A stretch of 64,000 bases of DNA, taken from contig OZ242318.1 in assembly GCA_965208105.1 (NCBI GenBank), positions 1,536,001 through 1,600,000 on the forward strand, given 5' to 3'. The notes under the pieces were generated by a model, which was not told the origin of the DNA, ran no database searches, and saw only the letters and a list, made by a program, of their open reading frames with translations. Positions 1-64,000 of this stretch are shown here, in pieces. The position numbers and the translations under genes are program-made. The DNA is from Candidatus Latescibacterota bacterium (GTDB taxonomy: Bacteria; Latescibacterota; UBA2968; UBA8231). Each line of letters opens with the position of its first letter. The first letter of the stretch is position 1.

Positions 1-2
1 CC

Positions 3-305
3 CGCGAGCTCTTCAATCTTGACGACTTCGGCAACGGAACCCAGCCGGCCATCGTCAACGTCACCCCGAAGGCCGGCGACGTGGTCATCATGCCCGAACT
101 GCTCACCCACGGCATCCTGCCCTGGACTCCCGGGGACAGGATGCGCCGCATCCTTATTCTGCGCTACGTGCCCCAGCACAAGGGAAGCGAGAATTTTTCC
201 GCCGAAATCAAGGCGCGCCTGTCGCCGGAGACCCTGGAACTGATCGAGACCGCACACTTCACCCACGTCAAGGAAATCGTCGGGAAGGGCCGGGCGGCTG
301 CCTGA
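3..305 (+). CDS. phytanoyl-CoA dioxygenase (PhyH) family protein, 3' part only (5' end outside window)
   Basis: VNVTPKAGDVVIMPELLTHG..W...RRILILRY matches the C-terminal half of PhyH; clearly paralogous to 18308-19147. Confidence 0.8.
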   Translation, partial: RELFNLDDFGNGTQPAIVNVTPKAGDVVIMPELLTHGILPWTPGDRMRRILILRYVPQHKGSENFSAEIKARLSPETLELIETAHFTHVKEIVGKGRAAA

Positions 306-321
306 AGGAGGAAATGGCTTC

Positions 322-1158
322 ATGAACGAATCGAAAAGCGATGCGAGATACACCATGGGACGCACCCGGGGCGAGGAAGAGCGCCTGATTCAGCAGTCGC
401 AGCTCTACGACGCGGTGACCCGGCGTTTCCTCACCGAGGCGGGCCTCGGCAGCGGAATGAAGGTTGTGGATATCGGCTGCGGACCCGGGGATGTCTCCCT
501 GACGGCCGCCGAGCTGGTCGGCGAGGAAGGATCGGTAGTGGGGGTAGACGTCAACCCGGCGATTCTCGAGACGGCGCGGGCGCGGGCGCGGGAAGCCGGG
601 TTCGCCAACGTCGAATTCATCGCGGGGGACGCGCGCACCCTGGACCTCGGCGGCGACTTCGACGCCCTGGTCGGCCGCCTGGTCCTGATGTACATGGCCG
701 ATCCGGCCGCCGCCGTGAAGCAGCTTGCCACCCTCCTGCGCCCGGGAGGAATCGTAGCCTTCCAGGAGGCAGACTTCACCCCCTACCGGCAGATGCACCG
801 TCCGGATACGCCGGTGGCAAACAAGCTGATCGATTGGGCGCTCGGAGTGTTCGAGCGTTCCGGAGTACACATCGGTATGGGCTTCGACCTCTACCGCACC
901 TTCGTCGACGCCGGTCTGCCCGAGCCCAGCATGAATTTCGAGTCTCCGGTCGGCGGCCCGCAGTCGTGGGCCGGGTACCCATTCGTCGCCAACAGCTTTC
1001 GCAGCATGCTCCCGCTCATAGTCGAGTACGGGATCGCCACGGAGGAGGAGGTCGGGTTGGAGACCCTGGCCGAGCGCGTGCGGCAGGAGGTGGTGACGGC
1101 GAAACGCCCGTTCGCCCTGCCCCCACACGTGACCGCCTGGGCCCAAATACCCGCCTGA
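322..1158 (+). CDS. class I SAM-dependent methyltransferase
   Basis: VVDIGCGPG motif I, VGVDVN, FDALVGRLVLMY; SD aggagg upstream. Confidence 0.9.
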   Translation: MNESKSDARYTMGRTRGEEERLIQQSQLYDAVTRRFLTEAGLGSGMKVVDIGCGPGDVSLTAAELVGEEGSVVGVDVNPAILETARARAREAGFANVEFIAGDARTLDLGGDFDALVGRLVLMYMADPAAAVKQLATLLRPGGIVAFQEADFTPYRQMHRPDTPVANKLIDWALGVFERSGVHIGMGFDLYRTFVDAGLPEPSMNFESPVGGPQSWAGYPFVANSFRSMLPLIVEYGIATEEEVGLETLAERVRQEVVTAKRPFALPPHVTAWAQIPA

Positions 1159-1198
1159 TCCCCGGCATGTCATATTCCCGGAGGCGATACTACCCGCA

Positions 1199-2092
1199 AT
1201 GCCCAGGACCTTGCTGACAGCCGCCATCCTGCTGATGGCCCTGGCGGCGGCGCGCGCCGAGGAATCCCTGCTGGACGAGGAGGGCGAGCTCAGCGTCCAG
1301 CTCCCCAAGGGCGAGACCATGAAGTTCGTGTGGATCGAGCCTGGGACCTTCCTGATGGGGGCGACGAAGGACGAGGTGAGTCCGACCTCGGACGAGCTGC
1401 CGCAGCACGAGGTGACCATCTCCAGCGGGTTCTTTCTGGCAAAACACGAGCTGACCCAGGAACAGTGGGCGAGCCTGATGGATACCAGGCCCTGGAGAGA
1501 CCAACGCTTCGCCCGGGACTGGCGCTCCTATCCCGCGGTCTACATCTCCTGGGAGGATGTGATGGAGTTCATCGACCAGATGAACGAGTGGGCGGGTGCG
1601 GATATCTACCGGCTTCCCACCGAGGCCGAGTGGGAATACGCCGCCCGCGCCGGTTCGACGGACCCCTGGTCGTTCGGAGACCGCCTGAGAGACCTGATCA
1701 GATACGCCTGGTTCGACAGCAACGCATGGCGGGCGGGCAACCAGTTCGGCCATCCGGTCGGCCTTCTGATGCCCAATTCCTGGGGACTGTACGACATGCA
1801 CGGAAATGTGTGGGAGTGGGTGCAGGACTGGTACGGGGACTATGGCGAGGCCCCGCAGGTGGATCCACCGGGACCCGCGGCGGGAACTCTCCGCGTCACC
1901 CGCGGGGGCGGCTTCACCGACGGCTACGAGGACCAGCGCTCGGCCTCCCGCAGTGCGAACCTGCCGGTGGATCGCTTCAGCAACGTGGGCGCCCGGATCC
2001 TGATGGTGGATGCGCCCACGGCGGTGAAGCTCGACAGCTGGGGGCGGATCAAGTCCAGGGCGAAGGGATCCGACTCTCCTGCCCGAGATTGA
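1199..2092 (+). CDS. secreted FGE-sulfatase (SUMF1-fold) domain protein with C-terminal TAVKLDSWGRIK tail
   Basis: Signal peptide (..AAARA-EE); PGTFLMG, RLPTEAEWEYAARAG, PNSWGLYDMHGNVWEW, RGGG motifs; catalytic Cys of true FGE not seen. Confidence 0.88.
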   Translation: MPRTLLTAAILLMALAAARAEESLLDEEGELSVQLPKGETMKFVWIEPGTFLMGATKDEVSPTSDELPQHEVTISSGFFLAKHELTQEQWASLMDTRPWRDQRFARDWRSYPAVYISWEDVMEFIDQMNEWAGADIYRLPTEAEWEYAARAGSTDPWSFGDRLRDLIRYAWFDSNAWRAGNQFGHPVGLLMPNSWGLYDMHGNVWEWVQDWYGDYGEAPQVDPPGPAAGTLRVTRGGGFTDGYEDQRSASRSANLPVDRFSNVGARILMVDAPTAVKLDSWGRIKSRAKGSDSPARD

Positions 2093-2110
2093 CAGCCTTC
2101 AGTGGTCCTT

Positions 2111-2335
2111 TCACCCCATCCGGTTGTCCAAGGCATCCGCCCGCGCCGCGGAAGCCAGGACCTCCTCGCGCAGGTCGGCGGGCAGATCGGAGAAATCCAC
2201 CCTGCTGCAGCGAGACGGTATGGGCTTCGGGCCGCTGACCCAGCGGTCCCCCTGCCGGTGCCAGTGGAGCCCCAGGGACTGGGAGGGCAGGCGGATGAAG
2301 TATCCCGTATCGTCTGCGTATATTTCCAGGTTCAT
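2111..2335 (-). CDS. small hypothetical protein (74 aa)
   Basis: Fills the gap between flanking genes; protein-like composition MNLEIYADDTGYFIRL...; TATCTT -10-like hexamer upstream. Confidence 0.55.
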   Translation of the reverse strand: MNLEIYADDTGYFIRLPSQSLGLHWHRQGDRWVSGPKPIPSRCSRVDFSDLPADLREEVLASAARADALDNRMG

Positions 2336-2478
2336 TCTGATTCCACTCGGAGTTGCGCTGCCTCTTCGGTTCAGTTCAAGATAGGCGCGCGGCCGGATCC
2401 GTTCAAGCTGATGCATACCCGGGATGCTCCCGGGTCAACCGCCATCCCTCCCCGTTCTTCCCGCCGGAGTTCCCTCCG

Positions 2479-4164
2479 ATGAATATCCATCCCCCGGGCC
2501 TCAGCCTTGGACCCCTCCGGGAGGAGTTCGAACGCCACCTGGCCGCCCTCGAGGAGGAGCGCGCCATGGAGCGCATTTGGGACCGGGACCACACCCTGTG
2601 GAAAGAGGATCCGGGCGAGATAGCCGACCGCCTTGGCTGGCTCCGCTGCCCGGCGGCCATGGCGGACCGCCTGCCCGAAATCGCCGCTTTCGCGGGCGCG
2701 GTGCGCGCCGCCGGACACACCCGGGCCCTGCTGCTCGGCATGGGAGGCTCCAGCCTGGCCGCCGAGGTCCTGCGCTCCACCTTCGGCGTCCGCGAGGGCT
2801 ATCTCAACCTGCGGGTGCTGGACAGCACCAACCCGGACGCGGTGCGCGCCACCGCCCGGGAGCTGGACCCGGCCACCACCCTGTTCATAGCGGCCACCAA
2901 GTCGGGCTCGACGGTCGAGACCATTTCCCTGCTGAAATACTTCTACCGGCGCACGGCCGCCGCATTGGGGGCGGAGGCCGCCGGGGCCCACTTCGCGGCC
3001 ATCACCGACCCGGGCAGCGGCCTCGCCGATATGGGCGCGGAGCTCGGTTTCCGCCACATCTTCCTCAACGATCCCGAAATCGGCGGGCGCTACTCCGCCC
3101 TCTCCTGCTTCGGTCTCGTTCCCGCCGCCCTGATCGGGGTGGACCTGGAGGGTCTGCTGCGCCGCGCCGCAGACGCCGCCGCTCCAGGGTGCACCACCGG
3201 CCTCCTGCTCGGCGCCGCCCTGGGGGCGGGGGCACGCTGCGGCCGCGACAAGCTCACCCTGGTATGCTCCCCTTCCATCGCCGGTCTCGGCGCCTGGATC
3301 GAGCAGTTGGTGGCCGAGAGCACGGGCAAGGAGGGCAGGGGCATCCTGCCGGTGGAAGGAGAAGAACCGGGGCCGCCGGGGGCCTACGGCAAGGACCGCC
3401 TGTTCGTCTACCTGCGCCTGCGCGGCGACCACAGCCGCGATCGGGAGATGGAGGCCCTAATCGCGGCCGGGCATCCCGTGGTCCACCTCGACCTCAACGA
3501 CCCCTGCGACCTGGGCGGCGCCTTCTTCCACTGGGAGATCGCCACCAGCCTGGCCGCCCATTGCCTCCGCGTCAACCCCTTCGACCAGCCCGACGTGGAG
3601 GCCGCCAAGGCCCTTGCCCGCACCATGGTGGATGCCTTCCGGGGGCAGGGCCGCATGCCCTCCCGGGAGCCCGTCTTGGAGGAAGGCGGCCTGACCGTCT
3701 ACGGCGGGGGGCCGGCCTCCTCCCTGGCCGCGGCGGTGCAACACCTTCTCAGCTCGGGCAGGAGGGCCGGCGGCCCAGGCTATATCGCCCTGCAAGCCTA
3801 CCTCTGTCCCGACTCCCGCACCGAGGCCGCTCTCCAGGAGCTGCGCCTGGCCCTGCGCCAGCGCACCCGGCTCGCCGTCACCATTGGCTATGGACCGCGC
3901 TTCCTCCACTCCACCGGCCAGTTGCACAAGGGAGACGCCGGCAAGGGCCTCTTCATCCAGCTCACCTGCGACCCCGCCGCCGACCTCCCCATTCCCGACG
4001 AGCCCCGTGCGGACGCCTCGACCATGAGCTTCGGCGCCCTCCTGGCGGCCCAGGCCATGGGCGACCGCCAGGCCCTGGTGGACGCCGGCCGCCGGGTGCT
4101 GCGCATCCACCTGGGCAAGGACGCCCACGCCGGGCTGCGGCAGGTGCTCCGGGCCCTGCCCTGA
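2479..4164 (+). CDS. pgi: glucose-6-phosphate isomerase (type resembling the PGI domain of Tal-Pgi fusions)
   Basis: [63 protein letters not shown]. Confidence 0.88.
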
Positions 4165-4229
4165 CGAGGTGGCATGGGCCGATCCGAGCGGCTATATTGT
4201 GGACAAATTTCGCAAGGAAGAGGACTATC

Positions 4230-5684
4230 ATGAGCGGAGCGGACATCGGCCTCATCGGCCTGGCGGTAATGGGAGAGAACCTGGTCCTGAACATGGCCGG
4301 CCACGGCTTCAAGGTGGCGGTGTACAACCGCACCACATCCAGGGTGGACGCCTTCGTCCAGGGGAGGGGCAGGAGCCGGTCCATCGCCGGCACCCACACG
4401 CCCGAGGAGCTCATCGCCAGCCTCGCCAGGCCGCGGCGCATAATGCTGATGGTCCAGGCCGGAGAGGCGGTCGACCGGGTCATCGACAGCCTGGTACCCC
4501 TGCTTGAGGCGGGGGACATCCTCATCGACGGCGGCAACTCCAACTACGGCGACACCATCCGCCGCACCCGGGACCTTGCCCGCAAGGACATCCTCTTCAT
4601 AGGCACCGGCGTCTCGGGCGGGGAAGAGGGAGCCCTGAAGGGGCCCAGCATCATGCCGGGGGGAAATCCCCGGGCCTGGCCCCACGTGAAGCCCATCTTC
4701 CAGAGCATCGCCGCCAAGGTGGAGGACGGCAGTCCCTGCTGCGACTGGATCGGCTCCGACGGCGCCGGACACTACGTCAAGATGGTGCACAACGGCATCG
4801 AGTACGGAGACATGCAGATGATCTGCGAGGCCTATGCCCTGATGCGCGACGTCCTGGGCATGAGCCCAGGCGAGATGGGCGAGGTCTTCGGCGCCTGGAA
4901 CGAAGGCGAGCTGGAGAGCTACCTGATCGAGATCACCGCCGCCATCCTGGGCCACAGCGACGAAGACAGCGGCCGGCCCATGGTGGACCTGATCCTCGAC
5001 GTGGCCGGGCAGAAGGGCACCGGCAAGTGGACCGGCATCGAGGCCCTGCAACTGGGCGCTCCCACCGCCACCATCACCGAGGCGGTCTTCGCCCGCTGCA
5101 TCTCCGCCATCAAGGAGGAGCGCGTCGCCGCTTCCCAGGTCCTGGAGGGTTCGGGCGCGAAGTTCGAGGGCGACCGCGGCGCCTTCGTCGAGGACGTGCG
5201 CCGCTCCCTCTACGCCTCCAAGATCTGCTCCTACGCCCAGGGATTCCAGCTTCTGAGCATGGCGGCGCGCGAGCACGAGTGGGAGCTGAACTACGGCGGC
5301 ATCGCCCTGATGTGGCGCGGGGGCTGCATCATCCGGGCCCAGTTCCTGGGCCGCATCAAGGAGGCTTTCGACGCCGACCCCCGCCTGGCCAACCTGCTCC
5401 TCGACCCCTACTTCGCCGGGGCCATCGCCGCGAGCCAGGGGTCGTGGCGCCGGGTGGTGGCCACCGCGGTGCGGCTGGGAGTTCCCGTGCCCGCCTTCGG
5501 CAGCGCCCTGGCCTACTACGACAGCTACCGCAGCGCGCAGCTCCCGGCCAACCTGCTGCAGGCCCAGCGCGACTACTTCGGCGCCCACACCTACGAGCGC
5601 GTCGACCGGCCGAGAGGCGAGTTCTTCCACACCAACTGGACCGGGCGCGGCGGCACCACCGCGTCCACTGCCTACAACGTCTAG
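4230..5684 (+). CDS. gnd: 6-phosphogluconate dehydrogenase, NADP-dependent, decarboxylating
   Basis: [54 protein letters not shown]; ATG at 4230 after a purine-rich SD (the longer ORF-track start is spurious). Confidence 0.97.
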
Positions 5685-5830
5685 GGAAGCCTGGTCGATC
5701 TCGCGGACAAATGGACGCCGACGACGCGTGTCCATAAAAGTCCAGAAGCAACCAGCCGGCTCTCCGCATCTCGTTCTATCGCATACAACCGCGTCGATGG
5801 GGCAGTCAGGATACAATAGGAGTCCTGCAC

Positions 5831-6979
5831 ATGGAAACTAAGAAGGGGCCTGTCATCGAGTCGGAGCTCATTCGATGGCTCGTTGTCATCGTGTCAGTAT
5901 ACGTTCTGCTCGTAGCTGTTGGCCTGATCGGCAAGGGCTTTCGTCTGGAATTCGGCGATAAGGAAGGGGTCGCATCCCTGTTCGCGCTTGGGACGAACCC
6001 GTTCGTCGGCCTGGTGCTGGGCATACTGGCGACGGCGTTGCTCCAGTCTTCGAGCACCGTCACCTCCATCATCGTTGGTCTTGTGGCGGGGGGAATGCCA
6101 ATTGCCATGGCCATCCCCATGATCATGGGGGCGAACGTCGGGACGACAATCACCAACACGATTGTCAGCTTCGGTCACGTCGGGCGATCCGACGAGTTCA
6201 GGAAGGCTTTTGCCGCCGCCACGGTACACGATTTCTTCAATGTTCTGAGCATCGTGATTTTTCTGCCGCTGGAGCTCGCGTTCGGCCTCCTTGAAAAACT
6301 GAGCGCCGAGTTGACCCACATTATCGAGAACATGGGAACGGTCGATGCAAGCGGAAAGGGCATCGTGAAGATTGTCGTCGGTTTCGGGACCGGGCTTGTC
6401 GAGTCGCTGTTGTCCTGGCTCCCCGACGTGTGGGCGGGGCTGGTTCTGATCGTTGTGGGAATCGCGCTAATTCTGCTCTCGATCATGTACCTGGGGATTG
6501 CACTGAAGAGCGTGTTCGTGGGCAAGGCGCAGAGGCTCCTGCAGGCGGCAGTCGGCAAGGGTCCCGTCACGGGCATATTTTCCGGCACCCTGGTTACGGT
6601 GCTGGTGCAGTCGTCCTCTACAACCACCAGCCTTATCGTACCTCTGGCGGGGTCGGGGGTGATCGGGCTTCGTCACGTCTTCCCTTTCACACTCGGGGCA
6701 AACATCGGTACGACGATCACCGCGCTTCTCGCCGCTACCGCGATCACGGGCCCTACCCATGCCGTTGCGCACCAGATCGCGATCGCGCATTTTCTCTACA
6801 ATCTGGTGGGTGTAATCGTCATCTACGGCATCCCCTGGCTGCGGGAGGTTCCGATCACCGGCGCCGAGTGGCTTGCGCGGCTGGGCAGCGAACGGAAATG
6901 GTTGGCCATCCTCTATATCATCCTTGCCTTCTTCGGCATTCCGGCAGCGCTCGTGTTTGCCAACGCGTGGCTGTCCTGA
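5831..6979 (+). CDS. nptA: Na+/phosphate symporter (NptA / Na_Pi_cotrans family)
   Basis: Duplicated QSSS(T)..TS and GAN(V/I)GTT signatures; multiple TM segments; SD aggag. Confidence 0.88.
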   Translation: METKKGPVIESELIRWLVVIVSVYVLLVAVGLIGKGFRLEFGDKEGVASLFALGTNPFVGLVLGILATALLQSSSTVTSIIVGLVAGGMPIAMAIPMIMGANVGTTITNTIVSFGHVGRSDEFRKAFAAATVHDFFNVLSIVIFLPLELAFGLLEKLSAELTHIIENMGTVDASGKGIVKIVVGFGTGLVESLLSWLPDVWAGLVLIVVGIALILLSIMYLGIALKSVFVGKAQRLLQAAVGKGPVTGIFSGTLVTVLVQSSSTTTSLIVPLAGSGVIGLRHVFPFTLGANIGTTITALLAATAITGPTHAVAHQIAIAHFLYNLVGVIVIYGIPWLREVPITGAEWLARLGSERKWLAILYIILAFFGIPAALVFANAWLS

Positions 6980-7078
6980 GTGACGGTGGCAATAGAGGCA
7001 CATTGAAAAGCGCAGCAGGCAGCGTGTCCTTGAGGTTTCCGACCGCAGCACCTGCAGCGGCGCTCCGTGCAGGGCGCG

Positions 7079-7114
7079 GGAGGAGTTGGATGAAAACCCA
7101 GCCTCTCTTTTTTC
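7079..7114 (+). terminator. possible intrinsic terminator after the Na/Pi symporter
   Basis: Imperfect stem gaggagttgg...ccagcctctc followed by tttttt. Confidence 0.35.
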
Positions 7115-7152
7115 CGGCCAAGTTCAACCTCTACGGCTGATCCGCGATTCCC

Positions 7153-8247
7153 TCACCCCACCTCCCGCCTCACCGGCTCGCCGGTGAGGTAGCACCTGGT
7201 GATGTCGATGATCAGCTTCACGTCCTCGCGCGCCCGGGTCAGGGACGAGCGGCATTCCACCCCCTGGGTGATGCACTGGTGGAAGTGGCGCAGCTCGGCG
7301 GTGAAGGCGCTGTCCCAGGGAATGGCCGGCTCCTTGCGGTAGGTGGTGCCGTCCTCGTCGATGCCCTGCACCACCAGGGAGGACATCACCCGGCGCGAGA
7401 ATCCGGTGGGATAGGACAGGAGGACCCGCTTGTCATGGCCGTAGACCTCCAGGGTCTCGCGGAAATCCCACAGCTTCTGCAAATCCACCCGGGTGAGCAC
7501 GCAGCGCGCCCCGTTGGGATACTCCATGACGGTGGTGATGGCGCGGTCGTTCTGCCAGATCTCGGCGCTGATCACCGCCGAGGGCGGTCCCAGCATGGTG
7601 CGCAGGCTGTAGAGGTCGTGGATCAGCCCGGAGGTTATGCCGCTGACAGGCTCGGCCGCCTCGCAGAGCTCGCCGAAGGCGTCGCGCATGGTTTCCTGGT
7701 AGGCCTTGCGGCCCTCCGTCCTGGCACTCTCGGGGACGTCGTCGAAGCGCTTGACCCTGAACTGTCCCAGGTGGAGCCAGTTGTTCGGATGCAGGTGGTT
7801 GATCTGAACGAAGTCGAAGCCGTCCATGGCGTCGATCTCGCGCTTGGCCATGAGGAATCCCGGATCGTAGATCTTCATGTAGGCGGCCTGCCCCACCTTC
7901 CCCGACTTTTCGGCCGCGGCGATCATGGCGTCCGCTTCCTGCAGCGAGGCGCACACCGGCTTCTCGATGAGGACGTGCTTGCCGGCCTCGAAGGCCTGCA
8001 GGGCGGCCCCGGTCTTGGGGTCCGAGTGGCAGAGGAGTACCGCGTCGATATCCGCGGCCATGAGATCGCCGATGTTGCTCAGGTGCCGGGGCACCTTGAA
8101 GCGCCGCGCCACGTACTCGGCCGCCTTCGGCGAGATATCGCATACGGCTGCGACCTCGAACTCTTCGTCGAGCTCGAGCAGGTTGGGCAGATGCTGGACC
8201 TGGGCGATGTGGCCGCAGCCGACGACGCCGATGCGTACAGGTGCCAT
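7153..8247 (-). CDS. Gfo/Idh/MocA family oxidoreductase
   Basis: RIGVVGCGHIA, AGKHVLIEKP. Confidence 0.9.
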   Translation of the reverse strand: MAPVRIGVVGCGHIAQVQHLPNLLELDEEFEVAAVCDISPKAAEYVARRFKVPRHLSNIGDLMAADIDAVLLCHSDPKTGAALQAFEAGKHVLIEKPVCASLQEADAMIAAAEKSGKVGQAAYMKIYDPGFLMAKREIDAMDGFDFVQINHLHPNNWLHLGQFRVKRFDDVPESARTEGRKAYQETMRDAFGELCEAAEPVSGITSGLIHDLYSLRTMLGPPSAVISAEIWQNDRAITTVMEYPNGARCVLTRVDLQKLWDFRETLEVYGHDKRVLLSYPTGFSRRVMSSLVVQGIDEDGTTYRKEPAIPWDSAFTAELRHFHQCITQGVECRSSLTRAREDVKLIIDITRCYLTGEPVRREVG

Positions 8248-8302
8248 AGGAAATTTCCTTTTCTATAGGTTTAAAATGTCGCGGACGGCATGACCGGGTT
8301 TC

Positions 8303-8956
8303 TCAATAGTGGACGTGCACGTGGCCGGAGCGCGGCGCCAGCGCGTTCCACTCCTGCGCCAGCCCGGTGACCTCCCTGAAGGTCTCGAGCAGCGGATCCC
8401 ACATGTTGTCGCGGATGTCGGAGGCCGCCTTCTCGTCCCCGGCGGCCAGGGCCTGCTTCAGCGCCCCGGAGCACTGCTCCTGGATGCGGGCGCAGTTCCG
8501 CGCCACGGTTGCCACCCGGTTGGCGGTCTCCAGGTGCCGGTCGATGAGCTCGTCGATGGGGGTGGTGGAATCGGTCTCGGTGTTGTAGTCGCTCGAAGGC
8601 CTGAAGTGGGGCCGGCGGCGTTCGCCGTTTTCGTCGTACATGGTGTGGGTCGGCTGGATGTGGGGGGTGACCGACAGGTACATGTAGACCGGCTCGTCTC
8701 CCAGGACCCGGACCGAGTGGGGCTCGTCGAGCAGGGCGTAGCACATCTGCCCCGGCCCCAGCTCATGTACTTCGTCGTTGATCTTGAACTCCACCCGCCC
8801 CGAGAGGATGATGAAGATCTCGTGCCCCAGGTCGTGGGTGTGGTAGCCATCGTGGGACCCGGAGCCGGGCTCCAGCTTGCAGAACCGGGCTCTTATCTGC
8901 GGGGTGACCAGGATGTTGCGGATATCCTCGCGGCAATCGTATACGGTGAAACCCAT
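8303..8956 (-). CDS. cupin-domain protein with helical C-terminal extension
   Basis: HTHDLGHEIFIILSG...GPGQMCY..DEPHSV cupin motifs. Confidence 0.85.
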   Translation of the reverse strand: MGFTVYDCREDIRNILVTPQIRARFCKLEPGSGSHDGYHTHDLGHEIFIILSGRVEFKINDEVHELGPGQMCYALLDEPHSVRVLGDEPVYMYLSVTPHIQPTHTMYDENGERRRPHFRPSSDYNTETDSTTPIDELIDRHLETANRVATVARNCARIQEQCSGALKQALAAGDEKAASDIRDNMWDPLLETFREVTGLAQEWNALAPRSGHVHVHY

Positions 8957-9010
8957 GATCTTCTCCTCTGCTGATGGTGAAGTTTATTCCTCTTTCCGCT
9001 CCCGCCCCGC

Positions 9011-10282
9011 TCAGGGCGGGCCGTCCAGACCCAGGGCCACGTCTATCTCCTGCTGATAGGCCCTGACCGTTCCGGCAAGCATCTCCTCCATGCTCACGGC
9101 CCTGCCCAGTTGCGCCGATTCGTAGGCTCCTACCACCGCCGCCACCGCCTTCATCCCCCCCAGTCCGTCCACTTCCGGCTCCCGCCCCTGGAGAATGGCC
9201 TCCCCGAAATCGTGGTACTCGATGGCCAGGTGCATGGCGTCCACCTCGTAGGCGGGTAACGGCGAGTCCGGCATCTCGTACTCCACCCCCTTTTCGCCAA
9301 AGAGGCGCGCGGTGATCTCGTTGAGCTGAAAGTCGGGCAGCAGCTCCAGGATCTCACGTCCCTTGAACTCCCGACCCTCCAGGTTCAGCACCACCGGCCT
9401 GCCGTTGCGCTCCCCGGGAGAGTAGAGGGCCCCCAGGCGTCCGTGCACGCTGCGCTCCCAGCCCCGGCTCTCCCTTCCCCCGGCCATCGTGAACTGCACC
9501 ATGGCCCCGGACTCCATGCGGTAGAGGGCCACCACCGCGTCCTCGCCGGTGGCCTCGACCGCGTCGGGATAGGTCCTGGCGCGCTGGCGGTAGGAGACCA
9601 GGGGGTGGTCGTCGTAGGCCGTGGGCCGCCGCCGCACCGGCTCGACGATGAAGCCGGCGCCGTAGATCTGCTCGTACTCCCCCATGTAGTAGCGGATGAT
9701 GTCGGCGTAGTGCACCCCCATGTCCAGCCCGATGGCCCCCTTCACCTTGAGATGGCGCCAGGGGGTGATGACGATGGTATCGTCTCCCCCCATGGACATC
9801 TGGACCATCAGGTGGACCTCGCCCAGAATCCCCGCCTCGATGACCGCCCGCGCCAGGCGGTTGACCGGGTCCCGGCGGTAGTTTTCGGCCGTGGCCAGCA
9901 CCGCCCCCCCGGCCGAGGCGGCGTCCATCATCGCCCGGCAGGCGCGCATGGAGATGGCCAGGGGCTTTTCCACCAGGGCGTGCTTGCCCGCAGCCAGGGC
10001 CGCCGCCGCCACCTGGTGGTGGGTCGAGCCGTCGGTGACCACGTCCACGGCGGCAATGTCGCTCCGGGCGAGGACCTGGTCCAGATCGTGGAATACCATG
10101 GGACGCCGCCCCAGGAGGCGCTCGGCCTCCCCCGCCACCAGCTCGGCGTTCTCCGGGCGCAGGTCACACAAAGCCACCAGCTCGAGGTTGGCGATGCCGC
10201 TGTCCTCCAGCTCCTTGTAGCCCATGGTGTGGCGATGCCCCATGCCGCCGCATCCCACCAGGCAAACCGGCACTTTTTCCAC
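9011..10282 (-). CDS. Gfo/Idh/MocA family oxidoreductase
   Basis: LVGCGGMG, AGKHALVEKPLA, AENYRRDP, DMGVH. Confidence 0.9.
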   Translation of the reverse strand: MEKVPVCLVGCGGMGHRHTMGYKELEDSGIANLELVALCDLRPENAELVAGEAERLLGRRPMVFHDLDQVLARSDIAAVDVVTDGSTHHQVAAAALAAGKHALVEKPLAISMRACRAMMDAASAGGAVLATAENYRRDPVNRLARAVIEAGILGEVHLMVQMSMGGDDTIVITPWRHLKVKGAIGLDMGVHYADIIRYYMGEYEQIYGAGFIVEPVRRRPTAYDDHPLVSYRQRARTYPDAVEATGEDAVVALYRMESGAMVQFTMAGGRESRGWERSVHGRLGALYSPGERNGRPVVLNLEGREFKGREILELLPDFQLNEITARLFGEKGVEYEMPDSPLPAYEVDAMHLAIEYHDFGEAILQGREPEVDGLGGMKAVAAVVGAYESAQLGRAVSMEEMLAGTVRAYQQEIDVALGLDGPP

Positions 10283-10484
10283 CGCTACCTCCTGCTATCC
10301 TTTCATTTCGCCGCGATGCACGACCATTGAATCCGCGCCCCTTCCCGGCAGAGAAAATGCACTCTGCATCCGTTGACCGCAATTTTGGCCTAAGCTATCT
10401 TTTTCCGCACCAGGCTCCACCCTGGTGCCCGGTCCCGGACACCAGGCCCCCGGCGTAATCACAGTCCACAGGAAAGGCAGAATC

Positions 10485-11831
10485 ATGGCAGCATCCCGGG
10501 CAGAGGACCGCATCTTCCACCGCGCCCTGAAGGAAGAGTGGCCGCAGATTTCACACGGAGAAGGGGTCTATCTCGTCGGCACCGACGGCCGGCGCTATCT
10601 CGACGCCTGCGCCGGGGTCCACGTGGTCAGCATCGGCCACGGCGTCGAGGAAATCGCCTCCGCCATGAGCGCCCAGGCCGCCCAGGTCTGCTTCACCTAC
10701 GCGCGCTTCCTCACCGAGGCGCAGTTGGACCTGGCGGCCAAGATCTCCTCCATCACGCCACCGGGCCTGGACCGCGTATTCTTCGTCTCCGGCGGTTCCG
10801 AGGCCACCGAATCGGCCCTGAAGATGGCCCGCAAGTACCACCTCGCAACCGGCAATCCAAAGAAGCACAAGGTGATCTCGCGCTGGCAGAGCTGGCACGG
10901 AAACACCATAGGCGCCCTCTCCATGTCCGGGCGCTCGCCCTGGCGCGACGACTACGTCCCCTACCTGCTCGACTTTCCCCATATCTCCCCTTCCTACTCC
11001 TACCGCTGTCCCTACTGCAGGGACTGCGGCGAATGCCGGCTCGAATGCGCCGCCGAGCTCGAGCGCACCATCGAGCAGGAGGGCAGCGAGTACATCTCCG
11101 CCTTCATCGCCGAGCCCGTTCTCGGCACCTCCGCCGCAGGGGTCGCGCCGCCCGAGGGCTACTTCCCAATGATCAGGGAAATCTGCGACCGCCACAACAT
11201 CCTCATGATCGTCGACGAGGTGGTCACGGGATTCGGCAGAACCGGGGTCAACTTCGCCATCGAGCACTGGGACGTGGTCCCCGACATCATGGCCACGGGA
11301 AAGGGCCTGAGCAGCGGCTACACCCCCATTGCGGCCACCATGGCCCACGACAGGATATACGACGCCATCTACGCCGAATCCACCGCTTTCGTCCACGGCC
11401 ACACCTACGGCGGCAATCCCCTGTCCTGCGCCACCGCCCTGGCGGTGCAGAACTACCTCGAAGAGCACGACTTGGTTTCCCGCTGCGCCCGCATGGGGGA
11501 GCTCATGCTGGAGAAGCTCGTCCCCCTGCAGGAACTGCCCATCGTCGGCGAGGTGCGCGGCAAGGGCCTGCTCACCGGGGTCGAGTTCGTCGCCGACAAG
11601 GAACGGCGCACCCCCTTCGACCCCGCTGAGGGGGTGACCTCCAGGATCGTCGACCGCGCTTTCGACAAGGGAGTCCTGATAATGCCCGGGGCCCCCGGGC
11701 TGGTCGACGGAGTCCGCGGAGACCACATCGCCATCAGCCCGCCTTACATCATCGACTCCTCCCAGGTGGAGGAAACCGCCGCGGTGATCGAAGAGTCCAT
11801 CAGGGAAATCGGCCGGGAGCTGGGGTACTGA
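10485..11831 (+). CDS. class III PLP-dependent aminotransferase
   Basis: GRRYLDACAG, FFVSGGSEATE, FIAEP, IVDEVVTGFGRTG, PDIMATGKGLSSGY, HGHTYGGNP. Confidence 0.93.
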   Translation: MAASRAEDRIFHRALKEEWPQISHGEGVYLVGTDGRRYLDACAGVHVVSIGHGVEEIASAMSAQAAQVCFTYARFLTEAQLDLAAKISSITPPGLDRVFFVSGGSEATESALKMARKYHLATGNPKKHKVISRWQSWHGNTIGALSMSGRSPWRDDYVPYLLDFPHISPSYSYRCPYCRDCGECRLECAAELERTIEQEGSEYISAFIAEPVLGTSAAGVAPPEGYFPMIREICDRHNILMIVDEVVTGFGRTGVNFAIEHWDVVPDIMATGKGLSSGYTPIAATMAHDRIYDAIYAESTAFVHGHTYGGNPLSCATALAVQNYLEEHDLVSRCARMGELMLEKLVPLQELPIVGEVRGKGLLTGVEFVADKERRTPFDPAEGVTSRIVDRAFDKGVLIMPGAPGLVDGVRGDHIAISPPYIIDSSQVEETAAVIEESIREIGRELGY

Positions 11832-11881
11832 CCCGCCGGGGCCTGTGACGAGCTTTCTTCGGCCCCCTGACGGGCACCGCC

Positions 11882-13432
11882 TCAATCCCCGAACTGGAAG
11901 GCGAAGAGCTTGACGTTCTTGGAGTAGAACTTGAGCTTGACCGGCCTTCCGGCCAGCGCGCCCAGGTCGGATCTGCCCTCCCAGGTTACCATGTTGGCGA
12001 ACCCGGTGGCGCTCAGGTTATCGGCTTCGGCGAACCTGTAGCCCGGCAGCGGGGTGTGGTCCGCGGCCAGCACCTCCACCTTCAGCTCGGGCCGGCCGGC
12101 GCCCCAACCCTGCCACGCACCGCGCATGTTCACCCGCAGCGTCCTGCCCTCGAAGACGAAAGCCTTGGTCACCACCTGGCCGTATTCCTGAGAGCCGCTG
12201 TCGATGGAAACGAAGCCGTCCAGGGGCACCACCGCCAGCCCGATTCCCGCCTGGGGCCCGTCCTCGCCGAACTCCTCCATGAGACGGTCCATCTGGACCG
12301 ACGCGCGCCAGTTCTGCCCGCCGTAGTAGATGAAGATCTTGTCGTCGTGGACGATGGGCTGCAGGGCATAGACAGTCACCGAGTCGAAGTCCCCTTCGTC
12401 TCCAGCCTGGATGAAGGGCTCCCGGTAGCGCCGGTCGTAGTTCACCCCGTCGCGGCTGAACACGAGCTGGGGCAGAATGGTGGTGCTGGTCTTGCGGAAA
12501 TTCCACAGCATGCCGAGGTAGATGTTCTCATAGGTGGTTGCCCACATGCTGTAGAACTCCAGGTCGGGAGGGTCGGCGGCGTCGGGCTTGAGAATGGTCT
12601 CCGGCTCGCTCCACCGGATCAGGTCGGGACTCTCGGCGCGGCCGAGAATGCGCATGGCCGGCGGACACAGGTGACGGCCGAAGACGGCGTGCTTGTTGAT
12701 GCAGTTCTCCATGTGGGCGGCGTAGACCTTGCGAATGGGATCCCAGCCCATCATTCCCGTGGGCCCCCAGATGGATTCGGGGCGGTCGATAACCGGATTC
12801 TGCGGGTGGGGAGTCCAGTTGAAGGCGTCCCCCGAGTAGTAGAGATTCCACACGAATCTCTTGTTCCTCCCGGGGACGTCCGGATCGGAGACATCGCGGT
12901 CGGTTTCACCGTCACCTCCCGGCTCATCCGTGGCAACCTGGGCCATGGCCTTGAAGCGCTTGGCGGGGTCGCGCTCGTTGGGGTCGACGAAGATCCCCCC
13001 CTTGAATCTGCGCCAGCCCTGCGGCCCAACCAGGTTGTTCGCCTTCGAGCCCTGGAACTCGACCTGCCCCAGGTCAGGCTTCACCCAGTGGAAGCCGTCC
13101 TCGGAGAAGGCGTAGCACGTCCCCCGGTTGACCTTGTCGGGTACGCTGGGGACCAGCTTCTTGGGTACGCGACGCGTGGCCGAGAAGTGCCAATTGCTGT
13201 ACCACATGCGGAACTGCTTCTCTTCCTCGTCGTAGAGCACCGTGCCGTAGTGCAGCTCGTTGCCTTCCCAGGGGCGGTCCTTGCGAATGACCGGATTGTC
13301 CCGGTATTTCACCGCCGGGTTCATCACGAAGGCCGCGTCCTTCAGACTCTCCACGAGGAAGTCGTCCAGAAAGAGCTGCTTGCGGGTCCCGATGTGGATC
13401 AGCCCGGGGTTCCAGGTGTCTTCTCGAGGCAT
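11882..13432 (-). CDS. glycoside-hydrolase-like (GH32/43/130-type) beta-propeller protein
   Basis: KQLFLDD, NPVI, SEDGFHWVKP, SRDG, DGFVS and LFAFQF end; paralog of 22986 and 24469 proteins. Confidence 0.7.
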   Translation of the reverse strand: MPREDTWNPGLIHIGTRKQLFLDDFLVESLKDAAFVMNPAVKYRDNPVIRKDRPWEGNELHYGTVLYDEEEKQFRMWYSNWHFSATRRVPKKLVPSVPDKVNRGTCYAFSEDGFHWVKPDLGQVEFQGSKANNLVGPQGWRRFKGGIFVDPNERDPAKRFKAMAQVATDEPGGDGETDRDVSDPDVPGRNKRFVWNLYYSGDAFNWTPHPQNPVIDRPESIWGPTGMMGWDPIRKVYAAHMENCINKHAVFGRHLCPPAMRILGRAESPDLIRWSEPETILKPDAADPPDLEFYSMWATTYENIYLGMLWNFRKTSTTILPQLVFSRDGVNYDRRYREPFIQAGDEGDFDSVTVYALQPIVHDDKIFIYYGGQNWRASVQMDRLMEEFGEDGPQAGIGLAVVPLDGFVSIDSGSQEYGQVVTKAFVFEGRTLRVNMRGAWQGWGAGRPELKVEVLAADHTPLPGYRFAEADNLSATGFANMVTWEGRSDLGALAGRPVKLKFYSKNVKLFAFQFGD

Positions 13433-13446
13433 GGAATTCTCCGTTT

Positions 13447-16392
13447 TCAGAGAGCAGGGCCGTACTCGGTGAAGCCCACGAGGGTCCGCACGAAGAACGA
13501 CCATCCGTCGCGGTTCCTGAAGCGCTGGAAGAGATCGTCAAACTGCTTTTGATCTCTCCTGATCCCGACGATGGTGTAGAGGTCGTAGCCGAAATAGGCC
13601 GTGCGGTTGCTGAGGGTGAAGAAAGCGGTGCGCTGCTCGAATCCATTGCGCTCCCTGACCTGGTCGTCCACCCGGTAGGGCAGGGGACCCCATCCCTGGA
13701 TTCCCGCCAGAAAGGCCGTCCGCGGGAGCAAGGGGTACTCCAGGCGCAGAATGGGGATGGTGCGCAGCTCCGAGTAGAGACGGCGGCTGCCGTAGCTGCC
13801 TTCTCCGGGCCGGTCGGTTCCCTGGTCCACCAGGCGCAGGAGCATGAACTTGAACTGGGGCACGACCCGCAGCCGGCCCAGGTGCCGGGTGTACTGGAGC
13901 TGGCTCACCACGGTCCACGAATCGAGCCGGCGGCCGCGCTGGAAGAGGCCGCTGTGCAGCTCTCCGCCCTGCTGCCAGTTGAGCCGCAGGCGCAGCTTCT
14001 GCGCCAGCTTGAGGGCCGGCCATGGACTCAGCCGCGCCTCGCCGTAGACCTCCTCGACCCAGCTGTCCTTGTAGAACAGGAGGTCCCGGCGCATAAAATT
14101 GGAGAAAGTGGGCGCGTTGAGGCGCAGCAATCCCCCCCTGGATCCGAGATTGGTTGCGCCCGGCTTTTCCACCAGCACCGAGAACTCGTCGGCAATGTCG
14201 TCTTCCACCCGGCGCAGGTGGCTCTCCAGGAACAGGCGGTCAAGGCGGCCCTGCCCTTCCCTCAGGTAGGTCAGCAGGACGTAGGTCGAGCGGTTGCGCC
14301 CGGCGGCGGCAATCTCCTCCACGTCGTAGCGGCCCAGTGTCAGGGACAGGTTGGAGGTCATGCCCACCCGCCCGAAGAGGTGGTAGCCGCGCTGGTCGTG
14401 GTCGTAGGGATAGTCCGGGTCCAGGTCGTCCTCCCGATGGTCGGGCTCGTCGTTGTTGTTGCGGTCCATTCCGTAGGTGTACTCGTTGGGTTCAACGTCC
14501 CACATGAGGAAGGGCTCCTCGTAGTCGGGCAGCCCGTTGCCGTTGCGGTTGGTCTCGGGTAGGCCGTCGCGGTCGGCGTCGAGGCCGGGAAAAACCCCGT
14601 CCGGATCGCCGTCGAGACGGTCCCTGGGACTGCCCAGGACATTGCCCAGACGTTTGTCAGGATAGCGGTCCCCATCCTCGTTGTCCTGAATCAGCTCCCA
14701 GTAGACGGTCTGGTTGACCAGGGCCGCCAGGTGGCCCGAGGTCAGCGCAACCTCGAAGGGAACGTAGGCGCGCATCTCGGTTCTGAAATCCGGATGGATG
14801 GAAAAGTACTCCCCGCCGACGCTGCCGCGGCCGAACCAGCGGGAAAAATTGATGTAGTAGGCTGCCCCGCGCCGGGCGGAGCGGGCGGAGCGCTGGTAGA
14901 TGGGCTCCCCGTCGAGCTCGGCCGGGTAGCGGGCGTAGAGGTCGGACCGGGCGTACTCGGCCTTGATCTCCACACCGGCCAGGCGCAGATTGGCGTCGGC
15001 GCTGTAGACGAAGAGGGCGGTGTTCTCCCCCACGGCAATCCGCCTCCTCTTCAGGTTCGACAGGTCCCGCACGTTGCCCTCGGCCTGCAGCGCGGTCCGG
15101 TAGAAGGCAGACCGGTACCGGGTCGCATGATTGCGCGCACGCGGGTTGTCGTCCCGCAGGGTCGCTACCTCCACCCGGTAGTCGTTCCCCAGGAGGGCTT
15201 CCACCTCCACCGACTCGACGCGGGGTTCCCGCGACAGATCGAACAGGAAGACGAGCTGATCCTCGCCATCGGCGCGCAGCACCGCCTCGGGGGATTCCAC
15301 CTGGTAGTCGGCCAGCAACCCCTCCAGATCAACATCTCCGCTCACGTCCACTCCGGCTTCGTGGTCGAGGCGGTAGAAGTAGTCGGCGTAGAGGGGGACC
15401 TCGTCCCGTCCACGGTAATAGGAAGTAGCCGACTGATAGTAGCCGGTGAAGGTGTTGTAGACGAGTGTGCGGAACTCCCCGGTGGCGCGCGAGACGCTGC
15501 CCACCCGTATGGGGGCGCCGGACCGGTGGCGGATCACCGCCGGGCGCAGGTCCTGGCGTTCCTCGCCGTTGACGATGAGCCTCACCTCCTGCACTACCGC
15601 CCCGGCCTCCCCGTCGGCGGGCGAATCGTCCCCGAAGCGCACCACGACCCAGTCGAGCATGGGGTATTCGGGGCGCAGCACCCCCTTGAGACTGTTGTCT
15701 TCCCGGGTGCTCTGGTAGACGTGCATGTTCACCCCGTTCAGGCCCAGGCGCAGGCCCCCGATCTCGGCCTGGGCGCGGCCCCCGAGGAGCAGGGTCGAAG
15801 CGTCGGCGTAGTCGGTGTCCTCGCTGGACCATGGGGGAATCAGGCCGCCGTCCCAGAAATAGCGCGGCCTTTCCATGCGCGAGCCCAGGATGGTGGCCTG
15901 CAGCCGCGGGGTGGACAGGTCCAGGCGCGCCCCGTTGAAGGTCGCCTGCGACAGGGTCAGGGGGGTGAAGCGCGCGATCTGCCCGTCTCCCAGTACGATG
16001 CTGTAGCCCAGGTCCTTGTAGCTGTCCCGTCCCACCAGAATGTGGTAGAAGTTTCCCCGCATCCGGTTCATGTCGGTGAAGATGGCGCTGCCGTACTCCA
16101 GCCCCGGGATGCGGGTCTCTTCCCAGCGGTAGAGATCGTATCCGGTGAGAAGGTAGTTCCCCATGGCGTCGTGATGGATGCGCATGTTGTCCTGGTAGGG
16201 GAAGGCGTGATCCGGATACTGGGAGTAGGTGCGGAAGGCGTAGTTGCGGTAGGATGGCCGCTCTTGCCGCATGAAGGGCCGCAGCGGCTGGAGCTCGGAT
16301 AAACCAGGCCGCGGACCCTCCTCACCGCCCGCCTGCACCGCCGGCAGCAGCAGGACGAGGCCTGTCAGACAGCAATTTCGAAGTAGTGCCAT
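13447..16392 (-). CDS. large exported hypothetical protein with DxDxDG Ca-binding-like repeats (possible outer-membrane protein)
   Basis: Signal peptide; 981 aa; cluster DNEDGDRYPD / DADRDGLPE / NRNGNGLPD / DRNNNDEPD; alternating beta-strand-like segments. Confidence 0.75.
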   Translation of the reverse strand: MALLRNCCLTGLVLLLPAVQAGGEEGPRPGLSELQPLRPFMRQERPSYRNYAFRTYSQYPDHAFPYQDNMRIHHDAMGNYLLTGYDLYRWEETRIPGLEYGSAIFTDMNRMRGNFYHILVGRDSYKDLGYSIVLGDGQIARFTPLTLSQATFNGARLDLSTPRLQATILGSRMERPRYFWDGGLIPPWSSEDTDYADASTLLLGGRAQAEIGGLRLGLNGVNMHVYQSTREDNSLKGVLRPEYPMLDWVVVRFGDDSPADGEAGAVVQEVRLIVNGEERQDLRPAVIRHRSGAPIRVGSVSRATGEFRTLVYNTFTGYYQSATSYYRGRDEVPLYADYFYRLDHEAGVDVSGDVDLEGLLADYQVESPEAVLRADGEDQLVFLFDLSREPRVESVEVEALLGNDYRVEVATLRDDNPRARNHATRYRSAFYRTALQAEGNVRDLSNLKRRRIAVGENTALFVYSADANLRLAGVEIKAEYARSDLYARYPAELDGEPIYQRSARSARRGAAYYINFSRWFGRGSVGGEYFSIHPDFRTEMRAYVPFEVALTSGHLAALVNQTVYWELIQDNEDGDRYPDKRLGNVLGSPRDRLDGDPDGVFPGLDADRDGLPETNRNGNGLPDYEEPFLMWDVEPNEYTYGMDRNNNDEPDHREDDLDPDYPYDHDQRGYHLFGRVGMTSNLSLTLGRYDVEEIAAAGRNRSTYVLLTYLREGQGRLDRLFLESHLRRVEDDIADEFSVLVEKPGATNLGSRGGLLRLNAPTFSNFMRRDLLFYKDSWVEEVYGEARLSPWPALKLAQKLRLRLNWQQGGELHSGLFQRGRRLDSWTVVSQLQYTRHLGRLRVVPQFKFMLLRLVDQGTDRPGEGSYGSRRLYSELRTIPILRLEYPLLPRTAFLAGIQGWGPLPYRVDDQVRERNGFEQRTAFFTLSNRTAYFGYDLYTIVGIRRDQKQFDDLFQRFRNRDGWSFFVRTLVGFTEYGPAL

Positions 16393-16610
16393 TTCAGTTC
16401 AGCCTGGTTACGCGGATGCAGGGAGATCGCCCCCGGCCACGCTCATGCCTTCTGGTCTTCTCTCGCTTCCCGGAAGCCGTCGCCCGCCGCGACGCCATCG
16501 TCCAGGTTCCCGCATTTCCCGGTTACCCCGGATCTCGGGCCAATTTCTTTTAGTTCTATTTTCACCCATTGTCAAGCGGATTCGGCGCTGCCCTGCAGCG
16601 GGGGGAGAAT

Positions 16611-16638
16611 TTGATTCCCCTCCTCGAAGAGGTATATT
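16611..16638 (+). promoter_or_regulatory. sigma70-like promoter for the amidohydrolase pair (near-leaderless)
   Basis: TTGATT-16 bp-TATATT, 8 bp before ATG 16647; a divergent TTGACA lies on the minus strand at 16570-16575. Confidence 0.5.
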
Positions 16639-16646
16639 CAGTCGTC

Positions 16647-17402
16647 ATGGCTTCTCTCAGCTTTCGCGCCCGCGTGCCCACCTTCGACGCCAACGTAGGG
16701 GTCGGTCACCGCCACGACCAGCCCGCACCCTTCGAAACCCCGGACCAGCTCCTGGCAGAGATGCAGCGGCACGGGGTCGAGCGCGCCCTCATCTACCACC
16801 GCCACGGCGAGAGCATCAGCGCCTTCGAGGGCAACAGGCTGCTGACCAGGTGGGCCGCCGAGAAGGGTCCCTTCACCTACCAGTGGGTAGCCAGCCCCGA
16901 CCGCGAAAGCATGAAGCAGCTCAGCGAACTGCACCGGGACGGCAGGGTGACCAGCGTGCGGCTGCACAACATCCAGCCCGAATACGCCCCCTTCTCGGAC
17001 TGGATCTACGGCGAGCTCATGGAGTGGCTCCAGGCCGAGCGCATCCCCACCTGGATCTCCCTTGCCGAGACACCGGCCGCCGAGCTCATCGAGATGCTCA
17101 AGCTCTTCCCCGACCTGGTGACCGTATTCGTGGGCGCCCACTACGTCCACGCCATGCTGGTGCGGCCGCTTCTGCGAAACCAGCGCCACTCCTACCTGGA
17201 GCTCAGCCGCTACGAAGTCCTGGGCGAGCTCGAGGCCCTGAAGGAGGAGTTCGGCGCCGGCCGCCTGATCTACGGCTCCTACTACCCCCGCTTCGCCATG
17301 GGACCCATGCTCTACTACGCGCACCACATGGGCCTGAGCCAGGCCGAGCTCGCGGCGGTGTGCTGCGGCAACCTCGAAAAAGTGCTGGGAGGAGAGGGAT
17401 GA
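16647..17402 (+). CDS. amidohydrolase-2 fold protein with degenerate metal motif
   Basis: FDANVGVG (no HxH), GVERALIY, GAGRLIYGS..P, CCGNLEKVL. Confidence 0.75.
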   Translation: MASLSFRARVPTFDANVGVGHRHDQPAPFETPDQLLAEMQRHGVERALIYHRHGESISAFEGNRLLTRWAAEKGPFTYQWVASPDRESMKQLSELHRDGRVTSVRLHNIQPEYAPFSDWIYGELMEWLQAERIPTWISLAETPAAELIEMLKLFPDLVTVFVGAHYVHAMLVRPLLRNQRHSYLELSRYEVLGELEALKEEFGAGRLIYGSYYPRFAMGPMLYYAHHMGLSQAELAAVCCGNLEKVLGGEG

Positions 17403-18142
17403 TCGACGGCAACATGGTAATCGACTTCCACGGCCACGTGGGGCGCTTCGAGATCTTCCTGGCCTTCGACGACCCCGACACCATGGTGCGCGCCATGGAC
17501 GCGGCGGGCATCGACAAGTCCTGCCTCTTCAACATCTTCCATCCCGACGGCACCCTGGGCAACGACCTCACCGCCACCTTCGTCGCCCGCCATCCCGACC
17601 GCCTCATCGGCTTCGCCTACGTGTCTCCCACCATGCCCGGGCGCATGGTCCCCGAGCTGGAGCGCGCCTTCGACGAGCTCGGCTTCGCCGCCATCAAGCT
17701 CTATCCCCCCTACACTCCCTACAATGCCGACCACCCGGTCTGGGACCCCGTCTATGGATTCGCCGACGAGCGCGGGTTGGCCATCATCGTGCACACCGGC
17801 GCCGACGAGGAGCCGCGCTTTCTGGGCGCAGCCGCCCCGCGCTTTCCCGGTGCGGTCTTCATCGCCGCCCACGCCGGCAACTCCGAACCTTACCGCACCC
17901 AGTGCGTCGAGGCAGCCCGCCGCAGCCCGAATTTCTACGTGGAGACCTGTTCCACCTGGCGCACCCCGGGCGCCATCGAGGGTCTGGTGGAGAAAATCGG
18001 CGCCGACCGCGTGCTCTACGGCTCGGACACCGCTCTCATGGACCCGCGCGCCCAGATCGGCAAGATCATCACCGCCGACATCGGCGACGAGGACAAGCGC
18101 CTCATCCTCGGCGCCAATGCCCGGCGCCTGCTCAGACTTTGA
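17399..18142 (+). CDS. amidohydrolase-2 family protein
   Basis: IDFHGH, AIKLYP, VHTG, AAHAG, GADRVLYGSD, LGANARRLL; ATGA overlap with the upstream gene. Confidence 0.9.
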   Translation: MIDGNMVIDFHGHVGRFEIFLAFDDPDTMVRAMDAAGIDKSCLFNIFHPDGTLGNDLTATFVARHPDRLIGFAYVSPTMPGRMVPELERAFDELGFAAIKLYPPYTPYNADHPVWDPVYGFADERGLAIIVHTGADEEPRFLGAAAPRFPGAVFIAAHAGNSEPYRTQCVEAARRSPNFYVETCSTWRTPGAIEGLVEKIGADRVLYGSDTALMDPRAQIGKIITADIGDEDKRLILGANARRLLRL

Positions 18143-18307
18143 ATCCCTGAAACCGGACGAATCCGCAACCGCGGCCAGGACGGCGGGGGATCCAGGTTCA
18201 GCCCTCGAACCGCCGGACCGAAGACCCCGGGACCTCACCCCATCCACCGGGACCTCCGGCGCAACCGTCCTCCACCGGCCGGGCGCCGGCCTGCCGACCG
18301 GGGATGC

Positions 18308-19147
18308 TCAATCACCGGTCCCGTCAGAGACGATCTTCTTGGTGTGGCGGTAGGGCGCGGCCTCGATCAGCTCCAGCATCTCCGGAGAAAGGCGCGCCTT
18401 GATCTCCTCCCCGAACGGATCGAAGGATCCCCAGGCGCTGTACTGGGTCTGGTAGCGCAGGGTGAGAAAGCGGCGGTCGCGGTCCCTGGGCTTCCAGTTG
18501 AGAGCGCCATGGGTGAGGGATTCGGTCATGAGCACCGCGTCCCCGGCCCGCGGTGTGATGTTCACCACCCCGGGAGGGACCTCGTAGGACACGTAGTCCG
18601 GACGGCGGTCGCCGTTATCGTCGAGGCTGTCGCCATAGAACAGGCCCGGCGGGCGCTCGAACTCGCCCTTGTGCGAACCGGGCACTACGATCAGTCCCCC
18701 GTCTCCGGGAAGGACGTCGGTCAAATAGAAGAAGATGACGAAGAAGTCGTGGTAGACCTTGCCGTCGCGGCAGATGTAGTGGGGCATATCCGGGCCGGCT
18801 CCCTCCCGGGCGGAGTGCAGGTGGTGGAACTCGTGCTCGTGGGTGTCGACCATCATATTGCCGAGGACGAAGCGCGGCCTGTCGTTGGTCAACTCCCGCA
18901 CCAGGGGCCAGGTCTCAGGGTGCATCACCAGGGCCTCCAGCGCCTTGTCGAAGGCAAAGGCGTGGAAGTACCAGCCGAAGTGGTTGCGCTCACTGTCGAA
19001 ACCGAATCCGGGAGGCAATTCCTCCGGGGGCGTGGCGATATAGCGCTCGGCGGCCTCCTGCGTGCGGCTCAACTCCTCGCCTTCGAGAACCTTTTCCAGG
19101 TGGAGATAGCCGGTCAGATCGAATAGATAGTGTTGCTCTGGAGTCAT
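18308..19147 (-). CDS. phytanoyl-CoA dioxygenase (PhyH) family protein
   Basis: YLFDLTGYL, LHS, YLTDV..GDGGLIVVPGSHK, AGDAVLMTESLTHG. Confidence 0.85.
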   Translation of the reverse strand: MTPEQHYLFDLTGYLHLEKVLEGEELSRTQEAAERYIATPPEELPPGFGFDSERNHFGWYFHAFAFDKALEALVMHPETWPLVRELTNDRPRFVLGNMMVDTHEHEFHHLHSAREGAGPDMPHYICRDGKVYHDFFVIFFYLTDVLPGDGGLIVVPGSHKGEFERPPGLFYGDSLDDNGDRRPDYVSYEVPPGVVNITPRAGDAVLMTESLTHGALNWKPRDRDRRFLTLRYQTQYSAWGSFDPFGEEIKARLSPEMLELIEAAPYRHTKKIVSDGTGD

Positions 19148-19160
19148 CGGGTTCTCCTTT

Positions 19161-21275
19161 TCACCTTCCCACCCTGACCGCTCTTACGCGGTTGTTGTAG
19201 CGGTCGCTGATCAATAGAATGCGGCCGTCGTAGAAGCACAATCCCTGGGGCGTGTTCAGCCGCGCCCCGGTTGCCGGACCGCCGTCCCCCGCATCTCCTC
19301 CTTCGCCGCAGCCGGCCACCGTCTCCAGGGTCCCGTCCCGGGCGATGCGCCTCACCCTGTGGTTGCCCGAATCTGAAAAATATATCTGTCCACCGGGGGA
19401 GACGGCCACGCCCGACGGGGTATCGATCTTCGCCGCGGATGCCGGCGTGCCGTCCGCCGCGCATCCAGCCTGCCCCGTGCCCGCAAGGGTCGAGATGATT
19501 CCGTTGCGGTCCACCTTGCGAACCACGTGATGGGCGCTGTCGGCAAAGTAGATCCGGCCCGCGGCATCGCAGCATATGGCCATGGGATCGCCGATGCGCG
19601 CCCGGGTCGCCGGGCCGCCGTCGCCGCTGTAGCCCGGCAGACCGATACCCGCCGCCGTGGTTATGATTCCCGTGCCCGCGTCCACCCTGCGGATGCGGCC
19701 CACCCCGTCGCCGATGTAGATGTGATCCCCGGGCCCGTGGGCCACGGCGAGGACGCTCACCAGGCAGGCGCAGCGGGCGGGACCGCCGTCGCCCTTGTCC
19801 CACTGAAACGCGGCGCCCGCCAGGTTGTGGATGGTGCCGCCGCGGTCCACCCCGCGCACGTGTCCGTGGCGGGTGTCGGCGATAACCACCTGGCCGCGGG
19901 AATCCACCGACACGTCGTGGGGGTTTCCCAGGTAGGCCTCGACCGCGGGGCCGCCGTCGCCGCCGTAGGCGCGGGCGCCGTTGCCCGCCACCGTGCGAAT
20001 GCTGCCGTTCTCGGCGGAGATGGCCCGGATGCGCTGGTTCCAGGTGTCGGCGACGTAGATGTCCCCATCGGGGCCGACCGCCAGACCGTCGGGGCCGCAG
20101 AGGAAAGCGCTGGTGGCCGCCTCGCCGTCGTGCACGCTGGTGCCTCCCAGCGCCGTGGTCACGATCCCGGTCGCGCCGTCGCAGCGCCGCAGGCGGCCCG
20201 AGCAGTCGCCCCAGTAGACGGTGCCGTCGGCGTCGGCCCAGATCCCCGACTCGCAGGAGTTGCACCGGGTGCGGGAGCCGTGCAGGCCTTCCTCCCCGAA
20301 GCCGGGCACCCCGTCCCCCACCAGGGTGGTCACGATGCCGGTGGCCGCATCCACCTTGCGCACCCTGAAGCCGTATTTCTCGCCCACGTAGAGGTTGTCG
20401 TGGACGTCGAAGCAGATGGCGTCCGGCATCAGGGTGCTGGCCTCCACCGCGGGACCGCCGTCGCCGTTGGATGCGCGCTGGCCGTTGCCCAGCACCGTGG
20501 TGACGATGCCGCTGCGGCGGTCGATCCTGCGAATGCGGTCGTTCGAGTTGTCGCACACGTAGAGGTTGTCCCGGGAGTCCAGGGCCAGGTGCTCGGGGTG
20601 GTAGAAAGCCGCTTCGGCAGCCGGTCCGCCGTCTCCGTGGTAGCCCATCAGGCTGAGGCCCGGTCCGGCAAAGGGGCGGCTCGCCCCGCGCTCCGAAGGA
20701 TAGTGGCGCGCGCTGAGGCCATAGACGGTCTCGATGATTCCCGTCTCGGCGTCCACGCGGCGGATATTGTTCATCCACTCGCTGGAGAGGAAGAGATCGC
20801 CGGCAGCGTCCACCGCTACTCCGCTGGTGCAGTCGAGTTCGGCCTCCACGGCGGGACCGCCGTCGCCGCCGCGGCCGCGGCGGCCGCTGCCGGCCGCACG
20901 GGTGATGACCCCCGTGCGGCAGTCGATGCGGCGGATGGTATCGTTGCCCAGGTCGGAGAGGTAGAGGTTGCCCTCCCGGTCCTGGCACAGGTCGTGGGGG
21001 TGGTAGAAACGCGCTTCCAGGGCAGGACCGCCGTCGCCCCTGTCGCCCGGGACCCCGTCCCCGGCGAAGGCGTGCAGAACCCCCTCCCGGTCGATGCGCC
21101 AGATGCGGTGGGCGTTGTAGTCGACCACGATGAGATCGGCGTCGGGTCGCCGCACCACTCCCAGGGGCCAGCCGGCGTCAGCTTCCCGCGCCGGAATGCC
21201 GTCGGCGTATCCCACCCCGGCGACCGTCGTTATGCATCCCTCCGGAAGGGCGTCGAAGCGGCTCTTCAATTTCAT
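19161..21275 (-). CDS. NHL-repeat beta-propeller protein (multiple GDGGPA repeats)
   Basis: About 12 repeats of G.GDGGPA..A....P..(L/V)A.D..G.(L/I)Y..D..N.RIR.(I/V)D..G.I.T.AG; no signal peptide. Confidence 0.9.
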   Translation of the reverse strand: MKLKSRFDALPEGCITTVAGVGYADGIPAREADAGWPLGVVRRPDADLIVVDYNAHRIWRIDREGVLHAFAGDGVPGDRGDGGPALEARFYHPHDLCQDREGNLYLSDLGNDTIRRIDCRTGVITRAAGSGRRGRGGDGGPAVEAELDCTSGVAVDAAGDLFLSSEWMNNIRRVDAETGIIETVYGLSARHYPSERGASRPFAGPGLSLMGYHGDGGPAAEAAFYHPEHLALDSRDNLYVCDNSNDRIRRIDRRSGIVTTVLGNGQRASNGDGGPAVEASTLMPDAICFDVHDNLYVGEKYGFRVRKVDAATGIVTTLVGDGVPGFGEEGLHGSRTRCNSCESGIWADADGTVYWGDCSGRLRRCDGATGIVTTALGGTSVHDGEAATSAFLCGPDGLAVGPDGDIYVADTWNQRIRAISAENGSIRTVAGNGARAYGGDGGPAVEAYLGNPHDVSVDSRGQVVIADTRHGHVRGVDRGGTIHNLAGAAFQWDKGDGGPARCACLVSVLAVAHGPGDHIYIGDGVGRIRRVDAGTGIITTAAGIGLPGYSGDGGPATRARIGDPMAICCDAAGRIYFADSAHHVVRKVDRNGIISTLAGTGQAGCAADGTPASAAKIDTPSGVAVSPGGQIYFSDSGNHRVRRIARDGTLETVAGCGEGGDAGDGGPATGARLNTPQGLCFYDGRILLISDRYNNRVRAVRVGR

Positions 21276-21413
21276 GGTTGCAACTCCTCTCTAACCTTCG
21301 TCCCGCCGGTTCCACGGGAAGGGAATCACCCGCGGCGAGGCAGAGGGGCAAGCTCCCGCGGCACCGCAGCCCGGGCGCCGCCCCTGGGCGGGCACAGTCC
21401 TTTCATGCACATC

Positions 21414-22571
21414 CTATATGCCCCGGATGGTTCCCCCGCTCGCGCTGGTATGAGGCAGGGGAGGACACGCGGCAATTTCCTCCTCGACCAGCTCCAGCCC
21501 CCAGCCGGGCGCCGAGCCGAGCTCCACGTAGCCGTCGCGCTGGCGCTCGAATCCACGGCATACGGCAAAGTAGGAAGCATCGTAGAACTCGGCGTGGTAC
21601 TCCTGGATCTCGAAGTTGACGATGGACGCGCAGAGATGCATCTCGGCCATTGCCCCCACCGGGGAGCACACGTTGTGCGGGGCCATGGTGATGTGCCTGG
21701 CCTCGGCGATGGCGGCGATCTTCTTGAGCTCGGTGACCCCGCCGGCATTGGCGATGTCGGGCTGCAGCACGTCGGCGGCGTGGGCCTCCACCAGGCGCGC
21801 GAAGGGAAACTTGGTGTAGAGCCTCTCGCCCGTGGCGATGGGGATGTGGACCTTGCGACGCACCTCGAGGAGCTCGGAGATGTTCTCCTCCGAGACCGGC
21901 TCCTCGTACCACATGGGCCGGTATTCCTCCAGGCGCCTGCCCAGCTGGACCGCGGTCATGACGTTGAACTTGGCGTGAGCTTCGACGAGGATGTCCACCT
22001 TGGGCCCCACCGCCCGCCGCACCGCGGCAACCCGGTCCTGGGCGAGCTGCGCCTCCTCGAGTGAAATCCGGTAGTAGTTGGCCTGGCCGAAGGGGTCGAA
22101 CTTCAATGCGGTGTAGCCCATGTCGACGACCTTGCGCGCCTCTTCCGCGTTTTGCGCCGGGGTGCCCGGATTGGTGTACCAGCCATTGGCGTAGACCCTG
22201 ATCCTGCGGCGCTGGGCCCCTCCCAGGAGCTGGTGGACCGGACGGCCCAGGATCTTGCCCTTGAGGTCCCACAGGGCGATGTCGATGCCCGAAAGCGCCG
22301 TGGTGGCCAGGCGCCCACCGCGGGCGTGGGGTCCGTGGTACAGGGTGGTCCAGTGGACCTCGCTGTCCAGCGGGTCCGCCCCCTCCAGGTAGCGGCTGAC
22401 GAAATAGCGCGTCAGGCTCCTGACCTCCTCGTCGTGCTCCATGGAGCTGGCGTCCCCAAGTCCGTAGAGGCCGGGATCGTCGGTATTGAGCTTGACCACG
22501 AGCCAGTTGCGCGAGGCATTGCTGTGGCGGGCCGAGAACCGGCGGAACTCCACGTCCTTGATGACGGGCAT
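21414..22571 (-). CDS. mandelate racemase/muconate lactonizing enzyme family (galactonate dehydratase-like)
   Basis: SGIDIALWDLKGK, YANGWY, ALKFDPFG, EAH, WYEEP, PIATGER, QPD, APHN. Confidence 0.9.
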   Translation of the reverse strand: MPVIKDVEFRRFSARHSNASRNWLVVKLNTDDPGLYGLGDASSMEHDEEVRSLTRYFVSRYLEGADPLDSEVHWTTLYHGPHARGGRLATTALSGIDIALWDLKGKILGRPVHQLLGGAQRRRIRVYANGWYTNPGTPAQNAEEARKVVDMGYTALKFDPFGQANYYRISLEEAQLAQDRVAAVRRAVGPKVDILVEAHAKFNVMTAVQLGRRLEEYRPMWYEEPVSEENISELLEVRRKVHIPIATGERLYTKFPFARLVEAHAADVLQPDIANAGGVTELKKIAAIAEARHITMAPHNVCSPVGAMAEMHLCASIVNFEIQEYHAEFYDASYFAVCRGFERQRDGYVELGSAPGWGLELVEEEIAACPPLPHTSASGGTIRGI

Positions 22572-22985
22572 TTGCCATTCCTTCCACTTGTTTCCCGGGA
22601 CCTGGCAGGCAGGTGGCGAAAAGCCATGCATCGGTCCTGTGGTCCCCTGGCTGGCAGGGCACCCCGCCGCGCCTTCATCCCCCTTGCTGCCCATCGGGAC
22701 CCGGCTCCAACCCGGCGGCCGGGCGGCGGCCTCTGCCGGACTTCGGTTGGAGGTCCCCGCTCCCCGGCAAACCCGGCTCAGGGCGCCAATTCTAACAAGA
22801 ACGAGGGCCCGGCGCCAGCTATCGGGCCATTGACAAGGCTCCCCATAAACCCCTTTATCCCCTCTGCATTTTTACGGCAGCCGCAGGAAAACCCCGCGAG
22901 GCTCCTAACGCTCCGGCGGACCTGGTCCCAAGAGGCGGGGACATGCCCGGTCCGGTTTGGTTGCCCGAGAAGGGACGAGAATGGA

Positions 22986-24407
22986 ATGAGCGCGGACGAG
23001 GAATTCGTCGTGCCCACCGGCCAGCGCCAGTTGTTCATCGACGGCCACGGGATCGAAAGCATGGACAACCTGGCTCGCCGCCTGCACCAGCCGTCGAAGA
23101 AGGGAGCGGTCATTCGGCCGGACTTCACCCGGGGTGAGCGCGGGGTGCAGACGCGCAGCGCCCCCCACTGGGACCCGGAGGCGGAGGCATTCCGCCTGCT
23201 TGCCGACGGGGAGTGGTACCGCAGCCGCGACGGAATTCACTGGATCAGGGAGGACAGGCAGCCCCGAGGCGGGGACCGCGGTCCAGCTCACCACCTCCTG
23301 TGCGACGGCGGCGATGCCGAAAGGCGCTACAAGGGCTTCACCATGCACACCCTCGACCTGGACACGGGCAAGGTGGTGGAGGACGATGCGGAGATTGCCG
23401 ACCCGGAGGGAAAGCCGTGGCCGGGGAAGAAATTCGCCGGCATGCTGGACTTCGCCGTCTCCTCCGACGGCCTCCGCTGGAGGAAGCTGCCGCCTTCTCT
23501 GCCCAGCGGCGACGAGCAGAACCTGAGCTATGATCCCCTGGGCCGGCAGTACGTCGCCACCATCAAGCGCGGCGGGGAATACGGCCGCGCCCATGCCATC
23601 ACCACCAGCCAGGACTTCGAGAACTGGAGCGAGCCGGAGCTGACCATTCAGGCCGACGGCCTCGACCAGGAACTGGGCCGCCTGCACATCGCCGAGTATC
23701 TCGAGACGTCCAATGCGGACTATCTCAGGCCCTTTCCCCGCACGCCCCAGTGGCAGTGGCACAACGTCGACATCTACAACGCCGCGGTCTTCCGCTACGA
23801 GGGGATCTTCCTTGCCCTGCCCGCCGTCTACCACGCCCGCGGCGAACGCTGGACCAGCCACACCCTGCGCTTCACCCTGATCCAGCTGTGGTGCAGCCGC
23901 GATCTGCGCAGCTGGGAGCGGGTGGACCGGCGCGGGACCTTCATCCCCTGGTCGCAGGGAGCATCCGGCGCCTACGACCTGAACAAGAACATGCCCCCTT
24001 CCTGCCCCCTGGTGCGCGGAGACGAGCTGTGGTTCTACTACACCGGCGGCAAGGAATACTCGGTGTATCCCGACCCCGATCCCGACCGCTTCGCCGTCTG
24101 CCTGGCTCTGCTGCGGCGCGACGGCTTCGTCTCGGTGGACGCCGGCGCCGAGGAGGGCGCGATCCTGACCAGGCCATTCGCGCCGCCCCGGGGATCACTG
24201 CGGGTCAACGCCGACGCCCGCCATGGCCGGCTGAAGGTCGAGGTCACCGACATGGAGGGGCACCCCCTGACCACCTCGGAGCCGATCGAGGGGGACCACC
24301 CCCGTTTGGAGGTGCCCTGGAGCGCGGGGGCTCCCACCAAAGCTGGTTCCGTGCGCCTGCGCTTCACCCTGCGCCGCGCCAGCCTCTACTCCTACTGGTT
24401 CGAGTGA
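22986..24407 (+). CDS. glycoside-hydrolase-like beta-propeller protein
   Basis: RQLFID, SRDGIHW, SSDGLRW, SRDLRSW, DELWFYY, RRDGFVS, LYSYWFE. Confidence 0.7.
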   Translation: MSADEEFVVPTGQRQLFIDGHGIESMDNLARRLHQPSKKGAVIRPDFTRGERGVQTRSAPHWDPEAEAFRLLADGEWYRSRDGIHWIREDRQPRGGDRGPAHHLLCDGGDAERRYKGFTMHTLDLDTGKVVEDDAEIADPEGKPWPGKKFAGMLDFAVSSDGLRWRKLPPSLPSGDEQNLSYDPLGRQYVATIKRGGEYGRAHAITTSQDFENWSEPELTIQADGLDQELGRLHIAEYLETSNADYLRPFPRTPQWQWHNVDIYNAAVFRYEGIFLALPAVYHARGERWTSHTLRFTLIQLWCSRDLRSWERVDRRGTFIPWSQGASGAYDLNKNMPPSCPLVRGDELWFYYTGGKEYSVYPDPDPDRFAVCLALLRRDGFVSVDAGAEEGAILTRPFAPPRGSLRVNADARHGRLKVEVTDMEGHPLTTSEPIEGDHPRLEVPWSAGAPTKAGSVRLRFTLRRASLYSYWFE

Positions 24408-24468
24408 GATCTCAGATGCAGACCCGGGAATCCACCTGAACATCAACCCCACTCACAGCGAGGCCGAA

Positions 24469-25971
24469 ATGAAATACTTGTTCATCGACGACGGCGACCT
24501 GGAAGAAATCGACAACCTTGCGCGCAAGCTGCACCAGCCGCAGAAATTCCCCCGCAACGTGGCTCTGCGCCCGGAGCACCGCTGGGAGAACTGCGCCATT
24601 CAGATCCGCACCACCCCTGCCTGGGTGCCCGAGGAGGGCGTGTTCAAGGCCATCTACATGGCCTCTTCCGAAGGACCCGATCCGCAGGTCACCCTGGACG
24701 TGACCGGCAATCCCGAGGGGGGCGAGTCGTTCTTCTGTCTGGCCACCTCCAGCGACGGAGTAAACTGGGAGAAGCCGACCCTGGGCCTGCACGATTATCC
24801 CGGCCTGCTGTGGAACGGCAAGCGCATCGGCACCGAGAACAACATCCTTCCCACCGAGGGCAGAATGCTGCTGGCCCCCATCTACGACCCTCTCGATACC
24901 GACCCGGGGCGGCGCTACAAGGGCATGGGCTGGTTTCCGGAACGGTCCGGTCTGACACCGGCGGTTTCCGCCGACTGCATCAACTGGACTCCGCTGGCTC
25001 ACAGCAACGTCCCCAGCTCCGACGAGGCCCACCTCACCCATCTGCGCCGGGAAAAGCTCTTCGTCGCCATGGTGAAGAACCGGGGGCCGGACGGCCGCGC
25101 ACCCTACGGCCGCAGCTTCTGCCTCACCACCAGCGAGGACTTCGAGAACTGGAGCGCGCAGGAGCTGGTTTTCCACGCCGACCAGCAGGACCAGGAGAAC
25201 GGCATGGAGCGCATCGCCCGCTTCGTGGAGGACCCCGAGTACCTGAGCCCGGTCTACAACCGCCCCGAGGAATACCGCACCGACGTCTACAACTTCCCCG
25301 CCTTCAGGTACGAGGGCCTCTATCTGGCGCTTCCCGTCATGCACCACTGGACCGGCAAGCATCCCCCCCTCTACGAGAACGTCGACAGCCGCAAATCGGT
25401 GGAGCTGGCCTCCAGCCGCGACCTGCGGCGCTGGGAGCGGGTGGCCAACCGGGCGCCCTTCCTGGAGCTCTCCAGGGTGGGAGACGGCAGCGCCTACGAT
25501 ACGGGCCAGCTCCTGGTCACCAACGGCCCGGTGGTGCGCAACAACGAGCTCTGGTTCTACTACCTGGGATGCCGCCACCGCAGCCAGTCCATCGCCGATA
25601 CCCTGAACCGAGAGTACCTGGACAGCACCGCGGCGTGCATGGCGCGGCTGCGCATGGACGGCTTCGTGTCCCTGAAGGGAGGCGTGGAATGGGGCTCCCT
25701 GCTGACCAGACCGGTCACCGTGGAGAACGACCGCCTCCACCTCAACGTCGACTCCTGGCGCGGCCAGGTGAAGGCGGAAATCCTCGACCCCGACGGCAAC
25801 CGGCCGCTGCCGGGATTCGGCGCCGAGGACTGCATTCCCGCCGTGGTGGACAGCATCGACGAGCCGGTGCGGTGGAAGGAGAAGGAGGACCTCTCCGAGC
25901 TCCGGGGCAGGAAGGTTCGCATCCGGCTTTCCATCCTGCAGGGCGAGCTCTATGCCTTCTGGTTCGCGTGA
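24469..25971 (+). CDS. glycoside-hydrolase-like beta-propeller protein
   Basis: YLFIDD, SSDGVNWEKP, SRDLRRW, NELWFYY, RMDGFVS, LYAFWFA. Confidence 0.7.
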   Translation: MKYLFIDDGDLEEIDNLARKLHQPQKFPRNVALRPEHRWENCAIQIRTTPAWVPEEGVFKAIYMASSEGPDPQVTLDVTGNPEGGESFFCLATSSDGVNWEKPTLGLHDYPGLLWNGKRIGTENNILPTEGRMLLAPIYDPLDTDPGRRYKGMGWFPERSGLTPAVSADCINWTPLAHSNVPSSDEAHLTHLRREKLFVAMVKNRGPDGRAPYGRSFCLTTSEDFENWSAQELVFHADQQDQENGMERIARFVEDPEYLSPVYNRPEEYRTDVYNFPAFRYEGLYLALPVMHHWTGKHPPLYENVDSRKSVELASSRDLRRWERVANRAPFLELSRVGDGSAYDTGQLLVTNGPVVRNNELWFYYLGCRHRSQSIADTLNREYLDSTAACMARLRMDGFVSLKGGVEWGSLLTRPVTVENDRLHLNVDSWRGQVKAEILDPDGNRPLPGFGAEDCIPAVVDSIDEPVRWKEKEDLSELRGRKVRIRLSILQGELYAFWFA

Positions 25972-26116
25972 AAACACCCGCCCGCCCCGGTGATCGGGCT
26001 CCGGGCATCCCGCCGGACCCCGGAGCCCGGGAAAACCCGGGGAGGTCCAACAGCGAAGGCCATCATCCGCCCACCTGCGGCGCGGATGGGGCTGACAACC
26101 CACAGGAGAATTCTAC

Positions 26117-26902
26117 ATGCGGAGAAGCAAAGTTCTGAACAAGATTCGCAGCGGCAAATGCGCCCGCATCTGCGGCATGGGGCATTACCTGCCCTTTCTC
26201 GTGCGCTACGCCGCCCACTTCAACTTCGACGGCATCTGGTTCGACCTGGAGCATCGGGCAATGGGCGACCGCGAGGTCCAGAGCGTCCTGACCCTGGCCC
26301 ACTACAACGACATCGACATCATGCTGCGGCCTCCCACCACCGAGCGCACCCGCCTCTACCGCTATCTCGAAGACGGCGCCACCGGGTTCATGATCCCCTT
26401 CGTCTCCGATGCCGGGACCGCCCGCGCCCTCGTCGAGGCGGTCAAGTTCCCCCCCATGGGCAACCGGGGCCTCGACGGCGCCGGCCTCGATGCCGACTTC
26501 GCCCTGGACTACTGGAAGGATCCCGATTCCTACCTCGATGGCGCCAACCGCGAGACCTTCATCGTCGCCCAGATCGAGACCCCTGAAGCGCTGGACAACC
26601 TGGACGATATCGCCGCCGTCGATGGCATCGACCTGCTCTTCGTCGGACCCGGCGATCTCGGCACGAGGCTGAGACGCGCCGATGGAGTCGACCTGGAGGA
26701 GGCCATAGTCCAGGTCGCCGAGACAGCGAAGAAACACGGCAAGGCCTGGGGCATCCCCGGCTCCTCCCCGGAAGCCATGGCCCGCTATCACGCCCTGGGG
26801 GCGCAGATGCTCGCCATGGGAGGAGACTTCAGCCTGATAAAGGTGCTCGAGGAAAGCGCTGCCGAGTTCGACAAGCTGCCGGGAGAAAGCGGGGCCGGCT
26901 GA
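26117..26902 (+). CDS. HpcH/HpaI aldolase family protein
   Basis: FDLEH, GATGFMIP, KFPPMGNRG, QIETPEA, LFVGPGDL. Confidence 0.9.
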   Translation: MRRSKVLNKIRSGKCARICGMGHYLPFLVRYAAHFNFDGIWFDLEHRAMGDREVQSVLTLAHYNDIDIMLRPPTTERTRLYRYLEDGATGFMIPFVSDAGTARALVEAVKFPPMGNRGLDGAGLDADFALDYWKDPDSYLDGANRETFIVAQIETPEALDNLDDIAAVDGIDLLFVGPGDLGTRLRRADGVDLEEAIVQVAETAKKHGKAWGIPGSSPEAMARYHALGAQMLAMGGDFSLIKVLEESAAEFDKLPGESGAG

Positions 26903-26904
26903 TC

Positions 26905-26933
26905 CCTTAGCCGCGGAAACTCCGCGGCTAAGG
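26905..26933. repeat. perfect 13-bp intergenic hairpin
   Basis: ccttagccgcgga-aac-tccgcggctaagg; no U-tract. Confidence 0.7.
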
Positions 26934-27004
26934 CGTCCGGCCGGTCCAGCAAGGCGGAGGACGGCCGCACCGGGCCGCCCACGGCGACAACCAAGGAGAG
27001 GGAA

Positions 27005-27586
27005 ATGAGAAGCATCGTCTGCATCGGCGATTCGATCCGCATGGGATATATGCCCGCAGTGGAGAAAGTGCTGGAGGGCTGGGGAAAGGTACTGGGGATC
27101 GGGGAAGTCCAGGGGGGCAACACGCGCAATGTCCTGGCGCACCTCGACCAGTGGGCGATCCGCCCCGCGCCCGACATCGTCTACCTCAACGCCGGATTGC
27201 ACGACCTGGCCAGGGATCCGGGGCCGGGGCCGGAAAACCAGGTCCCTCCTTCCGAGTACTCCCTCAATCTGCGGCGGATCTTCGGCCGCCTGCGCCGGGA
27301 AACGGAGGCGCTGCTACTGTTCGCCCTGACCACTCCGGTGGACCTGGCGCGGCAGCACGCAGTCGACTACGCCAGCAACCGCACCATCGACGACGTGATT
27401 CTCTACAACGAGGCGGCCGCCCGGGTGACCGCGGAGCTCGGGATTCCCACCCTCGACCTCTACCAGGTAGCGGTGGACCAGGGAACGGACCGCATGCTCG
27501 GCGAGGACGGGGTCCACTTCACCGCTGCAGGTTCGGCGGTCCTCGGCCGGGCCGTGGCTGACTTCATCCGCAGCAAAGGAGGGTGA
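27005..27586 (+). CDS. SGNH/GDSL hydrolase
   Basis: IGDSI, GG, NAGLHD, DGVHF catalytic blocks. Confidence 0.9.
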   Translation: MRSIVCIGDSIRMGYMPAVEKVLEGWGKVLGIGEVQGGNTRNVLAHLDQWAIRPAPDIVYLNAGLHDLARDPGPGPENQVPPSEYSLNLRRIFGRLRRETEALLLFALTTPVDLARQHAVDYASNRTIDDVILYNEAAARVTAELGIPTLDLYQVAVDQGTDRMLGEDGVHFTAAGSAVLGRAVADFIRSKGG

Positions 27587-27636
27587 AACCGGAAGTCGCA
27601 GTCAATCCACCCCACAAACCGACTGGAGAAGTTCCC

Positions 27637-28167
27637 GTGAAAAAAATTCTGCTCACCGCCTTACTGTCCTCCCTGGTCCTTTTCGCCTGGGGTTTCGTCT
27701 CGTGGACCATCCTGCCCTGGCACAATACCGTCGCCAACAAGTTCAAAAGCGAAGCCGCCGTGGCCGAGGTCCTGAAACAGAATGCTCCGAGGGCCGGAAT
27801 CTACTACCTGCCCTTTGCCCAGGAAGATCAAAAGCCGGGGGAAACGGCCGCCTTCGTCAACGTCCTGCCGCGGGGCCTTCTCACGGGCATGGAAGGGATG
27901 ATGGGAAAGGCCGTGGTAGGTCAATTCGTCGCCGCCCTGCTCGTCATCCTCCTGCTGCGCACCACCTCGAACCTCGGCTACGCGGGACGGGTCGCCTTCG
28001 TCGGCCTCGTCGGGGTGGTCATCGGCTTCGCCAGCCATTTCCCCTACTGGAACTGGTTCGGATTTTCCACCAACTACGTGCTGGTCATCATCGCCGACTC
28101 GGCCGTCGCCTGGACCCTCGCAGGGCTGGTAATGGCCAGGTCCGTCACCGGCAGGACGGCATGGTAG
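27637..28167 (+). CDS. hypothetical membrane protein (about 4 TM)
   Basis: Hydrophobic segments, WGFVSW..LPWH and PYWNWFGF; GTG start after ggag. Confidence 0.75.
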   Translation: MKKILLTALLSSLVLFAWGFVSWTILPWHNTVANKFKSEAAVAEVLKQNAPRAGIYYLPFAQEDQKPGETAAFVNVLPRGLLTGMEGMMGKAVVGQFVAALLVILLLRTTSNLGYAGRVAFVGLVGVVIGFASHFPYWNWFGFSTNYVLVIIADSAVAWTLAGLVMARSVTGRTAW

Positions 28168-28183
28168 AATCCGTCTCGACCGG

Positions 28184-29110
28184 ATGGAAATGGAGCGGAT
28201 GAAAATGCTGGTGCGGGAGGACATCGTCCGCGGCCTGCGCGGGACTGGCCTGAAACCCGGCGACGTGGTCCTGGTGCACTCGGCCATGCGCACCTTCGGG
28301 CCCATCGACGGCGGCGCCGAGACGGTCATCGCCGCCTTCCTCGATGTAATCGGGGCGCGGGGGACCCTGGTGGCGCCCACTTTCACCTTCGCCCACGAGG
28401 GCGGGGACGATCCCGTGATCGACCCGGCCGCCGACCCATCGGAGATGGGCATCATCACCGAGACCCTGCGACGGCACCCGGATGCTCTCAGAAGCACGGC
28501 CTACCGCCACAGCTTCGCCGCGCTCGGCCACCGCGCCCGGGTCATCACCGAGGTTGACCCGGCGCTCTCCTCCTTCGACCTGCGCTCGACCTTCGGCGTC
28601 ATGCTGGCCCTGGACGCCCAGATCGTTCTCCTGGGACTGACCTACGCCAATTCCACCAGCCACCACTTCGCCGAATTCGTCTGCGACGTCCCCTACCGCC
28701 ACACCATTCCCATGACGGTCAGGCTGCGGCGCCCGGACGGCGCCGTCGCGCGCCAGCCCATGGTGGACTATCAGCCCAAGCCGGGGGCCGGAGGCGAGTA
28801 CTACGGCTCGCGCCGACCCGACTTCAACCGCCTGGGACGAATGCTCGAGGAACAGGGAACGGTGGGCATGGCCGGCATCGGCAACTGCGCCGTGCGCCGC
28901 TTCTCCATGCGCGATCTCGTCGACCTGGCGCAGGTGGAGGCCGCAAGGGACTACAACATCTTCCGCACCCCGGAGGGCAGGCCCGACTACTGCACCCCGC
29001 TCGACTTCGGAACGGTTGTGCTGAGCCCGGAGATGCTCGACGCCGCCGGCCGGCCGGGAAGGAATACCTGGTGCGTGATGGATCCCTCCCACCTGAAGAT
29101 GCCCGGCTGA
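28184..29110 (+). CDS. AAC(3)/YokD family N-acetyltransferase
   Basis: GLKPGDVVLVHSAM, GTLVAPTFT, MGIITE, SFAALG, ILLG..NSTSHHFAE; exact start uncertain (28184/28199/28205). Confidence 0.85.
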   Translation: MEMERMKMLVREDIVRGLRGTGLKPGDVVLVHSAMRTFGPIDGGAETVIAAFLDVIGARGTLVAPTFTFAHEGGDDPVIDPAADPSEMGIITETLRRHPDALRSTAYRHSFAALGHRARVITEVDPALSSFDLRSTFGVMLALDAQIVLLGLTYANSTSHHFAEFVCDVPYRHTIPMTVRLRRPDGAVARQPMVDYQPKPGAGGEYYGSRRPDFNRLGRMLEEQGTVGMAGIGNCAVRRFSMRDLVDLAQVEAARDYNIFRTPEGRPDYCTPLDFGTVVLSPEMLDAAGRPGRNTWCVMDPSHLKMPG

Positions 29111-29119
29111 ACCCCCGGA

Positions 29120-29992
29120 TCAGATCCCGTAGAGAGCCTCCGAGTTCTTCGAGAACATGGCCGCCTTCTCGTCCCGGCTGAAGTCGGAGACGATCTCGGT
29201 GTAGGCGTCGACCACCGCATCGTAGGAACTCCACAGCCAGTCCACCGGCCAGTTGGAGGCGAACAGGGAGCGCTCCGGTCCGAAGGTCTCGATGCAGTGC
29301 AGCACGTAGGGGCGGATGCTGTCTACGGTCCAGGTGTTGTCGCCGATGCCGAGGCCCGAAATCTTGCAGATCACGTTGCCAGCCTCGGCGGCCGCGGCCA
29401 TTCCGCGCTTCCAATCCTGGTAGTACTGCGGGCTGCGTTCGGTGGGGAACCCGGCGTGGTCGATGACGATTGGGACTTCGGCGAACCTGGCGGCGAGGCC
29501 GCGGAGCTTGACCATATCCTGCCATTGCACCGGCATGCTCGACACCAGGCCGTACTTCTGCAGAAGGGCGAAGCCGCGGTGAAAGTCGGGCTCGACGAGA
29601 TAATCGCCGTAGGAGAAATCGCGCACCCCCTTCATGCGCGGGAAGCGGCAGTGGCGCTCCAGCACCGCCTCGACGTTGGCGTCCCTGAGGTCGGCATGGG
29701 CAACGATGGCGTGGGGAAAGCCGGTGCGGTCAGCCGCCTGCTGCAACCACTCGGTCTCCTTGACCGGGTCCTCGGTGCCGATGGCCGCCTGCACGTGCAC
29801 CGCCTTGGTGACGTTGGCGCCGCGGGTCTCGGCGATGTAGTCCTCGGCCAGGTAGTTCCTCTCCGCCAGCTTCTGGATCTGATCGCCTAGAAAGGGGTGG
29901 GGCACCCCCGGCTGCCAGTGTCCGTAGAAGAGCTCCGGGTGCTGCATGTCGTAGAAGTGCACGTGGGCGTCGACGAAATCGAGTCTGGACAT
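29120..29992 (-). CDS. amidohydrolase-2 family (sugar lactonase-like)
   Basis: VDAHVHF, VIDHAGFP, CKISGL, FGPERSLFASNWP. Confidence 0.88.
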   Translation of the reverse strand: MSRLDFVDAHVHFYDMQHPELFYGHWQPGVPHPFLGDQIQKLAERNYLAEDYIAETRGANVTKAVHVQAAIGTEDPVKETEWLQQAADRTGFPHAIVAHADLRDANVEAVLERHCRFPRMKGVRDFSYGDYLVEPDFHRGFALLQKYGLVSSMPVQWQDMVKLRGLAARFAEVPIVIDHAGFPTERSPQYYQDWKRGMAAAAEAGNVICKISGLGIGDNTWTVDSIRPYVLHCIETFGPERSLFASNWPVDWLWSSYDAVVDAYTEIVSDFSRDEKAAMFSKNSEALYGI

Positions 29993-30135
29993 GGATTCTT
30001 CCCTTCCCTGAAGATGGTTGCCCGGGGCTCCCTGCGAGGGCGCCGGGTGAATCTGCCGCGCCGGCCCTCCTCCTCCCCGGGTCCCGGGGAGGCCATCCGT
30101 CCCGGGCCGCCCTGGCCCGCGGTGGGGCCCGCGGT

Positions 30136-31134
30136 TCAGCCGCAGACAGCGTCGCGGCTGCGCATGGCAAAGCTAATTCCGGTGCTGAACTCCTCGAACC
30201 CTGCTCTGCGGCAGATCCCCATGGCCTCCTCGTCGGCCGCCGGGACGCCCACATCGACGACGCGCACGGAATCGACGCGGTCCAATCTTTCAAGGAGACG
30301 GGCGAGAAGCCGGGCCCTGACACCGGAGGTTCGGCAGCGTGGATCGGCCAGGGGAAAGGTGACCCGGCCGAATGGGGAGCCGGGGCCATGGGTGCAGGCC
30401 CCGCCGGCGACGATGCGGCCGTCGCGCTCGGCCACCAGCACCTCGGTGCCCTCCCGGTCCAGCATGCCCGCCGCCTCCCCGGCGCAGCGCTGGCGCCAGG
30501 TCTTGCCGCAGAGGACGCCGAAGCGCTCCTCCATCGACCTGTCGAGGCAGGAACCACCGACCCCATCGCCGCCGAAAAGCGTCCGCAGGCGCCCGGCGTC
30601 CTCCCTTCCAGCCCTGCGCACAACCAGGCCCGGATCACCCGCGGCCTCCTCGCCCGGCGGCTTCAGGCCGCGCTTCCAGGCCGAGTAGCCGACCTGCCTG
30701 TGGACCTCCGCGAAGCCCACCTTCTCGTATACCCGCCGCGCCGGACGGTCGTGCTCCAGGGTGGCGACGCAGAGAATCTCGCAGCCTTTGCGGTCGATCA
30801 TGTCCCTCACCATCGCGGCGACCAGCCGTGTACCAATTCCCCGACCCTGGCAGGCCGGGTCCACCGCATTGGCTCCCACCTGCCAGGTGCCGAACTCGGC
30901 GCATGGTATGCAGGAACAATATCCCACCACCCTGCCCTCGACCTCGGCCACGAGGACCTCCCCCAGGTTCCTGCCGAGAGAGCGCCTGGTGGCCACCGCC
31001 TTGTCGCGGACTCCCCCGCCAATGCCGTAGCGCTCCTTGATGGCCTGGGCGGCGCAATAGGGACCGAAGGAGTGCAGGGTGATCCTGAAGATGGGCTCCA
31101 GGTCGTCGCCCACCGCCCGTCTGAGGCGGATCAT
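30136..31134 (-). CDS. tandem (double) GNAT family acetyltransferase
   Basis: VLVAEVEGRVVGY, AVDPACQGRGIG, ARRVYEKVGF; second degenerate GNAT (VLVAERDGRIVAG ... CRRAGF). Confidence 0.8.
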   Translation of the reverse strand: MIRLRRAVGDDLEPIFRITLHSFGPYCAAQAIKERYGIGGGVRDKAVATRRSLGRNLGEVLVAEVEGRVVGYCSCIPCAEFGTWQVGANAVDPACQGRGIGTRLVAAMVRDMIDRKGCEILCVATLEHDRPARRVYEKVGFAEVHRQVGYSAWKRGLKPPGEEAAGDPGLVVRRAGREDAGRLRTLFGGDGVGGSCLDRSMEERFGVLCGKTWRQRCAGEAAGMLDREGTEVLVAERDGRIVAGGACTHGPGSPFGRVTFPLADPRCRTSGVRARLLARLLERLDRVDSVRVVDVGVPAADEEAMGICRRAGFEEFSTGISFAMRSRDAVCG

Positions 31135-31135
31135 T

Positions 31136-32497
31136 TCAGCGGCTGCCTTCACCGTCCCCTCTCCCGAACGCCGCCTCCATTTCCCGCCGCACCCTCACCG
31201 CCGCATCCCCTTCATCCCGGTGGACGTCGTCCCAGCGCAGCTGCCGGCCGGCTTTCACGTCGCGCCGGAGGCGGACGTTGTGAGCCAGACCCAGGGGCAG
31301 GGCGCCCATTTCCAGCGACCTCTGCGCCGGGACCTGCCGGCCCCAGACGCAGTATCCTCCTTCGCCGTCGAGGATCTCGCCCGCCCTGAGGTCCCTCTTG
31401 GCGGTGGCCACCACGTCGGAGCGAAACCCGGTGGGCGCACCGGTGGGCTCGCCGCGCAGGGCCACCGAGGCCACCGAGACCCCCAGCTCCAGGCCGATCA
31501 TGTGGATGGGCCTGAACAGCGCCGCGTAGCTGCCGGTGGAGTCTGGCAGCATTCTGTACTCCTCGAAGCATCGTCGCACGTAGTCGTTGTCGGCCTCCAC
31601 CACCACGTAGGTCCCCACCATCAGGTCGTTTTCCACCGGACGCATGTCGCGGTGCAGCGAGGACACGACTTCGGTGGTGCCGGCGTGCCGGAGAGTGCCG
31701 CCGGCCTCCCGGGGCTTGCACACCTCCGCCAGCTCCCAGCACGAGGCGGGGGGAAACCCCAGGCCCTCCGGCTGCGGCGTCAGCCCGGTTGTGTTGCACA
31801 CCGCGCTCATCTCGATGGCCGACTTGCTGCCGTCGATGAAGCTGTTGAACATCTTGGGATTCATGCCGCCGCGCTCGGCGGTCTCGCGCCCGAAGTGGAA
31901 ATTGTCCCACACCGTATCCGGGGTGGACTGGTGGAATCCGGGGTGGTAGCGGGTTCCCTTGCCGGCGCAGGTGACCTGGAAGCCGCAGGTCCGGGCCCAG
32001 TCCACGTGGTCGCAGACCAGCGCCGGCTGATCCCCCCAGGCCAGGCTGTAGACCAGTCCGGCCGCCCGGGCCCGGCGCGCCAGCAGGGGGCCGGCCACCA
32101 CGTCCGCCTCCACGTTAACCATGACCAGGTGGCGGCCCTCCTCGATGCCCAGCAGGCAGTGGCGGATCCCGGCGGACGGGTCGCCGCTGGCCTCGATCAG
32201 GACCTCGAGACCGTCGGCTCCGATCAGGTCCTCGGCACTGTCGCAGATGCGGGTGGTCCCCTTGCGCCGCGCCTCCTCGAAGGAGGCGGCGCCGATGCGC
32301 TCCGCGGGCCAGCCGCTGGCGGCGCAGTTGCTCCTGGCGCGGCCGGGGTCCAGGTCGACGATGCCCAGCAGGTGGATGCCGGTGGTCAGCCGCGCCTGGG
32401 CGAGGAACATGGTGCCGAACTTGCCGGCGCCGACGAGGCCGACGCGGACCGGATTTCCGGCGGCGGCGCGCGCCGCCAGCATGGTGTGGAGATTCAT
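31136..32497 (-). CDS. homoserine-dehydrogenase-like oxidoreductase with C-terminal SAF domain
   Basis: VGLVGAGKFG, VNVEAD, GDQPA, SFIDGSKSAIEM, AKRDLRAGEILDGEGGY. Confidence 0.85.
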   Translation of the reverse strand: MNLHTMLAARAAAGNPVRVGLVGAGKFGTMFLAQARLTTGIHLLGIVDLDPGRARSNCAASGWPAERIGAASFEEARRKGTTRICDSAEDLIGADGLEVLIEASGDPSAGIRHCLLGIEEGRHLVMVNVEADVVAGPLLARRARAAGLVYSLAWGDQPALVCDHVDWARTCGFQVTCAGKGTRYHPGFHQSTPDTVWDNFHFGRETAERGGMNPKMFNSFIDGSKSAIEMSAVCNTTGLTPQPEGLGFPPASCWELAEVCKPREAGGTLRHAGTTEVVSSLHRDMRPVENDLMVGTYVVVEADNDYVRRCFEEYRMLPDSTGSYAALFRPIHMIGLELGVSVASVALRGEPTGAPTGFRSDVVATAKRDLRAGEILDGEGGYCVWGRQVPAQRSLEMGALPLGLAHNVRLRRDVKAGRQLRWDDVHRDEGDAAVRVRREMEAAFGRGDGEGSR

Positions 32498-32632
32498 GTT
32501 CGTCTTCCCCGGACTTGTCTGGCAGAGCGGGTGGCACGGGGTATTGATGCGGATATTTCCCCGCAGTAACTTACCTCCTCACAGCCCAATAATAGGTCCC
32601 GGCATCAGGCCGGGCAAATGAGGGAAAGGCCA

Positions 32633-33763
32633 ATGAAAACCACAGCATCCAGCTGCGTCTACGACGGCCGCCAGGCGCCGGCGCACCAGCGCTCCTGCGC
32701 CTTCACCACCGCCTGCCTCATGGGGGACGGCACCCTGCTGGTTTCGGGCCGTTGGGGCAGCCGGCGCGACTCCCCCGACGGACACAGTTGCATCTTCGCC
32801 AGCAACGACCACGGGGACACCTGGGAAAAGAGGTACGACGGCTACGGCCGCTGCGACTGGGACGGCGTGGCCGGCGAATTCAAGGGACTCGCCTGCACCG
32901 AGCTCGAACCTGGCGAGCTCACCGCCTCCGCTCTCTGGGTGGACCGCTCCAATCCCGGCCTGCCGTTCATCAACCCGCGCACCCAGGGGCTCCTGCCCAT
33001 GCGCATCGCCCATTCCACCTCGGCGGATGGAGGCCGCACCTGGACTCCGCCCCGGCGCATGGACACGGCCCCGCACCGGGGCGCCTCGCACTGTACCTCC
33101 GCCATCATCGAGCTGGAGGGCGGTGTTCTCGCCCAACCCTACGAGCAGTGGAAGGAGTACGAGGACCCCGCCCCCGGACGCCCGCGGGCGCATCTGCGCC
33201 TGTCGCACGACGGCGGGGCCACCTGGCCCGACCACGCCAGCGTTGCCAGGCACTCGGACAACGTCCTCGCCTTCTGGGACCAGCGCCTGGAGGCCCATCC
33301 TGGCAGCGGCCGCCTCGTGGCCATGTTCTGGACTCACGATTTCTCCGCCGGCACCGACGTGGACGTGCACATCGCCTGGGGATCCGCCGACGGCCGCCAG
33401 TGGTCGGCTCCGCGGCCCACCGGACTGCCGGGACAGCATTGCCAGCCTCTTGCCCTGGGAGGCGACAGACTGGTCGCCGTCTACTCCCACCGCCGCCATC
33501 CGCCGGGCATCGCCATGTCCATCAGCGAGGACTTCGGCGAGACCTGGGACCGCGGCCGCGACCTGATGATTTACGACAGCTCGGCCGGGGAAGAGTCGGG
33601 AGCCACCGGTTCCCGCTCGTCGGCGCAGGTCTGGGGGGACATGGAGCTGTGGCGCTTCGGACATCCCCGCGCCGTCCTCCTGCCCACCGGGGAGGTGTTC
33701 GCGGTGTTCTACGCCGGGGACGACGACGTCAAGAGCGCGCGCTGGGCCCGAGTCGAGCCCTAG
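32633..33763 (+). CDS. sialidase/BNR (Asp-box) repeat protein
   Basis: Asp boxes SNDHGDTW, SADGGRTW, SHDGGATW, SADGRQW, SEDFGETW; FGHP...VFY end. Confidence 0.85.
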   Translation: MKTTASSCVYDGRQAPAHQRSCAFTTACLMGDGTLLVSGRWGSRRDSPDGHSCIFASNDHGDTWEKRYDGYGRCDWDGVAGEFKGLACTELEPGELTASALWVDRSNPGLPFINPRTQGLLPMRIAHSTSADGGRTWTPPRRMDTAPHRGASHCTSAIIELEGGVLAQPYEQWKEYEDPAPGRPRAHLRLSHDGGATWPDHASVARHSDNVLAFWDQRLEAHPGSGRLVAMFWTHDFSAGTDVDVHIAWGSADGRQWSAPRPTGLPGQHCQPLALGGDRLVAVYSHRRHPPGIAMSISEDFGETWDRGRDLMIYDSSAGEESGATGSRSSAQVWGDMELWRFGHPRAVLLPTGEVFAVFYAGDDDVKSARWARVEP

Positions 33764-33831
33764 CAATCCGTTGATAAAGTTGCTCTGCGGGCGAGGGCGA
33801 GGCAGGTCCCGGGGCAGCTTCTCGAGTCAGA

Positions 33832-34965
33832 TCAACCGGCGGTCAACTGCTCTCTGAGGCGCCGGGCCACGATGCGCTCCTCCCCTTCCCGGAGCGTCAC
33901 CGTAGCCACGAAGAGCTCGTCCCTGTAGCCGCCCACGCCGATATAGATGGGGGGGTCTCCCTGGACCAGGGCCTCCTGGACCTCGGTGGAGGAAGGACCT
34001 TTCCAGGACGGATCGAAGTAGATGATGGGCTGGGGTCCCTGGCGCGGCGGATTGTCCTCTTCCAGGCGCAGGGTGAGGCCCTCGATTCCCTCGAGCGCGG
34101 CGATGATGGTCCGGGCCATGGCGCGCCAGCGCTTCCAGCGCCCCTCGTGGTCCAGCCCGGCGAAGCGCTCCAGGGCGGCGAGCAGGCCGGCGATCTCTTC
34201 CTTGCCCACCTTCGCCGGCCTGCCCACCCCGGCGTATGGCGACATGTTGAGACGGGCGGCCTCGATCAGATCGGCGCGGCCGCAGAGAATGCCGGTGGAC
34301 TGGGGCCCCTCCAGTCCCTTGCCGCCGCTGTAGGTGACCATGTCGGCGCCGGCGGCGACGAAGCGGGTGAGGTTCTCCGGCGGCGGCACCATGCCCGAGG
34401 CGTCCACAACCACGGGGACCTGGCGGGAATGGGCGATCTCCACCGCCGCCGACAGCGGAAGGTCGCCGTGGCGCCAGGAGCGCATGATGTAGGCCAGGGC
34501 GGCGGTCTCGCCGCAGATTGCCTCCTCCAGCTCCCAGGGCTTGGCCGCCCGCGGCGTTCCCCACTGCACCAGGCGGGCGCCGGCGGTGCGGTAGGACTGG
34601 GCGTACTCGATGAGGTGGGTGGAGGGAATGAGCACCTGGTTCCTCATGCCCGCCGTGTCCGGCAGCCGGGCGATCCTGGCCTGGTCGGCCCCGGTCATGC
34701 AGGCCGCCGCCTGCAACTGCATCCCGGCGCAGGCGCTCGCCGTCACCAGGCCGGCCTCCGCCCCGGTGTGCCGCGCGACCACCTCTCCCGCCTTCTGGTT
34801 GAGCTCGTGCATGTCGAGAAAGCACGGGGCCGCATCCGTCATGGCCTGCAGGACCTCGGGGGCCATTATGCTTCCGCCCACGAAGCTCACCCAACTGTAG
34901 CCGTTGATCGCCGGCCTGAGGCCCAGGCGCTCGAAAAACGGCGGGATCCGAAGCTGCTCCTCCAT
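33832..34965 (-). CDS. SelA-like PLP-dependent enzyme (DgaE-like)
   Basis: LGLRPAING, VGGS, VVVDAS, GADMVTYSGGKGLEGPQSTG, GRPAKVGKEEIAG. Confidence 0.82.
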   Translation of the reverse strand: MEEQLRIPPFFERLGLRPAINGYSWVSFVGGSIMAPEVLQAMTDAAPCFLDMHELNQKAGEVVARHTGAEAGLVTASACAGMQLQAAACMTGADQARIARLPDTAGMRNQVLIPSTHLIEYAQSYRTAGARLVQWGTPRAAKPWELEEAICGETAALAYIMRSWRHGDLPLSAAVEIAHSRQVPVVVDASGMVPPPENLTRFVAAGADMVTYSGGKGLEGPQSTGILCGRADLIEAARLNMSPYAGVGRPAKVGKEEIAGLLAALERFAGLDHEGRWKRWRAMARTIIAALEGIEGLTLRLEEDNPPRQGPQPIIYFDPSWKGPSSTEVQEALVQGDPPIYIGVGGYRDELFVATVTLREGEERIVARRLREQLTAG

Positions 34966-35119
34966 GTTCTCCTCCTGTCGGGAAAGTGAGCGGTCCGCGC
35001 CTCGGGACGCACCTGCCTGCGTCGAATTGATCCCGGGGGACATTAACGATATATTAGCCGTTTTCGCGGCGCAAATGCCATTCGATGCCGGCGCCCACTG
35101 GGGCCGGCGGGGAGAATTC

Positions 35120-37027
35120 ATGGCGCTTTCGGGAGCAGTGGACCTGGGGGGGATGGACTCCGAGGAGTTCAGCTACGACCTCGACTTCACCGCGCTGAGT
35201 TCGGACGACCTGGCCCAGAAGCAGGCCGGCGGCCTCTTTTCCTCGGGCCCCGTGCGCGAGGAGTCCCTGCTGTCCAGCTGGACCCCGCCCAACTGGATCG
35301 TCGAGGACGGGCGGGTCAAGCAGCTGCGCAGCCGCTCCCGTGAACGGGAGAGCCGCCGCCAACGGGTGCTGCGCGAAACATCCACCATGAAGCCATACGT
35401 GGTCATCCAGAACCCGCCCGTTTCCATTCTCGCCTGCGGCGATTGGCGCTGGACGGACTGCGTCCTCAGGGGGAGCCTCCGCGGCGGCGTCGACGGCCCC
35501 ACCGGAATCGCCTTCCGCTACCAGGACGCTCGCCACTACTACGCCCTCACCGTGGAGGACGGCAAGGGAATGAGCCTTGTCAAACGCCGGGGGGACGACC
35601 ACCTGGTTCTGGGGCAGGCCCACCTGCAGGCCGCGGCGGAGGAACACCAGGTCTACATCGAGGCCCGGGGGAGCCGGCTGGAGGCCGGAATCGTCGGCGG
35701 ACCCTTCATCCGCGCCACCGACCACAGCTACCGACACGGGAAGGCCGCCCTGGTCTGCGAAGGGGAGTCGGTCTACGGCCCCGTCCACGTCGAGGGACGC
35801 AAGGTATGCGAGTCGTCCCTGCCCCTGCCGCCGGCGCCGGAAATGCAGCTTCTGGACCAGGGCGGCCTCGCCCCACCCCTGCGGCAAGGTCGGATCCTCC
35901 TCATGGACCTGGACGGCGACGGCCTTCCCGAACTGGCGGCTGACGGCGAAGGCGGCAACGAGCTCCACGGCCAGCACCTGCGCCGGGGGCTGCTCTGGTC
36001 CCTGGGGCCCTTCGAGCACCCCCTGAGCCGCGCCGGAGACATCCCGGTGCAGGCCTTCGACATAAACGGGGACGGCCGCCGCGAGTTGGTCCTCGCCGCC
36101 GACTTCGACATCCGCGTCCACGACGCCGAGAGCGGCGCCAGCCTGGCCAGCGTGCCCACCCCGCCGGCCAACCCCTACCGCGAGCAGGCCCCCTACCCCC
36201 ATGAACTGCTGCTGGCCGACGCCCTGTGTCCGCTGCGGACGGCCCAGGGCGCAGCTCCGGGATTCTACCTGAAGGACCGCTACTGGAACCTGTGGGTCTA
36301 CGACTGCAACCTCGATCTGCTCTGGCACCGGGCCCTCAACACCGGACACTTCCCCCTCCCGGTGCAACTGAGAGCGGGGGAGGCGGATTCCATCTTCGCC
36401 AGCCGCACCATGCTCGCTCCCAACGGCGACACCCTCTGGGACCTGGACCTGCCTGACCACGCCGACGCCATCGGCTTCTTCGCCCTGCGCACCCGGCCCG
36501 GATTGTACGTGGCCTCGGGGGAGGAAGGCCTGATGGAGATCGAGCCCCGTAGCGGCGAGATTCTGACCCAGCACCGTCGCGGGCACGTGCAACAATACAC
36601 CGTGGGAAAATTCGTGGCCGACCGCCCCGGATACCAGCTGCTCACGGGGACCCAGTGGCGCGAGCCGGGCATCTGCGTCCTCTACGACGACGAGCTCAAC
36701 GTCCTGGGGCGCTGGCCCGAGATGTGCCTGCACCTGGGCAACCACGCCCTTCCCTGGGGTTCCACCGGGGCCGACCTGGTGGTGAGCCCCGCCGGAATCC
36801 TGGACCCGTTGACGGGCCGCAGGCTGCGCCCGCTGCCGCCCGAGTGCGGCACGATCCGCCACCTGGCCGTGCTCGACCTTCTCCACTATGGTCCGGGCTG
36901 CCTCTTCGTGGTCAACGACGAGAGCTGGCAGGTCTGGGGCCCGGGCGCCAACGTGCCCCCGGTTGCCCGCCGCCAACGGCCCAACGCCCTGAACCCGGCG
37001 GGATACCTGCCGAGCCTGAGCTTCTAG
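35120..37027 (+). CDS. hypothetical: lectin-like beta-sandwich domain plus FG-GAP/propeller domain (polysaccharide-lyase-like)
   Basis: GIAFRYQD..HYY (LamG/DUF1080-like); DLDGDGLPEL, DINGDGRREL; KDRYWNLW, NTGHFP, DHADA. Confidence 0.6.
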   Translation: MALSGAVDLGGMDSEEFSYDLDFTALSSDDLAQKQAGGLFSSGPVREESLLSSWTPPNWIVEDGRVKQLRSRSRERESRRQRVLRETSTMKPYVVIQNPPVSILACGDWRWTDCVLRGSLRGGVDGPTGIAFRYQDARHYYALTVEDGKGMSLVKRRGDDHLVLGQAHLQAAAEEHQVYIEARGSRLEAGIVGGPFIRATDHSYRHGKAALVCEGESVYGPVHVEGRKVCESSLPLPPAPEMQLLDQGGLAPPLRQGRILLMDLDGDGLPELAADGEGGNELHGQHLRRGLLWSLGPFEHPLSRAGDIPVQAFDINGDGRRELVLAADFDIRVHDAESGASLASVPTPPANPYREQAPYPHELLLADALCPLRTAQGAAPGFYLKDRYWNLWVYDCNLDLLWHRALNTGHFPLPVQLRAGEADSIFASRTMLAPNGDTLWDLDLPDHADAIGFFALRTRPGLYVASGEEGLMEIEPRSGEILTQHRRGHVQQYTVGKFVADRPGYQLLTGTQWREPGICVLYDDELNVLGRWPEMCLHLGNHALPWGSTGADLVVSPAGILDPLTGRRLRPLPPECGTIRHLAVLDLLHYGPGCLFVVNDESWQVWGPGANVPPVARRQRPNALNPAGYLPSLSF

Positions 37028-37161
37028 GCCGCCCGTTGAAAAAGCCCATCCGGGCTGCTAGACTGCCGTCTCCCTGGCCCGAGCGCGCAGGGAAGCGGCG
37101 GCCCGGGGCGGGAAATCCGAACACCATCCCCCAGGGATGCCGAAGGAGGATAATTACAGTC

Positions 37162-39066
37162 ATGTGGAGTTTCGATTCAGCTTTCCTGATGGCCTGGCTC
37201 GTCCTTCCGGCTCTTTGCGCCGTGATCTGGTCAAGCCTCCCCACCGGGGCAAGTTCCCCCAGGGACGGCTGGAGCAACAGCCTCCAGCCCACAGGCGCGC
37301 CAGCCCCGCCGCTGACCCTGGCGCGGGACGGTCAAACCGACTACGCCATCGTCGTTCCCGCCCGTCCGACGCCACAGGAAGCAAAGGCGGCAGGCCTGCT
37401 GGAGACCTGGCTGCGGGAAATCACCGGGGCCACCTTCCCCGTCGTCGCCGACACCGCCGCTCCGGCCCCGCGGGAGATCTGCGTCGGCCGCAGCAGCCGG
37501 CCGCGTCCGGAAGCGCCCGGTCCGCCCCCGGACCTGGGTGAGGAAGGCTACGCCATCGCGGTCGCCGGCGAGCGCGTCTTCCTGGACGGAGGTACCCGGC
37601 GCGGCCCCATATACGCCGCCCTGGCGCTCCTGGAGGAAGACCTGGGCTGCCGCTGGTACACCCCCCGCGCCAGCCGGGTGGTGCGGCGGCCGACCCTGGA
37701 GACAAGCATCGTTGCGCGCACCCACGTGCCCGTCCTCGCCCTGCGCGATCCCTTCTACGAGGACGCCTTCGACCCGGAGTGGTCGCTCATGAACCGCACC
37801 AACTCCCACCAGGCCCCGGTCCCGGAGGACTGGGGCGGGCACCTGGGCTACCCCCCCGGGTGGTTCGTTCACACCGCCAACAAGCTGGTCGGCGGCGAAC
37901 ACTTCGAGGCGCATCCCGAATACTTCGCCCTGATCGACGGCGAGCGCGTCCGCGTCCGTGCCGACGGGCACCCCCCGCAGCTCTGTCTGACCAACCTCGA
38001 GGTATACCGCATCGCCAGCGCCAAGGTGCTGGAGGTACTGGAGGCCAACCCCCGGGCGCGGCTGATAAGCGTTTCGCCCAGCGACGGCGGCGCCTACTGC
38101 CAGTGTCCCCGGTGCGCCGCCATCGACGCCGCCGAGGGCAGCAAGGGAGCCGCGCCGCTGCAGTTCGTCAACAAGGTGGCCGAAGCGGTTGCCGACCGGC
38201 ACCCCCAGGTCCGCGTCGTCCACCTCGCCTACCTGGGCACCGACACCATGCCGGCGACCTTGCGCCCGCGCGAGAACGTGGTCGTCATGTTCGCCGCCGA
38301 CCACGACGCCTGGCGCTGGCCCTTCATTCCCTACACCCGCACGCAGGTGACGAGAGAACGGCTGGCGCCCTGGATCGAATCGGGTTCCCCCGTCTTCGTC
38401 TGGGACTACGTCACCAACTTCAGCCACTATCCCCTCCCCATGCCCAACATGAAGGTGGTGGAGCGGAACCTGGAATTCTTCGTCGAAATGGGGGTCGAGG
38501 GGGTCTTCCTCCAGGGCGCCTACCAGAGCCCCGGCTCGGCCCGGGGCGCCATGCGATCCTGGGTGTGGGCAAAGAAACTGTGGGACCCATCCAGGGACGT
38601 GCACGCCCTGATGCGCGATTTCGCCTGGGGCTACTACGGCGACGCCGCTCCCCCTCTGCTGCGCTACGACGATTTGCTCTGGCAGCTCCACGACGATTAC
38701 TACGGCCACTTCGAGGCGGAATACGCCGGCGGGGTCGAGGGCCTCTACCAGATCCGCTACCGCCCGGACGCAACGTTCCTTTCGCCGCAGTTTCTCGACG
38801 CCGCCTCGGCGTTGTTCAGGGAGGCCGAAGGGCTGGCCCCAGACGAGGAGACCCTGCGCCGGGTCAGGGCGGCCAAGCTCTCGGTCCTCTATGCCAGGCT
38901 CTGCCGCGGTCCGGACTTCGGGCCGGAGGACTACGGCGCGATGATCGACGAATTCGCCGCCATCGCCCGAGTGGAAGGGGTGCAGCACACCAGGGAGGGC
39001 GCGCCCGATATCGAGGAGAAGATTCAACTCTGGCGCGAAATCCTCGCCGGAGAAAAGGAGCCCTGA
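37162..39066 (+). CDS. DUF4838-type glycoside-hydrolase-like exported protein
   Basis: N-terminal hydrophobic segment; EEGY.I, LGCRWYTP, HPEYFAL, QLCLTN, CQCPRC, FVNKVA, LAY, WDY, KKLWDP. Confidence 0.75.
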   Translation: MWSFDSAFLMAWLVLPALCAVIWSSLPTGASSPRDGWSNSLQPTGAPAPPLTLARDGQTDYAIVVPARPTPQEAKAAGLLETWLREITGATFPVVADTAAPAPREICVGRSSRPRPEAPGPPPDLGEEGYAIAVAGERVFLDGGTRRGPIYAALALLEEDLGCRWYTPRASRVVRRPTLETSIVARTHVPVLALRDPFYEDAFDPEWSLMNRTNSHQAPVPEDWGGHLGYPPGWFVHTANKLVGGEHFEAHPEYFALIDGERVRVRADGHPPQLCLTNLEVYRIASAKVLEVLEANPRARLISVSPSDGGAYCQCPRCAAIDAAEGSKGAAPLQFVNKVAEAVADRHPQVRVVHLAYLGTDTMPATLRPRENVVVMFAADHDAWRWPFIPYTRTQVTRERLAPWIESGSPVFVWDYVTNFSHYPLPMPNMKVVERNLEFFVEMGVEGVFLQGAYQSPGSARGAMRSWVWAKKLWDPSRDVHALMRDFAWGYYGDAAPPLLRYDDLLWQLHDDYYGHFEAEYAGGVEGLYQIRYRPDATFLSPQFLDAASALFREAEGLAPDEETLRRVRAAKLSVLYARLCRGPDFGPEDYGAMIDEFAAIARVEGVQHTREGAPDIEEKIQLWREILAGEKEP

Positions 39067-39231
39067 TCCGGTCGGATGGCGGAGACCGGAGACGGATCAC
39101 GGGATGGTGGAAGCGGGGGCGGATTCTTCCCGACAGCGCGGGGGCGGCGCTTCCTGCCTTTCTTGTTTTGCCCCCTGCATCTTCTTATCCTCTAGGAAAC
39201 TTCACTCACCTCAATCCACGAGAGCAATCCA

Positions 39232-39582
39232 ATGCCGGTAGTCAAGTCCAGTGACCGCGATACCATAAACCACGGCTTCCAGGGCTATGGAGAGCGGGTG
39301 CTGGTGGATGAGAAAGCCGGGTCGCACCTGATGACCCTGGGCGACCTGGTCATCGAGCCCGGGTCCATCGTGCCCAGGCACCACCACGACGTGCAGGAAG
39401 CTTTCTACGTCTTCGAGGGCACCACGACGGTCTGGCTCGGCGACGAAGAAATCGAGCTGGAGCCCGGCGACGGCATGCTGGTGCCGGCGGGCCTCTCCCA
39501 CAAATTCCACAACCGCTCCGGCCGCCCATGCCGCATGGTGTGGGTGTACGAAGAGCTGGGCGCGGCCACCCACTTCGAGTAG
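39232..39582 (+). CDS. cupin-domain protein
   Basis: PRHHHDVQEAFYVFEG, LEPGD...PAGLSHKF. Confidence 0.85.
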   Translation: MPVVKSSDRDTINHGFQGYGERVLVDEKAGSHLMTLGDLVIEPGSIVPRHHHDVQEAFYVFEGTTTVWLGDEEIELEPGDGMLVPAGLSHKFHNRSGRPCRMVWVYEELGAATHFE

Positions 39583-39654
39583 CCCGCGTTTCCCGCCCCG
39601 GGGCCCCGGACCGGCCCGCGGCGCAGGAGCTCCATCGCCGCCAGGAGGAGGAAC

Positions 39655-40623
39655 ATGCACCCAGGACCTGAAAAACTGCTGGACATGTATCGCAAGATGC
39701 GCACGATCCGGGCCTTCGAGGAGCGCATCCACCGGGAGGTGGCCGACGCCACCGTTCCCGGCTTCGTGCATCTCTACGCCGGCGAGGAAGCCTCGGCGGT
39801 CGGGGTCTGCGCCCACCTGGGCACGAAGGACTACATCGGCAGCACCCACCGCGGCCACGGGCACTGCATCGCCAAGGGATGCGACGTCAAGGACATGATG
39901 ATGGAGATCTACGCCAGGAAGGACGGCCTCTGCGGCGGCAAGGGCGGCTCCATGCACATAGCCGACTTCGAGAAGGGAATGATGGGAGCCAACGCCATCG
40001 TCGGCGGCAGCGCGCCTTCCTGCGTGGGCGCCGCCCTTACGGCCAAGACCATGAAGACCGGGGGCGTCGCCGTCGCCTTCGCCGGTGAGGGCTCCACCAA
40101 CCAGGGCGCGGCTCTGGAGTCGCTCAACCTGGCGAGCGTCTGGAAGGTCCCGGTGGTCTTCGTCATCGAGGACAACGGCTACGCCGAGTCCACCGCCAGC
40201 TCCTGGGCCAGCGCCGGCGATCTGCTCGACCGCGCCCGCGGCTTCGCCATTCCGGGGCGCAGGATAGAGGCCGGCCACGACCTGTTCGAGGTGTACGCCG
40301 CGGCGGGTGAGGCGGTGGAACACGCCCGCGGCGGCAACGGGCCTTTCCTGCTCCACGTAAAGGTCCCCCGCTTCTACGCCCACTACGAAGGCGACGCGGG
40401 CACCTACCGCCCCGCCGACGAGGTCGAGAACCTGCGCAGCAACAGGGATTGCCTGCAGGTCTTCCGCTGCCGGACCGCCGCCGAGGGCCTGCTCGACGCC
40501 GCCGATCTCGACGCCATCGACGAGGAGGTGGACCGTCTCATCGACGAAGCCGTGGCCGAGGCCAAGGCGGCCCCGCCGCCGGGCGCCGACGACCTGCTGA
40601 CCAACGTATACACCTCTTACTGA
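39655..40623 (+). CDS. acoA: acetoin dehydrogenase (TPP-dependent) E1 alpha
   Basis: PGFVHLYAGEEA, STHRGHGHCIAKG, GKGGSMH, GEG..NQG, EDNGYAE. Confidence 0.88.
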   Translation: MHPGPEKLLDMYRKMRTIRAFEERIHREVADATVPGFVHLYAGEEASAVGVCAHLGTKDYIGSTHRGHGHCIAKGCDVKDMMMEIYARKDGLCGGKGGSMHIADFEKGMMGANAIVGGSAPSCVGAALTAKTMKTGGVAVAFAGEGSTNQGAALESLNLASVWKVPVVFVIEDNGYAESTASSWASAGDLLDRARGFAIPGRRIEAGHDLFEVYAAAGEAVEHARGGNGPFLLHVKVPRFYAHYEGDAGTYRPADEVENLRSNRDCLQVFRCRTAAEGLLDAADLDAIDEEVDRLIDEAVAEAKAAPPPGADDLLTNVYTSY

Positions 40624-40634
40624 GGAGACCTGCC

Positions 40635-41639
40635 ATGCCGCTGAAAACGATGCGCCAGGCGCTCAACGAAGCACTGGCCCAGGAGATGCGCAACGATCCC
40701 ACCGTGATCGTCCTCGGAGAGGACGTCTGCGGAGGCATGGGAGCGCAGGGAGAGGAGGATGCCTGGGGAGGCCCGCTGGGGGTCACCAAGGGCCTCATGC
40801 CCGAGTTCGGACGCGAGCGCGTGCTCGACACCCCGATCAGCGAGATCGGCTTCATCGGGTCCGCCGTCGGCGCGGCGGCCACCGGCCTGCGTCCCGTCGC
40901 CGAGCTCATGTACGTCGACTTCCTCGGGGTCTGCCTCGACCAGCTTCTCAACCAGGGGGCGAAGTTCCGCTACATGTTCGGGGGCAAGGCCGCCGTGCCG
41001 CTGACGGTGCGCACCATGTACGGAGCCGGCCTGCGCGCGGCTGCCCAGCACAGCCAGAGCCTCTATCCCATCGTCACCCACATCCCCGGGCTCAAGGTGG
41101 TCATTCCTTCCTGTCCCTACGACGCCAAGGGACTTCTGACCCAGGCCATCCGCGACGACGACCCGGTCATCTTCCTCGAGCACAAGGTCATGTACGACGA
41201 AGAGGAGGATGTCCCCGACGAGTCCTACGCCATTCCCTTCGGCGAGGCCAACCTGACCCGCGAGGGCGACTGCATCACCATCGTCGCCATGGGGCGCATG
41301 GTGCAGCTCGCCAACCAGGCCGCCGACCGGCTCGAGGAGGACGGCATAAGCTGCACCGTCCTCGATCCGCGCACCCTCTCTCCACTGGACGAGGACAGCA
41401 TACTCGAGTGCGTCGAAGAGACTGGACGCCTGGTGATCGTCGACGAGTCCAACCCGCGCTGCAACCTGGCGACGGATATCTCCGCCCTGGTTGCCCAGAA
41501 GGCCTTCCACGCCCTGAAGGCGCCGGTGCAGATGGTTTGTCCGCCGCACACTCCGGTGCCCTTCGCCCCCCAGCTGGAGGACCTCTACCTGCCCACCCCG
41601 GAGAAGATCGAAGCCGCCGCCCGCGCCATCGCGCCGTGA
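40635..41639 (+). CDS. acoB: acetoin dehydrogenase E1 beta
   Basis: EEDAWGGPLGVTKGL, DTPISE, AKFRYMFGGKA, AAQHSQ, DAKGLL. Confidence 0.88.
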   Translation: MPLKTMRQALNEALAQEMRNDPTVIVLGEDVCGGMGAQGEEDAWGGPLGVTKGLMPEFGRERVLDTPISEIGFIGSAVGAAATGLRPVAELMYVDFLGVCLDQLLNQGAKFRYMFGGKAAVPLTVRTMYGAGLRAAAQHSQSLYPIVTHIPGLKVVIPSCPYDAKGLLTQAIRDDDPVIFLEHKVMYDEEEDVPDESYAIPFGEANLTREGDCITIVAMGRMVQLANQAADRLEEDGISCTVLDPRTLSPLDEDSILECVEETGRLVIVDESNPRCNLATDISALVAQKAFHALKAPVQMVCPPHTPVPFAPQLEDLYLPTPEKIEAAARAIAP

Positions 41640-42778
41640 ATCCTCCCGGTGAAGCTCGCGTGAATGCGATCAGAATGCCCAAGTGGGGCATGTCCATGAC
41701 CAGAGGCCTGGTGGTGGAATGGCGGGTGGAGGAGGGCGATTCCCTGGAGGCGGGCGACGAGATCCTCGACATAGAGACCGAGAAGATAGTGGGGGTCTAC
41801 GAATCGCCCTGCGCCGGCATTCTGCGCCGCCGCCTGGTGGCCGCCGGTGAGACGGTGGCGGTGGGAACGGTGCTCGGGGTGGTCGCCGACGCGTCCGTCG
41901 CCGAAGCTGAACTGGACGCTTTCGTCTCCGAACTGGGGGAGGATTCCCCGATGGCGGCCGAGGCCGCTGCCGAGACCGCAACCCCCAGTGCGGAAACCGT
42001 GGAGGTGAACGGCCTGCCCTGGCGCTACCTCATGATGGGAAGCGGTGGAGGCACGCCCCTGGTGCTGCTCCACGGATTCGGCGGAGGGCTCGACACCTGG
42101 CTCTTCAACCAGCCGGCCCTGGCCGCCGCGCGGCGGATCTGCGCCCTCGATCTTCCGGGCCACGGCGCCTCGACCAAGGAGGTGGGCACGGCCGACGTGG
42201 ATTGGATGGCGGCGGCGGTCGTGGATTTCCTCGATGCCGTCGGGCTTGACAGAGCCAACCTCGCCGGCCACTCCATGGGCGGCGCCATCGCCCTCGAAAT
42301 CGCCCTCAACCACGGCGCCCTCGCAGCCTCCGTCACCCTGATCGCCTCCGCCGGCCTGGGCCCGGAGATCGACGGGGACTACATCGCCGCCTTCCAGGCG
42401 GCCGGGCGCCGCAGGGAGCTGAAGCCGGTTCTCGCCAAGCTCTTCGCGGATCCCGGACTACTGCGCCGCGAAATGATCGACGAGGTGTTGAAGTACAAGC
42501 GCCTGGACGGAGTCGCGGCTGCCCTCGGCGCCATTGCCGCAGGGTTCTTCGAGAGCGGGCGCCAGGCCTGCGATTTCAGGGGGTTGATGGGCCAACTCCC
42601 GGTCCCCGCACAGGTCATCTGGGGGCGCGGGGACCGGATCATCCCGGTGCGGCACGCCGAGGAGCTGTCCACTACCCTGAGCTGCCACGTCCTCGAGGAC
42701 GCCGGGCACATGGTGCACATGGAGAAGGCCGGCGCCGTAAACAAGCTCGTCGCCGAATTTCTGGAAGGGTGCGGGTGA
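41636..42778 (+). CDS. acoC: acetoin dehydrogenase E2-like protein (lipoyl domain plus alpha/beta hydrolase)
   Basis: MPKWGMSM, IETEKI lipoyl Lys, LLHGFGG, GHSMGG, AGHMVHME; GTGA overlap with acoB (alternative start 41660). Confidence 0.85.
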   Translation: MNPPGEARVNAIRMPKWGMSMTRGLVVEWRVEEGDSLEAGDEILDIETEKIVGVYESPCAGILRRRLVAAGETVAVGTVLGVVADASVAEAELDAFVSELGEDSPMAAEAAAETATPSAETVEVNGLPWRYLMMGSGGGTPLVLLHGFGGGLDTWLFNQPALAAARRICALDLPGHGASTKEVGTADVDWMAAAVVDFLDAVGLDRANLAGHSMGGAIALEIALNHGALAASVTLIASAGLGPEIDGDYIAAFQAAGRRRELKPVLAKLFADPGLLRREMIDEVLKYKRLDGVAAALGAIAAGFFESGRQACDFRGLMGQLPVPAQVIWGRGDRIIPVRHAEELSTTLSCHVLEDAGHMVHMEKAGAVNKLVAEFLEGCG

Positions 42779-42850
42779 AGGACGCCCGGGCTTATTCAGG
42801 ATGAAAGACTGCAACCTCGGCCCTGCTGCGAGCAGACGCCGGCGACCGAT

Positions 42851-43028
42851 TCAGCATCAGCCTCCTGGTTTCCCGTCCCACCGGGGAAGTGCAAGCAGGG
42901 GAAGCATACCCCATACCCCGCTGCCGGGACCGGGCCGCGGCAGGGCCCCGCAAGGACCATGGGGCTGCTTGCATGCGGCCGCTCGAGCCGCAGGAGGGTC
43001 CCGGGAAAAACCAGGTCATCCATGCTGA
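42851..43028. ncRNA. candidate structured RNA (about 178 nt, nested helices)
   Basis: Nested complementary pairs tcagcat/atgctga, cctggtttcccg/cgggaaaaaccagg, tgcaagcag/ctgcttgca, ccccat/atgggg plus three hairpins. Confidence 0.35.
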
Positions 43029-43062
43029 CAGCGATTGATACAACCGGCAGAATCCGAACCTC

Positions 43063-43857
43063 ATGATAACTACCAGGACCCACGGCGCCGCCCCCTTCAG
43101 GGTCGCGGTGGTGCACGGCGGGCCCGGAGCTGCGGGAGAGATGGCCCCGGTAGCAAGGCGGCTCGCCCCCAAGCGCGGGGTGCTGGAACCGATACAGACC
43201 GCGGCCAGCGTGGAGGGGCAGATCGAGGAGTTGAGCTCGACCTTGCGGCAACGCTGCGAGCCTCCCGTCGTCCTTCTCGGGTATTCATGGGGTGCATGGC
43301 TCGGTCTCCTGGCCGCCTCCCGGAATCCCCGCCTGGTGGCCAAGCTGATCCTCGTCGCCAGCGGTCCGCTGGAAGAGCGCTACGCGGCCCGGCTGCGAGC
43401 AAACCGGATGAGCAGGTTGACCCCGGAGCAGAGGCTGGAGTACGAATCGATCAGGGAGAGCCTGGGCAATCCCCGGGAAGAGGACAGGGACGGGCTGCTG
43501 GCGCGCCTGGGATCCCTGCTGGGGCCGGCCACCGACAGCTACGCCCCGGTGGACGAGGGCGGCGGATCGGGCGGGGAAGTCTTCTGCGATGGAGCCATCT
43601 TCCAGAAGGTGTGGACCGAGGCCGCCGAGCTCAGGCGCAGCGGCAAATTGATGCTGGAGGCCGCGGCGGTTCAGTGCCCGGTGGTCGCCGTCCACGGCGA
43701 CTACGATCCAGGTCCCTGGGAAGGGGTCAGGGATCCCCTGGCCGCCAGGCTGCGGGATTTCCGCTTCGTGCTGCTGGAAAGATGCGGGCACAAGCCCTGG
43801 ATCGAAAGGTTCGCGCGCGAGGAATTCTTCCGCATCGTCGAGGAAGAGCTTGGCTGA
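43063..43857 (+). CDS. alpha/beta hydrolase
   Basis: VHGGPG, GYSWG nucleophile elbow, HGDYDP, CGHKPW. Confidence 0.88.
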   Translation: MITTRTHGAAPFRVAVVHGGPGAAGEMAPVARRLAPKRGVLEPIQTAASVEGQIEELSSTLRQRCEPPVVLLGYSWGAWLGLLAASRNPRLVAKLILVASGPLEERYAARLRANRMSRLTPEQRLEYESIRESLGNPREEDRDGLLARLGSLLGPATDSYAPVDEGGGSGGEVFCDGAIFQKVWTEAAELRRSGKLMLEAAAVQCPVVAVHGDYDPGPWEGVRDPLAARLRDFRFVLLERCGHKPWIERFAREEFFRIVEEELG

Positions 43858-43881
43858 CTCGCATGCGCGGATGGGACCGGC

Positions 43882-45069
43882 TCACTGGTTCCATCCCGGT
43901 GGAAATGGGCGGTAGGCGGGATATGGGTAGCTCCTCCGGGGGACAGGTTTGAACGAGGCCCCCCTGCCTTTCAGGGCCGCCTTGGCCGCGGCACCATCCT
44001 CCAGCCAGTCAATGAAACTCCACACCTCGTCCACCCGGATGCCGAACCCGATGTTGCCGCGCCCTATCCGCGCCGGGGCACCCGTGTTCTGGTCGATGAC
44101 CAGGGTCTCGGTGCCGGCGTGGTTCACCGCGACGATCCAGCCTTGGTGGTCGAAGATGGGGCTGCCGCTGGTGCCTCCCGACAGGTCCAGGTTGTGTTGG
44201 ACCACGCGGTTGTTCTCCGGGCTCACGGAGATGACATCGGGGCGAAACGGGCGCAGGGCGCTGATGGTTCCCTCCTTGAAGGTGGCCAGGGGCACGGTCG
44301 TATTGAAAGCCGCGACCTCGCCGGGGAAGCCCATGGTGGCAACGGGCTGGCCCACGCGAAGCCCGGGGGCCATCTCCCGGGGCAGCAGGGACGGCACCCC
44401 GGTGAATTCCCGGTCGATGACCAGGAGTCCAATGTCGGGAGAGAGAACGCTGCCATCGTATGCGGGATGTTCAAACCATAAGTCCAAACTGTAGGTATCA
44501 CTGCCACCGATGGGCGTTCCCGACTTCACCGCAAAGGGCCGGGGATCGAGGTTGGTGTTGCGCAGCGCTTCGAGAACTTCGATCAGACCCATGACTACGT
44601 GGGCATTGGTCCAGATCGCGTCGTTGAAGTGGGCGTTGAACCCGGTCCCGATCAGAAAGTTGACGCCCCTCACCTCGTAGCCGATGGCATAGATCGCCTG
44701 GTCGAGCCCCGACTCTTCGATGACGTCCGCCCAGTTCAGAAACTCACCGGGCTCACCTTGCGGGCCCTCTGGCCCCCGCTCCCCTTCCTGGCCCCGCTCG
44801 CCTGGTTCGCCCCGGGGGCCTCTATCCCCCTGCGCTCCCTCCTCGCCCGGTTCTCCCTGGGAACCCCTATCCCCCTGCGCTCCCTCCTCGCCTGGATCGC
44901 CTTGCGGTCCTTTCTCTCCCCGCTCTCCTCTTTCCCCCTGCTGACCCGCGGGACCTTGCTCTCCGCGCTCGCCCGGCTCGCCTTCCTCCCCCCGCGGACC
45001 CACCGGTCCCTGCTTTCCCTCGCAGGCGGCCAGCAGAATCGCAATACTCAAGAACAACAGAGGTCTCAT
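43882..45069 (-). CDS. lipoprotein with collagen-like repeat and trypsin-like (S1) serine protease domain
   Basis: Lipobox LLAAC; about 31 Gly-X-Y triplets; triad TNAHVV, PDIGLL, GGTSGSP. Confidence 0.88.
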   Translation of the reverse strand: MRPLLFLSIAILLAACEGKQGPVGPRGEEGEPGERGEQGPAGQQGERGERGEKGPQGDPGEEGAQGDRGSQGEPGEEGAQGDRGPRGEPGERGQEGERGPEGPQGEPGEFLNWADVIEESGLDQAIYAIGYEVRGVNFLIGTGFNAHFNDAIWTNAHVVMGLIEVLEALRNTNLDPRPFAVKSGTPIGGSDTYSLDLWFEHPAYDGSVLSPDIGLLVIDREFTGVPSLLPREMAPGLRVGQPVATMGFPGEVAAFNTTVPLATFKEGTISALRPFRPDVISVSPENNRVVQHNLDLSGGTSGSPIFDHQGWIVAVNHAGTETLVIDQNTGAPARIGRGNIGFGIRVDEVWSFIDWLEDGAAAKAALKGRGASFKPVPRRSYPYPAYRPFPPGWNQ

Positions 45070-45264
45070 CCCCTTATCTCCCCTGCAATGGTCGCGTTTC
45101 AACTCAACGAACCTAACGGCCCACCGGGATGGGCGCCATGAGCGAGGTCACCCCGGCTGCGCTTCACACTTTGACCTGGATGCAGGTTTTGGTGAAATTG
45201 TCACTCCGGGTTCACCGGAAATCCGGTCCATCCACTCACCACGAACCCCTCTCAGGACGACCTC

Positions 45265-45930
45265 ATGACCGGCGCCATTCTCGATGCGGTCGAAGTGAGG
45301 GTGTTGGGATCACTGGCGGAAAAACAGCTCACCACCCCCGAGTACTACCCCCTCACCCTCAACGCCCTGCGCACCGCCTGCAACCAGAAATCCAACCGCG
45401 ACCCGGTGCTCGACTTCGACGACCGCACCGTGGTCCGGGCCCTCGAGTCGCTGCGCGAAAAACAGCTCGCGCGCCAGGTCAGCGGCGGCGACCAGAGGGT
45501 CCCGCGCTACTACCACCTGCTCCGGGAGCGCCTGGACCTCGAGGTCCCGGCGCTCGCCGCCCTCTGCGTCCTGATGCTGCGCGGACCCCAGACCAGCGGC
45601 GAGATACGCGGGCGCAGCAGCCGCCTGCACCACTTCGCCGACCCGGCGGCCGTGGAAGCGGTCCTGACCGGGCTGATGGATCGCGACCAACCCCTGGTGG
45701 TGCTCCTGCCGCGCCAGCCCGGCCGCAAGGAAAGGCGCTTCGCCCAACTGCTGTCAGGGGCCCCGGAGGTTCCTCAAGTAGAAGAAGAGAGCTCCGTGGA
45801 GCCGGCCGCTCTCCTGGTGCGGGAAGAAGACCGGCGCCTGGAGCAGGTGGAGAAGGAGGTGGAGAAACTTAGAGCGGAGCTGGAGGCGCTGCGCCGGGAA
45901 TTCGGCGATTTCAGGGGACAATTCGACTAG
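45265..45930 (+). CDS. yceH: YceH / DUF480 family protein
   Basis: RVLGSL.EK..TTPEYYPLTLNAL..ACNQKSNRDPV, LMLRGPQT.GE, PGRKE.R. Confidence 0.88.
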   Translation: MTGAILDAVEVRVLGSLAEKQLTTPEYYPLTLNALRTACNQKSNRDPVLDFDDRTVVRALESLREKQLARQVSGGDQRVPRYYHLLRERLDLEVPALAALCVLMLRGPQTSGEIRGRSSRLHHFADPAAVEAVLTGLMDRDQPLVVLLPRQPGRKERRFAQLLSGAPEVPQVEEESSVEPAALLVREEDRRLEQVEKEVEKLRAELEALRREFGDFRGQFD

Positions 45931-46094
45931 TGTCCCGTCGCAGAGATAGGTTGACGAAATTGGGCCGCCGAGGCGCCCGGCTCACCAGGCGCCTGAGCGA
46001 GTCGTACCAGTGGTGTACGGCGAGTGAAGGCAACGCCGTGAGCCGGGATGGATCGGCGGAATAATGGCGACATATTTCTGCGACGGGACACTAG
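45927..46094. mobile_element. MITE copy 1 (168 bp, CTAG-bounded, 18-bp perfect TIR)
   Basis: ctagtgtcccgtcgcaga ... tctgcgacgggacactag; near-identical inverted copies at 57122-57289 and 58353-58520. Confidence 0.85.
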
Positions 46095-46219
46095 GACCTG
46101 CGCGGGCAACCCCTCGTGACGGAATGCAGCGGCGGCGAATTCAGGAGGAATGGCGCTGGCAGGCGCGGGGATGCAGCGCGGGACCAGTTCCTCCGGGCGG
46201 AAGCCCCGGAATGGCCCGG

Positions 46220-46936
46220 TCAGGTGGGAGAGGTTGGGAGACTGCCAGCCTTGCGGCGGACCCTGAAGGGCAGATAGAGCAGGTAGAACAATCCCAGGGC
46301 AACCGCGTCGAGAATGGGGATGTACCAGGGCCAGGGCGCGAAGAAGAAGGGGGACCTGGTCTCCGGAGGGCGGCAGAGGTACAGGTAGTTGCTCCCCAGG
46401 GTCAGATTGACCCCGACCAGGACGACGGCGAGGAGGTTGAGGAGCAGGAAGGCGCGCCAGACGGACCTGTGGCTGGGACGCATGTTGAGGCCCCAGGTGG
46501 CGAAGAGCGCCGCGGCGACGATGCCCCCGTGGGCGATGAAATATTGAAAGAAGGGGTAGTGGGGAAACCCGGCGTCCAGCTGCGGGGTCACCACGGCGTT
46601 GGTTGCCCCGGCCAGCCCCCAGAAATAGGTGATCTCGTAGGCAGTCCGCCGACGCAGGACGAGGGTGGCAGCGGCGGCGAAGATGGTGATGCCGCAGACG
46701 TGCAGGGGCAGGTTGTAGCGCAGGAACTCCCGCACCCCCATTGTGGGAAGATAGTGGTACCAGTTGAGGAAATCGTTGAGCAGGAGGAGGGCGGCGAAGA
46801 CCACGCAGATGGAACGGGTCGCCAGTTCCGAATCGAGGCGTTTGACCGCCAGGGCCAGGAGGAGAGGCAGAGCGATGGCGGACGCCATGACGGCGATATG
46901 GGGAAAGCCGAAAAATTCGAACGGGCTTGCGGGCAT
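46220..46936 (-). CDS. TIGR02206 / YwaF (TMEM164-like) membrane protein
   Basis: LPLHVC, YFWG, TP, FIAHG, VN..LGSNYLYL..PP, PWPWYI. Confidence 0.85.
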   Translation of the reverse strand: MPASPFEFFGFPHIAVMASAIALPLLLALAVKRLDSELATRSICVVFAALLLLNDFLNWYHYLPTMGVREFLRYNLPLHVCGITIFAAAATLVLRRRTAYEITYFWGLAGATNAVVTPQLDAGFPHYPFFQYFIAHGGIVAAALFATWGLNMRPSHRSVWRAFLLLNLLAVVLVGVNLTLGSNYLYLCRPPETRSPFFFAPWPWYIPILDAVALGLFYLLYLPFRVRRKAGSLPTSPT

Positions 46937-47207
46937 TGATCAGTGCGAGAAGGCCGGGGAGCCGGGGTTCTGTCTCGTCCGGACCGAGGGGCCGGTACTG
47001 GTTCATAAAAGATACTGCCGCCTGCGCCGATCCCCAAATACCCGACCCTGGCATCTCGAGGGCCTGCTTCGCAAGCAGCCCTCTGAAAGGATGTCCACTG
47101 GACCCGGCCGCGAAGGGCGGTGCTCCCCTCCTTTGATCCACCCGGCCCCTGGATGGAACGGGACCTGGGATGCCTGAGGCCGCCGCCTCGAACCTCGAGG
47201 AGATCCT

Positions 47208-48974
47208 GTGAGCCAGTCGCCCAGAAGCCGCGCTGAATCCCTGGCCGCGGACCTCTACGCACACCAGGTGGAGGGCATCGCCTTTCTCCTGGGCAGACAG
47301 CGGGCCATCCTCGCCGACGACATGGGCCTGGGCAAGACGCGCCAATCGATCCTGGCAATGGCCGAAGCCCGTCCCGGGGGTCCCTACCTGGTAGTCTGCC
47401 CGGCGGCGGTCAAATCCAACTGGGAGCGGGAGATCCGACTCGTCCTTCCCGCCCCCGAAATCACCGTCATCGGTCCGGCTCCCGCCCCGGAGACCGGGTT
47501 CCAAGGCTGGGCGGTGGTAAACTACGACATCCTTGCCCGGCATGCCCTGCGCGATCTCCCCTGGACCGGCCTGGTTTTCGACGAGGCCCACTACCTCAAA
47601 AATTTCCGCAGCCAGCGCCATCGCCTGGCCTGGGAGCTGGTCCGGAGCGCCGGCCCCGACACCGTGGTCCACCTGCTTACGGGAACCCCGCTGACCAGCC
47701 GCCCGCGGGACCTCTTCCCCCTGCTGCAACTGGCGCGCCACGCCCTCGGACGCTCATTCGTCTCCTTCGCCAGGCGCTACTGCGAAGGCTACAAAGGAGA
47801 CTACGGCTGGGTCGCCGACGGCGCCAGCAACATCGAGGAGTTGACTATTCAGTTGCACGGCATCATGTTGCGGCGCACCAAGGGGGAGGTGCTCGATCTT
47901 CCCCCCAAAGTGCGTTCCTGGCTCGAGGTGGAGGTGTCGAGCCGGGTAGCCCGCAGGATGAGCGAGGCAGTCACCGAGATGCTGCGCAGCGTTTCCCGGT
48001 CGGCAAGCCACCGGATCGAGGGGGAGAGCGATGCGCAACGGCGCACGCGCCATGGCCGGGTCATGGGGCAACTGACCCGGGCCCGCCGCAGCCTGGCCAG
48101 CGCCAAGGTCGTGGGCACCCTTCCCTTCGTGGAGAACGCCCTCGAGCAGGGCGAGAAAGTCCTGGTCTTTTCCTGCTTTCTACCCCCCGTCACCATTTTG
48201 AAGAAGCGCTTCGGCGAACAGGCCGTGGCCATCACCGGGGAAGTGCCGGCGGCGCGGCGGCAGGAGCTGGCCGACCGCTTTCAGGAAGACGAGTCGGTGC
48301 GGGTGCTGGTGGCGCAGATCGCCGCCGGCGGGGTCGGTCTCAATCTTACCGCGGCGCGCCAGGTGGTTTTCAACGACCTCGACTGGGTCCCGGTCAACCA
48401 CTGGCAGGCCGAGGACCGGGCCTACCGCATCGGCCAGCAGGAGACGGTCAACGTCACCTACCTCGTGGCCACCGGAACGGTGGACGAGTTCGTGCGCACC
48501 GTGCTGGAGACCAAGTCGAGACTGATCGACCAACTGATCGAGGGCGGGGCTCTGCCCCCGGACCTGCAGCGCGATGTGATGGGAGAGCTGCGGCGCATCA
48601 TGGGCGTCATCCAACCCGGGCTGGAAGCCATGCCCGGCGGCGAAGGTGACGAAGAGCAAGTGGCCGATATGCTGCGCCGGGCGGGAGCGGCCTTCTCGGC
48701 GGAGCAGCCACGGGGCGGCCGGGACGCCCTGGCTAAGCTGCCCTCGGCCGCAGCCATCGAGGTCCTTGCCCGTGTCCTTGCCGGCCCGCAACGGTCGGTC
48801 TACAAGGTCGAAAGCACTTCCAGAGCAGGGTCTTTCTACGAGCTGGAGGTCGAGGGCAGCGACGTGAGCTGCAGTTGCAGGGGGTTCTCCTACCGCGGCG
48901 CCTGCCAGCACGCCAGGGCCCTGAAGAAAGCCCTGGTGAGCGGCGATCTTCCCGAGGGCTACGTCCGCACCTGA
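47208..48974 (+). CDS. SNF2-family helicase/ATPase with C-terminal SWIM zinc finger
   Basis: LADDMGLGKT, DEAH, LTGTP, LRRTK, GGVGLNLT, QAEDRAYRIGQ; C-terminal CSCRGF....CQH. Confidence 0.9.
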   Translation: MSQSPRSRAESLAADLYAHQVEGIAFLLGRQRAILADDMGLGKTRQSILAMAEARPGGPYLVVCPAAVKSNWEREIRLVLPAPEITVIGPAPAPETGFQGWAVVNYDILARHALRDLPWTGLVFDEAHYLKNFRSQRHRLAWELVRSAGPDTVVHLLTGTPLTSRPRDLFPLLQLARHALGRSFVSFARRYCEGYKGDYGWVADGASNIEELTIQLHGIMLRRTKGEVLDLPPKVRSWLEVEVSSRVARRMSEAVTEMLRSVSRSASHRIEGESDAQRRTRHGRVMGQLTRARRSLASAKVVGTLPFVENALEQGEKVLVFSCFLPPVTILKKRFGEQAVAITGEVPAARRQELADRFQEDESVRVLVAQIAAGGVGLNLTAARQVVFNDLDWVPVNHWQAEDRAYRIGQQETVNVTYLVATGTVDEFVRTVLETKSRLIDQLIEGGALPPDLQRDVMGELRRIMGVIQPGLEAMPGGEGDEEQVADMLRRAGAAFSAEQPRGGRDALAKLPSAAAIEVLARVLAGPQRSVYKVESTSRAGSFYELEVEGSDVSCSCRGFSYRGACQHARALKKALVSGDLPEGYVRT

Positions 48975-48982
48975 GCCGCGGC

Positions 48983-50125
48983 TCAGGGAGGGGAAGGGGC
49001 CGGCGCTGGAGCCAGGCGGGTGGCGGCGCTGAGGCGGCGCACGACCTCGGCGGGGTCCCGGGTCCGGTCGAGCAGGTCCATCTGGCGCTGGGACCAGGTG
49101 GGCCGGGAGGCCAGGTCCATGACGCGGTCCAGGTAGGGGCGGCAATCCAGGCGCTCGGAGACCGGCGCGAGGTGGTCCACGAGCTCCCGCACCATATCGG
49201 GAACGGACTTGAGGTCGTGGGTGTTGGAATCCACCAGGCGCGCCTCGAGGCCGTAGCGGGAGGCGTGCCACTTGTTCTGGCGCACGAGCATGGGATGGCA
49301 GTCGTGCTGGTAGGTTCCCTCCTCAACCTGGTCGGAGAGGTCTTTCACCAGGCACTGCACCAGCGCCACCAGGGCGAGAGTATCCTCCAGGGAGCCGGGA
49401 ATATCGCAGATGCGGATTTCCACCGTGCCGAAGCGGTGGTGCGGGCGCACGTCCCACCAGATTTCCCGGATGGACTCGATATAGCCGGTGGCGATGAGGT
49501 GGTTGATCAGCCAGACGTATTCGCTCCAGTTGCGCATGAAGGGGGGCAGCCCGGCGGTGGGCAGGCCCTCCATGACCCGCGAACGCCAGGAGTGCAGCCC
49601 GGTGGTGCGCCCCTCCCAGAAAGGGCTGTTGCACGAAAGGGCGAGCAGGGCGGGCAGGTGGCGCAGGATGCGGTCGCAGATCATGATGGCCTTGTCGCCC
49701 CCGTCCACCCCCACGTGGACGTGGAGCCCGAAGGTGAGAAGCTGGCGGGCGGTGTCCTGCAGCAGGTTGATGAGGCCGTGGTAGCGGTCGTTGGGGGTGA
49801 TGTCCTGGTCCCCCCACCTGGAGAACGGGTGGGTGGCCGACCAGAACAGGCGGGTGTTCGCCGCGTCCGCGGCGGCCTCGACGGCGGCGAGCTTGGGGCG
49901 CAGATCGGCCTCGGCCTCCGAGACGGTGGCGCACACGCCGGTGTTGATTTCCAGGTAGCACTGCATCAGCTCGGGCTTGACGCTTTCCTGCAGGGCCGGC
50001 GGCAGGTGGCCGAGGATTTCCCTGCTGGCGCTCTTCAGGGCCATGGTATTGGCGTCCACCAGGGCCAGCTCGATCTCCACCCCCAGTGTGGGCATGGTGC
50101 TGACGTGGAATTCAAGGTTGCTCAT
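48983..50125 (-). CDS. ybdK: YbdK-family carboxylate-amine ligase (glutamate--cysteine ligase 2)
   Basis: TLGVEIEL, FGLHVHVG, LALS.NSPFW, WWDVRP, GTVEIRICD, NKW.A.RYG. Confidence 0.9.
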   Translation of the reverse strand: MSNLEFHVSTMPTLGVEIELALVDANTMALKSASREILGHLPPALQESVKPELMQCYLEINTGVCATVSEAEADLRPKLAAVEAAADAANTRLFWSATHPFSRWGDQDITPNDRYHGLINLLQDTARQLLTFGLHVHVGVDGGDKAIMICDRILRHLPALLALSCNSPFWEGRTTGLHSWRSRVMEGLPTAGLPPFMRNWSEYVWLINHLIATGYIESIREIWWDVRPHHRFGTVEIRICDIPGSLEDTLALVALVQCLVKDLSDQVEEGTYQHDCHPMLVRQNKWHASRYGLEARLVDSNTHDLKSVPDMVRELVDHLAPVSERLDCRPYLDRVMDLASRPTWSQRQMDLLDRTRDPAEVVRRLSAATRLAPAPAPSPP

Positions 50126-50368
50126 GGAGGTCCTCGGTTGAAAATGTGGTGGCAGAAAGAAGCCCTTCGAAGATGCAGGGTCAAGACGGTGCCGGATCTT
50201 TACCCCTACCCGATTCGGAGCCGGTATTGCCGCGCGAAGTTGACAAAATCAACATTTCGCACAACTATGTCGTTTCAAACGTAGAGGGATTGCGGTCGGG
50301 AGGGCTGTAACGGTCCCGGTCCGCTGTGCACAGGTTCCACGCTCGGCTTTTTTATTCTCAAAGGTGCA

Positions 50369-50926
50369 ATGGCCCGCAAAAAGTCTCGCCAAGATCTCAA
50401 CAGACATCAGAAAGCCGCCCGCCGTCCGGGCGAGGAGCGCGTGGGCCGCGAGATGGTCGGGGAGCTGCTCCAGCTTTCCCGCAGCCCCGACCCGGCCGAG
50501 CGCGAACACGCCGCCTCATTTCTGTGCCCCTGCCACGTGCGCCGCCGCATCGAGGAGGTCTGGGACGCTCTCTTTCGCATGATGGAGGACGAAGACGTGC
50601 GCGTGCGCCGCGCCGCCTGGCATACCCTGGAGGATGGCGGCAAGCCCGACGACCCGCGCCTGGACAGTCTCGTCGACCGCTTGTGGCGGACGGAGACCGA
50701 CCGGCGGGTGCGCAGCTTCGTCGACATGTTTTCCCTCCGGCGCCGCAAAAGGGCCGAGGTGGAGTTCAGGCTGGCCGGCCGCTCGGAGTTCGACCAGCGC
50801 GGCAAGTGCGATTTCTGCGGCAGAGACGGGCAGCGGGTCAGGCGCGACCTGGAAACCCTCATCCCCGCCAACGGCAGCAGCCGCGCCGGGCTCATCTGTC
50901 CGGCCTGTGCCCGGGAATCAGCCTGA
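50369..50926 (+). CDS. HEAT-repeat protein with CPCH motif and C-terminal zinc ribbon
   Basis: DPAEREHAA, LCPCHV, DEDVRVRRAAWHTL, CDFC...CPAC. Confidence 0.75.
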   Translation: MARKKSRQDLNRHQKAARRPGEERVGREMVGELLQLSRSPDPAEREHAASFLCPCHVRRRIEEVWDALFRMMEDEDVRVRRAAWHTLEDGGKPDDPRLDSLVDRLWRTETDRRVRSFVDMFSLRRRKRAEVEFRLAGRSEFDQRGKCDFCGRDGQRVRRDLETLIPANGSSRAGLICPACARESA

Positions 50927-51116
50927 ACCTTCCGCGGGCCTGGCCTGCGGCATTGCAGAGGCAGCAGGGCATTCCGGAGCGGTTGCCCAAGCAAGCTGAA
51001 ATTCCCGCAACTCAAGCACCCTTCCCAATTGTCCTCGCGGCGGAACAGCCTGGGTGCTCTCCAAAGTGGGCGCGCCATCCACTCGCCGAGGGTCTCCTGG
51101 ATCCCGGCTCCACGGC

Positions 51117-51890
51117 CTAGTCTCCCTCCAGCGGCACCACGTCCGCATAGACGTACCCCGGTGACGTGGTGGTGCCATCCTCGATCTCGTCATTTCCATC
51201 TTCCGAAAGTGAAGCGGTTTTCCTGCGGACAATGCGGCCCGGCCTCGCCGCCACCGGCGAGCTGAACATGGGTCCGTCGACGACGCAGGTGTGAAACTCC
51301 CCGTTCTCGCCGAGTGGATCCACCCCGTCTGGCAAGTCCTCCAGGAAGCCGTCATCGAACCAGCGGCCCGCCAAATCTGAGGGAACCCTGGCAGGATCGA
51401 GGGCGGTGACGATGGCGCGCAGACCGGAGTCGATCATCCTGCGGGCGAGCAGGGCGGTGTCCTCGCCCCAGACCGGAAAAACCGGGGTGAATCCGGTCCC
51501 GCTCAGCTTCTCCTCGCGGTAGGCGCGGATGTCTTCCAGGAAAAGGTCCCCGAAGGCCAGGTGGAAGGCGGTCAGGTGTCCGGGCAGGGCCTTCACCCCG
51601 GCGAGGAATTCCTCCATGGCCTCCTCGTAGATCGCGTTCGAGCAGGGATAGGGGATCGGAATCTCGTAAACGGGGACTCCGAGTCTCTCGGCCTGCTCGC
51701 TCAGGACCCACCCCGGAGTAGAGTGAATGGAGACCCGCTCGAAGGTGGTGGTGACGGTGGTGAAAATACCGCGGACGTGGTAGCGTTGCGGCTGCTGCCT
51801 CAGGGCGTGCAGCGCCCAGGCGGAGTCCTTCCCCGAGGACCACGAGACCATTACCGGCGTGGGTCCGGGCTCATTGGTTCGTTCTGACAT
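51117..51890 (-). CDS. adenine nucleotide alpha-hydrolase (MJ0570/Dph6-like ATP pyrophosphatase)
   Basis: SWSSGKDS PP-loop, AFGDLFLEDIR.YRE, DPLGENGEFHT.V.DGPMF. Confidence 0.88.
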   Translation of the reverse strand: MSERTNEPGPTPVMVSWSSGKDSAWALHALRQQPQRYHVRGIFTTVTTTFERVSIHSTPGWVLSEQAERLGVPVYEIPIPYPCSNAIYEEAMEEFLAGVKALPGHLTAFHLAFGDLFLEDIRAYREEKLSGTGFTPVFPVWGEDTALLARRMIDSGLRAIVTALDPARVPSDLAGRWFDDGFLEDLPDGVDPLGENGEFHTCVVDGPMFSSPVAARPGRIVRRKTASLSEDGNDEIEDGTTTSPGYVYADVVPLEGD

Positions 51891-51954
51891 GAAATATTCC
51901 CTCCGGTCTCCCATTACTCATCAAGCGTTGCGGCGGTTTAGAGCATCTGGATTC

Positions 51955-53253
51955 TCACCCGGAACCCTGGCCTACCGCGAAGCGGATGGCGAAGAGCACC
52001 GCCACAACGACCACCGCCGGGTTGAGGTCGCGATGACGGCCTCCCAGGACCTTGACGAGGACGTAGGTGATGAATCCGAGCCCGATCCCGGTGGCGATGG
52101 AATAGGTGAAGGGCATGGCGATGGCGGTGACGATGGCCGGCACCCACTCGGTCAGGTCGTCCCATTCCACGTGGCGCATGGCGCGGGCCATGACGCAGCC
52201 CAGGAACAGGATCGCCGGGGCGGTGGCGTATGCCGGGATGGCGGTGGCCACCGGCGCGAACACCAGGGCCACCAGGAAAAGCCCGGCCACAACCAGGGCG
52301 GTGAGCCCGGTGCGGCCCCCCGACCGCACCCCCGCCGCGCTCTCGATGTAGGAGGTGGTGGTGGAGGTGCCCAGCAAGGCGCCAACCATGGTGGCGGAGC
52401 TGTCGGCCACCAGGGCCCGGCGCAGGCCCGGAACACGGCCGTCGGCGTCCGTCAGCCCGGCCTCGTTGAGGACGGCGACCAGGGTTCCGCTGGTGTCGAA
52501 GAGGTCCACCATCAGGAATGCGAACACGATGGCCAGCAGGCCCACCTCGAGCGCGGCGGCGATGTCAAGATGCAGCGCCGTCGGGGCCAGCGGGGGCGGA
52601 GGGGCCAGCACCGACTCAGGGGCCGGGGACAGGCCTCCGATCCAACCGGCCATTGCCACCGCCAGAATGCAGATCAGCACCGAGCCGGGCACTTTCCAGT
52701 GCTCGAGGGCAACGACTCCGGTGAAACCGAGGGCGGCCAGCACCACGGTCCACCGGGTCAGGTCTCCGAGGGTTACCAGGGTTGCTTCGCTGGCCACCAC
52801 GACCCCGGCGTTGCGCAGGCCGATGATCACCAGGAAGTAGCCGATCCCCGCGGCGATGGCCATCTTCTGCGAGCGCGGAATGCTGTTGACCACCCATTCC
52901 CGCACCGGCAGCACGGAGAGGACCAGCATCAGGAACCCGGAGCAGAAAACCGCGCCCAGGGCGACCTGCCAGGACATGCCCAGGGTGCCCACCGCCACCG
53001 CGGCGAAGTAGGCGTTCAGCCCCATTCCCGGGGCCAGTGCGATGGGATAGTTGGCGTAGAGCCCCATCACCGCGGAGCCGAAGGCGCCGGCCAGGCAGGT
53101 GGCCACCAGCACCGCGCCCGGGTCCATCCCCGCACCCTGCAGGATGAGCGGGTTCACGAAGATGATGTAGGAAAGGGTCAGGAAGGTGGTGCATCCGGCA
53201 AGCACCTCGGTCCGCACCGTCGAGTTGCGCTCTTTCAACCGGAAGTAGCTCAT
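51955..53253 (-). CDS. NCS2/AzgA-family nucleobase (adenine/guanine) permease
   Basis: TEVLAG.TTFLT.SYII.VNP, PGMGLNAYF, DLFDT.GTL, YIESAAGV..GGRTGL, MPFTYSIA. Confidence 0.92.
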   Translation of the reverse strand: MSYFRLKERNSTVRTEVLAGCTTFLTLSYIIFVNPLILQGAGMDPGAVLVATCLAGAFGSAVMGLYANYPIALAPGMGLNAYFAAVAVGTLGMSWQVALGAVFCSGFLMLVLSVLPVREWVVNSIPRSQKMAIAAGIGYFLVIIGLRNAGVVVASEATLVTLGDLTRWTVVLAALGFTGVVALEHWKVPGSVLICILAVAMAGWIGGLSPAPESVLAPPPPLAPTALHLDIAAALEVGLLAIVFAFLMVDLFDTSGTLVAVLNEAGLTDADGRVPGLRRALVADSSATMVGALLGTSTTTSYIESAAGVRSGGRTGLTALVVAGLFLVALVFAPVATAIPAYATAPAILFLGCVMARAMRHVEWDDLTEWVPAIVTAIAMPFTYSIATGIGLGFITYVLVKVLGGRHRDLNPAVVVVAVLFAIRFAVGQGSG

Positions 53254-53368
53254 TTTGCCTGCGCTCCTCTCAGAGTGGGGAAATTTCAAGTCGTGGTCCG
53301 TCGTGGACCAGGCCCTGCGCACGGCACCAATCGATCAGAAGGGCCGGAGCCGCCAACGGGCCGGGCCG

Positions 53369-54175
53369 TCAGGGCTCTCGCACCCGCTCCACACCCAGCC
53401 CCTCCATCCGCGCCGCCATCTTCTCGCGCGCGGCACCTCCCTTCCTCATCATCTCCCTGCTGTAGACGAAGGGCTCCCTGTCGCCCAGGCCCGTCGCCAC
53501 CGTCATGCGCAGCTCTTGGATTGCCAGCAGGTCATTTCCGGGGTCCGGCATGTAGCCGATGAACATGGTCCGACGCGGGCGGCCGTCACCGCGCCGGAAG
53601 GCGGAGTGCCACAGCCGGTTGTCCCACAGCACCACGTCGCCGGGCCTGGTCCGCACGGAAACCGCCCCTGGAACGGCGCGGGGATCGAGATGCAGGCGGG
53701 GCCTTCCGCGGTCCCAGTAACCGCAGGAGCGGAACAGCGCCGCGGAGAACTCCCCGTGGTGGCTTCCGGGAATCAGGTTCAGCGACCCCTGGTCCTCGTC
53801 CTGCTCATCGAGGTATATGGCGGTCTTCAGGGTGACCGTCTGGCGCCCGGGATGTCCGTCGGTGTGCCAGGGGGTATCGTCGCGGTTCGCCCACATGTCG
53901 CTGCCGGCGATGTAGATGCACTCCGTTCCCCAGATGCGGCGCATGGCCTGCATCACCCCGGGATGCTCGATCAGGGCCGCGAAGGAAGGGTCGGCCTGGA
54001 CGAAGGGGCTGAGCATCCTGGTGCCGTTCTCTGCGAAATAGTTGTAGACCGGCGCGCCGGCGATGACGCGGTCGTACGCCCGCTCCAGGTTATCCAATTC
54101 GCCTTCGCTCAGGCAATTCCTCAGCACGATGAACCCGAATGCGCGGAACCGGCCAACATCCTGATCGGACAACAT
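53369..54175 (-). CDS. phytanoyl-CoA dioxygenase (PhyH) family protein
   Basis: WHTD, IPGSH, PGDVVLWDNRLWHS. Confidence 0.88.
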   Translation of the reverse strand: MLSDQDVGRFRAFGFIVLRNCLSEGELDNLERAYDRVIAGAPVYNYFAENGTRMLSPFVQADPSFAALIEHPGVMQAMRRIWGTECIYIAGSDMWANRDDTPWHTDGHPGRQTVTLKTAIYLDEQDEDQGSLNLIPGSHHGEFSAALFRSCGYWDRGRPRLHLDPRAVPGAVSVRTRPGDVVLWDNRLWHSAFRRGDGRPRRTMFIGYMPDPGNDLLAIQELRMTVATGLGDREPFVYSREMMRKGGAAREKMAARMEGLGVERVREP

Positions 54176-54320
54176 GGCTAATTTCCTCCTTCCCGACCCA
54201 GCAAGCAGTATTGGATCCCCGAGGCTTTTTCACCTCGCCGGGAAACCATACATCTCCAATGCAGCCCGATCCACCCCGATTCCCAATCAACCTCGCGATG
54301 AATTCCCCGCCGTTGCCCGA

Positions 54321-55136
54321 CTACAGGTCCAACAGGGAGGGCGGGTCCGCCTCGGGATAGTTGTCGAGATAGCTCTGGATGTACTGCCGCGTAATGGCGG
54401 GCATCTGCCCAAGATGCCCCGGCCGGGTCAATGAATCGCGCTGTCCGTACTCGTGGGTCATCACCGTCGCCTCCGCGTGCCAGAAGGTGCAGTGCATGGT
54501 CCAGCGCTTGCGCCCCTCCGGGTTCCAACCCCGGTGCCACAGGTTGGCGTTGTAGTAGACGATGTCGCCCGGTTCCAGTTCGACGACGAGGGCGTTGGGC
54601 ATCTTCCCCGATTCGCTGCGGGACGCTTCGATCTCCGCCGCGGTCGAAGCCCGCCGGTGACTCCCGGGGACGATGTGAAGAAAGCGGTCCCCGGGAACGA
54701 GCGGTGCGTTGAACTGCGCGAAGCTGCCCTCGTGCCGGAGCAGGTAGGCGGTTTCGTCGGGATCTCCCGGTCTGCCGAGGTCGCGGTGCCATTTCTGGAT
54801 GTACGGGTCCCCGCCGCCCGAGGCGAGCATGCCGAACAGGCTGTGGCGCACGCCCCGGCCGCGGATCAGGGCCGCGAGATGGGGGGCGAGGTCCTCGTCG
54901 ATCCAGTCGGCGAAGGCGGGGTGGTACTTGTCGGGGTTGAGCAGGTGGCTGGTGCGGGACGGCAGACGGCGCGCGCGGTCGATCCATCCCAGCTCGCACT
55001 CTCCCGCAAGCCCCTTGTCGATCATGCCTTCGACCGCTTCGAGAAGCCCCTCCATGCGGGTTTTGGCAAAGGCCTGGCGCAGAACGAGAAACCCCTGTTT
55101 GGCGTAGGTCTCCTTGTCTTTTCCCGAGATCACCAT
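54321..55136 (-). CDS. phytanoyl-CoA dioxygenase (PhyH) family protein
   Basis: WHRD, VPGSH, LEPGDIVYYNANLWHRG. Confidence 0.88.
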   Translation of the reverse strand: MVISGKDKETYAKQGFLVLRQAFAKTRMEGLLEAVEGMIDKGLAGECELGWIDRARRLPSRTSHLLNPDKYHPAFADWIDEDLAPHLAALIRGRGVRHSLFGMLASGGGDPYIQKWHRDLGRPGDPDETAYLLRHEGSFAQFNAPLVPGDRFLHIVPGSHRRASTAAEIEASRSESGKMPNALVVELEPGDIVYYNANLWHRGWNPEGRKRWTMHCTFWHAEATVMTHEYGQRDSLTRPGHLGQMPAITRQYIQSYLDNYPEADPPSLLDL

Positions 55137-55212
55137 CGGAGAAATTGCATCGGGAAACACGGTTATGCCTGGGCCCGATGAGCGCGCGGTCATTCAATCG
55201 AACAGCGGATCA

Positions 55213-55902
55213 TCACCCGGCAGATTCTTCCTCGACAAGGGCGGCGAATCGCTTTTCCACGCGGCCTGTCACCAGCATGACGCCGATGGCGGCGAGCCAC
55301 AACACGAAGGCGGGGCCGGTGATGTAGTGCGCCTCCCTCGCGGCATCGATCCAGATGAGCTGCATGGCTGCGCCGAGGATCGCCGAAACCGGCGCGACCG
55401 GCCGCATGAAGCCACCCGCCCGCCATTGCCGGAGCCCAGCTGCAATAAGCGCCAGGCCAGCCAGGCTGAATCCGACCCTGCCGGTGATCCAGAAGAGGGT
55501 CAGAAGCAGGGTCGTGGTCGGCGCCACCGGGGAAAGGCCATCCACGGTGGAAGGTTCCGGTGCGGCAATCGAGAGAGCTACCCCAATTGCGCCGGACAGG
55601 GCGGTGGCCACTCCGGAGACCCCCAGCAGCACGGGAACCGGCCGCGATCCCAGGCGCCGGCGCATGATCCAGGTGCGCAACAGAAAACATGCTCCCGCGA
55701 ACAGGGTGAGGCCGGAAACGAACCGCGCGGCACCGCCGATCCCGAAGAGCGTCCGGTTGGCCCCGATGGCGGCCAGCGACTGGGCCAGCGCAGTCAGGTC
55801 CGTGGCGCCAACCCGGCCGATGACGGCCACCACGGTGAGGGTTGCGGTAACCAGGAGCAGCCAACCCGCGGTTCGGGCGGCCGGATCGCGTGATGGAATC
55901 AT
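55213..55902 (-). CDS. hypothetical membrane protein (about 6 TM, DUF4386-like)
   Basis: Six hydrophobic segments; SD gaaggg upstream. Confidence 0.7.
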   Translation of the reverse strand: MIPSRDPAARTAGWLLLVTATLTVVAVIGRVGATDLTALAQSLAAIGANRTLFGIGGAARFVSGLTLFAGACFLLRTWIMRRRLGSRPVPVLLGVSGVATALSGAIGVALSIAAPEPSTVDGLSPVAPTTTLLLTLFWITGRVGFSLAGLALIAAGLRQWRAGGFMRPVAPVSAILGAAMQLIWIDAAREAHYITGPAFVLWLAAIGVMLVTGRVEKRFAALVEEESAG

Positions 55903-56120
55903 GATACCCTTCCGTTCATGCGCCTGACGTGAATTCAGCGGTGAACCGCCTCTTCGAGCGCCGATGCCGCTGCGCAATGCCTGCAAAAATAAGGCTCTAT
56001 CTCTACCCCTCTGTCAAGGACTGAACCCACCCAGGGGAGATCAGGTTGAGGCGGTCCCCGCCCAGTTGCACCAGGCGCTGGAAGGGGTAGAAATTGCTGT
56101 GGGTGAACTTGACGCCCCAG

Positions 56121-57053
56121 CTAGAAGCGCTCGCGGGTTGCCCACGCCTTGATGAGGTGATGGGCGATGGCGATGGGCCCCGGCAGGGTCAGCCGTTGGC
56201 TCCTGCCCTCCAGGGCCTGCAGCACCTCCCTGCGCTCGAACCAGTGGACGTCGGACATCTCCTCTTCATCCATGCGGATCGTCGTCGTCTCCGCCTCGGC
56301 GAGACAGCCTATCATCAGGGAGCTGGGAAAGGGCCACGGCTGGGAGGAGTGGTATCTGACGTTCTTCACGCGCACACCGGCTTCCTCCATCACCTCGCGC
56401 GCAACCGCCTCCTCGATGGATTCGCCCTGGTCCACGAAGCCCGCCAGGGCGGAGTACATGCCCATGCGCGACAGGCGGCCGCGCGACTGGCCCAGCAGGC
56501 AGCGGTCCGCGGCCGAGTCGCCTACCACGGTGATGACCACGGGGTCGGTGCGCGGAAAGTGCTGGGCCTGGCAGGCGGGGCATTCGCGCACCTGGCCGCC
56601 GCGCCTGCTCTCGGTGGGATTGCCGCACACGGCGCAGAAGCCGTGCCGGTTGTGCCAGTCCAGGTGGGCCCGGGCGTGGGCCAGGATACCGGCTTCCCGG
56701 CCTTCCAGCAGGCTCCCGGCGGCGCGGCAGTCCTCGAAGCGCCAGGGCGGGTCCTGCCCCTGGGCCCAGGACGTCACCTCCGGGCAAGCGGTCAGGTCCA
56801 TCGCGAAATGCGCCGCTCCATCCGACAAACCCAATAGCAGGGGCATGGCATCGGGCTCCAGCGAGCGCAGCCGGTCCGCGGTGAGCCAACCCAGCCGCGG
56901 CTGCGGGTCACCGGTCAACAGGACCTCGAGATTGCGAAAGGGAATGAACCTGCTGGAGGAGGCGCGCGCCGCGGATTCGATCCAGGCTTCATCCCGCCGT
57001 TCCTGCTCACCGCGGTCGAGGGGATTGCCAGCGAAGGTATGTAGGTGTCTCAC
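56121..57053 (-). CDS. nudC: NAD(+)/NADH diphosphatase NudC
   Basis: FCAVCG Zn finger, FPRTDP, AGFVDQGESIEEAVAREVMEEAG Nudix box, SQPWPFPSSLM. Confidence 0.95.
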   Translation of the reverse strand: MRHLHTFAGNPLDRGEQERRDEAWIESAARASSSRFIPFRNLEVLLTGDPQPRLGWLTADRLRSLEPDAMPLLLGLSDGAAHFAMDLTACPEVTSWAQGQDPPWRFEDCRAAGSLLEGREAGILAHARAHLDWHNRHGFCAVCGNPTESRRGGQVRECPACQAQHFPRTDPVVITVVGDSAADRCLLGQSRGRLSRMGMYSALAGFVDQGESIEEAVAREVMEEAGVRVKNVRYHSSQPWPFPSSLMIGCLAEAETTTIRMDEEEMSDVHWFERREVLQALEGRSQRLTLPGPIAIAHHLIKAWATRERF

Positions 57054-57115
57054 CAGGTGGAATCCATCCTTGTTTTCCTTGAAGAGCGATCATCAAAGAC
57101 CAGTCCGGTCCAGCT

Positions 57116-57344
57116 CCGGACCAAGTGTCCCGTCGCAGAAATATGTCGCCATTATTCCGCCGATCCATCCCGGCTCACGGCGTTGCCTTCACTCGCCGTA
57201 CACCACTGGTACGACTCGCTCAGGCGCCTGGTGAGCCGGGCGCCTCGGCGGCCCAATTTCGTCACCCTATCTCTGCGACGGGACACTAACAGGCAACTTA
57301 CAAAATTCCCACCTTGAGGCAATGGAATCGACAATTGCCTGCCG
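57116..57344. repeat. 229-bp direct repeat R, copy 1 (MITE plus about 55-bp hairpin flank)
   Basis: Matches 58347-58575 with two mismatches seen by eye (gaggcaat vs gaagccat). Confidence 0.9.
57122..57289. mobile_element. MITE copy 2 (inverted relative to copy 1)
   Basis: agtgtcccgtcgcaga ... tctgcgacgggacact TIRs; internal sequence is the reverse complement of 45927-46094. Confidence 0.85.
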
Positions 57345-57570
57345 GGTGGCGGCCTTCGGGTGGCATCTGCTTCCTGCTCTTTCCATCCCCGGCTTCCCGT
57401 GCTTGTTTCAGAGGTCCAGAGGCATAGCGCAGATGGACTTCATCAAGGTACTTCGCTTGTGGTCGAGGGGCGGCCCAAGCAACGATAAGAACAGGAAAAT
57501 TGGAAGGGTAGGGCATAGTTGGATCGGGGAACACCTGAGTAAACAAGCCGTAGAAGAGCAAAATCTTCTA

Positions 57571-57599
57571 TTGACACAACTACGGGATTCCCGTATGTT
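57571..57599 (+). promoter_or_regulatory. TA operon promoter with palindromic operator in the spacer (leaderless)
   Basis: TTGACA-17 bp-TATGTT; palindrome tacggga-t-tcccgta overlapping spacer and -10; ATG 6 bp after the -10 with no SD. Confidence 0.75.
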
Positions 57600-57605
57600 C
57601 ACCTG

Positions 57606-57875
57606 ATGGAATTCGAATGGGATGAGAACAAAGCGGCGATGAATCTGGCCAAACATGGAATTCCGTTTGAATATGCCGCGCGAGTTTTTCTCGATCCCTA
57701 CCGTTTAGAAGAAGAGGACCTGATAGAGTACGAGGAGGAAGTGCGCCATCGCGTCATTGGAATGGTCGATGATCGCGTATTGCTTGTAGTCTATGCAGAA
57801 GGTTTTTCACAAACTCGAATCATCTCTGCCCGGAGGGCAACGCGTCATGAGCGAAGAAAATACCACGAAATTTAG
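57606..57875 (+). CDS. brnT: BrnT-family type II toxin (RNase)
   Basis: MEFEWDENKA..NL.KHGI.F, E.R..VIG, RIISARRA...ER..Y. Confidence 0.9.
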   Translation: MEFEWDENKAAMNLAKHGIPFEYAARVFLDPYRLEEEDLIEYEEEVRHRVIGMVDDRVLLVVYAEGFSQTRIISARRATRHERRKYHEI

Positions 57876-58215
57876 GCTGGACGAAAAGAACCTGCCGCGT
57901 TTGAGCAAGTCCCAAGCGCAACGTCTCGATTCCATGAGTGACGAGGAGATCGAGAAGGCCGCGTTGTCCGATCCCGACAATCCCCCTTTGACTGATGAGG
58001 GACTCGGAGCATTCGAGCGCGTTCCTGACGCCAAGGCGATCCGCAAAGCTCTGCATTTAACTCAGCGCGAATTCGCCATCACATTTCAGCTCTCTTTGGC
58101 GACGGTACGGGACTGGGAACAGGGGCGCTACCAGCCGGATCAGGCGGCCCGTACGCTTCTGCGCGTGATCGCCCGCGACGCCAAAGCGGTCAAGCGCGCC
58201 CTGGAGAGGTCTTAA
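57847..58215 (+). CDS. Cro/XRE HTH antitoxin (HigA/MqsA-like C-terminus)
   Basis: Overlaps brnT; AALSDPDNPPLTDE followed by IRKALHLTQREFA..FQLS..TVRDWEQGR.QP. Confidence 0.85.
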   Translation: MSEENTTKFRLDEKNLPRLSKSQAQRLDSMSDEEIEKAALSDPDNPPLTDEGLGAFERVPDAKAIRKALHLTQREFAITFQLSLATVRDWEQGRYQPDQAARTLLRVIARDAKAVKRALERS

Positions 58216-58346
58216 GCCGGTCACGATAACCCACCGACCAGACTCTGGACCTACGCTTCGAGATCGCGGGTCAGCTGTTCCACCGTTTCTCTCTTCAGAT
58301 TCCTGTAGGTAACACAGTCTTCCCGGAGATCTTTCGGTTCACCGAC
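58192..58346. repeat. 155-bp direct repeat T, copy 1 (antitoxin 3' end plus acyltransferase 3' remnant)
   Basis: About 144/155 identical to 61774-61928 by manual alignment. Confidence 0.9.
58221..58346 (-). pseudogene. 3' fragment of the acyltransferase gene
   Basis: VGEPKDLRED..YRNLKRETVEQLTRDLEA*VQSLVGGLS; TCG>TAG nonsense change; interrupted by the MITE. Confidence 0.8.
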
Positions 58347-58575
58347 CCGGACCAAGTGTCCCGTCGCAGAAATATGTCGCCATTATTCCGCCGATCCATC
58401 CCGGCTCACGGCGTTGCCTTCACTCGCCGTACACCACTGGTACGACTCGCTCAGGCGCCTGGTGAGCCGGGCGCCTCGGCGGCCCAATTTCGTCACCCTA
58501 TCTCTGCGACGGGACACTAACAGGCAACTTACAAAATTCCCACCTTGAAGCCATGGAATCGACAATTGCCTGCCG
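58347..58575. repeat. 229-bp direct repeat R, copy 2 (contains MITE copy 3 at 58353-58520)
   Basis: Near-identical to 57116-57344. Confidence 0.9.
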
Positions 58576-58637
58576 CATGAAGACGGCGCGCAATCGTCCC
58601 ACCGGTAAGCGTCTCCAACTGAGATGTATTGAGAGTG

Positions 58638-58863
58638 CTACGCTTGAAGAAATTCTTCTGCGGTCACCCCGGCTAGCTTCAGAATCGCTACCAGGGTTCC
58701 TTCCGGCAAATCCCCGGGGTGATTTGGGATGGTCGTTCGATGGGAGGGCAGCAGGGTTCCACCAGATCTCGTGGCTGCCTCGCGCTTGCCGGTCAAACGC
58801 GAATCCCAACCGCCGTTATTTGTTCGTCACCTGTCGATAGGCAAAACCTGCCAGTCGCCCCAT
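58638..58863 (-). pseudogene. hicA: HicA-family toxin pseudogene
   Basis: MGRLAGFAYRQVTNK*RRLGF.FDRQARGSHEIWWNP / frameshift / RTTIPNHPGDLPEGTLVAILKLAGVT.EEFL; TAA at 58816-58818; TGATG coupling to hicB. Confidence 0.85.
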
Positions 58864-59108
58864 CAGCCCCCTACAGGAACGTCCAGTTCGACCAACTCCC
58901 GGCTCATGGTATGTAATCCGTCTGGCAGAGCGTCCCCTCTTTCCCGGTAGGATTCAATCAGCTTTCTTGCCACATCTTGAGCGATTTCAACTGTTTCAGC
59001 TACCGTTCTCCCTTGTGCTACCAGACCGGGAAAGTCCTCTGCAGTTGCCAGGTGCTGTCCGTTTTCTCCCCGCCTGATATAAAGATGCAGTCTATATTCT
59101 TCTGACAT
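58863..59108 (-). CDS. hicB: HicB-family antitoxin (short, RNase H-fold domain only)
   Basis: A...DFPGLVAQGRTVAE....A.D....LIE......G..LP; SD aagg. Confidence 0.85.
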   Translation of the reverse strand: MSEEYRLHLYIRRGENGQHLATAEDFPGLVAQGRTVAETVEIAQDVARKLIESYRERGDALPDGLHTMSRELVELDVPVGG

Positions 59109-59180
59109 CCTTGGCTCCTTGGATTACTTCCGCCTGAAGACGACGCCGACCTCCACCCACCAAACCGGGTAAACTCCAGG

Positions 59181-60233
59181 TCAAGGTCCCCTCATCTTCT
59201 TCTTCACCTCTCCCCAGCTAGCTCGCTGAACCGGCGTCGCTACATCTGCTCCATAGGATTTGATTTCCGCGTCCAGGAATTTCAGGATTCTTTCCTGCCC
59301 TGGCCGTTTATACCAAACGGCTATCTTGTCGCCCCTGGGACTCCATTTTGGAATCGAATAATAAGGCTCGATGCTTTTCCGATAAATATCTACGGGCCCA
59401 GTCACGGCAGCATCGACTGCGCGGGTGTCCAGGATAAACAAAATCCCAAAACAGGTAAATACCATGAGTTTGCCATTGGGAGCCCAGGACGGATTACCGC
59501 AGGGATAATAATCGCTTAATTTGGTGAGGTTTCCTGAGTCCACGCCGATCATATAGATGCCCGCTTCCGGCTGAGACACCCATATACCTTCATCCAATGT
59601 TGCAGTGGAAAAGACCATGCGGCCATAATAATAATCGCCTATGGCTCTAAGAGATCGAGCGCCTCCCTCCGGATTCAGCACATGATAATATGTCTGGTAG
59701 GTATTCATCAGGCCACGGAAATAGCTGTATACAATCCCTTCCCTCACCCACATATCAATGCCAGCTTCTTCGTTCCATACCCTAGATATTTCCTGTAAAT
59801 CCGATCCATCGCGGTTCATGGTGTAGATGATCGTTTCTACCCAGGCATCGGAATCAGGAGGATCGTATTGCCTGTAAGTAAAGGCCAGGCGTTCGCCGTC
59901 TGGAGACCAATGAGCACAAGGACCATATCTTCCTTCATCTCTATTCTTTCCATGAGTAAAAATCGAACGCCCACCCGATCCATCGGCGTCGAGAATGAAG
60001 ATCTCATTGGTCTCTTGGAAGTTTTCTTTCAGGGAGATCGCATCTCCCTGTGGCGACCATTTCGCGCATCCTGAATAATCCAATACTCGATCTGGCCGAT
60101 CTTCATCGACATAGCGAATCGTTATGAGTCCATCTTCATAGTCATGGATTAGTACCGCATCTCCTGCCGGAGACCAGGAAACAGCCAAAGCCTGGGAGGA
60201 AATTGCAATAATAAGAACAAGAATGAATAGCAT
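59181..60233 (-). CDS. secreted TolB-like (PD40/WD40) beta-propeller protein with C-terminal TPVQRASWGEVK tail; low GC
   Basis: Signal peptide MLFILVLIIAISSQALA; repeats WSPAGD, WSPQGD, WSPDGE, WAPNGK, WSPRGD; AT-rich relative to host. Confidence 0.8.
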   Translation of the reverse strand: MLFILVLIIAISSQALAVSWSPAGDAVLIHDYEDGLITIRYVDEDRPDRVLDYSGCAKWSPQGDAISLKENFQETNEIFILDADGSGGRSIFTHGKNRDEGRYGPCAHWSPDGERLAFTYRQYDPPDSDAWVETIIYTMNRDGSDLQEISRVWNEEAGIDMWVREGIVYSYFRGLMNTYQTYYHVLNPEGGARSLRAIGDYYYGRMVFSTATLDEGIWVSQPEAGIYMIGVDSGNLTKLSDYYPCGNPSWAPNGKLMVFTCFGILFILDTRAVDAAVTGPVDIYRKSIEPYYSIPKWSPRGDKIAVWYKRPGQERILKFLDAEIKSYGADVATPVQRASWGEVKKKMRGP

Positions 60234-60340
60234 GATTTCCCTATATTTCTGATTATCCAGATCAGAATTCACCTTCTTTTTAATTTCCCCCCAGCTCTCG
60301 CCAGGGCATCCCTTACGGCGAACAGAAACGAATACTATCA

Positions 60341-60387
60341 TTGACACGACTACGGGAATCCCGGGTGTCCGCCTTATGAAATTCGAA
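60341..60387 (+). promoter_or_regulatory. degenerate copy of the TA promoter/operator/start block
   Basis: 39/47 identical to 57571-57617; TTGACA kept, -10 changed to GGTGTC, palindrome broken; ATG at the same 35-bp offset. Confidence 0.75.
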
Positions 60388-61797
60388 AGAAAAGTTTCCA
60401 TGGCACCGCTTTCCACCCGCGTCACCGCCACGCTGTCCAATGCACCGGAGGGCAGCAGCATTTTCGCCAGCTTCCAGCAAACCCCTGTCTACCACAAACC
60501 TGTCACCGTCGAAGCCGCCCTCGACGAAAAGGGCTGTCTGGCGGTGGACCTTCCGCTCACCGAAGCGCACATGGTCTCGGTCAGTTTCGAGGAGGAGGTC
60601 AAGCTCTTCCTGGAACCGGGCGATCAGTTGCACATCGACGCGGATGTGCTCGACCTGCCCCGGTCTCTTCGCTTCTCCGGCAGGAGCGCCGGCAACAACC
60701 AGTTCCTCGCCGCCCTGCGGTCCCGCTTTCCCGATTACCTGCGCATCGGCTACAAGGACCTCGAGGCCGACGCCTTTCGCCTGATGATCGACCGGCGACG
60801 CTCGGAATTGGAGAGCTTCCTGGAAGAGGGTTGCAGCCAGACCCAACTCACTCCGGGGTTTATCGCCTTCTACCGGGCCGAGATCACCTATGAGTGGGCC
60901 ACAGAGGTGGTTTCCTATCCGCGCAACTACGAGAGAGAAAACGGCAGGAAGAACAAAGCCCTCTCCGCGGGCTATTTCGACGTCCTCGATCAAGTCGAAC
61001 TGGTCGACGAAGCGGCCATCGGCACCACCCATTACCGCCGATTTCTGGAGGGCAATTTTCTGCGCCATTTCTTTCGCCTATGGGAAGAAAGGGGAAAGCA
61101 GCGCGACATCGAGCAAATGCCTGCCGAGGAACCCCAGGTCTTTGCCGAGACCTACTCCGACTACAATCAGGCCAAGCGGAAACTGCACGGCAAAGTCCTG
61201 TTCTTCTTTCTCGCCGGTGAAATCGTCCGGGACTTTCTCTACGGGCGATATGACCAGGGGGAACAACGCCTTGCCGGATTCCGCCAGGACAACCCATATC
61301 CAGAATACACCGAAGCCGTAGAGGAAGTCGCACGGGAAACATCCAGGCTCAAACCCGGTGAGCCCGCCCCCGACTTCACCCTCGACGACCTCCAGGGCCG
61401 AAGCGTCTCCCTGAGCGATTTCAAAGGGCAGGTGGTTTTCCTGGACTTTTGGGCAAGTTGGTGTGGTCCCTGCATCGAGGCATTACCCCATCTGGAAGAG
61501 ATCAAACGGCGGACCCGGGACCTGAAGGTGGTCTTTCTGAACATCTCTCTTGACCGCGCGAACGAGTGGCACCAGGAGGTGGAAGAGCACCGCGTGACTG
61601 GAGTCCACGTTCACGCCCCGGACGGCTGGAAAGCCGAAGCGGCTCAGTTGTACCAGGTCCAGGGAATACCCTCCTATTTCCTGGTAGGTCCGGACGGCCG
61701 GATGGCTGCCCGCCCTGAGAATGTCTTCGATGTTGCCGCGGTGGTCGCCCGCATTGAGGAATTGGCATCCAGGAAGCGCGCCCTGGAGAGGTCTTAA
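60376..61797 (+). CDS. TlpA/AhpC-TSA family redoxin with long N-terminal domain
   Basis: PGEPAPDFTL.DLQG..VSLSDFKG.VVFLDFWASWCGPC; YQVQGIPSYFLVGPDG. Confidence 0.88.
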   Translation: MKFERKVSMAPLSTRVTATLSNAPEGSSIFASFQQTPVYHKPVTVEAALDEKGCLAVDLPLTEAHMVSVSFEEEVKLFLEPGDQLHIDADVLDLPRSLRFSGRSAGNNQFLAALRSRFPDYLRIGYKDLEADAFRLMIDRRRSELESFLEEGCSQTQLTPGFIAFYRAEITYEWATEVVSYPRNYERENGRKNKALSAGYFDVLDQVELVDEAAIGTTHYRRFLEGNFLRHFFRLWEERGKQRDIEQMPAEEPQVFAETYSDYNQAKRKLHGKVLFFFLAGEIVRDFLYGRYDQGEQRLAGFRQDNPYPEYTEAVEEVARETSRLKPGEPAPDFTLDDLQGRSVSLSDFKGQVVFLDFWASWCGPCIEALPHLEEIKRRTRDLKVVFLNISLDRANEWHQEVEEHRVTGVHVHAPDGWKAEAAQLYQVQGIPSYFLVGPDGRMAARPENVFDVAAVVARIEELASRKRALERS

Positions 61798-61928
61798 GCC
61801 GGTCAGGATAACCCACCGACCAGGCTCTGGACCGACGCTTCGAGATCGCGGGTCAGCTGTTCCACCGTTTCTCTCTTCAGATTTCTGTAGGCTTGGTAGT
61901 CTTCCCGGAGATCTTTCGGTTCGCCGAC
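61774..61928. repeat. 155-bp direct repeat T, copy 2
   Basis: Spans the TlpA stop and the intact acyltransferase 3' end; matches 58192-58346. Confidence 0.9.
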
Positions 61929-63020
61929 GCGTACCGACGCCACCCGCGGTCCGCGCATTTCGGACTCGCCGAAGACTTCCCTTTCAAGACGGAGAATCAC
62001 GTCGAGGAAGCGCTCCGGAGACGGCTCTTCGGCAACGTACCCGTCGGATATGGAAATGAAATTGATCAACCGCTCCAGATCGGGATAGAATTGCTGGAAT
62101 TTCCGGAGCTGCTCTTCATGAATCTTGCGCTCGTACTCCGTCATCTGCTCGACGTCCCTGTAGATCTCCGCATCGACCAGAATCTTCAACGCGCGCGTCC
62201 TCGCGAGAATGTCGGATTCAGCGCGGATGCCCATGATCCCCTCGGCCCGGGACAGGATCGCGTCCTTCAACCTTTCGATGTGCAGGTCAAAGGAAACCGT
62301 TTCGTCCGCCTGGTACTGATACTCCGCTGCGAGTGTCCTGAATAGCGCCACACCGACGCGGCGTAAGCGGTCGTAGCGTTCCACCGGCGTCCGTTCGGCC
62401 GGCGGGAGGATGTTTCGTTCCAACCTGGTGAGGGCCGCGTCGATGGAATTCCACATGTCGCGCGGATAGCGGTATTTTATTCCGACCGGCACGGCAAACA
62501 GCGGTCTGCCGGCCTCCGCTTTTTCCATATCGTCCAGTGCCCAGAAGCACATCTGGACAATGCCTCTCTCGAAGCGCATGACGGTGTCGTTCTGGCGCGA
62601 AATTTCCCCTTCGCCAAAGATGACGATCGGCCAGTCCCCCCTGGACAAAAGCTCCCGCGTCGTGCGGAAGGCATCTCTGTCTGCAGTGCCGCGCACGACC
62701 GAGTAAACACCGGCCCGCTGCATCAGCCAGCAGCGGAAAGCCCCGAACCTGCCCCGGTCGAATGTCTCCCGAGCGGCCATATAGTAGAAGGGTTGAGACA
62801 GCCGCTTCGACAACAGAAACATGACCACGGGATCTTCGTGCGCCGGATGATTGGGAGCCAGGACCGCGGAATGCCCGTGAATGGCCTCCAACCGGGCAAT
62901 GGACTCCGCATCGACATCCAGGGTCAACCCTTTCAGGTAGAAGCGATTCACCAGCGGCATCAGTGCCTGAACAACTCGAATCGTGGTCACACTCGGTTCA
63001 GGTGGTTTGAAATCCTGCAT
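61803..63020 (-). CDS. phospholipid/glycerol acyltransferase (PlsC-like, long form)
   Basis: APNHPAHED (HxxxxD), YYMAARE, GVYSVVRG, IFGEG, PVGIKY. Confidence 0.88.
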   Translation of the reverse strand: MQDFKPPEPSVTTIRVVQALMPLVNRFYLKGLTLDVDAESIARLEAIHGHSAVLAPNHPAHEDPVVMFLLSKRLSQPFYYMAARETFDRGRFGAFRCWLMQRAGVYSVVRGTADRDAFRTTRELLSRGDWPIVIFGEGEISRQNDTVMRFERGIVQMCFWALDDMEKAEAGRPLFAVPVGIKYRYPRDMWNSIDAALTRLERNILPPAERTPVERYDRLRRVGVALFRTLAAEYQYQADETVSFDLHIERLKDAILSRAEGIMGIRAESDILARTRALKILVDAEIYRDVEQMTEYERKIHEEQLRKFQQFYPDLERLINFISISDGYVAEEPSPERFLDVILRLEREVFGESEMRGPRVASVRVGEPKDLREDYQAYRNLKRETVEQLTRDLEASVQSLVGGLS

Positions 63021-63105
63021 CGCGTCCTGTTTTGGGTCGAACGGGGTGTTGGTCTTTGAGGTGTATCGCCCGTAACCCCGGAGCGGTCCACGAGGGCCGG
63101 CCAGC

Positions 63106-64000
63106 TCAGCGCAGGAAACAGGGGGAGGCCTCGGCCACCGCTTCGGGGTGAATGACGCGCAGGGCAAGCCCGCCTTCCCCGTCGTCCTGCCACTGGATCT
63201 GGAGGCCCTTGAGCGCGCGCTGGGCTCCGGCCTGCCGGTCGCCGAGGGGATACACGCGGAACGGACCCAACACCGTCTCGGTCTCGAGGGCGAAAAGGTG
63301 GTCGCGGATGGCGGCCGGATCGAGCTTCCCGGTGGCCGCCAGCGCCGCTTCAATGGCCTCGGCGAGGAGCTCCACCGCTCCGAACCCACCCGCCGGCCGG
63401 TGGTCCGGGCTCGATTCCTCCGAGGCTTCGTACCTGGCGACCAGGGTCTCGCTGTCTCCGATGAATCCGGATGTGCGAACCGCCGGAATCCAGGGAGCCC
63501 CTCCTGCCACGCAGCGGGCCAACTCCCCCACTCCGGCGACAAACACGGGACTTGCCGGACCGGGCACGCTCAACATCCGGGGCACGTATCCGCTCCGGGC
63601 TACGGCTTTGCGCAATTCGACCAGGTCCTGACCGTAGCCGCCGATCGCCAACAGATCCGCATCCGCCTCCCTGGCGGCCGCCGCAAGAGCTCCATATTCG
63701 GCTTCTCCCACCTCGTAGGCCTGGTCCAGCACGAGGTTGAGCCCGTGCGCCTCGGCGGTCTCGCGCACACCTTTGGCCAGGGAGCGGGGAAATGCGGTGT
63801 CCTCGTAAATCAGGGCGACGGTGTTGTCTCCGGCCTGTGCCGCCAGCTCCACCGAGCCCTGGAGATACGTGAATCCAGGATTCAGCATCTGAACGCTCCA
63901 TTGCCGCTGCTGGTCCACCCAGAGTTCGGGAGCCGAGGCCAATGGGGCGACAAAGGGCATGCCCGCCGCTTCGACCACCGGGAGTACGGACTCGGTGATC
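63106..64000 (-). CDS. branched-chain amino acid ABC transporter substrate-binding protein (5' end outside window)
   Basis: VALIYEDTAF, GLNLV...Y, ETVLGPF, QWQ; periplasmic binding protein type 1 pattern; frame open to the window edge. Confidence 0.75.
   Translation of the reverse strand, partial: ITESVLPVVEAAGMPFVAPLASAPELWVDQQRQWSVQMLNPGFTYLQGSVELAAQAGDNTVALIYEDTAFPRSLAKGVRETAEAHGLNLVLDQAYEVGEAEYGALAAAAREADADLLAIGGYGQDLVELRKAVARSGYVPRMLSVPGPASPVFVAGVGELARCVAGGAPWIPAVRTSGFIGDSETLVARYEASEESSPDHRPAGGFGAVELLAEAIEAALAATGKLDPAAIRDHLFALETETVLGPFRVYPLGDRQAGAQRALKGLQIQWQDDGEGGLALRVIHPEAVAEASPCFLR

Follow-up and report, generated by a model that had tools for sequence, protein, structure and literature searches.

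Between nudC and an acyltransferase gene of a Candidatus Latescibacterota bacterium lies a region of small genes in which three short blocks, designated R, P and T, are each present twice. The window (the whole stretch of DNA analysed, 64,000 nucleotides) belongs to a genome assembled as a single 4.85-Mb contig, with an estimated contamination of 8%. The features are, from left to right:

56036 to 56116: 81-bp copy (96%) of an internal piece of a DHDPS-family gene, the source gene lying at window-equivalent 64388-65320
56121 to 57053, minus strand: nudC (NADH pyrophosphatase; Pfam NUDIX, NUDIX-like and Zn_ribbon_NUD), the left conserved flank
57100 to 57124, minus strand: terminator-like hairpin upstream of nudC
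57116 to 57344, plus strand: R1, made up of a 9-bp left flank, a 163-bp MITE (57125-57287) and a 56-bp right flank
57345 to 57569: spacer of unit 1, 225 bp (described as a 226-bp fragment in an earlier note on this DNA)
57570 to 57617, plus strand: P1, with a predicted -35 box (TTGACA), the palindrome ACTACGGGATTCCCGTA, a -10 box (TATGTT), then the ATG and MEFE of brnT
57606 to 57875, plus strand: brnT toxin gene, intact, 89 aa (Pfam BrnT_toxin, PF04365, E 1e-24, 87 bits against a cut-off of 34.5)
57847 to 58215, plus strand: HTH_3/MqsA-like antitoxin gene, 122 aa, overlapping brnT, its last eight codons (KRALERS and stop) opening T
58192 to 58346: T1, made up of the antitoxin tail (58192-58215), a 5-bp spacer and a truncated acyltransferase 3' end (58221-58346, minus strand)
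58346 to 58347: novel junction of the array, at which the left flank of R abuts a site within the acyltransferase gene
58347 to 58575, plus strand: R2, with the same 9-bp and 56-bp flanks as R1 and a MITE (58356-58518)
58638 to 58809, minus strand: hicA pseudogene, its N-terminal and C-terminal halves in different frames
58863 to 59108, minus strand: hicB-like antitoxin gene, 81 aa (weak match to Pfam HicB_lk_antitox, E 0.009)
59181 to 60233, minus strand: PD40 (TolB-like beta-propeller repeat) gene with a signal-peptide-like start
60340 to 60387, plus strand: P2, a relic of the brnTA promoter and start, keeping the -35 box and most of the palindrome, its -10 box now GGTGTC
60400 to 61797, plus strand: TlpA-like thiol:disulfide oxidoreductase gene (AhpC-TSA/Redoxin), native start ATG at 60400 (MAPLSTRV)
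61774 to 61928: T2, made up of the antitoxin tail, a 5-bp spacer and the 3' end of the intact acyltransferase gene
61803 to 63020, minus strand: acyltransferase gene (PF01553), intact, the right conserved flank

Profile searches bear out the gene calls of the earlier note: BrnT, an HTH antitoxin, a split HicA, HicB (weak), a PD40/TolB-like protein, Redoxin, acyltransferase and NudC. NudC has 85% amino-acid identity to its counterpart in G001, a genome of the same genus, and the brnT product is 88–91% identical to copies in genus g13. BrnT/BrnA is a type II toxin–antitoxin module with its prototype in Brucella abortus. The pair described here resembles it in its BrnT_toxin domain, its small overlapping downstream antitoxin gene and the palindrome between the -35 and -10 boxes, a position expected for putative autoregulation. 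It differs from BrnT/BrnA in its antitoxin, the profile matches of which are limited to HTH_3, MqsA_antitoxin, HTH_31 and Aca2_YdiL, with none to the BrnA family model listed at E values up to 5, and also in its promoter, the predicted -10 box lying 6 nt before the brnT ATG, a distance that suggests a leaderless mRNA.

A repeat search over 55500-63500 finds the three blocks twice, in the same order and orientation and where the earlier note had placed them, with R2 (from 58347) directly following the end of T1 (58346), so that unit 2 begins where unit 1 ends, again as had been claimed. The copies of R (57116-57344 and 58347-58575) extend over 229 nt, are 99% alike and lie 1231 nt apart; those of T (58192-58353 and 61774-61935) extend over 162 nt, are 92% alike and lie 3582 nt apart; those of P (57570-57617 and 60340-60387) extend over 48 nt and are 83% alike. 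In blastn searches of the whole genome, R and T gave E values of 4e-112 and 1e-60; P is too short for BLAST and was searched for with a 26-nt core and a 23-nt pattern. Divergence is uneven between blocks: no differences in the 163 nt of the MITE, 2 in the 56 nt of the right flank of R, 11 within the first 155 nt of T (58192-58346 and 61774-61928, about 7%) and 8 in the 48 nt of P. The values for the non-MITE flank and for T are compatible with each other (Fisher p 0.52). With divergence this unequal, one clean duplication does not suffice by itself: gene conversion, a MITE that arrived late, weaker selection on P2 or the like would also have to be invoked.

P1 ends with the first four codons of brnT (MEFE) and ranks first among the sigma-70-like sites in 56900-62100, with 10 of 12 consensus matches. 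The 26-nt core is found at these two places alone in the 4.85 Mb, with up to five mismatches allowed. The 23-nt pattern is present in 11 of the 76 genomes of the family, the present genome (G000) included, and its reversed control in none. Of the 11 P sites outside G000, eight are followed by brnT (MEFEWDE; seven full length, one frameshifted), the other three by a brnT-deleted fusion, unrelated DNA and a paralogous toxin–antitoxin pair. The right-hand 100 nt or so of the spacer at 57345-57569 is the native upstream region of brnTA, homologous to that in G010, and no homology of this spacer to the R–P interval of unit 2 is detectable. P is best described, from its predicted elements, as the native promoter, palindrome/operator and start of brnTA rather than as an anchor. 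P2 is a decaying relic that has lost its -10 box: its start reads ATG AAA TTC GAA (MKFE), weaker homology extends back to about 60313, and the promoter scan of 56900-62100 did not detect it.

T consists of two convergent gene ends, those of the antitoxin and acyltransferase genes, and is not a dedicated anchor either. The KRALERS tail is native to the antitoxin, close homologues of which end in KAVKRALEMS, with KAIKRDLE near the C-terminal end of distant ones. The minus-strand translation of T1 corresponds to the C-terminus of the acyltransferase (43 aa aligned at 91% identity, with an in-frame stop), the piece amounting to about 41 codons and the stop. A truncated gene end with an in-frame stop is what is expected at a duplication junction.

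R owes most of its length to a repeat dispersed throughout the genome. The part at positions 9-173 has 40 scored matches at 94–99% identity; genome-wide, the MITE has 99 matches of at least 85% identity and 81 complete copies of 160–169 bp (median identity to consensus 96.3%), 42 of which are flanked by TA on both sides. It is also present in G001, G008, G014, G016, G017, G021 and G040. The element is non-coding, with terminal inverted repeats of about 15 nt, the arms of which (GTGTCCCGTCGCAGA and TCTGCGACGGGACAC) pair in a long-hairpin fold (-55.9 kcal/mol, z -6.81). In its size, inverted repeats, hairpin, TA flanks and 81–99 dispersed copies it resembles MITEs of the IS630/Tc1-mariner type, of which RUP of Streptococcus pneumoniae is an example. 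R, with this generic MITE as its core, is thus no dedicated anchor.

The two local MITEs are identical, have two rare bases in common (present in 9 and 3 of the 81 copies) and are both flanked by AA/TA, a combination found in 4 of the 81. Because they share these bases and the unusual AA left flank, they must have been copied from each other rather than inserted separately. Unlike insertions of this type of MITE, R1 and R2 were copied locally together with their flanks, the 9-bp and 56-bp sequences being common to these two copies only. R begins, at 57116, at the loop of the hairpin in 57100-57124, so R2 keeps only the right arm of this hairpin. The MITE is a passenger, identical in both units through duplication or gene conversion. 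These facts bear on a composite transposon, in which the two direct MITEs would have mobilised the intervening 1,068 bp (spacer, brnTA and T1) with an IS630-family transposase acting in trans. MITE-bounded composites are known from other bacteria, identical copies do flank brnTA, and the genome contains 13 matches to DDE_3 (IS630-type) transposases. The shared flanks are not predicted by such an insertion, however; the outer flanks read AA and TA, with no TA duplication, and the genome contains only one copy of the spacer and of brnTA. Nor did a search for a partner element find the MITE terminal repeats on a transposase element at the 4 of the 13 loci inspected; the only matches to these repeats, at one transposase locus (L053), belong to both ends of a MITE that lies beside the transposase. 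We consider the composite decidedly improbable, also because a contig from another study retains the link between T1 and unit 2 without the R2 MITE.

This 476-bp contig (record 27 of X3) consists of 58128-58353, then three letters, then 58521-58767, with no mismatch in its 226-nt left piece; it bridges the junction and links T1 to the hicA side of unit 2, at the level of a contig rather than raw reads. The three letters at the MITE-less site do not include TA, and the site is thus not a clean empty site, nor does it bear a classic excision footprint. The array could also be thought an artefact, two strain alleles of the nudC–acyltransferase interval having been concatenated by the assembler: the estimated contamination, the likeness of the units to alternative alleles, with T1 and T2 differing by 7%, and the breaks at MITEs among the contigs listed for X16 would all fit. 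No other run has as large a share of the stretch as X16, and none of its listed contigs spans 58221-58519. Such joining requires overlap, however, and no sequence is shared at the T1|R2 junction; the genome is also a single contig. As a contig from a different study crosses 58346|58347, the array is not an assembly artefact, an explanation to which we give almost no credence.

A contig from X1 is one base shorter at 58742, within the hicA pseudogene, and DNA homologues of hicB adjoin hicA in G033, G008 and G029. The PD40 gene has a GC content of 48%, versus 66% for the window, and is probably foreign. The homology of the TlpA-like gene to its orthologues extends over 60395-61773; the reading frame of the gene is that of the relic brnT ATG at 60376, and its last eight codons are those of the antitoxin, the orthologues having unlike C-termini (EVLS* and EVVSGEVL*). 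The chimera, with the P2 relic and a KRALE[RI]S tail, recurs in P0002 and P0003, two proteins of diverged relatives that are about 90–95% alike (an estimate by eye), and in P0003 the sequence upstream of the P2 relic differs. The replacement of brnTA by the TlpA-like gene is old and inherited, and was thus not a recent swap.

The earlier note interpreted R, P and T as anchors of an integrase-free capture and replacement hotspot, at which homologous recombination between short blocks would swap cargo between strains. Part of this stands: the two block-bounded intervals do contain unrelated genes, samples differ from one another in this stretch (X3 without the R2 MITE, a possible single-unit form in X20, the sequence upstream of the P2 relic in P0003), and no integrase family match was found among 13 distinct ORFs (14 ORF queries) in 54321-63999, as had been noted. 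Blocks of 48–229 bp are long enough, in principle, for RecA-mediated exchange. The role of the blocks as anchors is not supported. The core of R is a generic MITE, which another sample lacks at R2 although it has the junction; P2 is degenerating at functional -10 positions rather than being conserved; P and T are mere parts of brnTA and the acyltransferase gene. The further P and T blocks that the note proposed to look for are present nowhere else in the genome (26-nt core for P, blastn for T), and in the 75 other genomes of the family every P site but one, in G010, lies ahead of brnT or what is left of it. The inherited chimera also speaks against such swapping, and in the one same-genus genome compared (G001), nudC and the acyltransferase gene are not neighbours but lie about 0.9 Mb apart. 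A capture hotspot is accordingly highly improbable. There is some likeness to integron gene cassettes, or to the toxin–antitoxin cassettes of chromosomal integrons: small unrelated genes, including toxin–antitoxin pairs, lie between short repeated blocks. Unlike integron cassettes, these genes have no integrase among the ORFs scanned, and the blocks, which are a MITE, a promoter and the ends of genes, are probably not attC sites, the only palindromic repeated block being the MITE, dispersed genome-wide with TA flanks; unlike integron arrays, this one has only two units, sharing one duplication junction.

The R-P-T pattern is, with a probability of about three in four, what survives of the homology between two tandem copies of a single ancestral unit. 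As the leftover likeness of such copies, the repeated blocks would reflect ordinary genome rearrangement and no new gene-capture device. The array resembles a tandem segmental duplication with subsequent divergence (duplication–degeneration): block order and orientation are kept, there is one novel, homology-free junction, present in an independent contig and marked by a truncated gene copy, and the intact gene is outermost. It departs from a plain tandem duplication in two whole-segment replacements and in the uneven divergence of its copies, which point either to two joined alleles or to several later events.

We infer the following order of events and recombination mechanism. The ancestral unit would have comprised the nudC-side spacer with its MITE, the upstream region of brnTA, the P-brnT-antitoxin operon and the convergent acyltransferase 3' end. 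A single illegitimate join, from an acyltransferase site about 41 codons from the stop to the hairpin loop upstream of nudC (58346|58347), may have created the array and left the truncated acyltransferase fragment (T1) in its middle. The copies would be sisters that diverged later, or two strain alleles about 4–7% apart, joined by unequal or homology-facilitated illegitimate recombination. The latter process has been described for naturally transformable bacteria. Unit 1, with its intact brnTA under P1, would have changed little from the ancestor. In unit 2, brnTA may have given way to a TlpA-like ORF, the incoming segment starting 5 nt before the ATG of this ORF and reaching to its last few codons, with the brnT promoter and first four codons and the last eight codons of the antitoxin being kept, in frame; hicA'-hicB and the low-GC PD40 gene would have replaced most of the upstream spacer in a separate event. 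That a single unit should have undergone two non-homologous replacements, one of which preserves the reading frame at either end, is tidier than random indels would predict, a point against this reading.

A single-unit ancestor in its full context was found in no genome. A contig from X20 joins 58314 to 61897, connecting T1 directly to the acyltransferase gene, and aligns at 90% likeness; this form could hint at a single-unit ancestor, but a secondary deletion of the array between T1 and T2 would explain it just as well. The DHDPS fragment (56036-56116), 1 kb further left at the edge of the region, is a second duplication scar of this kind.

The repeated arrangement at this locus exemplifies processes already known. 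Its one neat detail is that an operon has been replaced, in frame and heritably, by a single ORF. A repeat search recovered blocks R, P and T, each present twice and in the same order, as the earlier note had claimed them, and blastn against the 4.85-Mb genome placed R (E 4e-112) and T (E 1e-60) far above chance. The features are as follows:

57116-57344 and 58347-58575: R1 and R2, 229 nt, 99% identity, spacing 1231
57125-57287 and 58356-58518: the 163-bp MITE core of R1 and R2
57570-57617 and 60340-60387: P1 and P2, 48 nt, 83% identity
58192-58353 and 61774-61935: T1 and T2, 92% identity, 11 differences in the first 155 nt
60395-61773: TlpA homology, between P2 and T2 (left limit from contig loose ends and DNA comparison)

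Unit 1 carries a spacer between R1 and P1, and brnT with its overlapping antitoxin gene (brnTA) between P1 and T1; unit 2 carries hicA, hicB and a PD40 gene between R2 and P2, and the TlpA-like gene before T2, which continues into the intact acyltransferase. The gene calls for BrnT, the HTH antitoxin, the AhpC-TSA/Redoxin protein, the acyltransferase and NudC were correct; hicA is split over two frames, the HicB match is weak and the PD40 protein has a GC content of 48%. The proposal of a capture scaffold or hotspot fared less well: the stretch does vary between strains, but the anchors are unsupported, as the R core is a MITE, P2 is a decaying relic and T consists of gene ends. The locus does not look integron-like: no integrase is among the 13 distinct ORFs (14 ORF queries) scanned between 54321 and 63999, and the repeats do not resemble attC sites. 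What looks like a cassette scaffold can be produced by a MITE, a tandem join and the decay of a toxin-antitoxin pair, all of them ordinary processes, a caution for scans seeking new capture systems.

Block R is a TA-type MITE with a left flank of 9 bp and a right flank of 56 bp. In a search of the genome itself, R positions 9–173 matched at 94–99% at the 40 places scored among 163 candidates, and positions 1–229 were covered by only the two local copies. BLAST with R gave 99 matches of at least 85% identity, 54 of which start at R position 9 and 64 of which end at position 173. Complete elements of 160–169 bp with both terminal repeats (GTGTCCCGTCGCAGA...) numbered 81, 42 of them TA/TA-flanked, and the MITE folds into a long hairpin (z -6.8). 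The sole Rfam match in 55900-63600 was to sR58 and fell below threshold, scoring 20.7 bits where the gathering score is 55 (E 0.44), so R belongs to no known RNA family. Several other genera of the family also carry the MITE. IS630-type DDE_3 matches number 13 in the genome, and at the 4 of these 13 loci inspected the transposase element lacked MITE ends. The R core fits the definition of a MITE, except that no autonomous partner was found at those 4 loci. This puts on record a family of about 100 copies in a sponge-associated lineage; a literature search on MITEs in sponge symbionts yielded nothing bearing on it. A composite transposon bounded by the two MITEs was rejected, because the 56-bp right flank is common to both and no TA duplication marks the outer ends. 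R1 and R2 have an identical MITE sequence and share two rare bases (present in 9 and 3 of the 81 copies) and an unusual AA left flank, so they were copied from one another rather than inserted separately.

Several further observations concern this family. Another copy lies at 45928-46111 in the window; on its left side, 10 of 14 flanking positions agree with those preceding R2, possibly reflecting a target preference. Elsewhere in the genome (C1, about 392.9 kb and 756.6 kb, and at least eight other places), two MITE copies adjoin copies of an IS630-type element with the same right flank (gtgctctgttaagg...), and about eight adjoin another repeat reading accaccccggagggggttgacaaccgtcaatacatatca, forming nested repeats. 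The right flank of R (57291-57343) matches a stretch in the class-level relative G035 (L054, 1653-1705; 79% over 53 nt) that precedes an arylsulfatase gene by about 60 nt. A sulfatase N-terminal fragment lies directly beside nudC in the same-genus genome G001, where the intergenic region beside nudC gave no alignment to the R flanks. As a weak lead, the right flank may be what remains of a sulfatase leader containing an inverted repeat of 7 bp (CAGGCAA...TTGCCTG).

The same block order in both units, the single novel junction and the truncated gene copy inside with the intact gene outside are the signature of a tandem duplication, and the overall architecture fits the definition of a tandem segmental duplication. 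The only sequence join that the units leave unexplained is 58346|58347, where a site within the acyltransferase gene meets R's left flank. No clear microhomology was found at it, and on the R side the break falls at the loop of a terminator-like hairpin (57100-57124) that closely precedes nudC. Assembler concatenation was one rival explanation for this join. The contigs compared with the window, from four sequencing runs, were all Logan contigs. One of 476 nt from a different study (X3, record 27) matches 58128-58353 without mismatch, continues with three other letters, and then matches 58521-58767. It links T1 to unit 2 in another sample and rules out concatenation by the assembler; the R2 MITE is missing there, so the MITE is a passenger. 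A contig from another run (X20), matched at 90% likeness, passes directly from 58314 to 61897 and so omits exactly 3582 bases; its shorter arm measures 68 nt. This hints at what may be a single-unit form, with brnTA beside the acyltransferase, or a deletion between T1 and T2 that arose secondarily. A contig from X1 has one base fewer at 58742, at the hicA frame break. Two other signals were set aside: zero depth at 57506-57756 in X1 as a strain without unit 1, the uncovered part not being evidence, and contig joins from the MITE end to 61366 or turning back inside the MITE, which come from other MITE copies or organisms.

The units could have arisen by duplication in situ or from two alleles joined in tandem, and their divergence bears on this choice. 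Differences number 0/163 in the MITE, 2/56 in the flanks, 11/155 in T and 8/48 in P. The flanks are compatible with T (Fisher p 0.52), whereas R as a whole (2/229) is not (p 0.002). The identity of the MITEs may result from gene conversion or late arrival, in keeping with the absence of the R2 MITE in X3. Relatives bearing the TlpA chimera look, by eye, several percent apart at the protein level, comparable to the 7% between T1 and T2; this speaks somewhat for a tandem join of two old alleles.

P1 is the brnTA promoter. It comprises a -35 box (TTGACA), the palindrome ACTACGGGATTCCCGTA and a -10 box (TATGTT), followed six bases on by ATG GAA TTC GAA, the start of brnT. Matching the consensus at 10 of 12 positions, it outranks every other sigma-70-like site in 56900-62100. 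A 23-nt pattern from P (at most two mismatches) occurs in 11 of 76 family genomes, that of the window included, and its reversed control in none. Eight of the 11 sites in the other genomes are followed by brnT (MEFEWDE...; seven full length, one frameshifted); of the other three, one precedes a brnT-deleted fusion to the antitoxin (G075), one precedes unrelated sequence (G010), and one is a paralogous toxin-antitoxin pair whose palindrome differs. In P2 the -35 box survives, along with the greater part of the palindrome and ATG AAA TTC GAA (MKFE); its -10 box reads GGTGTC and the promoter scan does not detect P2. P2 is thus the decaying relic of a brnTA operon and not a conserved anchor. A search for further P blocks in the rest of the genome, as the earlier note suggested, gave none: the 26-nt core of P occurs at only these two places with up to five mismatches.

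In every intact copy of the promoter, at 57599-57606 in the window and at the loci of another genus of the family (g13), the -10 box ends 6 nt before the ATG, which suggests a leaderless brnTA mRNA as a prediction. The toxin belongs to the BrnT family; the antitoxin is HTH_3/MqsA-like and, unlike that of BrnT/BrnA systems, not of the BrnA family. A literature search on BrnTA gave only general papers. The brnT gene has been lost repeatedly and independently with promoter and antitoxin kept, at L041 (G075), L038 (G069) and L031 (G010); further cases are proteins P0012, P0013 and P0018, and loose ends and joint letters in contigs. The losses take the form of in-frame deletions fusing MELE or MEFE to the antitoxin leader, frameshifts, deletion directly after ATGGAAA, or complete replacement after the promoter. 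This repeated loss of a toxin gene across related genomes is also worth recording.

Between R and P, the 225-bp spacer of unit 1 and the hicA-hicB-PD40 segment of unit 2 have no detectable homology (local alignment 23; shuffle maximum 25). The sequence preceding the P relic in G010 aligns with the right ~100 nt of the spacer and with ~25 nt upstream of P2. Unit 1 thus preserves a larger part of the native brnTA upstream region, which in unit 2 is truncated by the low-GC PD40 segment.

Block T comprises the last eight antitoxin codons (KRALERS and the stop), 5 bp, and, on the opposite strand, the acyltransferase stop and 3' end. Close homologues of the antitoxin end in KAVKRALEMS; in more distant homologues KAIKRDLE stands near the C-terminus. 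TlpA orthologues end in EVLS* (G010) and EVVSGEVL* (G016). By these sequence comparisons the KRALERS tail is native to the antitoxin. T1 is a truncated acyltransferase end of about 41 codons, interrupted by a stop in frame and showing a cluster of differences over 6 nt.

TlpA orthologues start with MTPLSTRV (G010) and MPLPLTRV (G016), at the same place as in the window, so the native TlpA start here is the ATG at 60400 (MAPLSTRV). At the 5' join, brnT codon 4 is followed by 7 nt and then by TlpA from -5, leaving behind TlpA's own ribosome-binding site (GAGGAGA in relatives); the 3' join lies at an AAG common to both sides, and both joins are in frame. The chimera is also found in two further proteins of the same 90% cluster: P0002 (465 aa, C-terminus GKRALERS) and P0003 (515 aa, C-terminus RKRALEIS), in which the P2 relic is translated as ...NTIIDKTTGVPNVRLVKFERKVSMAPLS. 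The replacement is therefore old and inherited. It provides a clean natural case of a toxin-antitoxin operon swapped ORF-for-ORF for an unrelated gene, with the promoter and the first and last codons remaining and the arrangement inherited in related strains. What is left of brnTA in unit 2 is an empty shell (promoter, operator, start, last codons and stop), fitted in frame with a full TlpA-like ORF. It seems improbable that such shells serve, with the R flank, as short recombinase-free homology anchors for cargo exchange among sponge-symbiont strains, and that the intact unit 1 antitoxin still binds the P2 palindrome, coupling redoxin expression to the toxin-antitoxin state. Residues 1-317 of the TlpA-like protein (60400-61350) gave no Pfam match even at E 5 and have no obvious signal peptide.

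The nudC-acyltransferase interval is not kept in the one same-genus genome compared: in G001 the two genes lie about 0.9 Mb apart around the contig, with no brnTA adjoining either of them and no synteny with the window. In g13, the acyltransferase (84–86% aa identity) lies about 110 bp upstream of P-brnTA, in divergent orientation, at seven of nine loci (L033, L035-L038, L040 and L041), and a PhyH-family gene like that at 54321-55193 in the window lies 2.5–8 kb beyond the antitoxin. In the window, brnTA and the acyltransferase are convergent and only 5 bp apart; the order differs from that in g13, though the genes are linked in both genera, and this pairing is therefore older than the window's genus. 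Block T might be the junction of an old rearrangement. In seven g13 loci no antitoxin relic was seen beyond the acyltransferase 3' end. A metagenome scan with the acyltransferase protein returned three loci at 65–85% identity and no strain-level relative or allele.

An 81-bp direct repeat (96%) connects 56036-56116 with window-equivalent 64715-64795. The latter copy is internal to a minus-strand gene of the DHDPS family (64388-65320), the only context of this sequence in G001, and the former is an orphan fragment flanked by nudC and by the upstream gene for a DUF998-like membrane protein. The repeat looks like a second duplication or rearrangement scar, about 1 kb to the left, bracketing the stretch from nudC to the binding-protein gene.
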